51,038 nucleotides of DNA, from the NCBI GenBank assembly GCA_948525355.1, contig CAOSOP010000001.1, positions 732-51,769 of the forward strand, in the 5' to 3' direction. This DNA comes from an uncultured Bacilli bacterium (lineage in GTDB: Bacteria > Bacillota_I > Bacilli_A > RFN20 > CAG-288). The number at the start of each line of letters is the position of its first letter. The first letter of the stretch is position 1. Under the pieces are notes generated by a model. The model had not been told where the DNA came from and made no database searches. It saw only the letters and a list, made by a program, of their open reading frames with translations. Position numbers and translations under genes: made by a program. Below, piece by piece: positions 1 to 51,038 of this stretch.

Positions 1-1
1 C

Positions 2-295
2 TTTCTATGTTTAATTTGCTTTCCAGAAATTCCTTCATCTGCATATAGATTATACAATTCGTATCCATTATTCTTTGCAAATTCATTAGAATGTCATCTT
101 GATGGAAGTGGTAGATTGCTACTACCTAAGACTTTCTTAGAAAAAGCTCATATTGATAGAGAAATAATTCTTCTAGGTGTTTCTGATCATTTAGAAATTT
201 GGGATTATAAGACTTATTCTCAGCAAAGTGAGGAAGATGAAGATAACTATGAAGCTTTAGCTTCTAAGATGAGTGGAGTTAAGAGTTATGAGTGA
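2..295 (+). CDS. mraZ: Transcriptional regulator MraZ, C-terminal part (5' end cut by window edge)
   Basis: The frame starting at nt 2 reads ...LDGSGRLLLPKTFLEKAHIDREIILLGVSDHLEIWDYKTY... and ends at TGA 293-295. This matches the MraZ SpoVT/AbrB-like repeat and lies directly upstream of rsmH. Confidence 0.8.
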   Translation, partial: FLCLICFPEIPSSAYRLYNSYPLFFANSLECHLDGSGRLLLPKTFLEKAHIDREIILLGVSDHLEIWDYKTYSQQSEEDEDNYEALASKMSGVKSYE

Positions 296-1229
296 AGAGT
301 ATAATGAACATGTTCCTGTGATGCTAGAAGAAGTTCTACAATATAGTAATTTAAAAAATAACTCTGTTGTAATTGATATGACTCTTGGAAGATGTGGTCA
401 TTCTAAGGCATTTCTTAATTCTATACCTAGTGGCCATTTATATGGAGTTGATCGTGACAGCAAAGCAATCACGTATGCTGAAGGTGAGTTAAAAAAATAT
501 AAAAATGTTGATATTTTAAAAGCAAAATTCTCTGAGGCACCACTCTTGTTAAATCAAAATTATGGATTAGAAAAAGCCGATTTCATATTTTATGACTTAG
601 GAGTATCTTCACCACAGTTTGATGATCCTAGCAGAGGATTCTCTTATAGGTATGATTCGCCGTTAGATATGAGAATGGATCAAATAGAGAATAGATTGAC
701 TGCGAAAGAAGTTGTAAATAGTTACGAGCCAAGTACACTAGTAAAAGCTATATTTGAATACGCCGATGAAATATATGCAAAACAAATCGTCCGTAATATT
801 GTTAAGCATAGAAAACAGAAACCAATCGAGACAACATTTGAATTAGTCGAAATAATTAAAGAAGCGTTGCCAAAAAGTGTTTTATATAAGGATAAACACC
901 CGGCAAAAAAGACATTCCTCGCTATCAGATATCTTGTTAATCAAGAAAAAGATGAAATATTATTCGGAATTCCTGAAGGAATAAGAATGTTAGATAAAGG
1001 TGGAAGGTTAGAAGTATTGACATTCAATTCTTATGAAGATGGATTAGTGAAAAAAATATTTAAACAATTTACTTCAATTCTTACAAGCAGTAAATATTTG
1101 CCACCAGAGAATAAAAGCATTGATTACAAGTTAGTGACTAAAAAACCTCTTGAACCTTCGCTAGAAGAAATTGAAAGAAATAAGCGTGCCAAGCCCGCAA
1201 AGCTAAGAATTATAGAAAGGATAAAATAA
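288..1229 (+). CDS. rsmH: 16S rRNA (cytosine1402-N4)-methyltransferase RsmH (MraW)
   Basis: Contains HVPVMLEEV, DMTLGRCGHS, GVDRD, FYDLGVSSPQFD and GFSYRYD..LDMRMD motifs. I chose ATG 288 (MSEEYNEH) over the GTG 273 used in the ORF track. The start overlaps the mraZ stop. Confidence 0.9.
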   Translation: MSEEYNEHVPVMLEEVLQYSNLKNNSVVIDMTLGRCGHSKAFLNSIPSGHLYGVDRDSKAITYAEGELKKYKNVDILKAKFSEAPLLLNQNYGLEKADFIFYDLGVSSPQFDDPSRGFSYRYDSPLDMRMDQIENRLTAKEVVNSYEPSTLVKAIFEYADEIYAKQIVRNIVKHRKQKPIETTFELVEIIKEALPKSVLYKDKHPAKKTFLAIRYLVNQEKDEILFGIPEGIRMLDKGGRLEVLTFNSYEDGLVKKIFKQFTSILTSSKYLPPENKSIDYKLVTKKPLEPSLEEIERNKRAKPAKLRIIERIK

Positions 1230-1230
1230 A

Positions 1231-1428
1231 ATGAAAGAAAAACTAAGAAAAGTTGGTAAGAGAAAAAACAGAAGAGCATTAAAGATATCAATTTTTGTTT
1301 CTTTTGTTTTTACAGCAGGCCTTTTATCAGTTGTAGTTCCGCATCTCTTAAATAAAGAGAACAATATAAGTAAAGTAGAACTTAATAAAGATAAAAAACA
1401 AGCTCAGTTTGTTCTTATTAACGAATAA
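1231..1428 (+). CDS. Small basic single-pass membrane protein, possibly FtsL-like
   Basis: 65 aa with a Lys/Arg-rich N-terminus and one TM helix. It occupies the ftsL position after rsmH but is shorter than typical FtsL, and no pbp or mur genes follow. Confidence 0.35.
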   Translation: MKEKLRKVGKRKNRRALKISIFVSFVFTAGLLSVVVPHLLNKENNISKVELNKDKKQAQFVLINE

Positions 1429-1508
1429 ATATTATTTCTTAACAAATAAATTAATCAAGCATTCGTTTTAAAACTTGATAATTTATTGACAAACAACTAA
1501 TAGATAAT

Positions 1509-1537
1509 AAAAATGAAGGCATATGCCTTCATTTTTA
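1509..1537. terminator. Bidirectional intrinsic terminator between convergent ftsL-like gene and thrS
   Basis: aaaaATGAAGGCATATGCCTTCATtttt: a perfect palindromic stem flanked by an A-run and a T-run. Confidence 0.75.
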
Positions 1538-1549
1538 TTATCATTATAA

Positions 1550-3460
1550 CTAATCGCGATAAGTCTTTTTATTCTTTATATCTTCAGTAATTTTACTAAC
1601 GAATTCGTCTATACTTATGGTATTAGTTTTTTGTTGTCCAAATAGACGATAACTGATTAAGTTTTCATTCATCTCATTATCACCTAGTATAAGTGTATAA
1701 GGAACTTTCATCGTTTGTGAGTTTCTAATTTTATAGTTTAGTTTTTCATTTTCGCTATCAACTTTAACTCTTATATTATTATCTTTAAGAGTTTTGGCTA
1801 TCTTATTTGCATATTCTATATGACTGACGCTATTAATAGGAATTATTCTAACTTGCTCAGGTGCAAGCCAAGTTGGGAATGCACCTTTAAAATGTTCGGT
1901 GATAATTCCGATAAAGCGCTCAATAGAGCCGAGAATAGCACGATGGAGCATAACTGGTCTTTTCTTTGTGCCATCGGCATCAATATAGCTGATATCAAAT
2001 CTTTCAGGTAAATTCATATCAAGTTGTATAGTACCGCACTGCCATATTCTATTCATGCTATCTTTTAATTTGAAATCAAGTTTAGGTCCATAGAATGCTC
2101 CATCACCTTCATTAATTTTATATTCGACACCAACTTCTTCAAGACATTCTTTAAGAATCTGTTCTGATTTATTCCAGACCTCTATTGAACCGATATATTT
2201 GTTTTCTGGTCGTGTTGATAAAACAATGGAGTATTTTAGGTCAAACACTTTATAGATTTCATCATAGAGCGCAAGAAGTGACTTAATCTCGCTCTTTAAT
2301 TGGTCAAGTGTTGCAAAGATATGAGCATCATCTTGAGTAAATGATCTAACTCTAAATAAACCTGCTAGAGCACCGCTAGCTTCGTGACGGTGAACATGTC
2401 CCATTTCACCTAAACGCAAAGGTAAATCTCTATAAGAATGAATACTAGAATTATAAACGATCAATCCACCTGGACAACTCATTGGCTTAATAGCATAGTC
2501 CTTATCATCGATAACTGTTGTATACATATTTTCTTTATAATTCTTCCAGTGACCGCTTGTTTCCCATAATTCTCTAGAAAGAATGATAGGAGTATTAATG
2601 AAAAGATATCCATTATCTTCATGTATCTTGTACCAATAGTTTTCAAGTTCACGTCTTAAAATCATTCCATTAGGAAGGAAGAAGGGAAATCCTGGACCAT
2701 AATCACTTAACATGAATAGTCCCATCTGCTTTCCGATACGACGATGGTCAGAAAGTTTTCTTTGCTCTAAAATGTCCAAATGTTTCTTTAAGTCATCGGC
2801 AGTAAAGAAACAAGTTCCATATATTCTTGTAAGTTGAACATTTTTTTGATCACCTTTATAGTATGCACCAGCTAAGGAAAGAATTTTAAAGTTCTTTAAC
2901 AGACCAGTATGCTTAACATGAGGTCCACGACATAAATCGGAGAAGTCACCTTGTGTATATATAGAAATAGGGCCTTCAACTTCATCAATATGTTCAAGCT
3001 TAAACTTTTGATTTTTAAAAATCTTCTTTGCCTCGCTCTTACTAACCTCTGTTCTTACGATAGAATAAGCCATATTAGCTAATTCGCGCATCTTTTTTTC
3101 AATAAGTAGAAAATCATTTTCAGATATGGGTGTATCAAATAATATATCGTAGAAAAAACCTTCTTCTATAGATGGACCAAAGGCTAATTGTGCATTAGGA
3201 TAAAGTGATAAAACAGCCTGTGCAAGAAGATGAGCTGCGGAATGATTGATAATGTCCATAGCTTCTTTATCATTTTTTGTAATAAATGCAATCTTTCTAT
3301 TATCGCCATCGATACTTTGTGATAAATCAAGTATATCACCATCTACACTTACTGCTATTGCTTCTTTTAGCAGAGAAGTTGATATTTTTGATGCAATTTG
3401 TGCTCCAGTTGAGCCATTTTCAACATCCAATTCTTTTCCGTCTTTTAAAATTACTTTCAT
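1550..3460 (-). CDS. thrS: Threonine--tRNA ligase
   Basis: 636 aa with N-terminal TGS, editing-domain HSAAHLL, class II core (FRVRSFTQDDAHIF, GTIQLDMNLPERF) and a C-terminal anticodon-binding domain. It is preceded by a T-box leader. Confidence 0.95.
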   Translation of the reverse strand: MKVILKDGKELDVENGSTGAQIASKISTSLLKEAIAVSVDGDILDLSQSIDGDNRKIAFITKNDKEAMDIINHSAAHLLAQAVLSLYPNAQLAFGPSIEEGFFYDILFDTPISENDFLLIEKKMRELANMAYSIVRTEVSKSEAKKIFKNQKFKLEHIDEVEGPISIYTQGDFSDLCRGPHVKHTGLLKNFKILSLAGAYYKGDQKNVQLTRIYGTCFFTADDLKKHLDILEQRKLSDHRRIGKQMGLFMLSDYGPGFPFFLPNGMILRRELENYWYKIHEDNGYLFINTPIILSRELWETSGHWKNYKENMYTTVIDDKDYAIKPMSCPGGLIVYNSSIHSYRDLPLRLGEMGHVHRHEASGALAGLFRVRSFTQDDAHIFATLDQLKSEIKSLLALYDEIYKVFDLKYSIVLSTRPENKYIGSIEVWNKSEQILKECLEEVGVEYKINEGDGAFYGPKLDFKLKDSMNRIWQCGTIQLDMNLPERFDISYIDADGTKKRPVMLHRAILGSIERFIGIITEHFKGAFPTWLAPEQVRIIPINSVSHIEYANKIAKTLKDNNIRVKVDSENEKLNYKIRNSQTMKVPYTLILGDNEMNENLISYRLFGQQKTNTISIDEFVSKITEDIKNKKTYRD

Positions 3461-3477
3461 AAAATCCTCCTTTTAGT

Positions 3478-3675
3478 AATAAAAAAGGTGGACTACAGGG
3501 CGAAAACCGCGGTACCACCTGAATTTAATACTCAATTATTTACATTACGTCGTAAACACGCCTTATTACTAAGGGAGCTCAGAAGTGGTAACAGTTTTTG
3601 TGGTTGCTTTCACCTATTCAACCTCTCTGTTAATTAAAAACTATCATGTCTTCATCATAGCTCGTGCTAGGCACA
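3478..3675 (-). promoter_or_regulatory. T-box riboswitch leader of thrS (probable ACC Thr specifier) with terminator/antiterminator
   Basis: The minus strand reads AGAGAGG...GGTGAAAGC...GTTACCACTTC...AATTCAGGTGGTACCGCGGTTTTCGCCCTGTAGTCCACCTTTTTT. It has the canonical T-box sequence GGTGGTACCGCG and a terminator stem followed by a U-run just before the SD GGAGG. Confidence 0.85.
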
Positions 3676-3680
3676 TAAAT

Positions 3681-3708
3681 ATTTTAGCACGCTTTACTTA
3701 TAATACAA
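3681..3708 (-). promoter_or_regulatory. Putative sigmaA-type promoter for the thrS leader
   Basis: Minus strand TTGTAT-16 nt-TAAAAT, located just upstream of T-box stem I. Confidence 0.4.
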
Positions 3709-3723
3709 GAAGTATTTTTTTAT

Positions 3724-3755
3724 AAAAAAATGAGCAAGGGTCGCAACCCATGCTC
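3724..3755 (-). terminator. Intrinsic terminator downstream of the toxin/immunity-like operon
   Basis: Minus strand GAGCATGGG-TTGCGA-CCCTTGCTC (9-bp stem with one mismatch) followed by TTTTTTT. Confidence 0.7.
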
Positions 3756-3790
3756 TGACTCTGGGCTTCGAAAGTTTCCAAAGTGCTACT
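3724..3790 (-). ncRNA. Candidate ~65-nt small RNA (alternatively the 3' UTR of the upstream operon)
   Basis: A promoter-like TTGACT-17 nt-TAAACT lies on the minus strand at 3825-3797. About 65 nt of locally GC-enriched sequence follows, able to form two hairpins, the second being the terminator at 3755-3732. No SD-preceded ORF is present. Confidence 0.25.
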
Positions 3791-3891
3791 GCCATTAGTT
3801 TAAATAAGCGCCTATAAAAAGTCAATTTTTTTAGATTGAATTATATAGATTAGGTTGTTGCTTTTTATTGTTTAAAAGAAGTTAGTAATTC

Positions 3892-4260
3892 TTAACGAGA
3901 GTTTTCAATCCACCATTCCTTATCTTTTATAATTGTCCCTCTGATTTCTGTTATTTCTGTTCCTTCTACATCACAAAGTGGGTAGCGATAAAAATCTAGA
4001 TGTTTGAACTCATCAGAAATTATTCTTTTTGCGTAATCTTCAGTTAGGCAATCATCTATTTCTTCTTTTGTCATTAATGCTAATTCTTCTTCTTTATGTA
4101 AAGTAAGAATTTGTGGTATATCGTATCCATAGCATAAGCAGATGTATTTATTTCTTTTTTCATCATATCCTACAACTCTTAGTGCTTTAATATCAAAGAA
4201 TGGATCAGCATTCTTAATAGGGATACTGTATACGAAATCGTTTATTTTAAATTTTTTCAT
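3892..4260 (-). CDS. Small cytosolic protein, paralog 1; candidate cognate immunity protein
   Basis: 122 aa with no signal peptide. It starts 8 nt after the stop of the 440-aa secreted protein. Two close paralogs lie at 5716-6087 and 6408-6782. I recognised no family. Confidence 0.5.
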   Translation of the reverse strand: MKKFKINDFVYSIPIKNADPFFDIKALRVVGYDEKRNKYICLCYGYDIPQILTLHKEEELALMTKEEIDDCLTEDYAKRIISDEFKHLDFYRYPLCDVEGTEITEIRGTIIKDKEWWIENSR

Positions 4261-4268
4261 AGTTATAC

Positions 4269-5591
4269 CTAAAACTTCGGACTTAGTGGATGAATTTCAC
4301 CGATTCCATCATCATTTGGAGTCCAATATAATAGACCGAAGAAACTATGTGTTTTATAGTAAGGGTCATCCGTAATTCTTTTTCCAATTTCATTATAGTT
4401 ATGAAAATGTTTAAAAGCATATTTTGGAAGATCTTTTTTGATAGCACTATTATATAGATGCAAATCTGGCTTATGAGATGTATATCCAGTACCTGCATTG
4501 ATTATAAGTGATCTAGCGTTATTTTGATACCATGTATATGAACTAAAACTTTTTATGTGTGTCTTGTTTTTTATACAAAATTCTTCTGAAACTGGTGTTG
4601 CTACTGCAATGTCTATATAATCTGTTTTACATTGCTTTATTAAATATATATCATCAGTTCTCCTCACTTCGGTTATAAATGCGCATTGTGCCTCATAATC
4701 TGTTGATGCAATTCGCTTAAAGTTAAATGTAATTCCATCAATCACGCTTCTACTTGAAATAACAGATTCTTCACCTTTAGCGACTGCATCACTAAAGAAT
4801 GATGTAATCCATTTGGCAAAGGCACCGAATTGTTCGACGAACCAATCGCGAATATCATTTATTACCGATTTAATCTCATCCCAATGTTGTACAATGATTA
4901 CTGTTATTGCAATTAGTGCTCCAACCGCAAGTGCAACAGCAATTACCCAACCAACAAATGGAATCCAAGAAGATGAAAGTGCAGTTGATAAAGCAGTGAC
5001 GCATCCGTTGAATGCGCTAATAACTGTTTGTGATAAATTAGCACCTAATAAGATTGCTGATAAGCCAGAAGCGACAGCTGCACTTTGGAGTTCAATAGGA
5101 CTTCTATGAGCATATCTAGGTCTAATATTTAAATTGCGATATCTAATTTCATTAAGGGTCGCATATCTATCAAATTCGTAATTCTGTTTTCTTAACTCGA
5201 TGACCTTATTTAATTCATCAGTAGTTAATTCTGCTTCAAAATTAGCTTGATAATCATGCATAACATCTATATACTTTGGTGCAACATAATTTGCGTCAAA
5301 TTCAGGAAGAGTAATTGTTTCTTTATCTATTACATTTAAGCCTGTTATATCAATGTAATCATTAAATTCAGTACTATAGTTTTCTAATGCTTTTTCAAAT
5401 ACTTCATTTGGATCATCAGTTTCAACTATATTTCTACTAGAAGCAGCAATTCTTTTAGTCAGATTTTTGACTTTCAAAGTAATTTGATCATTAATTTCTT
5501 CTAGTTCGTTAGCAACTGCAACAGACTTCATATTTGAAGTAATTAAGAACACACTACATACAAGCGATGAAAGTAAATATTTTAGTTTCAT
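4269..5591 (-). CDS. Secreted/membrane-associated protein with His-rich C-terminal domain; candidate polymorphic toxin
   Basis: 440 aa. Sec-type signal peptide (MKLKYLLSSLVCSVFLITSNMKSVAVA). Residues ~165-235 are Gly/Ala/Ser-rich and hydrophobic (..WIPFVGWVIAVALAVGALIAITVIIV). The C-terminal ~170 aa contain FKHFHNYNE...KTHSFFG. SD AGGAGG precedes the ATG, and a small cytosolic protein gene follows immediately. Confidence 0.45.
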   Translation of the reverse strand: MKLKYLLSSLVCSVFLITSNMKSVAVANELEEINDQITLKVKNLTKRIAASSRNIVETDDPNEVFEKALENYSTEFNDYIDITGLNVIDKETITLPEFDANYVAPKYIDVMHDYQANFEAELTTDELNKVIELRKQNYEFDRYATLNEIRYRNLNIRPRYAHRSPIELQSAAVASGLSAILLGANLSQTVISAFNGCVTALSTALSSSWIPFVGWVIAVALAVGALIAITVIIVQHWDEIKSVINDIRDWFVEQFGAFAKWITSFFSDAVAKGEESVISSRSVIDGITFNFKRIASTDYEAQCAFITEVRRTDDIYLIKQCKTDYIDIAVATPVSEEFCIKNKTHIKSFSSYTWYQNNARSLIINAGTGYTSHKPDLHLYNSAIKKDLPKYAFKHFHNYNEIGKRITDDPYYKTHSFFGLLYWTPNDDGIGEIHPLSPKF

Positions 5592-5715
5592 TTTATCCTC
5601 CTATTCTTGCTTATATCTTATCATATCTTAAAGTCATGTAATAATATATTTTGTAATATGTATTAACCCATATTTCTCATTATTTCTACAAGTTTTGTTT
5701 TATAAGATATTATTT

Positions 5716-6087
5716 TTAACGACTATGTTCAATCCACCATTCCTTATCTTTTATGATTGTTCCTCTAATACGTGTTATTTCTGTTCCTTCTACATCACAA
5801 AGTGGATAGCGATAAAAATCTAGATGTTTGAACTCATCAGAAATAAGGTCTTTTGCATATTCTTCAGATATATATTCATCTATTTCTTCTTTTGTCATTA
5901 ATGCTAGTTCTTCTTCTTTATTTAGAGTTAAAAGATAGGGGATAAAGTATACATCATAATGTAAGCAAATATATTTATTTCTTTTTTCATCATAGCCTAC
6001 AACTCTCAGTGGGTATATTGATGAATTACGTGATGCTTTTCTTGACGGCACACTATATACGAAATCGTTTATTTTAAATTTTTTCAT
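5716..6087 (-). CDS. Small cytosolic protein, paralog 2; candidate orphan immunity protein
   Basis: 123 aa, roughly 75-80% identical to paralogs 1 and 3. It is preceded by the same 8-nt junction and the last codons of a toxin-like remnant. Confidence 0.5.
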   Translation of the reverse strand: MKKFKINDFVYSVPSRKASRNSSIYPLRVVGYDEKRNKYICLHYDVYFIPYLLTLNKEEELALMTKEEIDEYISEEYAKDLISDEFKHLDFYRYPLCDVEGTEITRIRGTIIKDKEWWIEHSR

Positions 6088-6095
6088 AGTTATAC

Positions 6096-6257
6096 CTAAA
6101 ACTTCGGACTTAAAGGATGAATTTCATCAATTCCATTAATAATGTTTTTTCTTGAAATAACGGATATTTCTTCTTTTGTAATTGTAATAGATCTGGCATT
6201 TGAAGTACTAAAAAAATTGCTACGTGTGAGTGATAATAGTAAATACTTTGAATTCAT
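6096..6257 (-). pseudogene. Collapsed remnant of the 440-aa toxin-like gene (53 codons)
   Basis: Minus-strand ORF MNSKYLLLSLTRSNFFSTSNARSITITKEEISVISRKNIINGIDEIHPLSPKF. It retains the SD and start, a signal-peptide-like N-terminus, a match to GEESVISSRSVIDGI and the exact C-terminal EIHPLSPKF-stop of the full gene. The upstream DNA also matches 5592-5650. Confidence 0.65.
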
Positions 6258-6407
6258 TTTTCCTCCTATGAATAATATATTTTATCATATCTTAAAGTCT
6301 AATAATAAAGTATTTTTTTATAACTACACAATTTTTGAAAACTAATACGAGAATTATTATTTTATTTTAAGGATATAAGCAGCAAGCATTACAAAATAAG
6401 ATATTTA

Positions 6408-6782
6408 TCAACGGCTATGTTCAATCCACCACTGTTTATCCTTTATAATTGTTCCTCTAATTTCTGTTATTTCTGTTCCTTCAACATCACAAAGTGGATA
6501 GCGATAAAAATCTAGATGGTTAAACTCTTCAGAAATTAGTCTTATGGCGCGTTCTTCAGTTAGGCAATCATCTATCTCTTCTTTAGTCATTAATGCTAAT
6601 TCTTCTTCTTTATGTAAAGTTAAAAAATCTGGTGAAAAATCATATACATCATAATTTAAACAAATATATTTATTTCTTTTTTCATCATATCCTACAACTC
6701 TTAGCGGGTCAATACGCAAAAACAGATCATCATTCTTAATAGGGATACTATATACGAAATCGTTTATTTTAAATTTATTCAT
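6408..6782 (-). CDS. Small cytosolic protein, paralog 3; candidate orphan immunity protein
   Basis: 124 aa. It shares blocks with paralogs 1 and 2: KFKINDFVYS, LRVVGYDEKRNKYICL, KEEELALMTKEEID, HLDFYRYPLCDVEGTEIT.IRGTIIKDK.WWIE.SR. Confidence 0.5.
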   Translation of the reverse strand: MNKFKINDFVYSIPIKNDDLFLRIDPLRVVGYDEKRNKYICLNYDVYDFSPDFLTLHKEEELALMTKEEIDDCLTEERAIRLISEEFNHLDFYRYPLCDVEGTEITEIRGTIIKDKQWWIEHSR

Positions 6783-6831
6783 TGCTTAACCTCTATAAGT
6801 ATATTTTAGCACAATAATAAATTAATGTTAC

Positions 6832-6859
6832 AAAAAAAGATGTCGACATCTGATTTTTT
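6832..6859. terminator. Intrinsic terminator after the pfkA-pyk-ROK operon
   Basis: aaaaaaAGATGTCGACATCTgatttttt: a perfect 14-nt palindrome with A/T runs on both sides. Confidence 0.65.
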
Positions 6860-6885
6860 AATCATTCGACATCTTTTATAAATTA

Positions 6886-7770
6886 TTAAACTCTATTTAA
6901 GGTTTTTAATGCGATGCTTGCCCCACCCATTAAACCAGCATCTTGATCAAACTTTGAATGTTTAAATATTATAGGTTTCTTTAAGTATGGAATAGTGAAA
7001 GCTGAACTGACTTCTTTGAGATCGTCCATAAATATATCACTAGATTTCATTACGCCACCACTTAAAATAAAGACATCAACTCCAAACATTAAGTGGAGGG
7101 AAGAGATTAAAGAACCAAGATATTTTATCCACTCATCATACACTTTTAAGGCTAAAGTATCTTTATCCTGAACTAAACTAAATAGCATTGATGCAGATTC
7201 GACATCAAGGCCATTAAGTTTGGCTAATTCTACTATACCATTTCCAGATAATAGCTTCTCGCTCTCATAAAATTTTTCCTTATATCTAATCGGTAAATGA
7301 CCGATTTCAAACGGAAGGTCAATCAATTCATGGTTATATACCAAACATCCACCGATACCACTAGATATGGTAATAAAAAAACTTGTATCGAATTCCTTTG
7401 CCATCCCATAAGTTGCTTCAGCAAACGCTGTGGTATTTGCATCATTAGATATATAAACTTTGAAATTTTTGAAGTCTTTTTCTAATCTTTCTTTTAAATC
7501 AAAATCAGTAATTCCTAAATTTGGCAAACATTCAATATGATTATTGTTTACAATACCACAAGCAGATACACCGATGACCTTAGGTTTGCTTGTTTTATAT
7601 ACTTCACTAGTTAATAGTTCGGTCATCATTCTTTTTATTTGAGAGTAGAGAAGTTCTTTATCATTTTTTGTGGTTCTTTCACGCAAAACTTTTGGTGTAG
7701 ACAAGTCTTCTTTTACAAGCCCTACACGAAGATTTGTTGCGCCTAAATCAATAGATATTACTTCTTTCAT
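6886..7770 (-). CDS. ROK-family sugar kinase (glucokinase-like)
   Basis: 294 aa with ISIDLGATNLRVGLV at the N-terminus and ROK-like DANTTAFAE and GIGGCLV. The start overlaps the pyk stop (ATGA). Confidence 0.7.
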   Translation of the reverse strand: MKEVISIDLGATNLRVGLVKEDLSTPKVLRERTTKNDKELLYSQIKRMMTELLTSEVYKTSKPKVIGVSACGIVNNNHIECLPNLGITDFDLKERLEKDFKNFKVYISNDANTTAFAEATYGMAKEFDTSFFITISSGIGGCLVYNHELIDLPFEIGHLPIRYKEKFYESEKLLSGNGIVELAKLNGLDVESASMLFSLVQDKDTLALKVYDEWIKYLGSLISSLHLMFGVDVFILSGGVMKSSDIFMDDLKEVSSAFTIPYLKKPIIFKHSKFDQDAGLMGGASIALKTLNRV

Positions 7771-9227
7771 ATATCAACCTCCGAAGATATTTCATCTAAG
7801 GTAATTACTTTCATAAAGTTTGTCTTACCAGCACCGACTGGTGTACCACCGGTGATGATTACAGTGCTTTTTGGAGGAATATTATGTATTCTTGCTAAAT
7901 GAATAGCGAGAACTTCCATCTCCTCAATGAATTGTGGAACTTTTTTGACTAGTTTTGGATAAACACCCCAGTTTAAAATTCCATTATAACAGACATCGAC
8001 ATTATTGCTGACTTCGATAACAGGGCAGCATGGTCGAGCCTTGGAAACACGTCTTGCGGTAGCACCTGTTTCAGAAAAACAGACGATGAGCTTTGCATCT
8101 AGTAGAATCGCTGTATCACATACTGAATTAGCAATAGCAGCATTGACTGTTTTTGAAGATGTATCAAATGCAACTTTAGCAAGTGTTTTATAATCAAGTA
8201 TGGATTCTATGCGGTTAGATATCTTTCTTTGCATCATAACTGCTTCTTCTGGGTATTCACCAGATGCGGATTCAGCAGAAAGCATGACTGCATCTGTGCC
8301 ATCTAAGACGGCGTTAGCGACATCGCTAACCTCCGCACGAGTTGGATTAGGGTTGGTTTTCATCGAATCAAGCATCTGTGTGGCTGTGATGACTGGTTTA
8401 CCGCGTTCCTTACACTTTTGAATCATCATTCGTTGAACGATTGGAACATCCTCAGGTGGGATTTCAACTCCTAGATCACCACGAGCAACCATTAAACCAT
8501 CACTATATTCGATAATTTCATCTAAATTGCGAACTGATTCAGCATTCTCAACTTTAGAAATAATAAGGATATTTTCTCCTCCATGTTTCTTTAATAAATC
8601 TCTTAGTTGGATTAAATCTTCCTTACTTCTAACGAAGCTTGCGGCGATGTAATTAACTTTATTTTTACATCCAAAGATAATATCTTCTTCATCTTGCTTA
8701 GAGATGAAGGGAAGAGAAAGGTGAGAATTAGGGCAATTAACACCACGCTTATTTCTTATAACATCGTGGTTTAAAGCTTTAGTAACTAACTCTTTATTTT
8801 TTTCATCTTTTTCAATGACTTCAAGTGTTAAGTTTCCATCATCTAATTTTATACTATCACCGACTTTAACATCATCGTATAAACCTTTAAAAGTGACAGA
8901 GAATAACTCTTTAGTGCCCAAAACTTTATTCATAGTAATTCTTACGATATCATTTGTCTCAATCTGAGCCGCACCATTTTCAAAATCATGTGTTCTAATT
9001 TCAGGACCTTTAGTATCGAGCATAATAGGAATTAAAATCTTTTCTTCCTTTTCAATCTCACGAATGATATTTATCTTATTGAGGTGTTCTTCATATGTTC
9101 CATGAGAAAAATTAAGTCTGGCGACATTCATACCAGCACTTAATAGTTTTTTAAGCATTGGTTTTTTATCACTGCTTGGACCAATAGTACAGACAATCTT
9201 TGTGTTTTTATTTAATTGTTCAATCAT
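7767..9227 (-). CDS. pyk: Pyruvate kinase
   Basis: 486 aa with TKIVCTIGP, MNVARLNFSHG, LDTKGPEIRT, MVARGDLGVEIP and ITATQMLDSM. It lies downstream of pfkA, as in Bacillota. Confidence 0.95.
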   Translation of the reverse strand: MIEQLNKNTKIVCTIGPSSDKKPMLKKLLSAGMNVARLNFSHGTYEEHLNKINIIREIEKEEKILIPIMLDTKGPEIRTHDFENGAAQIETNDIVRITMNKVLGTKELFSVTFKGLYDDVKVGDSIKLDDGNLTLEVIEKDEKNKELVTKALNHDVIRNKRGVNCPNSHLSLPFISKQDEEDIIFGCKNKVNYIAASFVRSKEDLIQLRDLLKKHGGENILIISKVENAESVRNLDEIIEYSDGLMVARGDLGVEIPPEDVPIVQRMMIQKCKERGKPVITATQMLDSMKTNPNPTRAEVSDVANAVLDGTDAVMLSAESASGEYPEEAVMMQRKISNRIESILDYKTLAKVAFDTSSKTVNAAIANSVCDTAILLDAKLIVCFSETGATARRVSKARPCCPVIEVSNNVDVCYNGILNWGVYPKLVKKVPQFIEEMEVLAIHLARIHNIPPKSTVIITGGTPVGAGKTNFMKVITLDEISSEVDI

Positions 9228-9235
9228 AACTCACC

Positions 9236-10195
9236 TCATGCTAATCTTTTGGCCACTTCTAATAAATCAATAGAGCCTTTTCTTTTCATGGTTAAGGCTT
9301 TTTCAATATCTAAATATTGGAGTTTATTATCGATTATTCCAATGCAAACTCCTGAAGTATCTTTGGCGATAAGGTTTACAGCATAATCACCCATTCTTGA
9401 AGCTAAAACTCGATCATTTGCAGTTGGTGAACCACCTCTTTGCATATGACCTAAGACTTCTGAACGAGTATCAAAGCCAACTTCACGCTCAATCTCGTGG
9501 GCTAGTTCATCGACATTGATGATCTTTTCCGCAACGATAACCATCGCATGTCTTTTACCATCGCTCTTTTGTCTTTTTAAATCGTTTAAAAGAGCAGCCT
9601 TATTTGTAAGTTGTTCATTGATTAAAGTGAATTCTGCACCACAGGCAAGGCCTGCATAAGCCGCTAAATCACCACAATGATGGCCCATAACTTCAACGAC
9701 AGAGCAGCGTTGATGCGACGTTGATGTATCACGAAGTTTATCGATGCAGTCGATTATCGTATTTAAAGCCGTATCAAATCCGATAGTAAAATCAGTTGAA
9801 GCAATATCATTATCGATAGTTCCAGGAATGGCAATAGTATGAATTCCTTGACGGTGGAGCGCGAGCGCACCTTTATATGTTCCATCACCACCGATAGCAA
9901 TAAGTGAATCTATTTCCATTTCTTTTAAAATATCTGCGGCTTTTTTCTGTGTCTCAAGTTCGACAAATTCTTTAAAACGAGCAGTTCCAATAATCGTGCC
10001 ACCGCGATTGATGATGTCAGAAACCGAATGCCTTTCCATCTTAACGATATTTCTTTTGATAATGCCTTTATAACCATCGTAGATAGCATAGACCTCAAAT
10101 CCTTGTGAAAGTCCTGATCTAACGATTGAACGAATACAAGCATTCATTCCTGGTGCATCACCACCTGAAGTTAATATCGCAATTTTTTTACACAT
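9236..10195 (-). CDS. pfkA: ATP-dependent 6-phosphofructokinase
   Basis: IAILTSGGDAPGMNA, IGGDGTY and PGTIDNDI motifs. I chose ATG 10195 (MCKKIAIL), which has GGAGG 6 nt upstream, over the TTG extension in the ORF track. Confidence 0.95.
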   Translation of the reverse strand: MCKKIAILTSGGDAPGMNACIRSIVRSGLSQGFEVYAIYDGYKGIIKRNIVKMERHSVSDIINRGGTIIGTARFKEFVELETQKKAADILKEMEIDSLIAIGGDGTYKGALALHRQGIHTIAIPGTIDNDIASTDFTIGFDTALNTIIDCIDKLRDTSTSHQRCSVVEVMGHHCGDLAAYAGLACGAEFTLINEQLTNKAALLNDLKRQKSDGKRHAMVIVAEKIINVDELAHEIEREVGFDTRSEVLGHMQRGGSPTANDRVLASRMGDYAVNLIAKDTSGVCIGIIDNKLQYLDIEKALTMKRKGSIDLLEVAKRLA

Positions 10196-10377
10196 ACTTA
10201 CCTCCAAAATATAATTAAAAATTAACCATATATATATTAGTATAGATTATTAACAAAACAAAATTATTAACCATTAAAAATCAATGAAAGCGTTTTTTTA
10301 AATAATTATTAAATACAATAAATGAGTTTATTCTTTGAAACTAATCTATATTAAAACTAACATTAACCTGATGTTCT

Positions 10378-10417
10378 AGTGATAATTAAATGATAAAAAA
10401 TTAGTTTAATTATCACT
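10378..10417. promoter_or_regulatory. Perfect inverted repeat IR1 (13-nt arms, 14-nt spacer), putative operator
   Basis: AGTGATAATTAAA (10378-10390) and TTTAATTATCACT (10405-10417). Confidence 0.5.
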
Positions 10418-10425
10418 TTCATAAT

Positions 10426-10472
10426 AAAAATGATAATTAACATTATATTTATGTTGTTTAATTATCATTTTT
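10426..10472. promoter_or_regulatory. Perfect inverted repeat IR2 (15-nt arms, 17-nt spacer) overlapping the fic promoter
   Basis: AAAAATGATAATTAA (10426-10440) and TTAATTATCATTTTT (10458-10472). It shares the core TGATAATTAA with IR1. Confidence 0.5.
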
Positions 10473-10482
10473 CCCTTATACT
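10454..10482 (+). promoter_or_regulatory. Putative promoter of fic
   Basis: TTGTTT-17 nt-TATACT, 20 nt upstream of the SD AAGGAG. The right arm of IR2 fills the -35/spacer region. Confidence 0.4.
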
Positions 10483-10502
10483 ATATTTAAAGGAGTGTAA
10501 GA

Positions 10503-11630
10503 ATGAGAAAATCTGGAATCTATAAAGTTAATTTTTATGGTCATGAAGCAGAGTATAAGTCTTTTTGCCCAACAGCACTACAAAACCTAGAGTTTGAAAC
10601 TTTTGATTCATATACCACTGATCTTTTAGCAAAAGTAAATTATCAGCTTGGTATATTAAATGAACTATCGAAAAATATAAGAGGTACAGATCAGTTTTTA
10701 AGTTCTTATATTAGAAAAGAGGCATTATATAGCAGTCAAATCGAAGGGACTCAGGCAACACTTGATGATATATATAGCATTGAAAATGAAAAAGTGCTTG
10801 ATCTAGACGTTGAGGAAGTTATCAACTATGTTAAAGCAATAAAATATGCTATTAAACTACTTGATGAGCTGCCCATTTGCTCAAGATATATAAAAAATGT
10901 TCATCGAATACTAATGAATGGTGTTAGAGGTGAGAATAAAGAGCCTGGAGAGTTCAGAAAATCTCAAAACTGGATTGGTGCAGCGAACAGTTCATTAAAA
11001 GATGCAAAATATATTCCTCCTAATATCGATGATATGAATAAATGTATGGCTGATTTAGAGGAATATATAAATAGTTCAGATGATGGACTAGATATACTAG
11101 TCAAAGCTTCATTAATTCATTATCAATTTGAAACAATTCATCCTTTTCTTGATGGCAATGGTCGAATAGGAAGAATGTTAATCGTTCTATTTCTAATCAC
11201 AAAGAATAAACTGTCTAATCCATGCCTTTACATTTCTTATTTTCTTAAAAAGAATCAATTAGAGTATTATGATCGAATGTCATACGTAAGAAATAAAAAT
11301 GATTATAATCAGTGGATCAATTTTTTCTTAGAAACTATGCATAACGCAATTTTGTCTTCAATCAAATCATTAAAGGAACTGACAGGATTAAGGCAAAGGA
11401 ACAGTTTACTTATTAAAGAAAGAGATTATTGGTTATTAGATTTTCTTGAAAACAACCCTATTATCGATGCAAGAAGTGCTAGTCAAAAACTTGGTATGGA
11501 TTATTTAAAAGTTAATAGAGCAGTACATCGCTTTGTAGATTTGAAAATATTAACAATAGTTAATAAGTCGAAGAAAAGAAGACTATACATTTATAATGAT
11601 TACATGAAAATACTAAAAACAGAAGATTAA
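10503..11630 (+). CDS. Fic-family protein (AMPylase-type) with N-terminal inhibitory motif and C-terminal wHTH-like tail
   Basis: Fic motif HPFLDGNGRIGR. An N-terminal S-S-Q-I-E-G match to the [ST]xxxE[GN] alpha-inh motif. The C-terminal ~70 aa resemble a winged HTH. Confidence 0.85.
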   Translation: MRKSGIYKVNFYGHEAEYKSFCPTALQNLEFETFDSYTTDLLAKVNYQLGILNELSKNIRGTDQFLSSYIRKEALYSSQIEGTQATLDDIYSIENEKVLDLDVEEVINYVKAIKYAIKLLDELPICSRYIKNVHRILMNGVRGENKEPGEFRKSQNWIGAANSSLKDAKYIPPNIDDMNKCMADLEEYINSSDDGLDILVKASLIHYQFETIHPFLDGNGRIGRMLIVLFLITKNKLSNPCLYISYFLKKNQLEYYDRMSYVRNKNDYNQWINFFLETMHNAILSSIKSLKELTGLRQRNSLLIKERDYWLLDFLENNPIIDARSASQKLGMDYLKVNRAVHRFVDLKILTIVNKSKKRRLYIYNDYMKILKTED

Positions 11631-11719
11631 TAGAAAAATTTTAATTTGCATATTGACAAATATTTTATAAAAATGCTACCATAAAGACGTAAGCAAGCGC
11701 TTACATTATCGAAAATAGC

Positions 11720-11801
11720 AGATCGCCCCCATAATCTTGATTATGTTAAATAATTAACGATTTGCCTGGCTTTTAGCCATGAGGGGCGATCTTTTATTTT
11801 T
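11720..11801 (+). promoter_or_regulatory. Structured 5' leader with terminator-like closing stem (unclassified candidate riboswitch/attenuator)
   Basis: A 10-bp GC-rich stem, AGATCGCCCC (11720-11729) with GGGGCGATCT (11783-11792), encloses two small hairpins (CATAATC-ttg-GATTATG and TGGCT-ttt-AGCCA). TTTTATTTTT follows, ending 17 nt before the ATG. A possible TTGACA-18-TACCAT promoter lies at 11654. Confidence 0.4.
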
Positions 11802-11818
11802 GGAAAAAAGGAGGCTTT

Positions 11819-13492
11819 ATGAAGCTTAAGAAAACATTTATACCACTTGTTTTACCACTTTTAATCCTCACTTCTTGTAATGACAAAGATAGTTTCAAGT
11901 ATGAAGGTGTTATCAGTGATATAAGAGTGGCAGAAGTCGGCACTACTCATACAGTCAGTGGAGTAGTTGTAAAGCATGTCTACACCGGACAGTCGACCCC
12001 TTACATCACAGGATTTATGTTAGCTAATGAATCTGGATGTATCTACGTCTGGGGTGAAACAGTTGCCAAAACTGTAAAAGTTGGCGAAAAAGTTAAGGTT
12101 GAAGGAAAGAAAGCCTATTATGTTCCTCAAACTGATGAAGGTGCAGCAGCAGCGAGCGGATATAAAGGTCAACTCCAATTAACTAATCCAGTATTAATTG
12201 AAAATATTGGTGGAGAACATGATATTCCTTCAAAGGCGATAACGAGCATTGATAATATTAATGAAGTCACTCGTCACGCTGTAAACGATGATATATCTAA
12301 TAATATCTATCGTGCGATTGGTCGCGTAACTAAGACCATCGGTGGTGATTATACCAACTACTATTTGTATGACCGCAATAGAGAGGATGCAATTAGTTTT
12401 TATACACAGTCAAATGGTAAAGACTATGCATGGTTAGAGCCATATGTTGATAAATATGTCGATATGACATTCATCGCAATAAATGCTAAACCTGGAAATG
12501 CTTTGTGGAGAGGTTTGCCAGTATTAGTCAATGATGACTCGATTACAATCAGCAATGAAGATGAAGCAAAATACGCTGCTGAACGTGCACTAAAGACCTT
12601 GCTTGATTCTTATTCTGATGAAACAAAAGTTTCTGTTAAAAATACCGATGAACTTCTTGAAGGTGTTAAACTAAGTTATTCTTCTAAGAGTGAACTTGTC
12701 AGTATTAGTGAAACTACTGATGGATTCGATATCAACTTTAAAAAGCCAAGCACAGAAACAGAAGTTGAAGTAGAAATAACTGCTTCTTATAAAGGCGCAA
12801 GTTCAAAAGTGATTAAAAAGATAAAACTCGGTGTAGAAGTTAAACATCAAGCCATATCGATCAGTGAAGCTTTAAGCAAAGAAACTGGTACTGAAGTTAT
12901 TATCGAAGGTATTCTTTCTCGTAAGACTTATAAGAGTGGTACCGATGATCCATTAGGTGGATTTATCATTGATAGCACTGGTTCAATAGTCGTCTATAAT
13001 GATGCTCCATATATGGCAAGTTTAGCAAATGCTACTGAAGGAAATAAGGTCATGCTCAAAGGTACTATCGATAGATATATATCAACTAATACTGCTGAAA
13101 GTGGATATACTGGTGATGTCCAACTTAGAAATACTGAACTTCTATTCGTCGATGGTGCAAATAATCCTATTCCAAGTGAAGCGATAGAAGAGAAGACTGT
13201 TGAATGGATACAAAGTCAACCTGCAACCAATAATATTTCTTCAAAAGTATTTAAAGTTACAGCCAAAATAATTAAATCAACAGGTTATGCAACATCATAT
13301 AGTTTAAAGGATCCAAATAACCTCGATAAATCCTTATCAGTATACTCACAAAGAAGTGGTTCTGACTTTTCTTGGTTAGATCCATATGCTGATCAAGTGG
13401 TAACATTATATGTCGGTGTTCAAAATCTTCAATTAAGAAGTGGATCACCTAACTGGAGATGTTGCCCAATTCAAATAATAAGCGCTAATTAA
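11819..13492 (+). CDS. Lipoprotein with internally duplicated OB-fold-like modules
   Basis: Signal peptide plus lipobox LILTSC. Two repeats of a module pair, e.g. GYKGQLQLTNPVLIENIGGEHDIPSKAI versus GYTGDVQLRNTELLFVDGANNPIPSEAI, and SFYTQSNGKDYAWLEPYVDKYV versus SVYSQRSGSDFSWLDPYADQVV. Confidence 0.6.
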   Translation: MKLKKTFIPLVLPLLILTSCNDKDSFKYEGVISDIRVAEVGTTHTVSGVVVKHVYTGQSTPYITGFMLANESGCIYVWGETVAKTVKVGEKVKVEGKKAYYVPQTDEGAAAASGYKGQLQLTNPVLIENIGGEHDIPSKAITSIDNINEVTRHAVNDDISNNIYRAIGRVTKTIGGDYTNYYLYDRNREDAISFYTQSNGKDYAWLEPYVDKYVDMTFIAINAKPGNALWRGLPVLVNDDSITISNEDEAKYAAERALKTLLDSYSDETKVSVKNTDELLEGVKLSYSSKSELVSISETTDGFDINFKKPSTETEVEVEITASYKGASSKVIKKIKLGVEVKHQAISISEALSKETGTEVIIEGILSRKTYKSGTDDPLGGFIIDSTGSIVVYNDAPYMASLANATEGNKVMLKGTIDRYISTNTAESGYTGDVQLRNTELLFVDGANNPIPSEAIEEKTVEWIQSQPATNNISSKVFKVTAKIIKSTGYATSYSLKDPNNLDKSLSVYSQRSGSDFSWLDPYADQVVTLYVGVQNLQLRSGSPNWRCCPIQIISAN

Positions 13493-13532
13493 TTCCGAAG
13501 ATATAACCCTCTATATCTTTACTCCTTTCTAG

Positions 13533-13568
13533 AAGAGGTTGAGCCCCCACTCAACCTCTTTTATCTTG
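13533..13568 (+). terminator. Intrinsic terminator of the lipoprotein gene
   Basis: AAGAGGTTGAG-cccccac-TCAACCTCTT followed by TTATCTT. Confidence 0.65.
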
Positions 13569-13594
13569 TTTAATTCTTTTAATTGTATTAGAAT
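13566..13594 (+). promoter_or_regulatory. Putative promoter of tex
   Basis: TTGTTT-17 nt-TAGAAT, about 20 nt upstream of the SD GAGGTG. Confidence 0.4.
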
Positions 13595-13615
13595 ATCTAC
13601 CAATTGAGGTGTAGT

Positions 13616-15751
13616 ATGATCGATAGTTATATTGTCAGTTTAGTTAGTAAAAAATTAGATGTAAATGAAAAAAATGCCATGATGGCTCTGCGTTTGCTTG
13701 AAGAGGGTGGAACAATTCCTTTTGTTTCAAGATATCGTAAAGAAGAGACTGGTGGACTGACCGATATTGAAATAAGTAATATCGTTAAAGAATATAAATC
13801 TATCGGTAATTTTGTCGCAAGACAAAATACCATATTAAAAGAGATTGAATCTCAAGGAAAATTGGATGATGAATTAAGACAAAAGATTTTAAACGCCAAA
13901 ACTTTAGCTGAACTTGAGGACATCTACCTTCCATATAAGCCGAAAAAGAGCACCAGGGGAAGCAAGGCAAAGGCCGCTGGACTCGACGTCTTGGCTAAAC
14001 TCATCGTCGAAGATAAGGATGCTGACTTTGCTTCATTTATTAAAAACGATACACCTTACAATACTGTAGATAAAGTTAAACAAGGTGCGCTTGATATCAT
14101 CGCCGAAGATATTTCAAGTGATGCTGATATAAGAGCATATATTAAAAAATTGATGGAAGAGTATGGATTGATAAAGACGACATTGATCAATGAAGAAAAG
14201 GATCCACAGAAGAAATATCATCTCTTTTACGATGGTCAATACTCGATAAAGACGATAAAGACACATCAGTTTTTAGGAATTAATCGAGCGAGCAATGAGG
14301 AAGTAATTAAATATAAGTTCATTTATGATGAAGATAATATTTTAAATCACATTTATAATGCATATTTTAAAAATAACAAGAGATATGTCGACATGTTAAA
14401 AGAAACTGTTCGTGATTCCTTCTCACGCTTAATCGAGCCTTCAATCAGCAATTATCTTTCTTCGTCGTTATTTGAAAAATCTGAAGAAGATAGTTTAAAA
14501 AGCTTTGAGTCATCTTTAAACGATATATTAATGAAATCACCATATAAGGCTAAAAGCATTTTAGGATTTGATCCGGGCTATTCCCATGGATGTAAAATCT
14601 GCATCATCGATGGAAATGGAAATGTTTTATACCACGGAGTGATAAAGCCAACGATTTCTGAAAATGCCATGCTTAAAGAAGCACCGGGATTTATCGAACT
14701 TTTGAAGAGATTCAATGTTGAAATCATCGCCTTAGGAAATGGTACAGCGACAAGAGAGGCGGAAGATTTTATTCGACTTTGTTTAAAAGAAGTTGAAGGA
14801 TGTACCTATGAAATCGTCAGCGAAGATGGGGCATCGATTTATTCTGTCACTGATGTAGCAGTGAATGAATTTCCAAATTTAGATCCAAATCTTCGTTCCT
14901 CCATATCGATTGCCAGAAGACTTCTTGATCCTCTAGCGGAACTTGTCAAAGTCGATCCTTCTGGTCTTGGAGTAGGGCAATATCAGCACGATTTAGATAA
15001 GAAAAAACTCCAAGAACACCTTTCTAACGTCGTTTTTAAAACTGTTAACGATGTTGGTGTCAATGTCAACACCGCTTCTACTTCACTCCTTTCCTATGTC
15101 TCGGGTATAAATAAAACGATTGCAACAAATATCGTTGAACATATTAAAAAATCTGGTGATATAAAAAACAGAAAAGAACTTCTTAAAGTCAAGGGATTTG
15201 GTGCAAAAGCTTTTGAAAATGCCGCAGGTTTTTTAAGAATCGATGGAAATGAACCACTAGATATAACTTCTATTCATCCAGAGTCATATGAAAAGACTTA
15301 TCAGATCTTAAGTAAATTGAATCTTAAATATCCTGATGATATTGCTTCAATAAAAGAATTATCGGTGAATGAATTTATAAATGCGGCAAAAGCATTAAAT
15401 ATCAGCAGTGTCTTGGCTGAAGATATCTATAAAGAATTAGTCAAAGAAACTCGTGATCCACGTGGAGAAGCGATTAAATTTGAAAGAAATAATAAGTATC
15501 GCAGCATTGAAGATCTAGTTCCAGGAATCATCTTAAGCGGTGTTATATCAAATATCACTGATTTCGGGTGTTTTGTTGATATAGGTGTTCATGTCAGTGG
15601 GTTGGTCCACATTTCACAAATTGCCAATGCTTATGTTTCAAAGGATAAGATAAGAGACTTTATAAAAATCGGTCAAGTTGTAAAAGTCAAGGTTATTGAA
15701 GTCGATGTTAAAAGACAAAGAATTAATCTTTCAATAAAAGATGCAAATTGA
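13616..15751 (+). CDS. tex: Tex-like transcription accessory protein (YqgF/HHH/S1 domains)
   Basis: N-terminal TIPFVSRYRKEETGGL, a YqgF-like core (GFDPGYSHGCKICIIDGNG), HhH repeats and a C-terminal S1 domain (GVISNITDFGCFVDIGVHVSGLVHISQ). I chose ATG 13616 after GAGGTG. Confidence 0.9.
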   Translation: MIDSYIVSLVSKKLDVNEKNAMMALRLLEEGGTIPFVSRYRKEETGGLTDIEISNIVKEYKSIGNFVARQNTILKEIESQGKLDDELRQKILNAKTLAELEDIYLPYKPKKSTRGSKAKAAGLDVLAKLIVEDKDADFASFIKNDTPYNTVDKVKQGALDIIAEDISSDADIRAYIKKLMEEYGLIKTTLINEEKDPQKKYHLFYDGQYSIKTIKTHQFLGINRASNEEVIKYKFIYDEDNILNHIYNAYFKNNKRYVDMLKETVRDSFSRLIEPSISNYLSSSLFEKSEEDSLKSFESSLNDILMKSPYKAKSILGFDPGYSHGCKICIIDGNGNVLYHGVIKPTISENAMLKEAPGFIELLKRFNVEIIALGNGTATREAEDFIRLCLKEVEGCTYEIVSEDGASIYSVTDVAVNEFPNLDPNLRSSISIARRLLDPLAELVKVDPSGLGVGQYQHDLDKKKLQEHLSNVVFKTVNDVGVNVNTASTSLLSYVSGINKTIATNIVEHIKKSGDIKNRKELLKVKGFGAKAFENAAGFLRIDGNEPLDITSIHPESYEKTYQILSKLNLKYPDDIASIKELSVNEFINAAKALNISSVLAEDIYKELVKETRDPRGEAIKFERNNKYRSIEDLVPGIILSGVISNITDFGCFVDIGVHVSGLVHISQIANAYVSKDKIRDFIKIGQVVKVKVIEVDVKRQRINLSIKDAN

Positions 15752-15785
15752 TTGGAATTGATGTAAAATAAAAAAAGGAGGTAGT

Positions 15786-16091
15786 ATGCCAGAATACCTA
15801 ACGAAAAAGAATATCTGTGGTAAATTTGGAATATCGAGTGATGCTATACTTTCTATAGCCCATATCACTGCATTAGACGATGGACGTATTGATGTCAATC
15901 TCGAACATACTAAATGCAATTTCTATGGTAATCAATTGAAGATTCAACTCTGTATTAACATCAAGAAAGAGTATATTACAAAGGTTTCTTCCATTGAATT
16001 AACACAGAAGATAAAAGATGATATCGTCTTCGCCATCAAGTCACAAGTCGGATTAAAGAATATCGACGTCAGAGTGTTTATTGAGTTCTAA
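15786..16091 (+). CDS. Asp23/Gls24-family-like small protein
   Basis: 101 aa with an alternating beta-strand pattern (IQLCINI, VRVFIEF) and a position upstream of nusB matching B. subtilis yqhY. The sequence match is weak. Confidence 0.45.
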   Translation: MPEYLTKKNICGKFGISSDAILSIAHITALDDGRIDVNLEHTKCNFYGNQLKIQLCINIKKEYITKVSSIELTQKIKDDIVFAIKSQVGLKNIDVRVFIEF

Positions 16092-16786
16092 TGGCTGATC
16101 AAAGTTATATTTCTATCCACAATAAGCTAGTCAAACAATTCCGACGCAGCGCTACATATATCTGCTGGGTTGGTGTTTTAGCTATGTTTGCACTTTTATT
16201 TTTTTTGTTCTCACTCTTACGTTTTAATTCTTATCCAGGAGCTGAAGATAACACTAATGTCGGACTCGGTGGAACTTTTAATATTCCAACATTTCTTGTT
16301 TTAATATTTATCAACTTACTTCCACAAGAAGTGATTATAACTTTGCTTTTTTTAGCAAATGGAATTTTTTCGGGATTATTTATCTATTTAGGACTTAATG
16401 CTAGAAAAGGAAAGAAGTGGCATCTTTATTCAGGAATAATAATCTATTTTATCGATGCAATTGGATTAATACTTGTATTAATTAAGCCAGTGATGAATGC
16501 GATCAATACATCAGACATCTTTTTGTCCTTAGTAGTTCACATCATTTTCTTATTTATTCTTTGCTATGCTTTTTATAAGCGCGCAAGAATCGTCGCTTTA
16601 AAGGATCGAGCGAGAAAAGATATTAGATTTGAAAGAGTTGAAACGAATAAAAAAGTTGTTATATCTTATAAAAAGAGCGAACGTGAACTAGATGAAGGAG
16701 TCAGCGTATTGATCGATGAAATTGATAATGACAAAAATGCAAGTATTGAGGAGAATAAAAATACACTAGATAATCAGAGTAAATAG
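16091..16786 (+). CDS. Hypothetical polytopic membrane protein
   Basis: 231 aa with about 5 TM helices and a charged C-terminal tail. The start overlaps the previous stop (TAATG). Confidence 0.5.
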   Translation: MADQSYISIHNKLVKQFRRSATYICWVGVLAMFALLFFLFSLLRFNSYPGAEDNTNVGLGGTFNIPTFLVLIFINLLPQEVIITLLFLANGIFSGLFIYLGLNARKGKKWHLYSGIIIYFIDAIGLILVLIKPVMNAINTSDIFLSLVVHIIFLFILCYAFYKRARIVALKDRARKDIRFERVETNKKVVISYKKSERELDEGVSVLIDEIDNDKNASIEENKNTLDNQSK

Positions 16787-16807
16787 TGATATATTATTTA
16801 AGGACTT

Positions 16808-17209
16808 ATGAAGCAAAGTGAAATTAGAGAAAAAATTATCAGTGCTGTTTATACCGCAAATTTTTTAACAGATAGTGGTATAACTTTTGAATATGCTGAT
16901 GTTTTGGAGGATTCCTTTGAAGAGGAATACGAAAATATTTCTAGTTTTGCAAAGAGTTTATACGTTAAATCTTTAATCAATCAAGATGAAGCGATTAAAA
17001 ACATTCAAAGCAATTTGACAAAGTGGTCTTTTAATCGTTTAAATCGAGTTATTCAAGCTATTTTAATCACAGCTTATACTGAAAGAAATGTCATCAACGA
17101 AACTGATAAAAAAGTTATCATCAATGAATATATTGAATTATCAAAAAAATATGGCGATGCTAATGATTATCGCCTAGTCAATTCTGTTTTAGATAAGGTG
17201 TTAAATTGA
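16808..17209 (+). CDS. nusB: Transcription antitermination factor NusB
   Basis: 133 aa with W..NRLNRVIQAILITAYTE and VIINEYIELSKKYG......LVNSVLDKV, matching NusB conserved blocks. Synteny with xseAB supports the call. Confidence 0.75.
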   Translation: MKQSEIREKIISAVYTANFLTDSGITFEYADVLEDSFEEEYENISSFAKSLYVKSLINQDEAIKNIQSNLTKWSFNRLNRVIQAILITAYTERNVINETDKKVIINEYIELSKKYGDANDYRLVNSVLDKVLN

Positions 17210-18417
17210 ACAAGCCTGTATATAGTGTTTCAGATTTATCATCATTTATTAGTGAAGTCCTTCAGGGCTCTTTTTTTCATAATATATGCATAAGAGGAGA
17301 GATAAATCAGCTGAGCAAAAAAGGAAAGTTTACTTATATTACCTTAATTGATTCTAACGAGCAAGGGGAAAATATTTCTTCGGTTTTAAATGTTGTTATC
17401 GGACCATATTGCGATGTTTTAGCTACGAGTTTAAATGTCGGTGATATCGTTTTAATGAGTGGTAATTTAACTTACTATAAAGCGCGTGGAACCATATCGT
17501 TTTGGCCGTCTGTAATTAAAAATGATGGCGAAGGTCAAGAATTAATTCGACTAGAAAAATTAAAGCAAAAACTGCACCAAATGGGAGTCTTTGATCCTTT
17601 AAAGAAAAAAGAACTTCCAAGGATAGTACATAACCTAGCAGTGGTCACTTCAAATAGTGGAGCAGTCATCAATGATATTCGCTCAACTTTAAAATCTAGA
17701 TTTCCAGTTAAAATAAAGGTTTATTCAGCTCTTGTTCAAGGAAATGAAGCTTCAAATAGCTTGATTAAGGCTTTAGATTTAGCGATAAAAGATGAACCTG
17801 ATTTAATAATTTTAGCTCGAGGTGGAGGAAGCAAAAGCGATTTAGCTCCGTTTAATAACGAAGAATTGGTGCTTAAAGTATTTGATTCACCAATCCCTAT
17901 TATTTCCGCCGTCGGACATCAAGTCGATACATCGCTGACCGATTTAGCAGCAGATAAAAGTGCGATAACACCGACTGAAGCGGCGACCATGGTCGGTTTG
18001 AGTTTAAAAGAAGTTGAACAGAATCATATTAATTATCGCTCATCTTTAAAATCAATTATCAGCCGACGAGTTGATTTATTAAACGAAAGATATTTAAGCA
18101 TCAAAAAAAGATTTGAGCTCAGCTCTCCTTCAGCTTTGATTAAGATTAAAGAAAAAGAGTATCAAAGTTATCGTGAAAAGTTGAAGAGAGTGCTAAGTGA
18201 AAGGTATGGAATAATTAAGAATAGATTAGAGCAGAAAAAACTTCTTCTCGCCTCATCAAATCCTTTAAATATTTTAGAAAAAGGCTATGCGTATGTCTAT
18301 AAAGGAGAGAACAAAGTCACAAGCATCGAAGAAATTAAAGAAGAAGACTTATTAAAAGTGTTTTTAAGAGGTGGAGAACTAGAAGTCATTGTTAAGGGGA
18401 AGAAAAAGTATGAATGA
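17206..18417 (+). CDS. xseA: Exodeoxyribonuclease VII large subunit
   Basis: 403 aa with an N-terminal OB fold, ARGGGSKSDLAPFNNE and SAVGHQVDTSLTDLAAD. The TTG start overlaps the nusB stop. Confidence 0.9.
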   Translation: MNKPVYSVSDLSSFISEVLQGSFFHNICIRGEINQLSKKGKFTYITLIDSNEQGENISSVLNVVIGPYCDVLATSLNVGDIVLMSGNLTYYKARGTISFWPSVIKNDGEGQELIRLEKLKQKLHQMGVFDPLKKKELPRIVHNLAVVTSNSGAVINDIRSTLKSRFPVKIKVYSALVQGNEASNSLIKALDLAIKDEPDLIILARGGGSKSDLAPFNNEELVLKVFDSPIPIISAVGHQVDTSLTDLAADKSAITPTEAATMVGLSLKEVEQNHINYRSSLKSIISRRVDLLNERYLSIKKRFELSSPSALIKIKEKEYQSYREKLKRVLSERYGIIKNRLEQKKLLLASSNPLNILEKGYAYVYKGENKVTSIEEIKEEDLLKVFLRGGELEVIVKGKKKYE

Positions 18418-18604
18418 AAAATATGAAGATTTAGAAAAACAACTAGATGAAATAATCAGCAAAATGCAAGATGAAAAAAAAGATATTGCTGAAATTATGT
18501 CACTATACAAGAAGGGACAAGAAATCTTGAATAAACTTGAGTCAAAAGTAAAAGATATTAAAGAAGAAGTAGATAAGTTTAACGAGGAGGAAAGTGGAAT
18601 ATAA
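18410..18604 (+). CDS. xseB: Exodeoxyribonuclease VII small subunit
   Basis: 64-aa helical protein (MNEKYEDLEKQLDEIISKM...). ATG 18410 overlaps the xseA stop. Confidence 0.8.
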   Translation: MNEKYEDLEKQLDEIISKMQDEKKDIAEIMSLYKKGQEILNKLESKVKDIKEEVDKFNEEESGI

Positions 18605-20402
18605 GGGAAGAGAAGTCGATCTATCTTATATTAAGTCATGTTCAAATGAAGAACTTCATGACTTAGCTTTTTTGCTTCGCGAAAAAATCATTGAAACCGT
18701 CGCTTCTACTGGTGGTCATCTTTCGAGCAATCTTGGAACGGTCGAATTGACCTTAGGATTAGCAAAAGTCTTTGATTTAGATAAGGACCAAGTTATCTTT
18801 GATGTAGGTCATCAAACATATGCATATAAAATAATCACGGGTAGAGATCTAAGCAGTTTAAGAAAAAAAGATGGTGTCTCACCATTTTCTTCAACTAATG
18901 AATCAAAGTATGACATCATCGATAACGGCCATTCATCAACATCGCTTTCATATGCTCTAGCGATAGCTGAAATGAAAAAGGCTCATGGTGATGACTCATT
19001 TACCATTGCTTTTATCGGCGATGGAAGCATCACAAATGGCCTTTCGTTTGAGGCATTAAATGAAATCGGTGCAAGAAAAGATTTAAATCTAATCATTGTT
19101 TTAAATGACAACGGGATGAGCATATCCAAAGCTACTGGTTCACTATCTAAACAATTTTTAAAACTACGACATAGTAGATTCTACCTTAAAAGAGTCTTGG
19201 CTTTTAGAAAGCTTGGAAAGATCAAAGGTTTTGGTTGGCTGTATAAATTCTTCCGTCACATTAAGAATTTTTTCAAGCACATCATCGTTCGAGACAATCT
19301 ATTTGAAAGTTTAAACATCCCTTATAATGGTCCGTTTGATGGTAATAAAATAAAGGAAGTTAAAACTGCCTTAGAGTTTGCTAAAAACGTCAAGGGACCG
19401 ATCATTCTTCACTTTAAAACGGTTAAGGGAAAAGGATATGAATTAGCACAAGATGATGAAGTAGGACACTGGCATGGAATTGAACCATTCGATATTAAAA
19501 CAGGTAAACTTATCAAAGAATTCACCGAAGATTATTCCTATTATGCGAGTAGAGTAATATATAACATGTTGGTCGAAGATGAAAAAACATATCTTATATG
19601 TCCAGCGATGATTCATGGATCTTACCTTGAACAATGTTTTTTAGACTATCGAGAGAGGACATTTGATGTTGGAATCGCCGAGGAGCATGCGATAGTTTAT
19701 GGTGCTGCGCTTTCGCTTTGTCATTATCATCCGATAATCTCCATATATTCGACATTTTTACAAAGGAGTTATGATGAATTGATTCACGACTTATGTCGAA
19801 ATAAAAATGGCTCTATTGTCTTTATTGATCGAGCTGGGCTTATTGGAAAAGATGGTCCTTCTCATCAAGGAATATATGATGTTTCCTATTTAAAAACGAT
19901 CCCAAATACCTATATATTTCATCCATATTCCAAAGAAGATTTAGATGTTATTTTGGCTAGAAAGAATGAAATATATGAAAGTAAAGTCAACCTCTTTGTC
20001 CGACTGCCAAAAGAAAAAATAATCAGTGATATATCTGACTATAATCGAATTAATGGTGCTGATACTTTGATAATCAGTGTTGGTAATTTAGGTGTTGGTC
20101 TGTTTAAAGAATTGAATGGTTTTGATACATTACTAATAAAGCAAATCCATCCTCTAGAAGAAGAGCAGTTAAAATTCATTCTTCAATACAAAAATATCAT
20201 TCTCTATGATCCTTATTCAACAAATCTCGGCCTAGAATCTTCAATCGCTCACTTTTTAGCTTTAAATAGTTATCATGGTAATTATAAAGCTTATTCACTG
20301 CCTGTCTGTTATATCGAGAGCATGAGAATCGACGAACAGCTTGAAAAATATGAGCTTGATATAGAAACGATGAAGATAAAAATAGTGAATAATGCAGATT
20401 AG
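18594..20402 (+). CDS. dxs: 1-deoxy-D-xylulose-5-phosphate synthase
   Basis: GGHLSSNLGTVELT, FDVGHQTYAYKIITGR, GHSSTSLSYA and IGDGSITNG (TPP-binding). GTG start with GAGGAGG upstream. Confidence 0.9.
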   Translation: MEYKGREVDLSYIKSCSNEELHDLAFLLREKIIETVASTGGHLSSNLGTVELTLGLAKVFDLDKDQVIFDVGHQTYAYKIITGRDLSSLRKKDGVSPFSSTNESKYDIIDNGHSSTSLSYALAIAEMKKAHGDDSFTIAFIGDGSITNGLSFEALNEIGARKDLNLIIVLNDNGMSISKATGSLSKQFLKLRHSRFYLKRVLAFRKLGKIKGFGWLYKFFRHIKNFFKHIIVRDNLFESLNIPYNGPFDGNKIKEVKTALEFAKNVKGPIILHFKTVKGKGYELAQDDEVGHWHGIEPFDIKTGKLIKEFTEDYSYYASRVIYNMLVEDEKTYLICPAMIHGSYLEQCFLDYRERTFDVGIAEEHAIVYGAALSLCHYHPIISIYSTFLQRSYDELIHDLCRNKNGSIVFIDRAGLIGKDGPSHQGIYDVSYLKTIPNTYIFHPYSKEDLDVILARKNEIYESKVNLFVRLPKEKIISDISDYNRINGADTLIISVGNLGVGLFKELNGFDTLLIKQIHPLEEEQLKFILQYKNIILYDPYSTNLGLESSIAHFLALNSYHGNYKAYSLPVCYIESMRIDEQLEKYELDIETMKIKIVNNAD

Positions 20403-20440
20403 TATTTTTCTAGTAAATATTTAGTATTAATTTAGTTAAG
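20397..20440 (+). repeat. Phased-TAGT element, copy A (4 cores at 11-bp spacing)
   Basis: gatTAGTatttttcTAGTaaatattTAGTattaattTAGTtaag, with TAGT at 20400, 20411, 20422 and 20433. It ends 18 nt before a -35 box. Confidence 0.7.
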
Positions 20441-20457
20441 AAAACGCTTTTAAAAAC

Positions 20458-20485
20458 TTGTAAAAAATTATATAAGGAATATAAT
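20458..20485 (+). promoter_or_regulatory. Putative promoter of the PII-like/antiporter operon
   Basis: TTGTAA-16 nt-TATAAT. Confidence 0.45.
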
Positions 20486-20504
20486 TTATACGAGAGGTGA
20501 ATTT

Positions 20505-20852
20505 ATGATTAAAATGCTTGTAGCAGTAATCAACAATACTGAGAAAGTTGAAAAAATTCTAAATGTACTTGAAGAGGGTGGAATTACTTCTGGCTGTATC
20601 ATCGATGGAAAGGGAATGAATCATTCTCATCACATCCATGATGAAGAAGATAAGCAGCATGTTGGTATTTTAAGAAACTTCTTAAATCCTGAAAGAGTTC
20701 CATCTAAAACTTTACTATTCGTCGCTGAGAGTGAGAAGATTACATTTATAAAGAACTCTATATTAGACGCTTTCAAGGGTTCAAAAGAGAGTGATTTAGG
20801 TTTTATTGCAGAATTTGATGCCTGTAATACGACATTAATAACCAATAAATAA
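20505..20852 (+). CDS. Small PII-like (GlnB-fold-like) protein, function unknown
   Basis: 115 aa with a beta-alpha-beta pattern MLVAVINNTEKVEKILNVLEEGGITSGCIIDGKGM, then a His/Asp/Glu-rich loop, then a second beta-alpha-beta. Fold assignment is by eye only. Confidence 0.35.
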   Translation: MIKMLVAVINNTEKVEKILNVLEEGGITSGCIIDGKGMNHSHHIHDEEDKQHVGILRNFLNPERVPSKTLLFVAESEKITFIKNSILDAFKGSKESDLGFIAEFDACNTTLITNK

Positions 20853-20872
20853 AGCGTATTGTCGAGGTATTT

Positions 20873-22234
20873 ATGAATTTATTATTTAGTTTTATCGATT
20901 TTGAAGGAAGTGGCAACAATCCTTCAGTATTATTGCTTGCAATAGCAGTAATACTTTTGACTGGTTTGCTCATGAGTAAACTGACGAAAGTCTTGCACAT
21001 TCCTAATGTCACAGGTTATCTTGTTGGTGGATTACTTCTTGGACCTGGTCTATTAGGTCTTATCAATGGATTTGATGGAATCATCAGCATATCGACTGTC
21101 GAGGCGTTAAAAGTTATAGTTAAAATAGAATTGGCCTTTATCGCCTTTACAATCGGTTGTGAATTTAAAAAAAGCTTTATCAAAAGCGTTGGAATCAAAC
21201 CGATAATCGTCGCAGCTGGTGAAAGCTTCTTCGCCGTTATCATCATATTCGGCGTAATCATGTGTTTTTCACCACTACTAGTTAATTTACTTGATAAAAC
21301 CATGGTTGAAGTGACATCATATGCCTTAGCCCTAGGTTCAATCGGTGCTGCAACGGCACCAGCGGCAACCTTGATGGTCATCAAGCAGTATCGCGCGAAA
21401 GGTGAATTAACCGATACATTGATTGCAACTGTCGCTGTCGATGATGCAACCGCATTGATTTTCTTTGGACTTGCCATCGCAATAATTGAAATAATAAGTC
21501 CAAATTCAGGTAATAGCAATATTGTTTTAAGCATTGCTTCACCATTTATCGCTATTATATTAGCCATTGGATTAGGAGTATTATGTGGATTTGCACTCGT
21601 TCTATTTACTAAATATTTCCACGGAAGAGGAACGAGGTTATGTGCGATATTATGCACAACACTTGGATGTTCTGGATTATGTTACGCAGTAAGTCTAGGA
21701 TTTAATACATTATTTGCTAACTGTGGTTTATCAGGAAATAGCATTGAAGTTTCTGACTTATTTGCCGTTATGGTCGTTGGATTAATCTACACCAACTTCT
21801 CACCAGCGGAAGAAGAAACAGTCGAACTTGTCAATCGCTTCACCCCACCATTTGTCATGATGTTCTTCGTGCTTTCTGGTGCTGAGCTTGACTTTGGTGA
21901 ATTAAATGGAAATCAGATAGTTGTTATCGTCTTATCTATCGCATGTTATGTCATCGCAAGAACAGCTGGTAAATATGCCGGTGTTCAAGTTACAGGTAGA
22001 CTATGTAAGCTGCCGTCAAAAGTAACAAATCTTATGGCCCTTGGACTTATGCCACAAGGTGGTGTCGCCATCGGTTTATCGATTACCGCCAGCCGACTTC
22101 CTGTTTTACAAGACATCAGTTTGATTATCTCAACAACGATCATCACTTCATGTATTATAACTGAACTCTTTGGTCCTTTATTTACAAAATTCATGCTTTA
22201 TAAAGCAAAAGAAGCTGATCCGGCTTTAAAATAA
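20873..22234 (+). CDS. Cation:proton antiporter (Na+/H+ exchanger family, CPA2-like)
   Basis: 453 aa with about 12 TM helices and an N-terminal NVTGYLVGGLLLGPGLLGLI typical of Kef/CPA2-type exchangers. Confidence 0.7.
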   Translation: MNLLFSFIDFEGSGNNPSVLLLAIAVILLTGLLMSKLTKVLHIPNVTGYLVGGLLLGPGLLGLINGFDGIISISTVEALKVIVKIELAFIAFTIGCEFKKSFIKSVGIKPIIVAAGESFFAVIIIFGVIMCFSPLLVNLLDKTMVEVTSYALALGSIGAATAPAATLMVIKQYRAKGELTDTLIATVAVDDATALIFFGLAIAIIEIISPNSGNSNIVLSIASPFIAIILAIGLGVLCGFALVLFTKYFHGRGTRLCAILCTTLGCSGLCYAVSLGFNTLFANCGLSGNSIEVSDLFAVMVVGLIYTNFSPAEEETVELVNRFTPPFVMMFFVLSGAELDFGELNGNQIVVIVLSIACYVIARTAGKYAGVQVTGRLCKLPSKVTNLMALGLMPQGGVAIGLSITASRLPVLQDISLIISTTIITSCIITELFGPLFTKFMLYKAKEADPALK

Positions 22235-22236
22235 TA

Positions 22237-22266
22237 AAAAGCTGCATAGCAATATGCGGCTTTTTT
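22237..22266 (+). terminator. Intrinsic terminator
   Basis: GCTGCATA-gcaa-TATGCGGC followed by TTTTTT. Confidence 0.7.
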
Positions 22267-22389
22267 AATGATTATATTTAAAAATATTCCTTAACAGAAT
22301 CTATATTAAATGAAGAGCAGAGAATAAAGAATTGAAGAAATAATAAAAAGTTTAACTATCTATATTTAAGACGATACTATATAATATAT

Positions 22390-23031
22390 ATGATGAATAG
22401 AGAGAATGAAAGTTTTGATCGACGTTTATTTATATACTGCAGTTTGAATATCCTGATTGGATTATTCTTTATCTTTTCTGCATGTTTTACTTATTTTATC
22501 TACGGCATTCAAAATGGTACTGATGCGTCATTTTTGGCCAACACTTTTGCCGGCCTTTGCCTAATCAGTTCGGGTATATATTCTTTAATTAAAAAAGAGA
22601 GCAAACTATCTTCAGTAATTTTATCAGGTACAATTGCTTTAACTTTAAGCTTATTTGTCAGCATTATTATTTTCTTCTCTGAAGAATATGAACCGCGTAA
22701 CAATTATTGTTTTGCCTTGCTTGAATTTGTCAATCCAATAGTGATGATCGTATATTATTTGACCGATGTTAAGGAAGACCATAAGTATTCTAATTATAAA
22801 ACACTTTGGCTGATTATTTTACCGATAGTTTTTTATTCGGTAATTTCATTTTTCGTCGTTAAATTTACTGATAATAAGGTTAACGATAACTTGTTTACTG
22901 AAATATATGACAATAATTTCTTTTCACTAGCATTTATAGTTCTTGTTTACTTTTTATCTTATGCCATTGGATCGTTATATTTATTGTTAAATAAAGTAAT
23001 CTATAAAAAATTAAGGAAAGGGAAGAATTAG
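22390..23031 (+). CDS. Hypothetical polytopic membrane protein
   Basis: 213 aa with about 6 TM helices. No recognisable motif. Confidence 0.45.
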   Translation: MMNRENESFDRRLFIYCSLNILIGLFFIFSACFTYFIYGIQNGTDASFLANTFAGLCLISSGIYSLIKKESKLSSVILSGTIALTLSLFVSIIIFFSEEYEPRNNYCFALLEFVNPIVMIVYYLTDVKEDHKYSNYKTLWLIILPIVFYSVISFFVVKFTDNKVNDNLFTEIYDNNFFSLAFIVLVYFLSYAIGSLYLLLNKVIYKKLRKGKN

Positions 23032-23032
23032 T

Positions 23033-24673
23033 ATGTTAAAACACCTTCACATTAAAAACTATATCTTAATCGATGAAATCGATATTGAATTTGACGATGG
23101 TCTTAACATCATCTATGGAGAAACTGGAGCGGGAAAATCAATCCTCGTCTCAGCATTAAATCTTTTAAAAGGTCAAAGAACCTCATTTGATCATATTCTT
23201 GATGAGTCAAAGAAGGCCTTGATAGAAGCAACATTTATTTTAACTGATGATTTTATCAAAACTCATCCACTACTTAAGGATTATTTAGATTCTAATGAAT
23301 TGATCATCTCTCGCTCACTCCTTCCATCGAAGACTTCGCAGATACGAATAAATGGTGAATTAATAACTTTAAGTGAACTTGAAGAAATAGCAAAGGATGT
23401 CATTGATATAACATCATCTGGTTCATCTTTTTTGCTTCGAACTAATGAATATCAGAAGAATTTATTAGATAAATACATTGTCAGCCAAATTGGTCGTAAG
23501 TCATATGATGATTATAGTGCTAAATATGATGAGTATTTAAAGGCGATTAAAGCTAAAGAAGAGTATTTAACTTATTTAAGAACTAATGATATCGATAGCA
23601 TTAGATTTAAACTAGAGAAACTTTCAAAGTATAATATCAAAGACAACGAATACGAAGATTTAAAAGAAGAGGCTATTGAAGCAGAGAAGTATTCAAAAAA
23701 TCTCGCAGCCTATAGCAATTTTGAGGCTTTGGATAACGATGAATCCTTTCATGACATAATGTATAAACTGACTAAGTGTTTTAACGAAATAGATGATGAA
23801 GATTCACAAGAGTTGATATCATATATCGATGAAATTCGCGAAAGAGTATCTCATTACGCCTCAAAATGTGGGGAAGAAGAAAAGTATTTACAAAGAGTTG
23901 ATTACATCAATTCGCGTATTTTTGAACTGCAACCTTTGATCAGAGAATATGAATCAAGTAATGCAGTAATCCAAACTATAGATGAATTGACAAGTAGACT
24001 AGATGAAGTGACAAACTCTGAGGATCATATAAAGAGTTTAGATAAAAAAGTCGAAGCTAAAAGAGCAGAGTGTTATAAATTAGCTAAAGAACTATCATCT
24101 ATTAGAAAAGAATATGCGAAAAAAATCGATGAATATGTTCAGTATGAAATGAAAGGACTCTCATTAAAAGAAGATGGATTCAAAATTGAATTTACTGAAA
24201 AAGAATTATCTAGCAGCGGAATTGATGAAATCGAAATGTTGGTTTGTTTAAACAAAGGAATGGGATTTAAACCTCTATGTCAAACCGCTTCTTTCGGTGA
24301 GACTAGCCGCCTTCTAATCGCCTTAATTGCTAGCTTAAATAAACTAGCACCGATAGATACTTTGATATTAGATGAAGTTGATACAGGTGTTAGTGGTAAA
24401 ATTGGCGTTAGCGTTGCTAAAAAACTTATTGAAATATCGAAGGAATCGATGGTTATTGCCATATCGCACCTTCCACCAGTTATCGCTTCTGGTGATAGTT
24501 TTTATCGTGTGTATAAAGAAGATGAAAACGAGAAGACCAGTACTCATATCAATAAAATGAGCAGAGAAGAGGCGTTAAAAGATTTAGCAATAATTTTAAG
24601 TGGTAAGGATGATGATCAAAAGGCTTATTCGTTAGCTGAGAGTTTAGTTGAGGAAGTTCACACTAAAAACTAA
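23033..24673 (+). CDS. recN: DNA repair protein RecN
   Basis: N-terminal Walker A GETGAGKSIL, a long coiled-coil middle region, and a C-terminal SGGE-like FGETSRL plus LILDEVDTGVSG. Confidence 0.9.
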   Translation: MLKHLHIKNYILIDEIDIEFDDGLNIIYGETGAGKSILVSALNLLKGQRTSFDHILDESKKALIEATFILTDDFIKTHPLLKDYLDSNELIISRSLLPSKTSQIRINGELITLSELEEIAKDVIDITSSGSSFLLRTNEYQKNLLDKYIVSQIGRKSYDDYSAKYDEYLKAIKAKEEYLTYLRTNDIDSIRFKLEKLSKYNIKDNEYEDLKEEAIEAEKYSKNLAAYSNFEALDNDESFHDIMYKLTKCFNEIDDEDSQELISYIDEIRERVSHYASKCGEEEKYLQRVDYINSRIFELQPLIREYESSNAVIQTIDELTSRLDEVTNSEDHIKSLDKKVEAKRAECYKLAKELSSIRKEYAKKIDEYVQYEMKGLSLKEDGFKIEFTEKELSSSGIDEIEMLVCLNKGMGFKPLCQTASFGETSRLLIALIASLNKLAPIDTLILDEVDTGVSGKIGVSVAKKLIEISKESMVIAISHLPPVIASGDSFYRVYKEDENEKTSTHINKMSREEALKDLAIILSGKDDDQKAYSLAESLVEEVHTKN

Positions 24674-24712
24674 CTAATATAGTACTAAATATCTACTAAT
24701 AAATTACTAGAA
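24670..24712 (-). repeat. Phased-TAGT element, copy C (reverse orientation)
   Basis: ACTA (reverse complement of TAGT) at 24673, 24684, 24695 and 24706, exactly 11 bp apart. It lies between recN and spoIVB. Confidence 0.65.
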
Positions 24713-24753
24713 TAATTATTCTTCCAATTGCAATACTATTTTTGGAGGAATTT

Positions 24754-25692
24754 ATGAATATATTAACTTCAATGCTCGCCATCAGTTCTGTCTATCTCGG
24801 TGGTGATAATATTGGATTTTCACTTAAGCCTAATGGAGTGATCATAAGTGGAACATATGATGTAATATGCGATAATCATATATATAATCCGAAAAATTTT
24901 GATATTAGACCGGGTGATATAATAATATCTATAGATAATCAACCTGTCGATAGCGTCGAACTTTTAAATCAATACATTTCAAGTAGCAGTGATTTAAATG
25001 TCGACTTAACTCTCATTCGTGAAGAAAAGGAGTTGAGCAGAGAATTAAAACTTAATAAAGTTGATGGTTCATATAAGACAGGCTTATTTGTCAAGCCGTC
25101 GACCATGGGAATCGGTACATCAACTTTTTATACGATGGACAATCAATTCGCTGGACTTGGTCATCCAGTAAAGGAATTAAACACGACAGTTCCAATCATC
25201 GAGGGTAATGTTTATTATAGTTCGGTAAATGGAATAAAAAAGGCTGAGGAAGGTAAAGTTGGTGAAAAAGTCGCCTCTTTAGATGTAAATAATAAACTCG
25301 GAAGCATCTATCGCAATACAGAATTCGGCATCAGTGGTTATTATACAAGCATTCCATCAAATGCAACGCTGATTGATGTCGCTGATTTTAGTGAAATTAA
25401 AACTGGTCCTGCTAAGATGCTGACAGTAATTGATGGAGATAAGAAAGAGTATTTTGACATCAACATAACTTCAATATCAAATATGGATACCAATAATGGG
25501 TTAAAAGTAGAAATAACAGACCCACGATTGATTAAGCTAAGTGGTGGAATAGTTGCTGGAATGAGTGGTTCACCGATAGTTCAAAACAATAAACTTGTCG
25601 GGGCAATAACTCATGTCATTGTTTCTAACCCAACAAAAGGCTATGGTGTCAGCATCGATAAGATGATAAATCATCTATTCATCGAGCGTTAG
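24754..25692 (+). CDS. spoIVB: SpoIVB-type S55 serine peptidase
   Basis: YLGGDNIGFSLKPNGVIISG, a PDZ segment (GDIIISIDNQPV) and the catalytic region GIVAGMSGSPIVQNNKLVGAITHV. It follows recN as in Bacillus. I chose ATG 24754 after GGAGG. Confidence 0.8.
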   Translation: MNILTSMLAISSVYLGGDNIGFSLKPNGVIISGTYDVICDNHIYNPKNFDIRPGDIIISIDNQPVDSVELLNQYISSSSDLNVDLTLIREEKELSRELKLNKVDGSYKTGLFVKPSTMGIGTSTFYTMDNQFAGLGHPVKELNTTVPIIEGNVYYSSVNGIKKAEEGKVGEKVASLDVNNKLGSIYRNTEFGISGYYTSIPSNATLIDVADFSEIKTGPAKMLTVIDGDKKEYFDINITSISNMDTNNGLKVEITDPRLIKLSGGIVAGMSGSPIVQNNKLVGAITHVIVSNPTKGYGVSIDKMINHLFIER

Positions 25693-26373
25693 TATGGATT
25701 TAAAAAATAGGGGAAGAAGAGAAATCTTCTCCTCTTTTTTATCTATAATAACTTCTTTTAATAACTCACTTATTGGATCTAGTTCTTCTAAAAATTGAGT
25801 TTTTTTACTTAAATCTTCATATAAAAAATCAACATTTCTTTTGTTTTTTAATTGAATCAGATACTCACTAATCAAGATATGGAATTCAAGATAAGCAGGT
25901 TTTGAATCGATATATTCTTCTAAACCCTTTAAATACGCTTTATAAGCCTCATAGTCGTTAGAATCGATTAAGAAGAGGAGTTGATAGTAAATCAATAAAG
26001 TAGCCCCTAGAGCGGTCTTTTCTTCTTTTAACGAGGTGTTAGCCTCAGGAAGTTGATCAAATTCTTTTAAACATAGTGAACACATGATTTTATAAATAAG
26101 ATTTAATTCATGCTTTTCATTCCTAGTATAAAATCTAAAATAAAAAGATGATCTTATTTTCTCTATATAATAAAAATCTTGATTATATAAGTGTATAAGT
26201 GATCTTTGCTTTTTTATTCCAATAAAAATTAAAAATGAAAAAACAACAAGGAAAAAAGTTGCGAAGAAGAATAACAGAATGTATATGGCAAGATTTTTAA
26301 AGAATGCACCAAGAAGAGCAAAAGTAAGAATTATAATGGTCGCAACTATGCCACTTATCGCTAATTTTTTCAT
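25675..26373 (-). CDS. Hypothetical membrane protein with helical-repeat C-terminal region
   Basis: 232 aa with two N-terminal TM helices. Its 3' end overlaps the spoIVB 3' end by 18 nt (convergent). Confidence 0.4.
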   Translation of the reverse strand: MKKLAISGIVATIIILTFALLGAFFKNLAIYILLFFFATFFLVVFSFLIFIGIKKQRSLIHLYNQDFYYIEKIRSSFYFRFYTRNEKHELNLIYKIMCSLCLKEFDQLPEANTSLKEEKTALGATLLIYYQLLFLIDSNDYEAYKAYLKGLEEYIDSKPAYLEFHILISEYLIQLKNKRNVDFLYEDLSKKTQFLEELDPISELLKEVIIDKKEEKISLLPLFFKSILTLDE

Positions 26374-26408
26374 ATACTAATTATACCATTATTTGATAAA
26401 ATAACCAT

Positions 26409-27569
26409 ATGAAACTGATTGCTCATATAGATTTAAATGCTTTTTTTGTTCAAGTAGAGGAATTAAAGGATCCAAGTTTAAAGACCAAGTTCGTCGCCGT
26501 TGGTGGAAATAGCAGCCGAAGTGTTGTTTGCTCAGCTAATTATTTAGCGCGTAAAAGAGGTGTTCATTCAGGAATGTCGATAAAAAAAGCGAAAGAATTA
26601 TGCCCAGGCATAGTTATTTTAGATGGGCACTATGGATTATATAGTGAATATTCACACCGTTTCTTCGATTATCTACGAAAGATATTTAATCGTATCATGC
26701 AGACTTCTATCGATGAATGCTACATCGATATAACTGATTTTACTGATAAAGAGCATGCTAGAGACTTTTTAAGAGATTTACAGATAGATCTATTTAAAGA
26801 TACAGATTTAAAATGTTCAATTGGCTGTGGACCGAATAAATTCTTGGCAAAGATGGGTTCAGATTATCAAAAGCCGATGGGTTTGACGATGATTTTTAAA
26901 GAAGATGTTGAAAGAATTCTCTGGCCAATACCTATCGGTGATATGTATGGAATAGGAAAAAAGACTGCTCCGACTTTAATAAGTCTAGGCGTTAAGACTA
27001 TCGGTGATTTAGCAAATACTTTGGATACAAAAGTAATGAAAATTCTTGGAAGCATGTTTTTATATCACAAGCAACATGCGATGGGGGAAGGAAACGATGA
27101 GTTAAACTATGAGCACTTTGACCCTAAAAGTGTTTCAGCCGCTCGAACTTTTTTAGAAGATACTAGTGATGAAGAAGAACTTTCAAATATGATAATCAAG
27201 CTATCTAAGCAGGTAAGCAAGGAGTTGATTAAATATAAGAAAACTTCTAAATGTGTTGTCGTAACTTTCAGAACTGCAGATTTTGTCACTAATTCTAAGA
27301 GAAAGCAATTTGATACATATGAAAATGATGCTGCTAAAATCGCTTCTCGTGCACTGCAGATATTTGAAACTTATTATAAATATGAGCCGCTCAGACTTAT
27401 CGGCGTAGGCGTGAGTGATGTGATTAATACATTTGATGCGACTGAACAAATGAATATTTACATGATTAAAAAAGAAGAAAAGAGCGCAGTTAAAGAAGAG
27501 CAGAGAAAAGAAACAAGTGATGGAGGATATGAAAATCGCTTTCATATTTTAGATGATGAAGATATCTGA
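26409..27569 (+). CDS. dinB: DNA polymerase IV (Y-family)
   Basis: IAHIDLNAFFVQVE, SIDECYIDIT and GPNKFLAKMGSDYQKP motifs. Confidence 0.9.
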   Translation: MKLIAHIDLNAFFVQVEELKDPSLKTKFVAVGGNSSRSVVCSANYLARKRGVHSGMSIKKAKELCPGIVILDGHYGLYSEYSHRFFDYLRKIFNRIMQTSIDECYIDITDFTDKEHARDFLRDLQIDLFKDTDLKCSIGCGPNKFLAKMGSDYQKPMGLTMIFKEDVERILWPIPIGDMYGIGKKTAPTLISLGVKTIGDLANTLDTKVMKILGSMFLYHKQHAMGEGNDELNYEHFDPKSVSAARTFLEDTSDEEELSNMIIKLSKQVSKELIKYKKTSKCVVVTFRTADFVTNSKRKQFDTYENDAAKIASRALQIFETYYKYEPLRLIGVGVSDVINTFDATEQMNIYMIKKEEKSAVKEEQRKETSDGGYENRFHILDDEDI

Positions 27570-28434
27570 TGTAGCTAGTGAATACTTAACCTACCTCGTA
27601 GTTGAAAAAGGCGATGTCCAAAATACTATCAATACATATAAGGAAGACTTAACTCAATTTATCGATTTAATTAAAGATAAAGATGTCGAGGACTTATCGA
27701 TTGATGATATCTACGATTTCATGAAACATCTTTCTAATACGAATAAAAAAACAAGCACGATAATAAGAAGAACGACGACGATCAGGGGATTTTATCTTTT
27801 TTTAAATCGCGAAAATTATATCGATGTGCCATTAAATGGTTTAAGACTACCAAAGAGTGAATCACACCTTCCTTCAGTGTTATCGTTAGAAGAAGTCGAT
27901 GCTTTATTTGATGCGATTGGAAATAAAAAAGATGGAGAAATCAGGGATCGTGCGATGTTTGAGTGCATGTATGCTTCCGGCCTTAGAGTTAGTGAACTAC
28001 TTACCTTAGAACTAGGTAATATCAATTTTAAATCAGGTTATATTAGGATTAGAGGAAAGGGAAATAAAGAAAGAATAATCCCTATCGGTGAATATGCTTT
28101 GTACTACTTACAAGATTACATCGATCGAGTTAGAAAATATAATCCCAATAAAAAGAGCAAGTACGTTTTTTTAAATAGAAGTGGCGAGATTATCTCAAGA
28201 CAATATTTCTTTAAAATGGTTAAAAAATATGCCACACGTGCTAATATTGATGCTCAGATATCACCGCATACTTTAAGACATAGTTTTGCAACCCATCTTA
28301 TTGAAAACGGTGCAAACTTAAAGGAAGTTCAAGAAATGCTTGGTCATAGTAAAATTGAGACAACACAAATATATACTCACCTCTCGACCAAAAGAATTCT
28401 ATCCGCCTACGATGCCTTTATGAAGAAGATTTGA
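27553..28434 (+). CDS. xerD: Tyrosine recombinase XerD-like
   Basis: Catalytic blocks GLRVSEL, HTLRHSFATHLIENGANLKEVQEMLGHSKIETTQIYTHL. It lies upstream of deoB, as ripX does in B. subtilis. Confidence 0.75.
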   Translation: MMKISDVASEYLTYLVVEKGDVQNTINTYKEDLTQFIDLIKDKDVEDLSIDDIYDFMKHLSNTNKKTSTIIRRTTTIRGFYLFLNRENYIDVPLNGLRLPKSESHLPSVLSLEEVDALFDAIGNKKDGEIRDRAMFECMYASGLRVSELLTLELGNINFKSGYIRIRGKGNKERIIPIGEYALYYLQDYIDRVRKYNPNKKSKYVFLNRSGEIISRQYFFKMVKKYATRANIDAQISPHTLRHSFATHLIENGANLKEVQEMLGHSKIETTQIYTHLSTKRILSAYDAFMKKI

Positions 28435-28443
28435 CTTTATTAA

Positions 28444-28472
28444 TTGTAAGTTGACTTGATTTAAGTTATAAT
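28444..28472 (+). promoter_or_regulatory. Putative promoter of deoB
   Basis: TTGTAA-17 nt-TATAAT, followed by the SD GGAGG. Confidence 0.45.
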
Positions 28473-28490
28473 TTTTGTGGAGGAAAAATT

Positions 28491-29690
28491 ATGAAATTTA
28501 AAAGAATATTTTTAATCGTCTGCGACTCAATGGGTGCTGGATTTATGGATGATGCCAAAAAGTATAACGACTATGGTGCAAATACTTTACTTCATATTTC
28601 TAATGCTTGTAATGGTTTAAATATTCCTAATCTAAATAAATTAGGCATTCATGACATTGTAGAAATAAAGAATACTGATAAAGTTGAACACAAAAGTTCA
28701 TATACATTAAAACTTAATGAAGCCAGCAACGGCAAAGATACCATGACTGGTCACTGGGAAATGATGGGTATAAAGACTGAAAAACCTTTTAAAACCTTTA
28801 CTGACACCGGTTTTCCAAAAGAGTTGATCGATGAATTAGAAGAGAAGACAGGACGCAAGGTCATCGGAAATAAGGCTGCTTCAGGAACGGAAATCTTAGT
28901 TGAACTCGGTGAAGAGCAGAAAAGAGATGGCTCGTTGATAGTTTATACTTCGGCCGATTCTGTCTTACAGATTGCGGCACATGAAGAAGTTATCAGTGTT
29001 CCTGAACTTTATCATTACTGCGACATCGCAAGAGAAATCTGCAATCGTCCAGAATACTTGCTCGGTCGTATTATCGCACGTCCATTCCTTGGAAGTGATA
29101 AAAATTCGTTTAAAAGAACGCCTAATAGACATGACTTAGCACTTTCACCTACTGGTAGAACCGCTATGAATGATTTAAAGGACGCTGATTACACAGTATC
29201 TTGTGTTGGTAAGATAAATGATATATTTAATACATCCGGTGTCACTAGAACCGTTAAAACAGTTTCAAATAGCGATGGAATGGAGAAAACCATTGCTCAA
29301 GCTAATGAAAATGATTGGACTGGCTTATTGTTCTTGAATCTCGTCGAATTCGACTCTGAATACGGCCATCGTCGAGATCCAGAAGGCTATGGAAGAGCAA
29401 TCGAAACATTTGACAAAGAATTAGGACAATTGATCGATGTCATAAACGATGATGACTTGATTATGATCACTGCCGATCACGGCAACGACCCAACTTGGAC
29501 CGGAACAGATCACACAAGAGAAAAGGTCCCACTTCTATGCTACAGCAAATCATTTAAAAATGGTTGTTATTTAGGTGAAAGAAGTTCATTTGCTGATATT
29601 GGAAAAACTATATTAAGTAATTTTAATGTCAAACCTTCTTCAAACGAAATAGGAGAGGCAATCGATGAATTGCTTAAGGAAAAAGCTTAG
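28491..29690 (+). CDS. deoB: Phosphopentomutase
   Basis: LIVCDSMGAG, GKDTMTGHWEMMG, NLVEFDSEYGHRRD and ITADHGNDPT motifs. Confidence 0.9.
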   Translation: MKFKRIFLIVCDSMGAGFMDDAKKYNDYGANTLLHISNACNGLNIPNLNKLGIHDIVEIKNTDKVEHKSSYTLKLNEASNGKDTMTGHWEMMGIKTEKPFKTFTDTGFPKELIDELEEKTGRKVIGNKAASGTEILVELGEEQKRDGSLIVYTSADSVLQIAAHEEVISVPELYHYCDIAREICNRPEYLLGRIIARPFLGSDKNSFKRTPNRHDLALSPTGRTAMNDLKDADYTVSCVGKINDIFNTSGVTRTVKTVSNSDGMEKTIAQANENDWTGLLFLNLVEFDSEYGHRRDPEGYGRAIETFDKELGQLIDVINDDDLIMITADHGNDPTWTGTDHTREKVPLLCYSKSFKNGCYLGERSSFADIGKTILSNFNVKPSSNEIGEAIDELLKEKA

Positions 29691-30684
29691 TGCTCTAATT
29701 CCTCTTGCTGCATTTACATCAATTACCACATCCTCGTGTTTCTTTGTTGTAAAAGCGCTTGAATTCAATGTAATTGCGCCTAAAGGTGCTCCTTCACTTG
29801 CCTTACTCGCTTATGCTGATGATTATAATCACGTAACGATAGAAAACAATACGGCAAATGTCAAAGCAGCATTCTTTTTAGATGAGTATGACATCATAAT
29901 ATTCGATACTTTTACTGGATTAAAGCTTATACAAGATAAGGGGGCTGAGTTTAAACTCGCTCGTGTTATTACGAATGGAAATCTCTTTTTGGTCAGCACT
30001 GGGCACGATGAAAACGACATCATCGAGTCTAGTGATAATATCTTAGGATTTGGTGAAGGACTTTTTCCCGATAGAGTATTTAAAGCAACCCATCCAAATC
30101 TAAAGATTTCAAACTATTATAATTCTGCCGCTAATGCTGCGGTAGGACTGTGTAATGGTGAATACGAGGGAAGAGCAATCGACTATCTAGTCATGTCCGA
30201 ACCATTTATCTATAATACATTGAATAATAAATCCTGCTCGACATATGGAAAGAGCAAAGTTGTTGAAAATATAAAAGAAACATTTATTAAATTCAGTGCC
30301 GACCGTGGTGTTGAATTTAATGGATTTCCGCAAGCTGGTGTCTTTATATCAACCCGATTAGATGAAACAACTGATAAAAACAAGAAGAAAAAAGTCGATA
30401 ATTTCTTTAAAACCATCGATACAGAATTAGATAGTTTGGAGCGTTCAGGTGCAAGAGATTCATTAAAGACTCTCATGGATTATGGAAGTCTATATGAGCA
30501 GGAGAACATCTTTGGATTGAATTATAAGACGCTAGAAGCCCTTCAGATTGATGGAAAGGAAGTGATTAATAAACTATCCTACTATTCATTTGAATACGAT
30601 ATCGTAAGCTTTGCAAAGATGTTTATGTCAACATTAAATCTGGATTTAATTGACAAAGACTCTTTATCTAAATATTTTGGTTAA
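29665..30684 (+). CDS. Putative ABC-transporter substrate-binding lipoprotein
   Basis: 339 aa with a signal-like N-terminus containing a Cys (TTSSC) and a periplasmic-binding-protein-like alternation. It is adjacent to a permease. The start is uncertain and overlaps deoB by 26 nt. Confidence 0.4.
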   Translation: MNCLRKKLSALIPLAAFTSITTSSCFFVVKALEFNVIAPKGAPSLALLAYADDYNHVTIENNTANVKAAFFLDEYDIIIFDTFTGLKLIQDKGAEFKLARVITNGNLFLVSTGHDENDIIESSDNILGFGEGLFPDRVFKATHPNLKISNYYNSAANAAVGLCNGEYEGRAIDYLVMSEPFIYNTLNNKSCSTYGKSKVVENIKETFIKFSADRGVEFNGFPQAGVFISTRLDETTDKNKKKKVDNFFKTIDTELDSLERSGARDSLKTLMDYGSLYEQENIFGLNYKTLEALQIDGKEVINKLSYYSFEYDIVSFAKMFMSTLNLDLIDKDSLSKYFG

Positions 30685-30711
30685 AAATGCTGAGAAACCT
30701 CAGCATTTTTT
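30684..30711 (+). terminator. Intrinsic terminator or attenuator between the SBP and permease genes
   Basis: AAAAATGCTGAG-aaac-CTCAGCATTTTT. Confidence 0.65.
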
Positions 30712-30726
30712 GCTATAATAAAAAGC

Positions 30727-31512
30727 ATGAAAACAAAAAAGAACCTTTATACAAAGATATTCAACTCTAATTTTTTCTACACTGGCATCGGAATAATACT
30801 TCTCATCATATCATATATCATCCTTTCAACGAGTTTAAAAACGGCGCTTGTACCTAAAATAGATAAGATTATTTTTTCCATGGGTGAATTATTAAAAGAG
30901 AAGTCATTTTATAAAAACTTTTTCACCACTATATTTAAGTTATTATTTACTACAACCTTTACATTTATTTTTGCGGTTGTTCTTGCGCTTATCAGCGCTA
31001 ACTTTAAAAGGTTTGTAGGAATCATCAAACCATTTATCGTCGTGCTAAAATCATTTCCTACTATATGTATACTTTTAATTCTAATATCAATAACAAAGTT
31101 TAGCGAACACATCGTTTTGTTTTTGGTCGTTTTTCCTATCGTCTATGAAGGACAACTTGAAAGAAGTCAAACCATAATAAAGCAATACGAGTATGATTTA
31201 AAGCTTGATGGAATAACTAGATGGAATAGAGTAGTCCATATCATTCTTCCTTTGTCTTATAAAGAATTCATCATCCTTCTGCTCCAATCCGTCGGTTTAG
31301 GATTTAAATCATTAATCATGGCTGAAGTGGTAACTGGCTCAAGCACAAAGCTTGGGATTGGAAACTTTTTAAACTCTGCCTATATTAATTCTAACTACAA
31401 TATGATGTTTGCGATAGCATTTTATACATTGATATTTATCATCGTCATCGACTGCATATTAGAGTATCTTAAATACCGTTTAAGTGGTAAAGAAGAGGGG
31501 TTAATAAGCTGA
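30727..31512 (+). CDS. ABC transporter permease (binding-protein-dependent type)
   Basis: 261 aa with about 6 TM helices and an EAA-like loop LKLDGITRWNRVVHIILPLS. No ATPase gene is adjacent. Confidence 0.6.
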   Translation: MKTKKNLYTKIFNSNFFYTGIGIILLIISYIILSTSLKTALVPKIDKIIFSMGELLKEKSFYKNFFTTIFKLLFTTTFTFIFAVVLALISANFKRFVGIIKPFIVVLKSFPTICILLILISITKFSEHIVLFLVVFPIVYEGQLERSQTIIKQYEYDLKLDGITRWNRVVHIILPLSYKEFIILLLQSVGLGFKSLIMAEVVTGSSTKLGIGNFLNSAYINSNYNMMFAIAFYTLIFIIVIDCILEYLKYRLSGKEEGLIS

Positions 31513-31550
31513 TTAGTAGTTTTCTAGTACTAAGTTAGTAGTAAATTGAT
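31511..31550 (+). repeat. Phased-TAGT element, copy B
   Basis: gatTAGTagttttcTAGTactaagtTAGTagtaaattgat, with TAGT at 31514, 31525 and 31536; the fourth core is degenerate. Its first 19 nt are near-identical to copy A. Confidence 0.6.
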
Positions 31551-31798
31551 ATATATTTTTGGTTGATAAGTACTGCTTATAAAAATTGGTCGACAATTAG
31601 CGACATCGATAAAAGTGCCTATTTAAAGGATGTTTTTATATATTAGTTAACATAATAGAGATTATACGAAGTTATATATAATCAACATTTTTAGTTACTA
31701 ACTGCTATATTTCATATTAAAAGTGTATATTAGTGCATTGTAATCAAACTATATACCTTGTTTTTTAGATCCTATGCTCTACACTTCTTAGCCGCATT

Positions 31799-31827
31799 AA
31801 AAAAGAGGTCAAGAGCTTTGACCTCTT
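31799..31827 (-). terminator. Intrinsic terminator of mgtE
   Basis: Minus strand AAGAGGTCAA-agctc-TTGACCTCTT followed by TTTTTT. Confidence 0.75.
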
Positions 31828-31835
31828 AAGCATAT

Positions 31836-33239
31836 TTATAAAACTGTTAAAAGAAGAATCCAACTAAGCCCGTAGAAGGTGAAGACCGCGACCAAATCAT
31901 TGATAGTGGTGATTAATGGACCTGAAGCAACAGCAGGATCGATTTTAATCTTTTTAAAGATAAGTGGAACAACTGTGCCAGTGATGCTCGCTAGAAACAT
32001 CGAAACGACTATTGATATTCCTGTGCAGCCTGAGATTAAGAATGAGAATCCTGGATCTTGTCCTTTTAGCAAGAATATATATAATCCGATGAACACTGTC
32101 GAAAGAGTTCCAAGAATTAATCCATTGCATAGTCCAACTCTTCCCTCTTTGAAGATGAGATATAGCTTCTCTTTTCCACTGACCTTATCGTCCATCAAGA
32201 CACGAATAGTTACCGCTAGCGATTGTGTACCAACATTACCAGCCATACCTAGAACAAGTGATTGAAATGCGACGATTATTGGCAGTTCTTCTACAACCGT
32301 ATCGAATAGTCCAACAGCGCTAGATACAAGTAAACCCAGCCCAAGCAGAACAATTAGCCATGGAAGTCTTTTTATTATGCTCTTCTTCAATTTCTCTTTT
32401 AAGTCTTCTTCTGAAGAGAGGGCGGCGAACTTTGCATAGTCATCGCTCATTTCATCATCGACCGATTGCATGAAGTCACTAGAAGTGATGACGCCAAGAA
32501 GTATATTTTCACTATTTAATACTGGTATTGAATCTTCGCTATAGTCGATGATTCGGCTGATGCTCTCTTCAATCTTTTCACTTGCATATACATATGGATA
32601 CGAAGTCTTGATCAAGTCTTCAAGACTATCTTCGCTGCGAGCTATGATTAAATCGTGAAGATCAAGCGCACCAACTAATTTCTCTTCTTCATCAATTACA
32701 TAAATAGTTGAAATATTGTCATTATCGGCCGCTTGTTTAACAAGTTCTTTCATCGCTTGTTTAATTGTGATTCCCTTCTTAATCGATATATAATTAGTCG
32801 TCATTATGCTACCGATTTGTTCTTCATCATATTCGCTTAATAACTCATATTCTTCTCGATGTTCTTCGTCCATTTTCGAAATGATTTCATTTCTTAAAGT
32901 ATTCTCAACATCATCAAGATAGTCGACAGTCATCGAAGTCTCTAAATGCTTTAAAACTCCATGTATTCGATCTTTATCAAGTTCTTCAATATATTGATTG
33001 GTATTAGCACTATATTCAAGTACATCAGCTAATACTTCATCATCTAAACAAATATATATCTTTCTTCTCTGCTCTAAAGTCATCTCATCAAGAGCTTGAG
33101 CAATATCATTCTCATGATAATTCAAAAGAGCTGATTTTAACACTTCTAGATCATTCTCTTCATCTAAAAGCTTTATTATCTCTTTCTTATAGTCAGGATG
33201 AATTATTTCTTCATCCAAATCAAATATCTCCTTTTCCAT
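31836..33239 (-). CDS. mgtE: Magnesium transporter MgtE
   Basis: 467 aa with an MgtE N-domain, tandem CBS domains and five C-terminal TM helices including GNVGTQSLAVTIR and PLITTINDLVAV. Confidence 0.9.
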   Translation of the reverse strand: MEKEIFDLDEEIIHPDYKKEIIKLLDEENDLEVLKSALLNYHENDIAQALDEMTLEQRRKIYICLDDEVLADVLEYSANTNQYIEELDKDRIHGVLKHLETSMTVDYLDDVENTLRNEIISKMDEEHREEYELLSEYDEEQIGSIMTTNYISIKKGITIKQAMKELVKQAADNDNISTIYVIDEEEKLVGALDLHDLIIARSEDSLEDLIKTSYPYVYASEKIEESISRIIDYSEDSIPVLNSENILLGVITSSDFMQSVDDEMSDDYAKFAALSSEEDLKEKLKKSIIKRLPWLIVLLGLGLLVSSAVGLFDTVVEELPIIVAFQSLVLGMAGNVGTQSLAVTIRVLMDDKVSGKEKLYLIFKEGRVGLCNGLILGTLSTVFIGLYIFLLKGQDPGFSFLISGCTGISIVVSMFLASITGTVVPLIFKKIKIDPAVASGPLITTINDLVAVFTFYGLSWILLLTVL

Positions 33240-33280
33240 GCTTCACCTCCATAAAATAAATGCAAGTGACCAAAGCAGAA

Positions 33281-33346
33281 CTAAAATACTCTAGTGGTGC
33301 TAGGTCGATAAATAAAACTATCTATATCACATAACGAGTCGTCCAT
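33281..33346 (-). CDS. Candidate 21-codon upstream ORF in the mgtE leader
   Basis: AAGGAGG-7 nt-ATG, encoding MDDSLCDIDSFIYRPSTTRVF-stop. It ends 41 nt before the mgtE ATG. Confidence 0.3.
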   Translation of the reverse strand: MDDSLCDIDSFIYRPSTTRVF

Positions 33347-33412
33347 AACACCACCTCCTTTCGTAAAGGATATCACAGTTAATGAAAATGAGCAATAAAA
33401 AAAATTTAGTAT

Positions 33413-33457
33413 CAATAACTAAATTAATACTAAATCATCACTAATAAACTACTAATT
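33413..33457 (-). repeat. Phased-TAGT element, copy D (same orientation as mgtE, upstream of its leader)
   Basis: ACTA on the plus strand at 33418, 33429, 33440 and 33451, 11 bp apart. It shares the 20-mer ATTTAGTATTAATTTAGTTA with copy A. Confidence 0.7.
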
Positions 33458-33464
33458 TGTCAAA

Positions 33465-34145
33465 TTAGATAACTTCTTTAAAAATGTTAGCTAAACTGAC
33501 CATAGATTTCTCAAGCTTAAGCTCATGCTCTTTCGAGTTATTTGTGCTCAAGGAGTCTGATATGGTTCTTATGACTATAAATGGAATATTTAGATGAAAA
33601 GCAATTTGTGCGATGCTACATCCTTCCATATCAATGCAAAGTGGTTCATCAAATTTCTTAATTTTGCCCATTAGAGGACTGCTAGACGTCAAGAAAGAAT
33701 CGGCAGTAATAATATGTCCATAATGAATATTAAAGTCATACGACCATTTTATCGACGTTATCAGCGGTTTGAAGTATGGTGGGCAGTTAGACATTTGTCC
33801 ATATCTATATCCAAAAGATGTTAAATCAACATCTAAATAGGATAATTTATTGGCAATAACTACATCAAAAGGCTTAACACTTTCTTTCAAAGAACCTGCG
33901 GTACCAATATTTATAACTTTTTCAATATCGATGATTGAGCTTATCGCACCTAGTGTATAGCTAGACATCGCCTTCCCTACTCCGGTGATTGTACAAAATA
34001 CTTTTTTAGTATTTAATTCAAATTCGATCCCTTCTATTTTGCCTAACTTTAATGGGTTGCTTTTAACATTAAGAGAAGCAAAAAAACTGTTGAACTCTTC
34101 AAACATTGGAATTAGTAAAACTATATACTTAGATTTCTTCATCAT
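33465..34145 (-). CDS. mtnN: 5'-methylthioadenosine/S-adenosylhomocysteine nucleosidase
   Basis: 226 aa with IVLLIPMFEEF, GVGKAMSS, GTAGSL and DMEGCSIAQ motifs. Confidence 0.8.
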   Translation of the reverse strand: MMKKSKYIVLLIPMFEEFNSFFASLNVKSNPLKLGKIEGIEFELNTKKVFCTITGVGKAMSSYTLGAISSIIDIEKVINIGTAGSLKESVKPFDVVIANKLSYLDVDLTSFGYRYGQMSNCPPYFKPLITSIKWSYDFNIHYGHIITADSFLTSSSPLMGKIKKFDEPLCIDMEGCSIAQIAFHLNIPFIVIRTISDSLSTNNSKEHELKLEKSMVSLANIFKEVI

Positions 34146-34533
34146 AAAAAGACACTTCTGTTTTATATATCGCTTCTTCTGATTCTTCTATTTCTTCATC
34201 ATCAGAATATATAACTGGGCATTTCTTAAAGAGGTCATCGAACTTCATCCTCTCTCTTTCGCCAGGTATAAATACATGTATTAAGTAGGCATTGGCATCT
34301 AATAAGCACCAAAGCGTTGAATTTCTATGTTCAATATGACTGATTTCTATTCCTTCATCATGTAAAACTCTTGCGACGGCATGGATAGTTCCCCAGAGTG
34401 TTGAAGAAGTGCGTGAAGTTGCGACGATAGTCACTTCATTGAGCGGTGTCATATTCTTAACATCATATACTTTTATATTCTTACACTTCATTTCCTGTAA
34501 TTTATCGATTATCAATTCTTCTATTTTATTCAT
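34129..34533 (-). CDS. rsfS: Ribosomal silencing factor RsfS (iojap family)
   Basis: 134 aa with W.LLD......IHVF..ERE...F.DL. It occupies the yqeL position after nadD/yqeK. Confidence 0.75.
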   Translation of the reverse strand: MNKIEELIIDKLQEMKCKNIKVYDVKNMTPLNEVTIVATSRTSSTLWGTIHAVARVLHDEGIEISHIEHRNSTLWCLLDANAYLIHVFIPGERERMKFDDLFKKCPVIYSDDEEIEESEEAIYKTEVSFYDEEI

Positions 34534-35614
34534 ACTCCTCCTTTAAATAGTAACTAATGCATAGTTTAGATAATTTATTATTAAACAAAACATTTTTCTT
34601 TCCTGAAAGAAATTTAAAGTTTTCATTTAAAACCATTTTAAATCCTGAGCTTAAATTCTCTTTCATCGCCTTAATCATCTCTTTTGAATCATATCCTCGT
34701 GTAGGATCGATTTTATCAGCTGCATAGATGATTTTGGCATATTTTCCCATCGACCTGTTCCCTGTTGTATGGTACTTTATCGCTTCTAATACTCTTTCAT
34801 CGTTGATCTTAAAAAAGTTTTTGGCGATGTATTCACCAACAAATTGATGAAAAACAACTGGTGGATAGTCTAAATATTCCTTATAGTAAAGTTTCATAAC
34901 CTCTTCTTGGTTTTCACTTTCTTTTCCAACATCATGTAAAATACCAGCGATAAATGCAATCGTTGGATCTAATCCATTTTCTTTTGCAATATCATATGAT
35001 AACCAGGCGACAGAAAGAACATGCTGAAATCTCTTATCGCTATAAAATGCTTTTACTGTATCATAAAAATATAGTTTATGGTCGATTATATAGTGCAAAA
35101 CTTCTTCGTTTACATCTAGTGATTTAAACTCTCTTATATCGGTAGAAGAAATATCATATTCGCGGCAATTTATAACCTTGATGTTGTACTTTTTTATCGA
35201 TGGATGATTTGTCGGACAAGAAGGACGAGAAACAGCAATTAACTGTACTAAAGAAGAGATTTCATCGATGTCCTTCCATCTATCAAGCTTATAAACTTGA
35301 TCAAATCCGATTAAAAAGTACAGTGTCTCATTTTTATATAGATTTTTAAAATATCTTACCGTATCTATTGAATAGTTGACTGGTGCATCGCTATCGATTT
35401 CAAATCTTGAAACCAAAAAATCATCATCACCTTTAATCGATAGATTAAGCATATTCAATCTGTCATTGATATCGATAGGTGTTTTCCAGCGAGGATTTTT
35501 TGACGGAATCAAAATAACTTTGCTGGCCGAAACTTTTTCTTTAACTTCTTTCGCAATCTGAATATGACCTCGATGAATAGGGTCAAAAGTTCCACCAAAA
35601 AGAATTAATGACAT
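34526..35614 (-). CDS. nadD: Fusion protein: nicotinate-nucleotide adenylyltransferase NadD + HD-domain YqeK (Ap4A hydrolase family)
   Basis: The N-terminus has LFGGTFDPIHRGH. The C-terminal half has RFQHVLSVAWLSYDIAKENG...GILHDVGKE (HD domain). Both lie in one uninterrupted 362-codon frame. Confidence 0.8.
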   Translation of the reverse strand: MSLILFGGTFDPIHRGHIQIAKEVKEKVSASKVILIPSKNPRWKTPIDINDRLNMLNLSIKGDDDFLVSRFEIDSDAPVNYSIDTVRYFKNLYKNETLYFLIGFDQVYKLDRWKDIDEISSLVQLIAVSRPSCPTNHPSIKKYNIKVINCREYDISSTDIREFKSLDVNEEVLHYIIDHKLYFYDTVKAFYSDKRFQHVLSVAWLSYDIAKENGLDPTIAFIAGILHDVGKESENQEEVMKLYYKEYLDYPPVVFHQFVGEYIAKNFFKINDERVLEAIKYHTTGNRSMGKYAKIIYAADKIDPTRGYDSKEMIKAMKENLSSGFKMVLNENFKFLSGKKNVLFNNKLSKLCISYYLKEEYE

Positions 35615-35615
35615 C

Positions 35616-36773
35616 TTAATACCAAGGGTTTGAACCTAAATTAACCAAGACTTTACTCGGTGCATAGACATCAATTACTTGATTATTGGCTTCTAAAATA
35701 ATGACAGCAAATCCTGCGATTTGAATCGCCACACTACCGCTATTTGGTAGTTCAAAATGATTTTGCTTTAAATCTTTGATATCGGTAATTAAAGTAGATA
35801 CCGGTTTTGTTTCTTTTGTAACAACAAATGAATTAAATGTCGCATTTGATTTTGCAAGTTTTGTTCGTTGAACATCGACCGTATTAGCACAAACGATTGT
35901 GAAGTTAGTATTAGGTCCTTTGACAAAATCGATCTTAGCGAGAGTTCCTAAAAGAAAACTCTGCTCTTCTTTGACTTGATATGTTCTTAAATTTATCTCA
36001 TTGCGTGGGATGATATACTTTAAAATATTTCTTTCAACATTATTTATCATCGAGCGAGAATTAAATATACCTGCGGTATCGTAAATATATGAATTTTTAT
36101 CAAGTGGAATCTTGATTACATCAATGGTTGTGCCTGGGAATGAAGATGTTGTTATTAACTTATCAGTTTTATTCTGATAGTTCTTTAATAAACAGTTGAT
36201 AATCGAGCTTTTACCTACTTGGCTAACACCCATGAAATACACATCTTTTCCACCTCTCAAACGTTCAATTGTACTCATGACATCGTCGAGATTGTAGTTT
36301 TTTAGCGAAGAGATGATTAAAGTTTCAAGCGGAGTTATTCCACTCTTAGCCAATACACTTTTCGTGTGAGCTAAAATCTTTTCTTCATTAAAAGACTTAG
36401 GAAGGACGTCACGTTTATTTAATATGACAAAAACCTTGCTTATTTGAAGTTCATTCAAGCTGGTGATCATTCCTTCTTCTAAACTTCCACAAAGCGAAAA
36501 AGTATCTAAGACCCAAACAATCAAGGCCTCTTTTTCCTTAGCTCTTTGTAATATTTTGTGGAAATCCTCATTAAAGGCTGGAACTTGATTGTCTTCATTA
36601 TAATGTCTTAAACGATAGCATCTTTGACAAAGGTGTTCTTCACTAGACTCTAAATGCTCTTTATCAATATAACCAGCTTCTCTTTTATTATTTGATTGTA
36701 AAATAGCACCACATCCATAACATCTTTTGATTTTAATCTCACTTGTTACGCCACTTGTCTTCGGTCTCATCAA
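35616..36773 (-). CDS. yqeH: Ribosome biogenesis GTPase YqeH (circularly permuted)
   Basis: N-terminal zinc finger CYGCG...CQRC, NKRDVLP (G4) placed before GVSQVGKSS (G1), and DTAG. Confidence 0.85.
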   Translation of the reverse strand: MMRPKTSGVTSEIKIKRCYGCGAILQSNNKREAGYIDKEHLESSEEHLCQRCYRLRHYNEDNQVPAFNEDFHKILQRAKEKEALIVWVLDTFSLCGSLEEGMITSLNELQISKVFVILNKRDVLPKSFNEEKILAHTKSVLAKSGITPLETLIISSLKNYNLDDVMSTIERLRGGKDVYFMGVSQVGKSSIINCLLKNYQNKTDKLITTSSFPGTTIDVIKIPLDKNSYIYDTAGIFNSRSMINNVERNILKYIIPRNEINLRTYQVKEEQSFLLGTLAKIDFVKGPNTNFTIVCANTVDVQRTKLAKSNATFNSFVVTKETKPVSTLITDIKDLKQNHFELPNSGSVAIQIAGFAVIILEANNQVIDVYAPSKVLVNLGSNPWY

Positions 36774-37309
36774 ATCACCTCCACCTTTCTTTTTGTCGCT
36801 TCTCTTCCAAGCATATTCTTTTTAAAATATCTTTTTCTTAACGGACGATCTATCAGTCGATTAAACTTTGTCGTCCATTGGTCTTTTTTGCTTAATGGTT
36901 CAGTTAAAATCGTCAGCGAACCAAGTTTTCGTCCGAGCTTTAAATCGGTAAGAATTTGATCACCGATTAAAATCGTATCTTTCAAATCAATGCCTAAACC
37001 CTTTAAGAAATTCTTTATTCTTTTAGTAAATGGCTTATGAGTAGATGGCAAAAACTTGACCTGAAGTTGCGAGCAGTAGGTCTTTACCCTCTTCTCCTTG
37101 TTGTTAGATATTATGATCGGTGTTAGTCCCAACTCTTTCAATTCACTGATAAGATTAAAAGTTTGAGCAGAAGGTACCATGACATTATAGACACTTAAAG
37201 TATTATCAAGGTCGATCAAAACAACCTTTCTTTCAAGTTTGACTAAAAAGGTTGGATCAATATCATAGATGGACTTTGCGTGAAAATTCGCCTTCTGTAA
37301 ACGTATCAT
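36770..37309 (-). CDS. yqeG: YqeG-family HAD phosphatase
   Basis: 179 aa with VVLIDLDNTL, IISNN and GDQILTDLKLG. It is the first gene of the yqeG-yqeH-nadD block. Confidence 0.8.
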   Translation of the reverse strand: MIRLQKANFHAKSIYDIDPTFLVKLERKVVLIDLDNTLSVYNVMVPSAQTFNLISELKELGLTPIIISNNKEKRVKTYCSQLQVKFLPSTHKPFTKRIKNFLKGLGIDLKDTILIGDQILTDLKLGRKLGSLTILTEPLSKKDQWTTKFNRLIDRPLRKRYFKKNMLGREATKRKVEVI

Positions 37310-37486
37310 ATTACCCTTATAAAATTATAGCAATTTAAATTAATATTAGCAACATAGATATTAATTTTATGCGCCCATTTTTCTAATAAGAATAGAAGAG
37401 AGACTCTTATCTTCTTTTCGACATATAAAAGTAATTATATTGCACAAATTTATACTAAAAAATGTCTATAGTTTTTTGTAAAACTA

Positions 37487-37515
37487 TTGCATTAATTTCA
37501 TAATGAGTATATAAC
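37487..37515 (+). promoter_or_regulatory. Putative promoter directly upstream of the 37523 hairpin element
   Basis: TTGCAT-17 nt-TATAAC. The predicted TSS falls at about 37522, the first base of the hairpin. Confidence 0.4.
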
Positions 37516-37522
37516 GCAGAAT

Positions 37523-37577
37523 AGATCCCCAATGGTGACAGTTTTTCTAGAGAACACGCCGGGATCTCTTTTATTTT
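37523..37577 (+). ncRNA. ~55-nt hairpin + U-tract element: candidate sRNA or 5' attenuator of the FNT channel gene
   Basis: AGATCCC (37523-37529) pairs with GGGATCT (37561-37567) around a 31-nt loop, followed by CTTTTATTTT. The ends resemble those of the 11720-11801 element. Confidence 0.3.
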
Positions 37578-37727
37578 GCATTTTGCATTTATATCTATGT
37601 GGAAATCATGATTTATCATTCAGTTTAACCTTTTCTTTTATAAGTGATTAACAATATATAGATTAGAACTTGAACATTGGTGTGGCTTAATATTGAATAT
37701 ATAAGAAGTAATAGATATAATTAATCT

Positions 37728-38390
37728 ATGAAAACTTATTTTAAAACTTTTGTCTCATCTTTACTTGCTGGCCTATTTATAGGCTTTGCTGGTTTGGCAT
37801 TTTTGCTTGTCTCATATTTACCAAACTCGTCTCCATTATTCGGCGCATTGATTTTTCCTTTCGGCCTTATTTTGGTCTGTTTGTGTAAAACTGATTTATT
37901 TACTGGTAAAATTGGCTTTGCTTTTAACGATAAGGAATTAACAATTATTAAACTACTGATAATTTTAGTTGGAAATCTTCTTGCCGCATTTCTTTTTGGC
38001 TTATTAGGACATTTTATCTTTAGTAAAAATCAAGACTTGCTCGCTTTTACAAATAATTTAGTTAAGATAAAAACCGATATATTAAACATATCTTCACTTA
38101 CCTTATTCTTTAAAGCCACCATCTGTGGAGCTTTGGTTTATCTTGCGGTATATCTATATAAAACTATTGAAAATCATTTATTGAAGATTATTGGTACATA
38201 TATACCGATATTTTTCTTCGTGCTCTTTGGATTTGACCACTGCATTGCGAATATGTTTTATTTTGCCTTCTCTTTTAGCTTTACACCATCGATGATTTTA
38301 TCACTTCTTATCGCTATCATCGGAAATAGTTTTGGAGCCTTGGTAATTAACTTTGCATTTAGATTTATAAGCTTAAAAACTAATTCATAA
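37728..38390 (+). CDS. Formate/nitrite transporter (FNT) family channel
   Basis: 220 aa with 6 TM helices, CKTDLFTGK (matching the LFTGN motif) and GFDHCIANMFYF (matching GFEHSVANM). Confidence 0.8.
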   Translation: MKTYFKTFVSSLLAGLFIGFAGLAFLLVSYLPNSSPLFGALIFPFGLILVCLCKTDLFTGKIGFAFNDKELTIIKLLIILVGNLLAAFLFGLLGHFIFSKNQDLLAFTNNLVKIKTDILNISSLTLFFKATICGALVYLAVYLYKTIENHLLKIIGTYIPIFFFVLFGFDHCIANMFYFAFSFSFTPSMILSLLIAIIGNSFGALVINFAFRFISLKTNS

Positions 38391-38418
38391 TTATTTTTCT
38401 ACAAAATATACTTTATTG

Positions 38419-39111
38419 ATGGAACTTTTAAAATGGCTATTTGACATAAGGCTTTTTATAGGCTTTATAAAAAACGGTGCTTTTTTACCTAAACTTGAGG
38501 AAGAAGAAGAAAATGAGCTAATACAAATGCTTCAAGATGAAGGCACCAAGGAAGAGGCACGAAGAAGGCTTATTGAGCACAACCTTCGACTCGTCGCACA
38601 TATCGTTAAAAAATACGATAACACTATTGAATTAAATGAAGATCTTTTAAGTATCGGAACTATTGGTCTTGTAAAGGCCATTGATTCTTTTTCTATCGAT
38701 AAAAAAGTTAAGCTTGCTACCTATGCATCAAAATGTATAGAGAATGAAATTCTCATGACTTTAAGAAAGGACAAACATATTGCAACCGATAGCAAGCTTC
38801 AGGATATAATCGGCTATGATAAAGATGGGGAGGAGATGGAGCTGATCGATGTCATAGAAAACGATGAGATACCGATTGATGAACTATATAGCAAAAATGA
38901 ACAGCTGGATAAGTTAAGAAAATATCTCAATGTCTTAGAAGATCGCGAGCTAGAAATCATCGGACTAAGATATGGTTTAGACAATAAACCTGAAATGACG
39001 CAAAAAGAGATTGCAAAAAAACTTGATATAAGCCGCTCATATGTTTCAAGAATCGAAAAAAGAGCCTTATATAAAATACTACAAGAATTTAAAAAAGATG
39101 AAGAAAATTAA
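38419..39111 (+). CDS. sigK: Sporulation sigma factor SigK (with pro-sequence), uninterrupted
   Basis: Close matches to B. subtilis pro-SigK: NGAFLPKL, LIEHNLRLVAHIVKKY, SIGTIGLVKAIDSF, KLATYASKCIENEILM, ISRSYVSRIEKRALYKI. No obvious SD, so the start is uncertain. Confidence 0.8.
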   Translation: MELLKWLFDIRLFIGFIKNGAFLPKLEEEEENELIQMLQDEGTKEEARRRLIEHNLRLVAHIVKKYDNTIELNEDLLSIGTIGLVKAIDSFSIDKKVKLATYASKCIENEILMTLRKDKHIATDSKLQDIIGYDKDGEEMELIDVIENDEIPIDELYSKNEQLDKLRKYLNVLEDRELEIIGLRYGLDNKPEMTQKEIAKKLDISRSYVSRIEKRALYKILQEFKKDEEN

Positions 39112-41681
39112 TCTTCATCTTCAAACATATCGAATAACGACAACTGAGTTGAGGAGGTATCTGGTTCAGGTTTAACGAGTTTATCGATATAAACTGGTGC
39201 CTTTTCAACAACAGTGTTTTCATCAATCATTTCACCTTGTAAACAAATACCGACAATGTCTACTATGTTTTTAGGTAGGTTTTGCTTCATGCCGATACCA
39301 AGTGTACTGCACTCTAAGTCATTGACATCTATTAATGATAAGGTAGATTTTGTCACTACTGTAATCGGCTGTTGAGCACTCTTCTTTCGGCTGATCTTTG
39401 AGACGGAAACAATCTTAAGTGGTGAAGATTTAAACACCTTAACTAAAGATGTCTTAGCGCCTAAACGAGCAACGGTATTGATGTTTTCACTTGAGACAAC
39501 TCTTGCGCTTCCATTATCGCTTATAAGCAATAGTTTTGGATGTTCATCGGTATAAATCGCGAGGGTTGAGACGATTAATCCTACATCTTTTGTAAGATGC
39601 ATGGCCTTAACACCAGCAGCTTTTAAACCAACTTGTGGGATATCATTTTCATTATATCTATTGCAGTAACCTTGATCAGTAATAACTATTACATCGCTGT
39701 TTCCGCGAGTTATCAAGCAAGAAATAACTTCGTCATTTTCACTTAGCGGCATGCATTTAAGACCTCTAGTAGTTATTTTTGTCTGCGTAAATTCACTTAA
39801 ATTTGTTCTTTTTATCTTACCAAGTTTAGTAGTAATAGTCACCATTAAACCATCGATGAAACTGCTGATAGCAAATCCCGCAACAATTTTTTCACCTGGT
39901 TCAATTTTAACAAGATTATTTAAATGCTTTCCTTCATCCTTCCACTTTGAATCATTGATACTATGAATAGGAATAACAAAATATTGACCGAGTGAAGAGA
40001 TTAAAAGCGCGTAGTCATGCGTCGAACAAGAAACATTTAAAACCGTATAATCAGAAGTCTTGAGCTTTGGTAGCGCATTGCTATCGCTAGCGATGGCTGC
40101 ATCATACGATCTTTTTGCTGTTCTTTTGATATATCCATCGTGAGTGACTAATACTTGAACAAACTCTTTAGCAATAAGAGTTCTGGTATCGACTGATTCA
40201 GCCTTGATTTTTTCTTCGACAATTAAAGTTCTTCTCTCTTGAGGATTTTCCTTTTTGATCTGTTTAAGGTCATTTATTAATAACTTGACGAGTTTATCTT
40301 CACTGCTGATGATTTCTTCAAGTTCTTTAATCTCTTCGCCTAAATGTAGCTCTTCTTCTTTTAAGATCGTCACATCAGTATTAGATAAACGATATAACTG
40401 CAATGTGACAATAGCTTCACTTTGTTCGATAGTAAAGCCATACCTCTCCATCAATTTCTTCTTACTATCTTCTTTTCCTTCAGAGTGACGGATTAAATCG
40501 ATCACTTCATCTAAGATAGAGACAGCTTTAATAAGTCCTTTAACGATGCTTAAACGCCAATTCTTCTTCTTTAAGTCATAATTGCTGCGGCGTAAAATAA
40601 CTTCCTTTTGATGCGCGATATAGGCATCGATTATATCTAGCAAACTCATTACACGTGGGTGATTATCGCAAATCGCCAACATATTTGCCGAAAATGTTGA
40701 TCTAAAGGCACCTTTAGAACGGAAGAAATTGACGACAGGAATCGGATCGGTATCCTTTTTAAGTTCAATAACAATTCTCACTTCTTCTGTCGATTCATCA
40801 CGAATTTCACTTATGGCATCGATTTTTCCTTCTTGAGCTTTCTTATCTAAATTAGCGACATAATTGCTCTTAACTTCTCCGTATGGAATATTTGTGATGA
40901 TGATCTTGTTCTTTTCGGATGTGTAATCTATTTTAGAATTAATCGTAAACGAAGCTTGACCAGTTTCATATAGTTGATTTAAAGCATCCTTGTCATCGAT
41001 TATTCCGCCAGTAGGAAAATCAGGACCTAAGACAAAATTACGAAGACTAGAAACAGTTGCTGTCTTATGATTTAAGCGATATATAGTTGCATCGATTACC
41101 TCACCTAAATTATGTGTTGGGATATTAGTCGATGCACCGACCGCAATACCGCTTGCTCCGTTGACCAAAAGGTTAGGAAAACGCGCTGGAAGAACAGTCG
41201 GTTCTTTTTCAGTATCATCAAAGTTTAGCATCATATCGACGGTATCTTTTTCTAAATCAAGTACCATATAATCTGCCATTTTTGCTAATCTTGCTTCAGT
41301 ATAACGGTAAGCAGCTGCTGGATCGTTATCGATTGAACCATTGTTTCCTTGGAATTCAAGTAGTGGTATCTCCATTTTCCAATCTTGAGAAAGTCTGACC
41401 ATTGCCTCATATATTGAAGAGTCTCCATGTGGGTGATATTTACCGATAACATTACCAACAGTTCTGGCACACTTTATCGTTGGTTTTGAATGAACATTGT
41501 TCTCTTTAAACATCGTATAGATAATACGTCTTTGAACTGGCTTTAATCCATCTCTAACATCTGGAATAGCACGGTCGAGAATAACTGCTTTAGCATAACG
41601 ATTAAATCCTACTTCCAAAATGCCAGGCATTGGAAGCGCGTCGATTTTTTCGATAATCGTCAAATCCTTTTTATTTTTCAT
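39108..41681 (-). CDS. parC: DNA topoisomerase IV subunit A
   Basis: [34 protein letters not shown] and [10 protein letters not shown]. It lies downstream of parE. 857 aa with an acidic tail. Confidence 0.9.
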
Positions 41682-43608
41682 CCTTAACCTCCATCAAATG
41701 ATCTTTTTCATCCTTAAAATCGATGCGGTTATTGATCCAATCTTTTCTTCTATCAGAATCGCTTCCTAAGAAGAGGTCGACCTTATCAGTACATTCATCC
41801 TCATCATCGATAACTACTTGTATCAAACGTCTGGTGCTCTTGTTCATCGTGGTTTTACCAAGTTGATCAGCATCCATTTCACCAAGTCCTTTATAACGAG
41901 AAATACGATAGCCATTTCCAAGCTTTTTTCTCGCCTCATCTAACTCTTCGTCGTTCCAACAATAAATCTCGTTACTGCCTTTAGCACAACGGTATAAAGG
42001 AGGACATGCGATATAAATATGTCCTGTTCTTACTAGTTCTCTCATATGAGTATAGAAGAACGATAATAATAAATTTTGAATATGTGATCCGTCATCATCA
42101 GCATCGGTCATGATGATTATTTTTCCATAGCGAATATTTTTAATATTAAAGTCGTCGTTAAAACCAGCACCGATAGTTTGAATTAAAGTATATAATTCTT
42201 TATTGTCCAAAATATCGTCATCATTTGTCGTTGATGTGACGTTTTTCGGTTTACCTCTTAATGGTAAAATTGCCTGATGTTCTCTATCGCGACACTTTTT
42301 AGCAGATCCACCTGCTGAATCACCCTCGACGATAAATAACTCGTTGTCAGCATATGCCTTGCTTGATGCTGGGCTTAGTTTCCCGCTTAAATTGGAATTA
42401 GATTTATTTCCTGAATTAAGTTTTTTTCTTTCAGCATCTCTAACATCCTTGGTCTTTTGTCTTATTGCCATCGCTTCTAAAGTCTTTTTGACGATTGCTT
42501 CGGCAATGGCCGCATGCTCTTCTAGATAATAGCTTAATTTTTTGCAAACGATGTTCTCTATAGCTGGTGCTGCTTCTTTGGTTCCGAGTTTTCCTTTGGT
42601 TTGTCCTTCAAATTGAAGTAATTCCTCTGGAACCCAACAAGAGATGATGCATGTCATCCCTTCTCTGATATCATCGCCTTCAAGTTTTTGCTTTCCCTTG
42701 ATAAGATTATGGCTTGAAGCAAAGTTATTAAAACAAATTGTTAAAGCCTTTTTAAAACCAGCTACATGATGTCCACCATCAGTTGTTCGAACACCATTAG
42801 CAAAGGAAAAAATCTTTTCTGAATAATCGTTTTTAAAGTATTGAAATGCAATATTTGCACTTATTTTGCTGTCCTCGCCGTCAATACGAATTATCTCGCT
42901 CAATTCAGTCTTTGTTCCGGTGTGCTTTTTAAAATACTCTACTAAACCATCCTTATAAAAGAACTCTTGTTTACGATTTGAACGTAAATCTTTAAGGTGG
43001 AAAGTAACACCATTAGTAAGACATGCTGAATCGTCAACATGAGCAGCAATTTTATTATAGTCAAAGTTTGTATCAGAAAAAATCAAACTGTCTGGATGAA
43101 ATGTTATCTTCGTTCCACGCTTAGAACTAGTCGGTGTTTCAACCATTTTGGACATCTTCTCTCCACCTTTAGAAAACTTCACCATATGGTCTATTCCATC
43201 ACGATATGAGTGCACTTCCATCCAATCAGATAAAGCATTTACAACTGCTGCGCCAACACCATGAAGTCCTCCAGCGGTTTTATAATTTGATCCATCAAAT
43301 TTACCACCTGAATTAAGTGTCATAAAAACAAGTTCGAAGCCATTCATTTTTTCTTTTTCATTGTAATCGCATGGAACTCCACGACCCTCATCTTGAATAG
43401 TTATCGAACCATCAGTATTAATTGTTATATAGATATTCTTTCCATATCCTTCATTAGCTTCATCAACAGAGTTGTCGATGATTTCCCAGACAAGGTGATG
43501 AAGACCTGTAGTATCGGTAGAACCGATATACATTCCCGGACGATGTCTGACATGTTGAAGACCTTTAAATGTCTTTAGCGACTTCGCATTATAATTCTCT
43601 GTAGCCAT
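41671..43608 (-). CDS. parE: DNA topoisomerase IV subunit B
   Basis: GLQHVRHRPGMYIGST, LHHLVWEIIDNSVDE, GGLHGVGA, EGDSAGGS and IMTDADDDGSHI. I chose ATG 43608 after AGGAGG. Confidence 0.9.
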   Translation of the reverse strand: MATENYNAKSLKTFKGLQHVRHRPGMYIGSTDTTGLHHLVWEIIDNSVDEANEGYGKNIYITINTDGSITIQDEGRGVPCDYNEKEKMNGFELVFMTLNSGGKFDGSNYKTAGGLHGVGAAVVNALSDWMEVHSYRDGIDHMVKFSKGGEKMSKMVETPTSSKRGTKITFHPDSLIFSDTNFDYNKIAAHVDDSACLTNGVTFHLKDLRSNRKQEFFYKDGLVEYFKKHTGTKTELSEIIRIDGEDSKISANIAFQYFKNDYSEKIFSFANGVRTTDGGHHVAGFKKALTICFNNFASSHNLIKGKQKLEGDDIREGMTCIISCWVPEELLQFEGQTKGKLGTKEAAPAIENIVCKKLSYYLEEHAAIAEAIVKKTLEAMAIRQKTKDVRDAERKKLNSGNKSNSNLSGKLSPASSKAYADNELFIVEGDSAGGSAKKCRDREHQAILPLRGKPKNVTSTTNDDDILDNKELYTLIQTIGAGFNDDFNIKNIRYGKIIIMTDADDDGSHIQNLLLSFFYTHMRELVRTGHIYIACPPLYRCAKGSNEIYCWNDEELDEARKKLGNGYRISRYKGLGEMDADQLGKTTMNKSTRRLIQVVIDDEDECTDKVDLFLGSDSDRRKDWINNRIDFKDEKDHLMEVKDEK

Positions 43609-43807
43609 TTTCACCTCCTGCACATAAATAAAATTTTACCATTTTCTCTAATAGAAATCTAGCATTTATTGTACTATTATAATATTTTTTCAATAATACA
43701 ATTCGACAAAATATATATAAATAGTCAAAACAAAAGTTAATAATCTTATAGCGGAAGTATTTCTTGATATGTTATACTTTAAATAGAAATAAATCGAGGG
43801 TATTAAA

Positions 43808-44368
43808 ATGAAAAATATTTATGAATTTTGTCCACAAATCGATAGCGAAAACTTTCTGATAAGAAAACTGGAAGAAGATGATATCGATGGTCTTTATAAA
43901 ATTTATAGTGATAAAAAGGCCGTTCCATTTTTTAATTCTGATAATTGCCATGGTGATGACTTCTACTATAAAACAAAGGAGCGCGTTAAAGAGGCGATTG
44001 GCTTTTGGAAAGAGGCTTATTTAAATGGCTGGTTCGTGAGGTTTAGCGTGGTTAATAAAAAAGATAACCAAGTAATAGGAACTATTGAAGCATTTCATCG
44101 CTCTTCAGATGATTATTTTAATAAAGTATGTCTTCTTCGACTTGATTTATTAAGTGATTATGAACAAAAAGATTGTATAAAAGAAATACTTTGCGCTGTT
44201 GAATCTCCTTTTTATGATTTGTTTAATACTTCCTCAATCGTTACAAAAGGATTTACCAATTCTTTAAATCGAATACAAGCATTAAATGAATTGAATTATC
44301 AGTTAATTGACGAACCGCTTGTCGGCAGTTATGATAAATATTTTAATTACTACGAAAAGAAAAAGTGA
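43808..44368 (+). CDS. GNAT-family N-acetyltransferase (RimJ/RimL-like)
   Basis: 186 aa with FLIRKLEEDDIDGLYKIYSD and the pattern WFVRFSVVNKKDNQVIGTIE. Confidence 0.55.
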   Translation: MKNIYEFCPQIDSENFLIRKLEEDDIDGLYKIYSDKKAVPFFNSDNCHGDDFYYKTKERVKEAIGFWKEAYLNGWFVRFSVVNKKDNQVIGTIEAFHRSSDDYFNKVCLLRLDLLSDYEQKDCIKEILCAVESPFYDLFNTSSIVTKGFTNSLNRIQALNELNYQLIDEPLVGSYDKYFNYYEKKK

Positions 44369-44444
44369 GGAAAGCTAGTTTATATATTTACTTTTTTGTC
44401 TATATTTATTATATTTATAAAGTATTTAAAAAACGAGGTGTTTT

Positions 44445-45173
44445 ATGAGCAATGAATTAGTTATGATACTTGCGACAATAGGAATTGCTATATTTGGATA
44501 TTTAGTAGGCTCTTTTCCCAGCGCCATCTTTATCGGAAAAGTTTTTTATGGAGTCGATGTTAGAAAAGAAGGCTCACATAATGCAGGCGGAACAAACGTC
44601 GGCCGCGTTATTGGAAAAAAAGCTGGTTTTATAACCATAGGATTAGATGTCTTTAAAACTATTCTTTCGATCTGGATACCATTTGTTATCGTGAAATTCT
44701 CACCTTTAAACTCATATATGGCCTATGATATTCCGATTTATTATGTTGGTGGTTTAGCCGCTGCTATTGGTCATTCATTTCCAATATTCGCACATTTTAA
44801 AGGTGGAAAGGCGATGTCAGTTTATGCAGGATTTGTCTTCGCAACGAATCCAGTAATCACTATTCTTGGATTTATTATTTTTATAGCAATATTCTTCTGG
44901 AAAAAATATGTATCACTCGCTTCAATTCTCGCTCCTTTATTTGTCATTGTTCTTTCAATATTTTTAGCAGTTTTCCCTGTATTAAGATATACAGGCTATC
45001 TATTTGTTCCTTCACTACAAGTCGATCAGACTTACTATTACACTATTTCATTAACTATACTCGCTATCTATGTCATAATTAGACATATTCCAAACATCAA
45101 AAGATTGATGAGAGGAGAAGAGCCACATACTCATTTTAAAAAGAAAGAAGAAAGAAAAGAGGAAGTTAAATAA
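44445..45173 (+). CDS. plsY: Glycerol-3-phosphate acyltransferase PlsY
   Basis: GSFPSAIFIGK, GSHNAGGTNVGR and HSFPIFAHFKGGKA. Its position next to parEC matches Bacillus. Confidence 0.9.
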   Translation: MSNELVMILATIGIAIFGYLVGSFPSAIFIGKVFYGVDVRKEGSHNAGGTNVGRVIGKKAGFITIGLDVFKTILSIWIPFVIVKFSPLNSYMAYDIPIYYVGGLAAAIGHSFPIFAHFKGGKAMSVYAGFVFATNPVITILGFIIFIAIFFWKKYVSLASILAPLFVIVLSIFLAVFPVLRYTGYLFVPSLQVDQTYYYTISLTILAIYVIIRHIPNIKRLMRGEEPHTHFKKKEERKEEVK

Positions 45174-45700
45174 TGGAAGTAAAGTTTTGTCCATACTGCG
45201 GAGAGCCACTTAATTCAGAAGATCATATTTGTTCAAAATGCGGTAACGAAATCAATTTCGTCGATAGCGGTGCTTTAGATAATGATAATTTTGTTGAATT
45301 AAAGATTCTTCACGAAGGAGTTAAATTTGGTCGATTGACATTCATCGGTAGCATTGTCTTTACTATACTATGCTTTTTCCTACCGATATTTTTTCTCAAT
45401 AGTAAAATTAATAATCTTGGTGTCTATATAACTGTTCAACTAGTTATTTATGAAGCGATAATTTTAGATATTCTGGCTGTTATTTACTCTTTTTATTATA
45501 ATAGACGCTGTAAAAAGCATGGATATAACAGCATTGGTTATTTCAAGGCTGCATCATGGATTGGACTATTTGGAATCGCATTTGGCTTAACATTTATCAT
45601 CAGCTTAATTGCGAAAGCAGTCAATCCCGGACTTAATCCATCAAACCCCAGCACAAATGTAAATATCATTTTAAATTATATTTCTCTATTTATAAAATAA
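45173..45700 (+). CDS. Zinc-ribbon membrane protein, function unknown
   Basis: N-terminal CPYCG...CSKCG zinc ribbon followed by about 4 TM helices. The start overlaps the plsY stop. Confidence 0.5.
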   Translation: MEVKFCPYCGEPLNSEDHICSKCGNEINFVDSGALDNDNFVELKILHEGVKFGRLTFIGSIVFTILCFFLPIFFLNSKINNLGVYITVQLVIYEAIILDILAVIYSFYYNRRCKKHGYNSIGYFKAASWIGLFGIAFGLTFIISLIAKAVNPGLNPSNPSTNVNIILNYISLFIK

Positions 45701-45708
45701 TAATATTT

Positions 45709-45748
45709 AAAAAGCTGCTATAAGAATCAATTTATAGCAGCTTTTTTT
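45709..45748. terminator. Bidirectional intrinsic terminator
   Basis: aaaaAGCTGCTATAA-gaatcaa-TTATAGCAGCTtttttt, between convergent genes. Confidence 0.8.
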
Positions 45749-45770
45749 ATTTAAATTAAAGTGCAAACTT

Positions 45771-45989
45771 CTATTTAGAAGCGTCTTGCATTCTCTTCAT
45801 TATTGCCTTGATCTTTGCCTCTGATGGTTTCATTCCCATCTCTAAATACATAGCTCTAATCATCTTTTCATTTATAGGTGGATTCTTTTTCAATTCTCTT
45901 TTAACAAGTGAACGAGAGAGAAAAAATCCGCCAACGAAGCATACGATTGCAACAGCAACAATAATTCCAATCCAACCACCAACGCTCAT
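45771..45989 (-). CDS. UPF0154 (YneF-like) small membrane protein
   Basis: 72 aa with an N-terminal TM helix then LKKNPPINEKMIRAMYLEMGMKPSEAKIKAIM, characteristic of the YneF family. Confidence 0.75.
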   Translation of the reverse strand: MSVGGWIGIIVAVAIVCFVGGFFLSRSLVKRELKKNPPINEKMIRAMYLEMGMKPSEAKIKAIMKRMQDASK

Positions 45990-46035
45990 ATTAACCCTCC
46001 ATTTTTACTTATTATAGCGTATGAAGGACTTGTAG

Positions 46036-46515
46036 TCAATTAAAGTTAGCTGCATAAACGAGTTCAACTCTCTTGTTCTCATTCTTAAACTCTTCCATGA
46101 TGAGATATGTCAGTTCAACCTCATCTTTATCAGTGCTTGTATAATAGTTTAAGAGCGCACGAGTTGAATCAACTTGGCAAACTGAATAATCATATCCAAG
46201 CTCGCTTATTTTCTTTTCAATCGATTTTTCTGCACTTATATAGCTATTTTCTACTTCGATTAAATTGATGTATTTTTCTTTCTCACTCTCTTTACAGTTC
46301 GTGAGTTTTATATTTAAATCATCAATAATATTTTTATGATATTCATTTCTCTGTTTATCTAATCCATCAAAATATGCTTTTCGCAGTTCTGCTTCGCTAG
46401 TTATTGTTCCTTGTACTGGTGTGCTATTTTGATTTTTAGGAATAAAGACATAGTATACTGATAGAACAAGTCCAAGAGAAAAAACAGATAAAAAAGCTAT
46501 GACGTGTTTATTCAT
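46036..46515 (-). CDS. Membrane-anchored protein, tentatively SpoIIIAH-like
   Basis: 159 aa with an N-terminal TM helix, a helical linker and a C-terminal alpha/beta domain. It lies downstream of efp, where the spoIIIA operon sits in Bacillus. Assignment is by pattern only. Confidence 0.3.
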   Translation of the reverse strand: MNKHVIAFLSVFSLGLVLSVYYVFIPKNQNSTPVQGTITSEAELRKAYFDGLDKQRNEYHKNIIDDLNIKLTNCKESEKEKYINLIEVENSYISAEKSIEKKISELGYDYSVCQVDSTRALLNYYTSTDKDEVELTYLIMEEFKNENKRVELVYAANFN

Positions 46516-46602
46516 TATTTCACCTCTATAAGATTATATTATTATAGCTCTAATATAATGATAAACACTGCTTTATAAGAATTTTGTCATTTTTTACTGG
46601 CA

Positions 46603-46627
46603 TAAAAAAACGAGTGTTACCACTCGT
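46603..46627 (-). terminator. Intrinsic terminator of efp
   Basis: Minus strand ACGAGTG-gtaa-CACTCGT followed by TTTTTTT. Confidence 0.7.
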
Positions 46628-47196
46628 TAGGCTCGACCATCATAATCACCAGTATCGGTTCTTACTGTGACCATTTCTCCGTTTTTAATGAACATTGGAA
46701 CCTTGATAACATAACCTGTTTCAAGTTCAGCATCCTTTTGAGGATTATTCACAGTATCACCTTTTACCGCATCATCAGTATGAACAACTTTTAATGCCAC
46801 TTTAACTGGTAATTCAATACCGAGAATTTCATTCTCATAATAAGTGATAGTAGCAGTTGAGTTTTCTTTAATAAAATTCATTTCCCACTTTAATCTCTCA
46901 CTTGGAATAGAAACTTGCTCATAGGTTTCATTGTCCATAAAGTATACATCACTGCCATCATCATAAAGATAAGTCATCGACTTCTTTGATAAAAAGATTA
47001 AAGCCTTTTTATCGCCTCCAAAGTATTGAAGTTCTTTGATAACGCCTGTGCGAAGGTTTTTAACCTTGAGCTTAACCTTCATCTTTGCCATAGCGGTTTT
47101 ATTGTGTGAAATGTCTAAAACTGTGTATATATCATTATTCTCATCAATAAAATTACGTCCTGGACCTAAATCATTTACACCAACATAATCAGCCAT
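46627..47196 (-). CDS. efp: Elongation factor P with non-canonical tip loop
   Basis: Full-length alignment by eye to B. subtilis EF-P (YLYDDGSDVYFMDNETYEQ, GIELP, VKGDT, ETGYVIKVPMFI). I chose ATG 47196 after AGGAG. The loop reads HNKTAMAK where HVKPGKGA is expected. Confidence 0.85.
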   Translation of the reverse strand: MADYVGVNDLGPGRNFIDENNDIYTVLDISHNKTAMAKMKVKLKVKNLRTGVIKELQYFGGDKKALIFLSKKSMTYLYDDGSDVYFMDNETYEQVSIPSERLKWEMNFIKENSTATITYYENEILGIELPVKVALKVVHTDDAVKGDTVNNPQKDAELETGYVIKVPMFIKNGEMVTVRTDTGDYDGRA

Positions 47197-47287
47197 AATA
47201 AATCTCCTTTTTTCAACTCTATTAATTTTACCACTTTCCATTTAAAAAATAAATAGGAAAATTCAAATATATACTATTTACTCGCAT

Positions 47288-49294
47288 TTATTTATAGCAA
47301 TAATCCTCGTAGTTCTCTTCACTAAATAAATTTGTTTGATAAACAGTGTTTAGAAGCGATTGCTTGTACAAAAACTTTGAGATTCCTAAAACAATTGCAA
47401 TCTTCTCCTCTTCACTTACATTTTCAACATAGTATTTCGTGACTGAACTTAGATTTCTTGACATAAATACATTGTTAAACAGAAAACCTAATTCATAAGA
47501 ATAAATCGCATGTAATTCCTTTTTATAAGTTGGAGAAAAAATGGAACTACTTAAATAAAAGTTGTTGTTATAATCAACGCCTATTAAGTCCAAAATTGTT
47601 GGAACAATAATATGAGGCGAAGTAAAGGTTTCTGTATAATACTTAACGCCTTGCGAATTAGTGGAATTGATGGTTTTAGTCAAGTCATCATTATAAATGA
47701 CCAATTCGGTTTTATATGTTCGATAGTCTTCATGAGAATCGGTATTATAAATAAGATGTGATAATGGCACATTAGATTTACCCTGATAATAAATGTCATG
47801 ATCACCATATAAAACAAATAATGTCTTGTCAAATATTCCCATCTGCTTTAATCCATCAATCATAATTCCTAGGGCATCATCAAAGCACATACAGGCCATC
47901 ATCCAATTATCAATACAGCTTGCTTCATTATTTGGATTACCCTCAAGAGGATTAATCCACTGTCCCTGTTTTTTTATCTCGTCTAATCTTGTTCGATAAC
48001 CTGCATTAATAAGTTTTGTCGCTGTTCCTGTTTGATAACTATAGCCTCCATGCATCGATAAACTTGTCCAAAATCCATAAAATGGTTGAGGTGTATTTTT
48101 TATATAACCAATAAGTCCTGTCCCTTTTTGATAATCACCCATCGTCACTGTATCCAATGTGTAATTATCCCAATCCCATGGAGACTCGTTTGGTGTTAAA
48201 TCTTCAAAGAAATATGTTTTATCAAAACCAAAGTTACTCATAAAAGTATTACGACGATATATGTCTTTGCTCTTTGGAACTGAGTGAGCATAGAAAGAAG
48301 TATACCCCCCCAATTTCACTAAATTTGGTATTGCAAAAGGAAACCCATAGTCGGTCTTTGAAAAATCAAATAAGTCAGTAGAATAACTACCAAGTATTCC
48401 TATTATTTCAGATATATTAGTTTTATTCTTCACATAGTTATTTTCAAATCTTAAACCATTAGAAGCAAAACTATATAGATTTGGCGTAGTAAATTCATTA
48501 ATCATTGAATACGCACCTGTTTCAACCATTATTTCAATTACATTATAATCATTAAGTAAACCAGTGAATGCGTTCTTAGTATCAACCTTACTGCTAAAGA
48601 AACTACGTAACATGTCTTTTCCCATATATGTTTTTCCTGGAAGTATCTCTTTTGCGTAATAAGTCAATGGACCAAATAAACTATAATTATTACTTCTTGC
48701 TAATGAGACCATTCCTGCTGAAAGATTATTCCTATTTTTTACTTCATAATTTGTTGTTAAATAGTTAGATAAAGAAAAGCTACCGACAGAAGATATAGTT
48801 ATTGCTAAGAAAAGACATAGGCGAGTTAATATATCTTTTTTCTTCTCTTCTTTATTAGTCTTCTGATCAACACGCACAAAAATTCTAAATAAGACTAGTG
48901 TGGTAACAAACACTAAGAAAAACACAATGGCTAAAGCAATCAGATGTGGTTTCAAATAAGAAATTGAAAAGAGATTTAGTCCCTCACCTAAATAATTTAT
49001 ATATGACAGTGAGAAAACATCGCCAAATAAAATATAATAGTGAGCATTAAAAACAAAAATAAAATCTAATGCAAAATAAATAGCGGATAAATAAATAATA
49101 TCAACTATTCTGTTTTTCCAAAATAATATCGGTAATGAAAAAAGCAGCAGGATAAATATATCACAAAAGAAATAATTATAAATCTTTGAAAACATAATAA
49201 TTGAAAATGTCCACTCTGCTATTAAAGCATAGAGCAGGAAGATCAAAATTTGTATTATTTTATATTTAAATAACTTTCCTAGCTTCATAAACAT
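47288..49294 (-). CDS. LtaS-like sulfatase-family membrane enzyme (lipoteichoic acid synthase / phosphoglycerol transferase family)
   Basis: 668 aa with about 5 N-terminal TM helices, then an extracellular sulfatase-like domain (IEIMVETGAYS, SMHGGY, VLYGDHD). Confidence 0.65.
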   Translation of the reverse strand: MFMKLGKLFKYKIIQILIFLLYALIAEWTFSIIMFSKIYNYFFCDIFILLLFSLPILFWKNRIVDIIYLSAIYFALDFIFVFNAHYYILFGDVFSLSYINYLGEGLNLFSISYLKPHLIALAIVFFLVFVTTLVLFRIFVRVDQKTNKEEKKKDILTRLCLFLAITISSVGSFSLSNYLTTNYEVKNRNNLSAGMVSLARSNNYSLFGPLTYYAKEILPGKTYMGKDMLRSFFSSKVDTKNAFTGLLNDYNVIEIMVETGAYSMINEFTTPNLYSFASNGLRFENNYVKNKTNISEIIGILGSYSTDLFDFSKTDYGFPFAIPNLVKLGGYTSFYAHSVPKSKDIYRRNTFMSNFGFDKTYFFEDLTPNESPWDWDNYTLDTVTMGDYQKGTGLIGYIKNTPQPFYGFWTSLSMHGGYSYQTGTATKLINAGYRTRLDEIKKQGQWINPLEGNPNNEASCIDNWMMACMCFDDALGIMIDGLKQMGIFDKTLFVLYGDHDIYYQGKSNVPLSHLIYNTDSHEDYRTYKTELVIYNDDLTKTINSTNSQGVKYYTETFTSPHIIVPTILDLIGVDYNNNFYLSSSIFSPTYKKELHAIYSYELGFLFNNVFMSRNLSSVTKYYVENVSEEEKIAIVLGISKFLYKQSLLNTVYQTNLFSEENYEDYCYK

Positions 49295-49363
49295 TTAAAA
49301 TAATACTACAAAACTTTTTCATATTCAATAAAATACTAAATAATAAATCTAAACATAATAAAT

Positions 49364-49819
49364 CTAACTATTAATCTTACATTCTTCAAACAATTCATCA
49401 TAGTAATGAGTTTGACTGATGATGATAAAGAAAAGCACAATAACATTGATGAGAAGCAAGTCAAAACCTGATACGATGTCGACAGTTTTATTATTTAAAT
49501 TATATGTAAGTAACTCAAAAAGTGTCACGATACATGAATAAACAAATAACACTTTACTATCACTAATTTGAAGAAAATGGTTTATTACCATTACTAATGC
49601 ATAAAAACCAATATGAAATAAGAAATAAATCAGCAAAGTAAGAAATGGATTCATTTCAATTATCTTGCTTTTATGATAACTGAAATTAATAAAATTTATT
49701 GCAAAACTACCTTCAACCAAACCGATTTTTAAAAGTGAGCTAACAATAAGGAGCACTATAAGTTTAATATATATTCTTCTCATAATTCTAATATGAGATT
49801 TTTTTGTTAAAATAAACAA
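49364..49819 (-). CDS. Hypothetical membrane protein
   Basis: About 4 TM helices. The start is uncertain: TTG 49819 overlaps the rpmG terminator, and ATG 49783 is an alternative. Confidence 0.35.
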   Translation of the reverse strand: MFILTKKSHIRIMRRIYIKLIVLLIVSSLLKIGLVEGSFAINFINFSYHKSKIIEMNPFLTLLIYFLFHIGFYALVMVINHFLQISDSKVLFVYSCIVTLFELLTYNLNNKTVDIVSGFDLLLINVIVLFFIIISQTHYYDELFEECKINS

Positions 49820-49844
49820 AAAGAACCTGAATTATCAGATTCTT
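49816..49844 (-). terminator. Intrinsic terminator of rpmG
   Basis: Minus strand AAGAATCTGA-taat-TCAGGTTCTT (one mismatch) followed by TTTTGTTT. Confidence 0.55.
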
Positions 49845-49852
49845 ATTGTTAA

Positions 49853-50008
49853 TTATTTCTTTTCTTGGTGAAGTGTATGCTTATCACATGTGTGACAATA
49901 CTTTTTCACTTCTAATCGCTCGGCATGCTTTCTTTTATTCTTAGTTGTAATGTAATTCTCACTCTTGCATACTGAGCATCTTAATGTAATTCCAGCTCTA
50001 GGATCCAT
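49853..50008 (-). CDS. rpmG: 50S ribosomal protein L33 (zinc-binding C4 type)
   Basis: [52 protein letters not shown] chose ATG 50008 after GGAGG, so the ORF-track N-terminal extension is rejected. Confidence 0.9.
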
Positions 50009-50163
50009 ATAAAACCTCCGTAACGAGTTAATAATACCATATATCAACATTAAATAAAAGTATTTTTTTATTGTTCTAAGTTTTTGCTCACACTTTGACT
50101 AGTATTGATGTCACCAATTAGTGGAATTAGTACCATTTTATACATATAAAACAAGACTTATTA

Positions 50164-50991
50164 TTATTCCAAATATTTACCAAAATAATCTTTCACAACA
50201 TCTTCATTGTAACCATCTTCTCCACGCCAACATTCTATATAAAACCAATCATTTTTACCTCTTACTGGTCTATTGTACGAGCCTGGCTCAAGCACCCCGA
50301 TACAAGCAAGAATTTCAAGAATTACTGATCGCTCATCCTTGTTTGATTTAAAATTTGGAATATCCTTAAGTTTATCTCGTAAAATACTTGGATAATCATC
50401 TTTTTCGCATGACTTTGCTGCAACTAAAATATTTTTAAATATTTCTATATCATCTCTTGTAGGCTGGCTTATTTCTTCCTCTAAAAATCTTTCCAGATCA
50501 AACATTACATATATTAAATCGCTATGCCTAACACCACCCCACTTGATTCTTTCAAAATTTAGTACATTCAAATCTACATTTTTATAATAATCATTCCCAC
50601 AAAGACCACACGATTGTTCACAAACGCCGCAACGATAAGAAAAATTTGCTGGTCTACCATTTTCATCAAACCCATGTCCTGTTGCAACCGGTTTATATTT
50701 ATGCGATTTGATGCTTTTTGCTGCATTATATGATGCTATTCCAGAACGCCATTCAAGCTTATGCAAAGATAAACTGCTTAAAAATGCTTGCGCTATTTGT
50801 TCTTTAGATATGCCATTAGCTGCCTTTATAATTCTCTTTACGCAATCATCATGTGAGATACTTAATTTATCAAACATTAGTCCCATTTTCTTTGCATATT
50901 CAAAATCTTGAGGATCAGTAAATTTTTCACTCTTCCATCCTTTTGTTGACCAATAAGTGTTAAATAAAATCTGCTTAGCTTTTTTGTCCAC
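50164..50991 (-). CDS. Hypothetical 275-aa cytosolic protein with CxxCxxxCxxC cluster
   Basis: Long clean ORF with a GTG start 7 nt after AAAGGAG. It contains RCGVCEQSCGLCG. No family recognised. Confidence 0.5.
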   Translation of the reverse strand: MDKKAKQILFNTYWSTKGWKSEKFTDPQDFEYAKKMGLMFDKLSISHDDCVKRIIKAANGISKEQIAQAFLSSLSLHKLEWRSGIASYNAAKSIKSHKYKPVATGHGFDENGRPANFSYRCGVCEQSCGLCGNDYYKNVDLNVLNFERIKWGGVRHSDLIYVMFDLERFLEEEISQPTRDDIEIFKNILVAAKSCEKDDYPSILRDKLKDIPNFKSNKDERSVILEILACIGVLEPGSYNRPVRGKNDWFYIECWRGEDGYNEDVVKDYFGKYLE

Positions 50992-51029
50992 GATATACTC
51001 CTTTCAATCAAAAAAGCTAAGCAGATTTT
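50966..51029 (-). promoter_or_regulatory. Perfect 20-bp inverted repeat enclosing the SD and start codon of the 275-aa ORF
   Basis: AAAATCTGCTTAGCTTTTTT (50966-50985) is the exact reverse complement of 51010-51029. The 24-nt loop contains AAAGGAG and GTG. Confidence 0.6.
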
Positions 51030-51038
51030 GTTGACCAA

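Follow-up and report, generated by a model that had tools for sequence, protein, structure and literature searches.

The locus described here raises the question whether a 440-aa protein and the small cytosolic proteins encoded around it are a toxin and its immunity proteins, as a preliminary description had proposed, and if so, which part of the large protein would be toxic. The genes form an array on the minus strand of a 51,038-nt stretch of DNA (the window) from an uncultured gut bacterium of the Bacilli. The array is an insertion flanked by thrS and by glk-pyk-pfk, with thrS, a ROK kinase gene and pyk as neighbours in the window. Read along the minus strand, to which all features below belong, the order is S3 (6408..6782; 124 aa), a 53-codon stub (6096..6257), S2 (5716..6087; 123 aa), the 440-aa gene (4269..5591), S1 (3892..4260; 122 aa) and a terminator. 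A gap of 8 nt separates the stop codon of the 440-aa gene from the start of S1, and the stub stop and the S2 start are likewise 8 nt apart. Gene order, coordinates, strand and this spacing were exactly borne out by open reading frames and repeats.

Upstream of S3, but known from a consensus match only, lies a promoter-like site (6803..6831; GTAACA, 17 nt, TAAAAT, with a TG extension) that follows just after the hairpin ending the ROK kinase gene; a toxin gene is absent directly upstream of S3. The promoter/leader region of the stub (6272..6322) duplicates the one that precedes the 440-aa gene (5612..5658). These two copies of repeat D3 are 83% identical in nucleotide sequence (6276-6322 versus 5612-5658), indicating that the promoter and ribosome-binding region was duplicated too. 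A consensus scan found a promoter-like TAGACT...TATATT at 6301-6274 upstream of the stub, whose ATG is preceded by a GGAGG ribosome-binding site; the same motif stands 5 nt 5' of the ATG of the 440-aa gene. The terminator that had been proposed after S1 corresponds to a GC-rich hairpin followed by U7 (3724..3755; -20.6 kcal/mol, z = -2.2 upon RNA folding), located between S1 and the T-box leader of thrS (3493-3667) and probably an intrinsic terminator of the array; a strict consensus terminator scan made no call, this hairpin included. As claimed before, a Pfam scan of the 30 larger ORFs of the window yielded no T7SS, LXG, Rhs or CdiB components. No window ORF is long enough for EssC, and the Pfam scan of the larger ORFs also found neither phage nor tail genes around the array.

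The domain layout given in the preliminary description, with a signal peptide, a polar region, a Gly/Ala/Ser-rich segment and a C-terminal domain with a His cluster, holds for the 440-aa protein. Codons 1-27 (5511..5591) encode a predicted Sec-type signal peptide with MKLK at its start, a hydrophobic core and VAVA followed by NE (net charge +3, GRAVY 1.18). A basic N-terminus with a hydrophobic h-region is present in 57 of 60 full-length family members, and in some distant members a lipobox replaces this signal-peptide-like N-terminus. We infer that the protein is exported via Sec with cleavage of the signal peptide. Codons 56-160 (5112..5426) specify a conserved acidic domain (pI 4.3; family median net charge -12), which we regard as a pre-toxin domain with no assigned role. 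The AF2 model has helices only before residue 278, those of the acidic domain being placed at 61-79, 107-121, 124-136 and 138-148 with a pLDDT of about 90.

Codons 161-276 (4764..5111) encode a hydrophobic module composed of two small-xxx-small helices, a strong transmembrane (TM) helix, an NWDxIK junction and two W/F amphipathic helices. Its Gly/Ala/Ser-rich segment reaches a Kyte-Doolittle peak of 3.1 (19-residue window) at residues ~201-240. Tape-measure families of PHROG (8462, 28, 1535, 4200 and 1272) match this module with E-values of 2.7e-8 to 4e-4; they were the sole matches to the 440-aa protein among the family searches, and were confined to residues ~170-290, spanning only ~110 of the 440 residues. 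In addition, a profile of the module aligns to phage tape-measure proteins (TMPs) at about 41 bits, its last helix matches the W/F repeats of TMPs once more, and the family profile also recovered TMPs bearing PF10145, a domain for which the 440-aa protein itself has no Pfam match. Judged by these profiles, the module is homologous to an internal, membrane-associated segment of phage TMPs, the 440-aa protein itself not being a TMP. The N-terminal region had been reported as matching no family. This holds for the acidic domain, for which Pfam has no match, but not for the hydrophobic segment.

The C-terminal domain (codons 277-440; 4272..4763) is a putative toxin of type A. It is an alpha/beta domain modelled with a pLDDT above 90, near neutral and not strongly cationic, and contains the motif FKHFHNY...THSFFG. 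Across divergent type-A C-termini, residues Y352, A359, H395, H397, H415 and G419 are invariant, the histidines forming an HxH...H cluster. Pfam, NCBIfam, PDB sequences and Foldseek gave no match for this domain, and neither it nor the 122-aa protein S1 matches a named family, in agreement with what had been stated for both. The domain appears to represent a new superfamily characterised by the invariant HxH...H cluster. As a guess from its histidines, it may be a histidine- or metal-dependent hydrolase with a cytoplasmic target.

That the three small proteins are paralogs, as had been noted, is confirmed by protein identities of 79-84% (S3 84% and S2 79% to S1) and by the repeat families D1 and D2, each present in three copies with 76-85% nucleotide identity. 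Pairwise dS values of 0.47-0.66 and dN/dS ratios of 0.22-0.26 (versus S1, 0.22 for S3 and 0.26 for S2) indicate that the small genes are old duplicates under purifying selection rather than chance ORFs or assembly duplicates. S1 is acidic (pI 5.0); its AF2 model (pLDDT 77) shows an SH3/Tudor/KOW-like barrel in the N-terminal ~63 residues, and a hydrophobic segment is absent from the small partners. Homologs of S1 stand downstream of type-A toxins in other genomes. We read S1 as the cognate immunity protein, which would bind and block the C-terminal domain, and S2 and S3 as putative orphan immunity paralogs of type A.

The family of the 440-aa protein comprises 64 close homologs and 190 profile matches, all unannotated, from uncultured gut Bacilli, "Mollicutes", Onthovivens and Coprobacillus MAGs. 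Signal peptide, acidic helical domain and hydrophobic module are common to the members, and the full-length architecture is conserved in about 100 genomes with a patchy, island-like distribution. What follows the module differs: at least three unrelated C-terminal classes exist across the family, and at BLAST level 118 proteins sharing the module fall into 13 C-terminal clusters. For example, a class of ten members is unrelated to the HxH...H domain and is followed by two tandem cytosolic paralogs of 261 and 276 aa as partners. The conserved module is thus joined to unrelated C-termini, each with a different downstream partner, which is the swapping that the preliminary description had suggested looking for. 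Among the best 150 of the ~190 profile matches, the C-terminal superfamily was never seen fused to a trafficking domain such as LXG, Rhs or CdiA, whereas many polymorphic toxin domains are common to several secretion routes; this speaks against the toxin reading.

The proposed survey of homolog neighbourhoods revealed a cytosolic partner ORF 2-30 nt downstream at every locus examined, and each of six C-terminal subtypes is paired with a distinct type of partner. Similarity of the C-terminus correlates with that of the partner (Spearman 0.67; Mantel 0/5000), whereas the N-terminus is uncorrelated with either the partner (-0.10) or the C-terminus (0.11). Mean normalised conservation scores are 0.53 for the N-terminal region, 0.27 for the C-terminus and 0.10 for the partner. 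No recurrent third gene besides the small partners was found in 20 loci. Exchangeable C-termini, a type-specific downstream partner, and orphan partners and stubs, all of which we find here, characterise polymorphic toxins in the sense of PMC3482391. The comparative evidence therefore supports the toxin/immunity reading of the array.

Most loci, including that of the window, sit amid housekeeping genes. Some adjoin restriction/GmrSD genes (L004), serine recombinases (L030) or, in L031, a degraded prophage. The 440-aa protein had no tblastn match in 50,697 phage genomes or 72,556 plasmids; two IMG/VR contigs carry relatives, one of them beside a terminase and a portal fragment. PADLOC returned only weak matches, to LeoBC (E = 2e-4 to 2e-5), which the TM region accounts for, and none for the small protein.

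How the array arose can be read from the stub. It retains a signal-peptide-like N-terminus, a fragment corresponding to residues ~273-289 (repeat D4: 4731-4778 versus 6129-6176, 77%) and the last 10 residues with the small-gene junction, sharing the 3' end IHPLSPKF and the junction sequence with the 440-aa gene. By this comparison, the stub derives by deletion from a second toxin copy that was once full-length. Orphan partners and C-terminal stubs recur at other loci (L023, L024, L021, L016, L020 and L009), L023 having two stubs and three extra partners. A sister strain (L027) differs from the window by exactly one missing 692-bp unit, consisting of stub and S2, and has an S3/S2 chimera at the position of S3; this difference is due to recombination between tandem paralogs. 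The polymorphic-locus architecture claimed for the array is thus upheld by the recurrence of orphans and stubs, but the likeness to CDI and Rhs loci that had been drawn needs correcting. The orphans S2 and S3 belong to a single immunity type and precede the intact gene, and the array therefore looks as if a cassette had been duplicated in tandem and its toxin copy then lost. In this respect it would resemble the strings of immunity genes of T7SS loci more than the displaced CT/immunity modules found downstream in CDI and Rhs loci.

Taken together, we consider it probable that the array is a polymorphic toxin/immunity cassette of two genes, to which two further immunity paralogs and the decayed remains of a second toxin copy have been added. 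According to our proposal, the 440-aa protein would be exported by the Sec pathway and its signal peptide cleaved, the fast-evolving, exchangeable C-terminal domain would be the toxic part, and S1, translated from 8 nt downstream, would bind and block this domain in the cytosol. S2 and S3 would be orphan immunity genes retained against variant toxins of related strains, and the stub the leftover of a toxin gene that formerly preceded S2, in an array changing through homologous recombination between tandem paralogs. The tape-measure-like module may anchor the protein in the producer membrane or, alternatively, may insert into the target membrane after release and help the C-terminal domain across, comparable to the zipper of Tde1. 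Polymorphic toxins are exported by Sec more often than by any other route (PMC3482391), and Sec-exported polymorphic toxins with cytoplasmic immunity have precedent in Gram-positives (PMC9424270, PMC13460014).

A 21-residue helix as hydrophobic as that of the 440-aa protein normally acts as a stop-transfer anchor in Sec export, and therefore the C-terminal domain might stay in the cytoplasm of the producer; the charges flanking the helix do not decide between the membrane orientations. Such a helix behind an exported domain is the classic stop-transfer layout, which might fit a self-directed toxin-antitoxin system as well as delivery. The array could accordingly be a membrane-anchored toxin-antitoxin or abortive-infection module acting on its own cell, oriented N-out/C-in with the toxin held by the small protein, until an envelope event, e.g. 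a phage TMP entering the membrane beside the homologous segment, frees the toxin and stops the infected cell. The homology to the membrane segment of TMPs, a partner that is cytosolic and translationally coupled, and the restriction, recombinase and prophage genes near some loci are in line with this proposal. We nevertheless consider it unlikely, given that PADLOC gave no meaningful matches, that most loci lie among housekeeping genes, that antitoxin-only orphans under purifying selection together with C-terminal stubs are expected for defence against incoming toxins, and that whole cassettes of C-terminus and partner are swapped on a conserved exported N-terminus, as in polymorphic toxins. 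The prominence of the module, with its many small-xxx-small motifs, its strong TM helix and its status as the most conserved part, would also suit a protein whose glycine-zipper-like module is itself the depolarising or pore-forming part, the C-terminal domain targeting or binding a receptor and the small protein keeping the protein inactive before export. Glycine-zipper membrane toxins of T7SS with cytoplasmic immunity (EsxX) have been reported (PMC12744356), and the zipper region of Tde1 alone inhibits growth (PMC10240207). This is improbable, as it is the C-terminal domain, not the module, with which the small proteins co-vary, the invariant HxH...H/Y cluster looks less like a variable binding surface than like an active or metal site, and immunity proteins of pore-formers are usually membrane proteins, whereas the partners here have no hydrophobic segment.

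If not a weapon, the 440-aa protein might be a surface-anchored enzyme, e.g. an envelope-remodelling hydrolase, accompanied by a dedicated chaperone or regulator and duplicated by chance. Export signal, membrane anchor and a His cluster such as a metallo-hydrolase could have would agree with this, as would the fact that no known toxin domain was detected. The swapping of unrelated C-termini together with their partners, the orphans and stubs, the faster divergence of C-terminus and partner than of the N-terminus and the patchy, island-like distribution would however be left unexplained, which makes an enzyme of this kind very improbable. The idea of a prophage remnant, with a shortened tape-measure gene and leftover small phage genes, draws on the tape-measure matches and the two viral contigs, and is largely refuted by the short extent of the match (~110 residues), the signal peptide, the full-length architecture kept in about 100 genomes, and the absence both of tblastn matches in phage genomes and plasmids and of phage genes nearby.

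The proposed toxin/immunity cassette bears on how protein toxins cross the envelope and membrane of Gram-positive targets without a dedicated injection machine, a question that PMC13460014 describes as open for ABP toxins. The family would be a compact two-gene system with a candidate entry element recognisably related to the membrane segment of phage tape-measure proteins, and this segment may account for the entry of such toxins into competing cells. It is possible, although we put it forward only tentatively, that the tape-measure-derived module is an autonomous protein-translocation device working without protease, receptor-specific translocon or secretion machine; if so, a DNA-injection element of phages would have been repurposed for toxin injection. 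With the family come at least one putative toxin-domain superfamily that is new (HxH...H), several other C-terminal classes without assignment and several putative immunity families not described before, all from uncultured gut Bacilli with reduced genomes, whose competitive biology is little known.

Among known systems, the Sec-type ABP/S8-PTS, WapA and MafB appear closest, their defining parts being absent here. ABP/S8-PTS of Gram-positives consist of the toxin AbpT, the protease AbpP and the immunity protein AbpI (PMC9424270, PMC13460014). As in our array, a Sec signal peptide is followed by a pre-toxin region conserved at the N-terminus and by polymorphic toxin domains at the C-terminus, an immunity gene for a cytoplasmic protein is adjacent, a dedicated secretion machine is lacking, and entry has been proposed to depend on a membrane-active helical element. 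However, the adjacent S8 protease is absent from 20 of 20 loci here, and the N-terminal domain is all-helical in place of the BetaH fold of ABP (a beta-sheet around a central helix). The membrane element is a strongly hydrophobic tape-measure-like TM module where ABP has an amphipathic, cationic helix, the near-neutral C-terminal domain contrasts with the highly cationic one of ABP toxins (PMC13460014), and none of the 16 ABP toxin domains was found by Pfam in the 440-aa protein. WapA/WapI (Bacillus, Streptococcus) and MafB/MafI (Neisseria) resemble the array in their signal peptide, conserved N-terminal part, variable C-terminal toxin, adjacent immunity gene and orphan modules. The 440-aa protein is much shorter, has a TM module, and lacks the YD/Rhs or wall-binding repeats of WapA and the DUF1020 of MafB. 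Of CDI systems, neither the TPS domain nor FHA repeats nor CdiB were detected on the protein by Pfam and NCBIfam.

Colicins and the T domain of diphtheria toxin provide a more distant analogy. These are multi-domain secreted toxins in which a hydrophobic helical element enters the target membrane and delivers an enzymatic domain, and the analogy extends to an acidic cytoplasmic immunity protein; no similarity was found in sequence or fold, and domain order and release mechanism differ. Phage TMPs with PF10145 have in common with the module the Gly/Ala/Ser-rich helix, the TM helix, the NWDxIK junction and the W/F-periodic amphipathic helices, whereas the 440-aa protein is far shorter, has a signal peptide, and lacks a tail-gene context and a BLAST-level match in phage genomes. 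By its TMP homology the module may also be compared with a segment of Tde1, a T6SS DNase effector of Agrobacterium which likewise combines a TMP-homologous hydrophobic small-xxx-small segment with an enzymatic toxin domain and cytoplasmic immunity (PMC10240207). The glycine-zipper segment of Tde1 is required for translocation of the effector, being needed to cross the cytoplasmic membrane of the target (PMC10240207). Tde1 differs in its delivery by T6SS and adaptor, the lack of a signal peptide, the N-terminal position of the zipper and its Ntox15 DNase domain. With regard to the array as a whole, the immunity strings of T7SS loci in Firmicutes (esaG, tsaI) differ in the toxin they accompany: the 440-aa protein has a signal-peptide-like N-terminus and no LXG match in Pfam or WXG domain, and there are no T7SS genes nearby. 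The likeness lies in the non-identical tandem paralogs that grow and shrink in number by homologous recombination (PMC9484751), and the comparison of the window with its sister strain L027 shows paralog recombination of just this type.

On the minus strand the array comprises five ORFs, exactly in the layout that the preliminary description had read from the sequence: the small protein S3 (124 aa, 6408-6782), a 53-codon remnant of the large gene (stub, 6096-6257), the small protein S2 (123 aa, 5716-6087), the gene of the 440-aa putative toxin (4269-5591) and its putative immunity partner S1 (122 aa, 3892-4260). S1 and S2 each start 8 nt past the stop of the preceding ORF, with an AGGT ribosome-binding site in front. 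The small genes belong to three-copy repeat families of 76-85% nucleotide identity, their proteins being 79-84% identical. Pairwise dS values of 0.47-0.66 and dN/dS values of 0.22-0.26 identify them as old duplicates under ongoing purifying selection, and rule out chance ORFs or assembly artefacts. The stub derives by deletion from a second full toxin gene: it retains part of the signal peptide, a piece matching residues ~273-289 (repeat D4) and the final ten codons, and its promoter/leader region is duplicated as well (repeat D3). A terminator had also been proposed downstream of S1; a hairpin followed by U7 at ~3724-3755 (minus strand) makes this plausible, whereas a strict consensus scan gave no call. 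The adjacent T-box leader of thrS (3493-3667, minus strand) scored 66 bits (E = 2.5e-13), below the Rfam gathering score of 93. As this leader lies between the array terminator and thrS, the array is inserted directly 5' of a riboswitch-controlled housekeeping gene.

The best-supported interpretation of the array, now backed by comparative genomics, is the one put forward in the preliminary description, namely a putative polymorphic toxin that is exported through Sec and paired with a cytoplasmic immunity protein, next to which lie two orphan immunity genes and the remains of a decayed toxin copy. Computation showed that the architecture is modular, that C-termini are exchanged, that cognate genes pair and co-vary, that orphans occur in arrays and tandem copies recombine, and that there is no accessory gene. 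For the 440-aa protein we found 64 close homologs (432-490 aa) and ~190 profile matches among 1.8 billion representatives, none of them annotated. In the related loci, searched for with an alignment of nine sequences, the flanking genes vary, and a small ORF is always present directly downstream of the large gene, being the sole recurrent neighbour across 20 loci. At least six subtypes can be told apart in the C-terminal ~165 residues. All of them retain Y352, A359, H395, H397, H415 and G419, and the protein encoded downstream is of a different kind for each. Across 15 loci (105 pairs; Spearman r with Mantel permutations), similarity of the C-terminus tracked that of the partner (0.67, reached in 0 of 5000 permutations), whereas similarity of the N-terminal region did not (-0.10, reached in 4035 of 5000); the correlation between N-terminal region and C-terminus was 0.11. 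According to these three comparisons, C-terminus and partner are exchanged as one cassette on a conserved N-terminal chassis. Adjacency of toxin and immunity genes and swapping of C-terminal domains, both of which the preliminary description had suggested looking for among homologs, are thus features of the family.

More distant relatives share the signal peptide (replaced by a lipobox in some), the acidic domain and a tape-measure-like hydrophobic module, and their C-termini are unrelated. BLAST clustering sorted the C-termini of 118 module-bearing proteins into 13 groups. The HxH...H domain is present in 94 of the 118, and ten carry a second, unrelated C-terminal class. A third cluster of four was assigned to the HxH...H superfamily because the multiple alignment shows the same invariant residues; a further ten are singletons, three with the HxH...H motif, and two of the singletons (P0197, P0200) are tape-measure-like proteins themselves. 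Downstream of P0140, a member of the second class, two tandem paralogous cytosolic proteins of 261/276 aa are encoded rather than one of the ~120-aa type. Locus L026 encodes a short relative of 332 aa (284-1282) with the same hydrophobic module and a different C-terminus (…GQAPKEVDRVDPAHNQYGQPYVHFKDGTSLNRDGTIHD…), overlapped by a downstream 135-aa ORF (1269-1676); neither matched Pfam or PDB sequences. Likewise, neither Pfam nor PDB gave a match to the divergent C-termini (P0098/P0140/P0130 class, P0139/P0146, P0123 and the L026 ORF), and a swap onto an already known toxin domain therefore cannot be demonstrated. Two chimeras, P0136 and P0129, are probably products of recombination or stub fusion: one is a Big_2 lipoprotein whose end is formed by the final ~70 residues of a type-A C-terminal domain, the subtype found in the window, and the other joins a ribonucleotide-reductase barrel to a C-terminal-domain fragment behind it.

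Arrays resembling that of the window recur elsewhere. In L023 the order is intact toxin and partner, type-A C-terminal stub and type-A partner, another partner, and a type-B stub with its partner. Extra partners, some of which do not match the type of the resident toxin, are present in L024, L021, L016 and L020, and L009 has, downstream of the toxin gene, a single 256-aa ORF (7254-8024) that fuses two small proteins of type A. Compared with the window, the locus of a sister strain (L027, GCA_948811405.1) shows 96-99% identity and lacks exactly one 692-bp unit, consisting of the stub and one small gene, while its small gene is an S3/S2 chimera; tandem paralogs hence recombine. Frameshifted homologs of the large gene were seen in L014 (2839-4220), L019 (6001-7280), L024 (6001-7376) and L025 (6001-7419), L014 and L025 being from one and the same MAG. 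The frameshifts occur at different positions, inside the hydrophobic module or close to it. Such homologs could be either real pseudogenes, with the toxin lost and the immunity gene kept, or MAG assembly errors.

A confident AlphaFold2 model of the 440-aa protein, built from a 59-sequence alignment (pLDDT 86, pTM 0.80), predicts a disordered signal peptide and linker, an acidic N-domain of four helices (residues 56-160), three hydrophobic helices (168-183, 188-207 and 215-235), two amphipathic helices (237-275) and an alpha/beta C-terminal domain (278-440). The hydrophobic module includes a single very hydrophobic helix and nine overlapping small-xxx-small-xxx-small motifs. For the window protein and seven relatives with differing C-termini, only PHROG tape-measure families matched residues ~170-290 (E down to 2.7e-8 for the window protein). 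A profile of the module aligned at ~41 bits with PF10145-bearing tape-measure proteins, in an alignment running from the Gly/Ala/Ser-rich helix through the TM helix and the NWDxIK junction to the W/F amphipathic helices; the last helix re-matched repeats of tape-measure proteins. The likeness goes beyond shared composition. Tape-measure proteins presumably enter the host membrane as DNA is injected. In the T6SS effector Tde1, a tape-measure-like glycine-zipper segment is needed to cross the cytoplasmic membrane of the target (PMC10240207). Packaging of the window protein into phage tails through this segment is ruled out by its signal peptide.

The preliminary description had assigned none of these proteins to a family. 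For the C-terminal domain and the small proteins this holds, whereas the hydrophobic module does match tape-measure families. With the 440-aa protein, S1-S3 and the stub as queries, Pfam, NCBIfam and PDB sequences returned nothing above threshold, only noise (ThrE, Spc25, DUF7167, an L25 fragment), and the profile of the C-terminal superfamily found nothing among PDB sequences even at E = 10. Foldseek matches to the full-length model (best E 1.1 and 0.49 in PDB and BFVD) were all spurious and helical. The small-protein model (pLDDT 77) shows an SH3/Tudor/KOW-like barrel in the first ~63 residues, for which Foldseek returned generic barrels of this kind only (probability near 1.0, E = 0.004-0.1, none <1e-3). 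Its variable patches are at aa 13-27, 43-54 and 71-83. Histidine motifs that might be compared with HxH...HSFFG are DHxH of HNH/EndoVII, HxxxD plus HxH of LAS peptidases, HxHxH of HIT proteins, HxH...H of alpha-carbonic anhydrases and EHVFxGE...FHNW of EndoU. None of the five identities found support in searches or fold comparison, the motif order of EndoU being moreover reversed here, and we therefore assign no activity to the C-terminal domain.

Housekeeping genes surround the array in the window: rsmH, thrS, a ROK kinase gene, pyk, pfk, Tex, xseA, dxs, recN and those for a XerC/D-type recombinase, gyrase/topoisomerase IV subunits, EF-P and an LtaS-like sulfatase. No T7SS, Rhs, CdiB or protease gene was found among them, confirming the earlier statement on T7SS, Rhs and CdiB components. 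At a distance of ~3.7 kb from the array there is a Fic/DOC-family gene (10503-11630, plus strand), after which comes a 557-aa ORF without Pfam match (11819-13492, plus strand); L018 has a Fic-like gene near its toxin locus as well. Besides the LtaS-like sulfatase (47288-49294), the window encodes a SpoIVB-like peptidase (24742-25692). L005 (1050-5073), in contrast, has the cell-division cluster mraZ-rsmH-(two small ORFs)-ftsA-ftsZ without intervening mur/pbp genes, an arrangement like that of wall-less Mollicutes. Any delivery model has to take account of the host's envelope type. In a single sub-lineage, the toxin gene is directly preceded by a small ORF for a membrane protein with the HExxH motif LIQHEYGHT (L005 5606-5941, L013 5543-5929, L021 5661-5888, L031 5502-5888). 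It could encode a branch-specific processing peptidase; being absent from the window and most loci, it is not a third core component.

The host MAGs, from uncultured gut material, are labelled Bacilli, Bacillales, 'Mollicutes', Candidatus Onthovivens, Coprobacillus or Erysipelotrichaceae, a few homologs being from bins labelled E. coli, Bacteroides uniformis, Lachnospiraceae or Hallerella. So far, the system is confined to uncultured gut Bacilli. One full-length homolog, P0062, is labelled Methanosphaera sp., a gut archaeon, reflecting either cross-domain transfer or a binning error. Sequenced phages and plasmids gave no tblastn match. Two IMG/VR contigs carry the cassette (L031 1-8269, L030 1-10892), one beside genes for an amidoligase, a gamma-glutamyl cyclotransferase, a large terminase and a portal fragment, the other beside a DNA methyltransferase gene and two serine recombinase genes. 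The cassette is thus sometimes cargo of mobile or degraded phage elements.

According to our proposal, the 440-aa protein would be cleaved at VAVA|NE and exported, and its C-terminal domain would be the toxic part, with a putative His- or metal-dependent active site to which, in the model, one strand contributes H395/H397 and the adjacent strand H415. Because the partners have neither an export signal nor a TM segment, the target would be cytoplasmic, and the partner may neutralise the toxin by binding it directly. Among the inferred steps, the part played by the tape-measure-like module is of greatest interest. The module may serve as a single stop-transfer anchor, in which case the toxin domain would stay in the cytoplasm of the producer, or adopt a hairpin or shielded state with the toxin domain outside and able to insert into a target membrane; the flanking charges do not discriminate between the two topologies.

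The stop-transfer logic suits the main rival, a membrane-anchored toxin-antitoxin or abortive-infection module acting on its own cell, which also fits the tape-measure homology and the occasional position of the cassette beside restriction genes, recombinases or degraded prophage. Conserved orphan immunity genes and stubs speak against such a module, however, as do the housekeeping context of most loci and a PADLOC defence-system search without meaningful match. That the hydrophobic module itself is the toxin is contradicted by the partner, which co-varies with the C-terminus and not with the module. A non-weapon enzyme with its chaperone does not explain the array, since cassette exchange and orphans would be left unaccounted for, and a prophage remnant is largely refuted, because the protein carries a signal peptide, conserves its full-length architecture and is absent from sequenced phages and plasmids.

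A polymorphic toxin system is a familiar category. What is new is the predicted chassis of acidic helical domain and tape-measure-like membrane module, as well as a putative toxin-domain superfamily, further unassigned C-termini and putative immunity families; no prior description of these parts was found in the searchable literature. Through the tape-measure link, the way in which Sec-exported toxins might enter Gram-positive cells becomes open to concrete tests.

Sec-dependent polymorphic toxins, the commonest class in a 2012 survey that does not mention a tape-measure-like pre-toxin module (PMC3482391), would work in the same way as the window system. By Pfam and NCBIfam searches, the latter lacks the defining domains of LXG/T7SS, CDI, Rhs/WapA and MafB systems. 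Its closest Gram-positive analogue is ABP/S8-PTS (PMC9424270, PMC13460014), which is defined by a protease and a BetaH domain and has a cationic toxin domain; with neither protease nor BetaH, and a C-terminal domain that is not cationic, the window system is not a member. In its dynamics, the array behaves similarly to the recombining strings of T7SS immunity genes (PMC9484751).

What the first reader, a model, noticed from the sequence alone, without database searches (positions are those of the whole stretch)
20397..20440. Four copies of a ~44-nt intergenic element built from TAGT cores phased at exactly 11 bp
Copy A is at 20397-20440 (+) and copy B at 31511-31550 (+). Copy C is at 24670-24712 (-) and copy D at 33413-33457 (-). 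Each carries TAGT, mostly TTAGTA, at offsets 4, 15, 26 and 37; B has three in phase. A and D share an exact 20-mer, ATTTAGTATTAATTTAGTTA, and A and B share GATTAGTA.TTTTCTAGTA. One-helical-turn phasing of direct hexamer repeats is the signature of OmpR/PhoB-family response-regulator sites such as PhoP, WalR and KdpE boxes, and of other proteins that oligomerise on one DNA face. A sits 18 nt upstream of the -35 of the PII-like/cation:proton antiporter operon. D sits upstream of the mgtE leader in the same orientation as mgtE. This hints at an ion-homeostasis regulon. B lies in an otherwise empty 323-nt convergent gap, and C lies upstream of spoIVB in reverse orientation. All four begin at or within about 10 nt of a stop codon, so a small mobile or recombinogenic repeat is an alternative explanation.
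Basis: partly seen in the sequence, partly recalled or inferred. Interest (0 to 1): 0.65.

Follow-up and report, generated by a model that had tools for sequence, protein, structure and literature searches.

The report
Phased TTAGTA arrays flanking chromosomal dif
The four repeats are real but are not a transporter switch: they are probably protein-binding arrays clustered at the replication terminus of an uncultured gut Bacilli lineage, and one sits at a fixed distance from dif, the site where chromosome dimers are resolved.

Summary
The window holds exactly four arrays of YTAGTA hexamers phased at 11 bp (3-5 units each; 8 pattern matches against 0.02 expected).

The ion-homeostasis regulon reading is not supported. 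The "empty" convergent gap next to copy B contains a canonical 28-bp dif site (31645-31672). This coincides with the GC-skew maximum and with the point where gene orientation converges, so the window spans the replication terminus.

In 18 related species, 8 of them chosen without reference to arrays, the same three-part module recurs. A TTAGTA array has hexamers 109, 120 and 131 nt from dif. A DnaA-box-like KGTGGAWAA lies 84 or 95 nt from dif. The third part is dif itself. The hexamer cores are 100% conserved, while the spacers and the DNA between the three parts are not.

Other arrays recur at the same gene junctions near the terminus (xseB|dxs, after recN, glyS|dnaG, after plsY). They usually abut stop codons of unrelated housekeeping genes.

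The best reading is head-to-tail binding sites for an unidentified protein tied to the terminus. The dif-proximal array probably acts as an accessory or architectural arm for XerCD-dif. Protein binding and function are inferred, not shown. No described system matches.

The parts
20397..20440 (+). Array A: four YTAGTA units at 11-bp phasing. The first TAG is the stop codon of dxs. It lies 11.2 kb left of dif and points toward it.
20458..20485 (+). Sigma-70-like promoter match (TTGTAA-16-TATAAT) for the PII-like/Na+-H+ exchanger operon, 17 nt downstream of array A. This is a consensus match only.
24659..24712 (-). Array C: five units, antisense to recN and to the S55 (SpoIVB-like) peptidase gene. 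Its 3' end overlaps the last codons of recN. The same antisense array follows recN in L368, L369 and L377.
27553..28434 (+). xerD-type tyrosine recombinase gene, conserved about 3-4 kb from dif in all related loci.
31511..31551 (+). Array B: three strict units plus a degenerate fourth (TTGATA). It starts directly after the TGA stop of the ABC permease gene. Its hexamers lie 131, 120 and 109 nt from dif. This is the invariant member of the family.
31561..31569 (+). Degenerate DnaA-box-like 9-mer GGTTGATAA (family consensus KGTGGAWAA), 84 nt from the XerD arm of dif.
31645..31672 (-). dif site. The - strand reads ACTTCGTATAA TCTCTA TTATGTTAACT (XerC arm, spacer, XerD arm). It lies at the convergence of gene orientation, 400 bp from the cumulative G-C maximum (32046).
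31803..31827 (-). Intrinsic-terminator-like hairpin downstream of mgtE, between mgtE and dif.
33413..33457 (-). Array D: four units. It starts 10 nt after the stop of mtnN, lies 1.75 kb right of dif and points toward it. An equivalent array follows mtnN in L116.

Best explanation
The four elements are DNA binding sites for one sequence-specific protein that has not been identified. The protein would line up head to tail on one face of the helix, one protomer per YTAGTA hexamer. Typical arrays have 3-5 units, often with a weaker T-GTA unit at the end.

They belong to a lineage-specific set of arrays in uncultured gut and rumen Bacilli (MAGs labelled Bacilli, Erysipelotrichaceae or Mollicutes). 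The set is concentrated in the few tens of kb around the replication terminus.

The invariant member is copy B. Together with a DnaA-box-like 9-mer it forms a fixed-geometry arm on the XerD side of the chromosomal dif site. Hexamers lie at 109, 120 and 131 nt, and the box at 84 or 95 nt. This arm most likely works as an accessory or architectural element of the XerCD-dif complex, controlling or positioning chromosome dimer resolution at the end of replication. This is how ArgR or ArcA with PepA sites serve the plasmid sites cer and psi. The remaining arrays (A, C and D here) would be further sites for the same protein in the terminus region.

Shown: the sequences, their non-random occurrence, core-versus-spacer conservation, the dif site, the terminus location and the fixed spacing.
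Inferred: that a protein binds, which protein it is, and what the complex does.
For: **Real and discrete**
- 8 matches against 0.02 expected.
- Only four loci appear even under a relaxed scan.

**Selection acts on the hexamers**
- Across 117 units from 27 loci the core TAGT is fixed by the search. The flanking T(-1) occurs in 86% and A(+4) in 90% of units, while spacers are merely A/T-rich.
- In the 10-species alignment of the dif-proximal array the TAGTA and AGTA cores are 100% identical. Spacer columns are 50-90% identical.

**The window spans the terminus**
- A canonical dif lies at 31645-31672. It belongs to the widely conserved dif family recovered.
- The G-C cumulative maximum is at 32046. 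In 9 of 9 species with dif, GC skew is positive to the left and negative to the right, and genes converge on dif.

**Arrays are concentrated around the terminus**
- 14 of 26 array-selected loci from other species are syntenic with this window.
- Four more loci (glyS|dnaG: L063 directly, L110/L120/L122 by orthology) are placed near the terminus only by inference. In MAG RUG14596 the glyS|dnaG hit lies about 30 kb from the aspS|tkt hit on the same contig.

**The module is universal in the clade**
- In 8 of 8 species chosen through deoB homologues, blind to arrays, an array lies 95-130 bp left of dif in the same orientation, with the KGTGGAWAA box.

**Fixed geometry**
- Hexamers lie within 1 nt of the 109/120/131/142 register in 15 of 18 species; L009, L103 and L368 are 2-3 nt off it.
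- The box lies at 95 +/-1 nt in 10 species and at 83-84 nt in 4, a step of 11 bp.
- The DNA between these elements is unalignable.

**Specific to this lineage**
- About 100 dif loci from other phyla have no array.

**Placement avoids promoters**
- All arrays are intergenic, and most lie at gene 3' ends.
- Eight lie between a stop codon and a terminator hairpin.
- This fits a structural role better than a regulatory one.
Against: - No binding protein was identified. Nothing DNA-binding and specific turned up among the window ORFs or array neighbours.
- Arrays also lie inside operons. Examples are xseB|dxs, directly before the dxs start codon, often without a Shine-Dalgarno sequence, and nrdE|nrdF. 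An accessory role at dif does not explain these.
- About 75% of arrays are co-oriented with the upstream gene (25 versus 8). That could point to a function linked to transcription or to RNA.
- cer and psi accessory sequences lie on the XerC side. This module lies on the XerD side.
- The species are related, so some of the fixed spacing could be inherited rather than selected.
- At least 8 array loci (eno, lepA, nrdEF, udk|degV and others) could not be placed relative to dif.
Confidence: 0.5

Rival explanations
1. Terminus-marking sites without a direct link to Xer. One version is a polar replication-fork barrier, analogous to RTP-Ter or Tus-Ter. The other is a non-polar terminus organiser or SMC-unloading site, analogous to MatP-matS or the XerD-binding sites of B. 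subtilis.
For: - Arrays cluster around dif.
- There appear to be few arrays per genome.
- Direct repeats are inherently polar.
- In the window (B, D) and in L116 (a, b), arrays on the two sides of dif face each other.
- Fork traps are known to be lineage-restricted and to have arisen by convergent evolution (PMC10331603, PMC13220808).
Against: - Array orientations are inconsistent with a fork trap.
  - C (conserved antisense after recN in the window, L368, L369 and L377), L116c, aspS|tkt and the plsY arrays all point away from dif.
  - In this window a strict polar barrier would leave 24.7-31.5 kb unreplicated.
- Only 2 of 18 species have an array on the right of dif close enough to form a facing pair.
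- Neither version explains why hexamers and box keep a fixed distance from dif.
- No RTP, Tus or MatP family hit was found among the ORFs scanned.
Confidence: 0.2
2. Operators of a global transcription factor, for example an OmpR/PhoB-family response regulator. This is. The dif-proximal site would be just one target, or a co-opted one.
For: - The architecture is hexamer-N5-hexamer, often effectively four units. Established knowledge of PhoP, PhoB and ArcA sites describes the same layout.
- A lies 17 nt upstream of a promoter-like -35.
- D overlaps a promoter-like match upstream of mgtE.
- Arrays lie directly upstream of dxs and dnaG start codons.
- ArcA is both a regulator and the psi accessory factor (own knowledge).
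Against: - The flanking genes share no functional theme.
- Distance to the downstream start codon ranges from about 2 to 178 nt, and many arrays have no downstream gene at all. Examples are convergent gaps and sites between a stop codon and a terminator.
- A regulon would not be concentrated at the terminus.
- Array A has no counterpart at the dxs|PII-like junction of the one relative sampled with that gene order (L369).
Confidence: 0.12
3. An RNA-level element. UUAGUA repeats in 3' UTRs or intercistronic regions would bind an RNA-binding protein, or affect translation termination, reinitiation or mRNA stability. Three units 11 nt apart place a stop codon in every reading frame on both strands.
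For: - 25 of 33 arrays are in sense with the upstream gene and often start in or right after its stop codon.
- Eight lie between a stop codon and a terminator.
- At xseB|dxs the array fills the whole intercistronic gap, and dxs often lacks a Shine-Dalgarno sequence.
Against: - Conserved antisense arrays exist after recN, at aspS|tkt and at nrdE|nrdF.
- An 11-nt period matches the DNA helix rather than any RNA rule.
- Fixed spacing to dif and clustering at the terminus have no RNA explanation.
- Adjacency to stop codons is partly automatic, because no ORF can read through an array in any of the six frames.
Confidence: 0.06
4. A selfish, mobile or recombinogenic short repeat, or neutral tandem-repeat debris.
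For: - A and D share an exact 20-mer, and A and B share a 19-mer with one mismatch.
- Arrays sit at boundaries of variable gene content: dxs|PII-NaH, the ABC genes|dif, and mgtE|mtnN.
- In this species an array lies after dxs instead of before it.
Against: - There are no terminal inverted repeats, target duplications or transposase genes.
- Copies are not near-identical. Only the cores are conserved.
- The same junctions are occupied in species with only 30-70% protein identity.
- The arrays are not perfect tandem repeats, unlike the chance hits in viruses and other phyla.
Confidence: 0.05

Closest known systems
Accessory sequences of the plasmid Xer sites cer (ArgR + PepA) and psi (ArcA + PepA)
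   Same: Protein-binding DNA of roughly 100-180 bp lies next to a XerC/XerD core at a constrained distance. For psi, one factor (ArcA) is a winged-helix regulator that reads direct repeats 11 bp apart. (Own knowledge of the family.)
   Different: - This module is on a chromosomal dif, not a plasmid site.
- It lies on the XerD-arm side rather than the XerC side.
- The motifs differ: TTAGTA hexamers and a DnaA-box-like 9-mer.
- The same hexamer arrays also occur kilobases away from dif.
- The binding proteins are unknown.
Replication fork traps: RTP-Ter (B. subtilis) and Tus-Ter (E. coli)
   Same: - A small set of lineage-specific protein-binding sites lies in the terminus region around dif.
- The sites are inherently asymmetric.
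- B. subtilis has nine sites over about 10% of the chromosome (PMC13220808).
   Different: - Ter(RTP) is a 32-bp site made of two imperfect inverted repeats. Ter(Tus) is a single 23-bp asymmetric site.
- Here the sites are 3-5 direct hexamer repeats.
- Orientations do not form two opposed groups.
- No rtp or tus gene was seen.
MatP-matS (E. coli Ter macrodomain) and XerD-binding sites that unload SMC in B. subtilis (Karaboja et al. 2021, cited in PMC13220808)
   Same: A sequence motif is confined to the terminus region, with the sites nearest dif flanking it.
   Different: matS is a 13-bp palindrome, and the XerD-binding sites resemble a dif half-site (own knowledge). Neither consists of phased direct repeats, and neither keeps a fixed distance to dif.
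OmpR/PhoB-family response-regulator boxes (PhoP, PhoB, ArcA, WalR)
   Same: The layout is hexamer-N5-hexamer direct repeats with an 11-bp period, in arrays of two to five.
   Different: - The position relative to promoters is not consistent.
- There is no coherent regulon.
- Arrays cluster at the terminus and dif.
- The TTAGTA core matches no box I know.
Iteron or centromere arrays such as R1 parC (two sets of five 11-bp repeats bound by ParR) and the pMV158 RepB bind locus (three 11-bp repeats)
   Same: Three to five direct repeats with an 11-bp period, bound cooperatively by a small protein. Iteron origins also pair such repeats with a DnaA box. (Own knowledge.)
   Different: The context here is chromosomal and at the terminus. 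No par or rep genes are adjacent. Only a 6-bp core is conserved, not the whole 11-mer.

Membership tests
   Distances to the next start codon range from about 2 to 178 nt. Many arrays lie in convergent gaps or between a stop codon and a terminator.
   Flanking genes are glyS/dnaG, aspS/tkt, lepA, plsY, deoB, dinB, dxs, nrdEF, eno and others.
   No response-regulator gene was found in the window. Binding needs an experiment.
RTP-Ter / Tus-Ter replication fork trap | Sites confined to the terminus region around dif | tested here: met
RTP-Ter / Tus-Ter replication fork trap | Site architecture: a 32-bp pair of imperfect inverted repeats (RTP) or a 23-bp asymmetric Ter (Tus) | tested here: not met
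   The arrays are 3-5 direct hexamer repeats. The RTP site description comes from PMC13220808.
RTP-Ter / Tus-Ter replication fork trap | Two opposed groups oriented so that forks enter the terminus but cannot leave | tested here: not met
   Conserved arrays point away from dif on the same arm as arrays that point toward it. These are recN-downstream, aspS|tkt, plsY and L116c.
RTP-Ter / Tus-Ter replication fork trap | Terminator protein gene (rtp or tus), typically next to a site | tested here: inconclusive
   No such Pfam or NCBIfam family appeared among the window ORFs and array neighbours scanned. Whole genomes were not available.
Xer accessory sequences (cer/psi type) | Protein-binding DNA at a constrained distance from the XerCD core | tested here: met
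   Hexamers lie at 109, 120 and 131 nt, and the box at 84 or 95 nt, across 18 species, with unconserved DNA between them.
Xer accessory sequences (cer/psi type) | Located on the XerC-arm side; bound by ArgR or ArcA and PepA; makes recombination FtsK-independent and resolution-selective | tested here: not met
   The module lies on the XerD-arm side. Motifs for ArgR or ArcA were not searched. The functional features cannot be tested here.
KOPS/SRS-type polar translocase guide | A short motif that is frequent and strand-skewed toward dif | tested here: not met
   Outside the arrays, TTAGTA counts are 9:10 (forward:reverse strand) left of dif and 12:6 right of it. This is not the skew expected.
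Mobile short repeat (MITE/REP-like) | Near-identical copies with terminal inverted or palindromic structure and variable insertion sites | tested here: not met
   Only the cores are conserved, and positions are conserved across species.
MatP-matS | 13-bp palindromic matS | tested here: not met
   The arrays are direct repeats. The matS description is from my own knowledge.

The most novel reading that the evidence does not exclude
In this Bacilli clade the chromosomal dif site carries a dedicated nucleoprotein arm. The arm is a head-to-tail protein filament on phased TTAGTA hexamers, plus DnaA (or another protein that reads the DnaA-box-like 9-mer), held at a helically fixed distance from the XerD arm. 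This would be a chromosomal counterpart of plasmid accessory sequences. It could couple dimer resolution or replication termination to DnaA or to cell-cycle state. The same protein would mark further sites across the terminus region.
Probability: 0.3. Interest if true: 0.85.

Novelty: new variant of a known kind. Interest (0 to 1): 0.7.

Why it matters
Sequence systems specific to the terminus are known from very few lineages: Tus-Ter, RTP-Ter, MatP-matS and the B. subtilis XerD sites. Chromosomal dif is generally thought to need no accessory DNA.

A conserved, fixed-geometry array-plus-DnaA-box module beside dif would be a new way of organising or controlling the end of the chromosome cycle. 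It spans at least 18 uncultured gut and rumen species. It also gives a concrete bait (a 33-55 bp array) for finding the protein. In addition, it offers a simple sequence signature for locating the terminus in fragmented MAGs of this clade.

Tried and rejected
1. **Ion-homeostasis regulon.** Rejected on the identity of flanking genes. Array A also has no counterpart in the one relative sampled with the dxs|PII-like junction (L369).
2. **M-box or other RNA family at mgtE or in the gap.** None at the gathering threshold, and none at E<=1.
3. **Strict polar fork trap.** Rejected because conserved arrays point the wrong way.
4. **KOPS-like skew of single hexamers.** Absent.
5. **Searching the window with the B. 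subtilis dif 28-mer (from memory) at up to 3 mismatches.** No hit. The site was found by eye and then by arm-wise scoring.
6. **Literature.** Searches for TTAGTA direct repeats, and for dif together with a DnaA box, found nothing relevant. The paper with the RTP Ter consensus (PMC107290) is not held. My recollection that Ter contains TACTAA-like strings therefore remains unverified and is not used.
7. **Extending the contig.** The window is essentially the whole 52,135-bp contig (GCA_965618875.1). One flank protein was not on record.
8. **Viral contig scan.** Hits were mostly perfect 11-mer tandem repeats of unrelated sequence, so the scan was uninformative.
9. **A binding-protein gene nearby.** The three paralogous 123-aa ORFs, the PII-like protein and the PemK-like ORF beside dif are not convincing DNA binders.
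10. **Bacteroidales arrays with the same core.** No dif nearby, different flanks and near-perfect repeats. This is a separate family.
11. **DnaA-trio reading of TAGTAG.** Rejected because an 11-nt period breaks the 3-nt register (reasoning only).
Full report
**1. The observation**

Each is a run of YTAGTA hexamers whose TAGT cores are 11 bp apart.

- A has four units: 20400, 20411, 20422 and 20433 on the + strand.
- B has three strict units (31514, 31525, 31536, + strand) and a degenerate fourth, TTGATA.
- C has five units (24662-24709, - strand).
- D has four units (33418-33454, - strand).

The three-unit pattern occurs 8 times, against 0.02 expected in dinucleotide-preserving shuffles. No other chain of three exists in the window, and only one stray pair does. 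A relaxed scan allowing three mismatches over 18 core positions again returns only these four places, against a null mean of 0.43. The arrays are therefore real, discrete and far beyond chance. Near-identical strains carry the same arrays.

**2. What surrounds them in the window**

The window (32% GC) is nearly a whole 52-kb MAG contig, GCA_965618875.1. It comes from an uncultured Bacilli-type organism.

The gene order is mraZ-rsmH ... tex, nusB, xseA, xseB, dxs, [A], PII-like, Na+/H+ exchanger, membrane protein, recN, [C], S55 (SpoIVB-like) peptidase, dinB, xerD, deoB, lipoprotein, ABC permease, [B]. The next genes run on the opposite strand: mgtE, [D], mtnN, rsfS, nadD-yqeK, yqeH, a HAD phosphatase, a sigma factor, parC, parE, plsY and efp.

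It holds a canonical 28-bp dif site at 31645-31672. The - strand reads ACTTCGTATAA-TCTCTA-TTATGTTAACT. This belongs to the dif family that a pattern scan recovers from many phyla.

Genes converge on the site. GC skew is positive to its left and negative to its right. The cumulative G-C maximum, at 32046, lies 400 bp away. The window therefore spans the replication terminus.

No Rfam family, and so no M-box, lies upstream of mgtE or in the gap.

**3. Related sequences selected by the array pattern**

The hits fall into three groups.

- The first group is chance perfect 11-mer tandem repeats in many taxa.
- The second is a separate Bacteroidales/Paludibacteraceae family of near-perfect GATTAGTATGT or GATTAGTAGGT repeats.
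- The third is 26 loci from AT-rich MAGs labelled Bacilli, Erysipelotrichaceae or Mollicutes. Here the hexamer is kept and the 5-nt spacers differ from unit to unit, as in the window.

Across 117 units of this third group, the base before the core is T in 86% and the base after it is A in 90%. The spacers are merely A/T-rich.

All 36 arrays are intergenic. Of the 33 with a gene called on their 5' side, 25 are co-oriented with it and 8 are not. Many start in or within a few nt of that gene's stop codon. Eight lie between a stop codon and an intrinsic-terminator hairpin.

The adjacency to stop codons is partly automatic. TTAGTA carries TAG on one strand and TAA on the other. Three units 11 nt apart therefore close all six reading frames, and no ORF can read through an array.

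The flanking genes are unrelated housekeeping genes. They include glyS|dnaG, aspS|tkt, lepA, plsY, deoB, dinB, dxs, nrdE|nrdF, eno, khpA and udk|degV. This removes the ion-homeostasis regulon idea.

**4. The link to the terminus**

Fourteen of the 26 loci are syntenic with this very window. Arrays recur at the same junctions in different species.

Five loci contain dif with an array 102-125 bp from its XerD arm, pointing at it: L100, L009, L116, L103 and the window. L116 has a second array on the other side of dif, as the window has D.

In MAG RUG14596 the two hits, aspS|tkt and glyS|dnaG, lie 30 kb apart on one contig. They bracket the position where dif is expected from synteny.

A converse scan selected loci by dif rather than by arrays. 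About 100 dif loci from other phyla had no array. Loci of this clade (L163, L165, L212, L218, and L015 from the earlier scan) had a two- or three-unit array in the same place. Two 25-26% GC relatives, L154 and L159, had none. The feature is therefore specific to this lineage.

**5. An array-blind test**

I took homologues of the window's DeoB at 71-79% identity and fetched about 10 kb on each side from eight further species.

All eight have dif at the convergent junction. All eight have an array 95-130 bp to its left in the same orientation. All eight have a KGTGGAWAA 9-mer between array and dif.

Six of the eight also have an array filling the xseB|dxs intercistronic gap, as do L009, L163 and L165. 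Three have an antisense array right after recN, the equivalent of the window's C. L369 is the one relative sampled with the dxs|PII-like junction, and it has no equivalent of array A. The window in turn lacks the xseB|dxs array. So individual sites turn over, while the dif-proximal one does not.

**6. Geometry of the dif module**

In a ten-species alignment only three blocks are conserved: the first two hexamer cores, the box and dif. The cores are 100% identical, against 50-90% for spacer columns.

Measured from the first base of the XerD arm, hexamers lie within 1 nt of the 109/120/131/142 register in 15 of 18 species. L009, L103 and L368 are 2-3 nt off it. The box starts at 95 +/-1 nt in 10 species and at 83-84 nt in 4. 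The two box positions differ by one 11-bp turn. The DNA in between cannot be aligned.

Length and helical phase are thus kept while sequence is not. That argues for a physical relationship between whatever binds the array and box and the XerCD-dif complex.

The box is a perfect DnaA box (TGTGGATAA) in L116, L165 and L369. L369, L163 and L218 carry extra copies near dif. In the window it is degenerate, GGTTGATAA at 31561-31569.

**7. Interpretation**

The most economical reading is that the arrays are head-to-tail binding sites for one unidentified DNA-binding protein whose sites are concentrated around the terminus. The invariant dif-proximal array, with the DnaA-box-like element, would form an accessory or architectural arm of the dif site.

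This works like the accessory sequences of the plasmid Xer sites cer and psi. At psi, one factor (ArcA) is an OmpR-family protein that reads 11-bp-phased direct repeats (own knowledge). It is not a member of that family. The module is chromosomal, lies on the XerD side, and uses different motifs.

I put 0.5 on this overall reading. Protein binding and function are inferred.

Rival explanations:

- **Ter-like fork barrier or MatP-like organiser (0.2).** This fits the location but not the conserved wrong-way arrays. In this window a strict polar barrier would leave 24.7-31.5 kb unreplicated. It also does not explain the fixed spacing, and only 2 of 18 species have a facing array across dif.
- **Global transcription factor (0.12).**
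- **RNA-level element (0.06).** This fits the sense bias and the stop-codon position. It fails on conserved antisense arrays, on the period matching the DNA helix, and on the dif spacing.
- **Mobile or neutral repeat (0.05).** This fails on the pattern of conservation.

**8. Known systems**

According to recent reviews, replication fork traps are known only from a small group of bacteria. B. subtilis Ter sites are 32-bp pairs of imperfect inverted repeats, nine in number, spread over about 10% of the chromosome (PMC10331603, PMC13220808).

Literature searches for TTAGTA repeats, and for dif together with DnaA boxes, found nothing comparable. I therefore rate the finding a new variant of a known kind: terminus- or dif-associated protein-binding DNA. 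The architecture has not been described.

**9. Caveats**

- No binding protein was found.
- The 18 species are related, so part of the fixed spacing may be inherited.
- Arrays inside operons remain unexplained. At xseB|dxs the array sits directly before a dxs start codon that often lacks a Shine-Dalgarno sequence.

Noticed in passing
window 31645-31672 (- strand): Canonical XerCD dif site in the convergent gap between the ABC permease gene and mgtE. The cumulative G-C maximum is at 32046, so the window spans the replication terminus.
   Followed up: yes
window 31561-31569; L116 1793-1801; L369 about 13171-13179; other loci: A DnaA-box-like 9-mer (KGTGGAWAA, perfect TGTGGATAA in several species) lies at a fixed 84 or 95 nt from the XerD arm of dif in 18 species. 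Some species have extra boxes on both sides of dif. DnaA boxes beside dif are unexpected.
   Followed up: partly
L163 6290-6847; L165 1013-1576; L218 245-829; L015 82-690; L056 5276-5815; also L366 13642-14190 and L375 13023-13553: A PemK/MazF-like ORF (PF02452) with an N-terminal extension of about 50 aa is the last gene before the dif-proximal array in many species of the clade. No obvious antitoxin gene was seen. It is absent from the window.
   Followed up: partly
window 3892-6782 (- strand): Three paralogous 122-124-aa ORFs (3892-4260, 5716-6087, 6408-6782) are interleaved with a 440-aa protein that starts with a hydrophobic segment (4269-5591). None has a Pfam hit. The layout resembles a polymorphic toxin/immunity cassette.
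   Followed up: no
L005, L011, L016, L027, L055, L068, L071 and about 40 other loci from Bacteroidales/Paludibacteraceae MAGs: Near-perfect 11-bp tandem arrays GATTAGTATGT or GATTAGTAGGT (3-7 copies) lie in longer intergenic regions, many per genome. In one MAG (CAKUUM01) they also share flanks (e.g. CGTGTACTTGTCGGGTTAAGTGTATGTGAT). No dif is nearby. This is a separate repeat family that shares the TTAGTA core.
   Followed up: partly
L366 2264-2305; L370 5954-5986; L372 5938-5970; L374 5939-5971; L368 4109-4149: At the xseB|dxs junction the array provides the xseB stop codon and ends 2-16 nt before the dxs ATG. In several species no Shine-Dalgarno sequence lies in between.
   Followed up: partly
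window 33240-33412: The 178-nt leader between array D and the mgtE start matches no riboswitch family. A promoter-like TTGACA-18-GATGAT (33463-33434) overlaps array D.
   Followed up: partly
L366 6948-7778; L375 7038-7835: Some relatives carry spo0A between the S55 (SpoIVB-like) peptidase gene and dinB. The window has the peptidase gene but no spo0A there.
   Followed up: no
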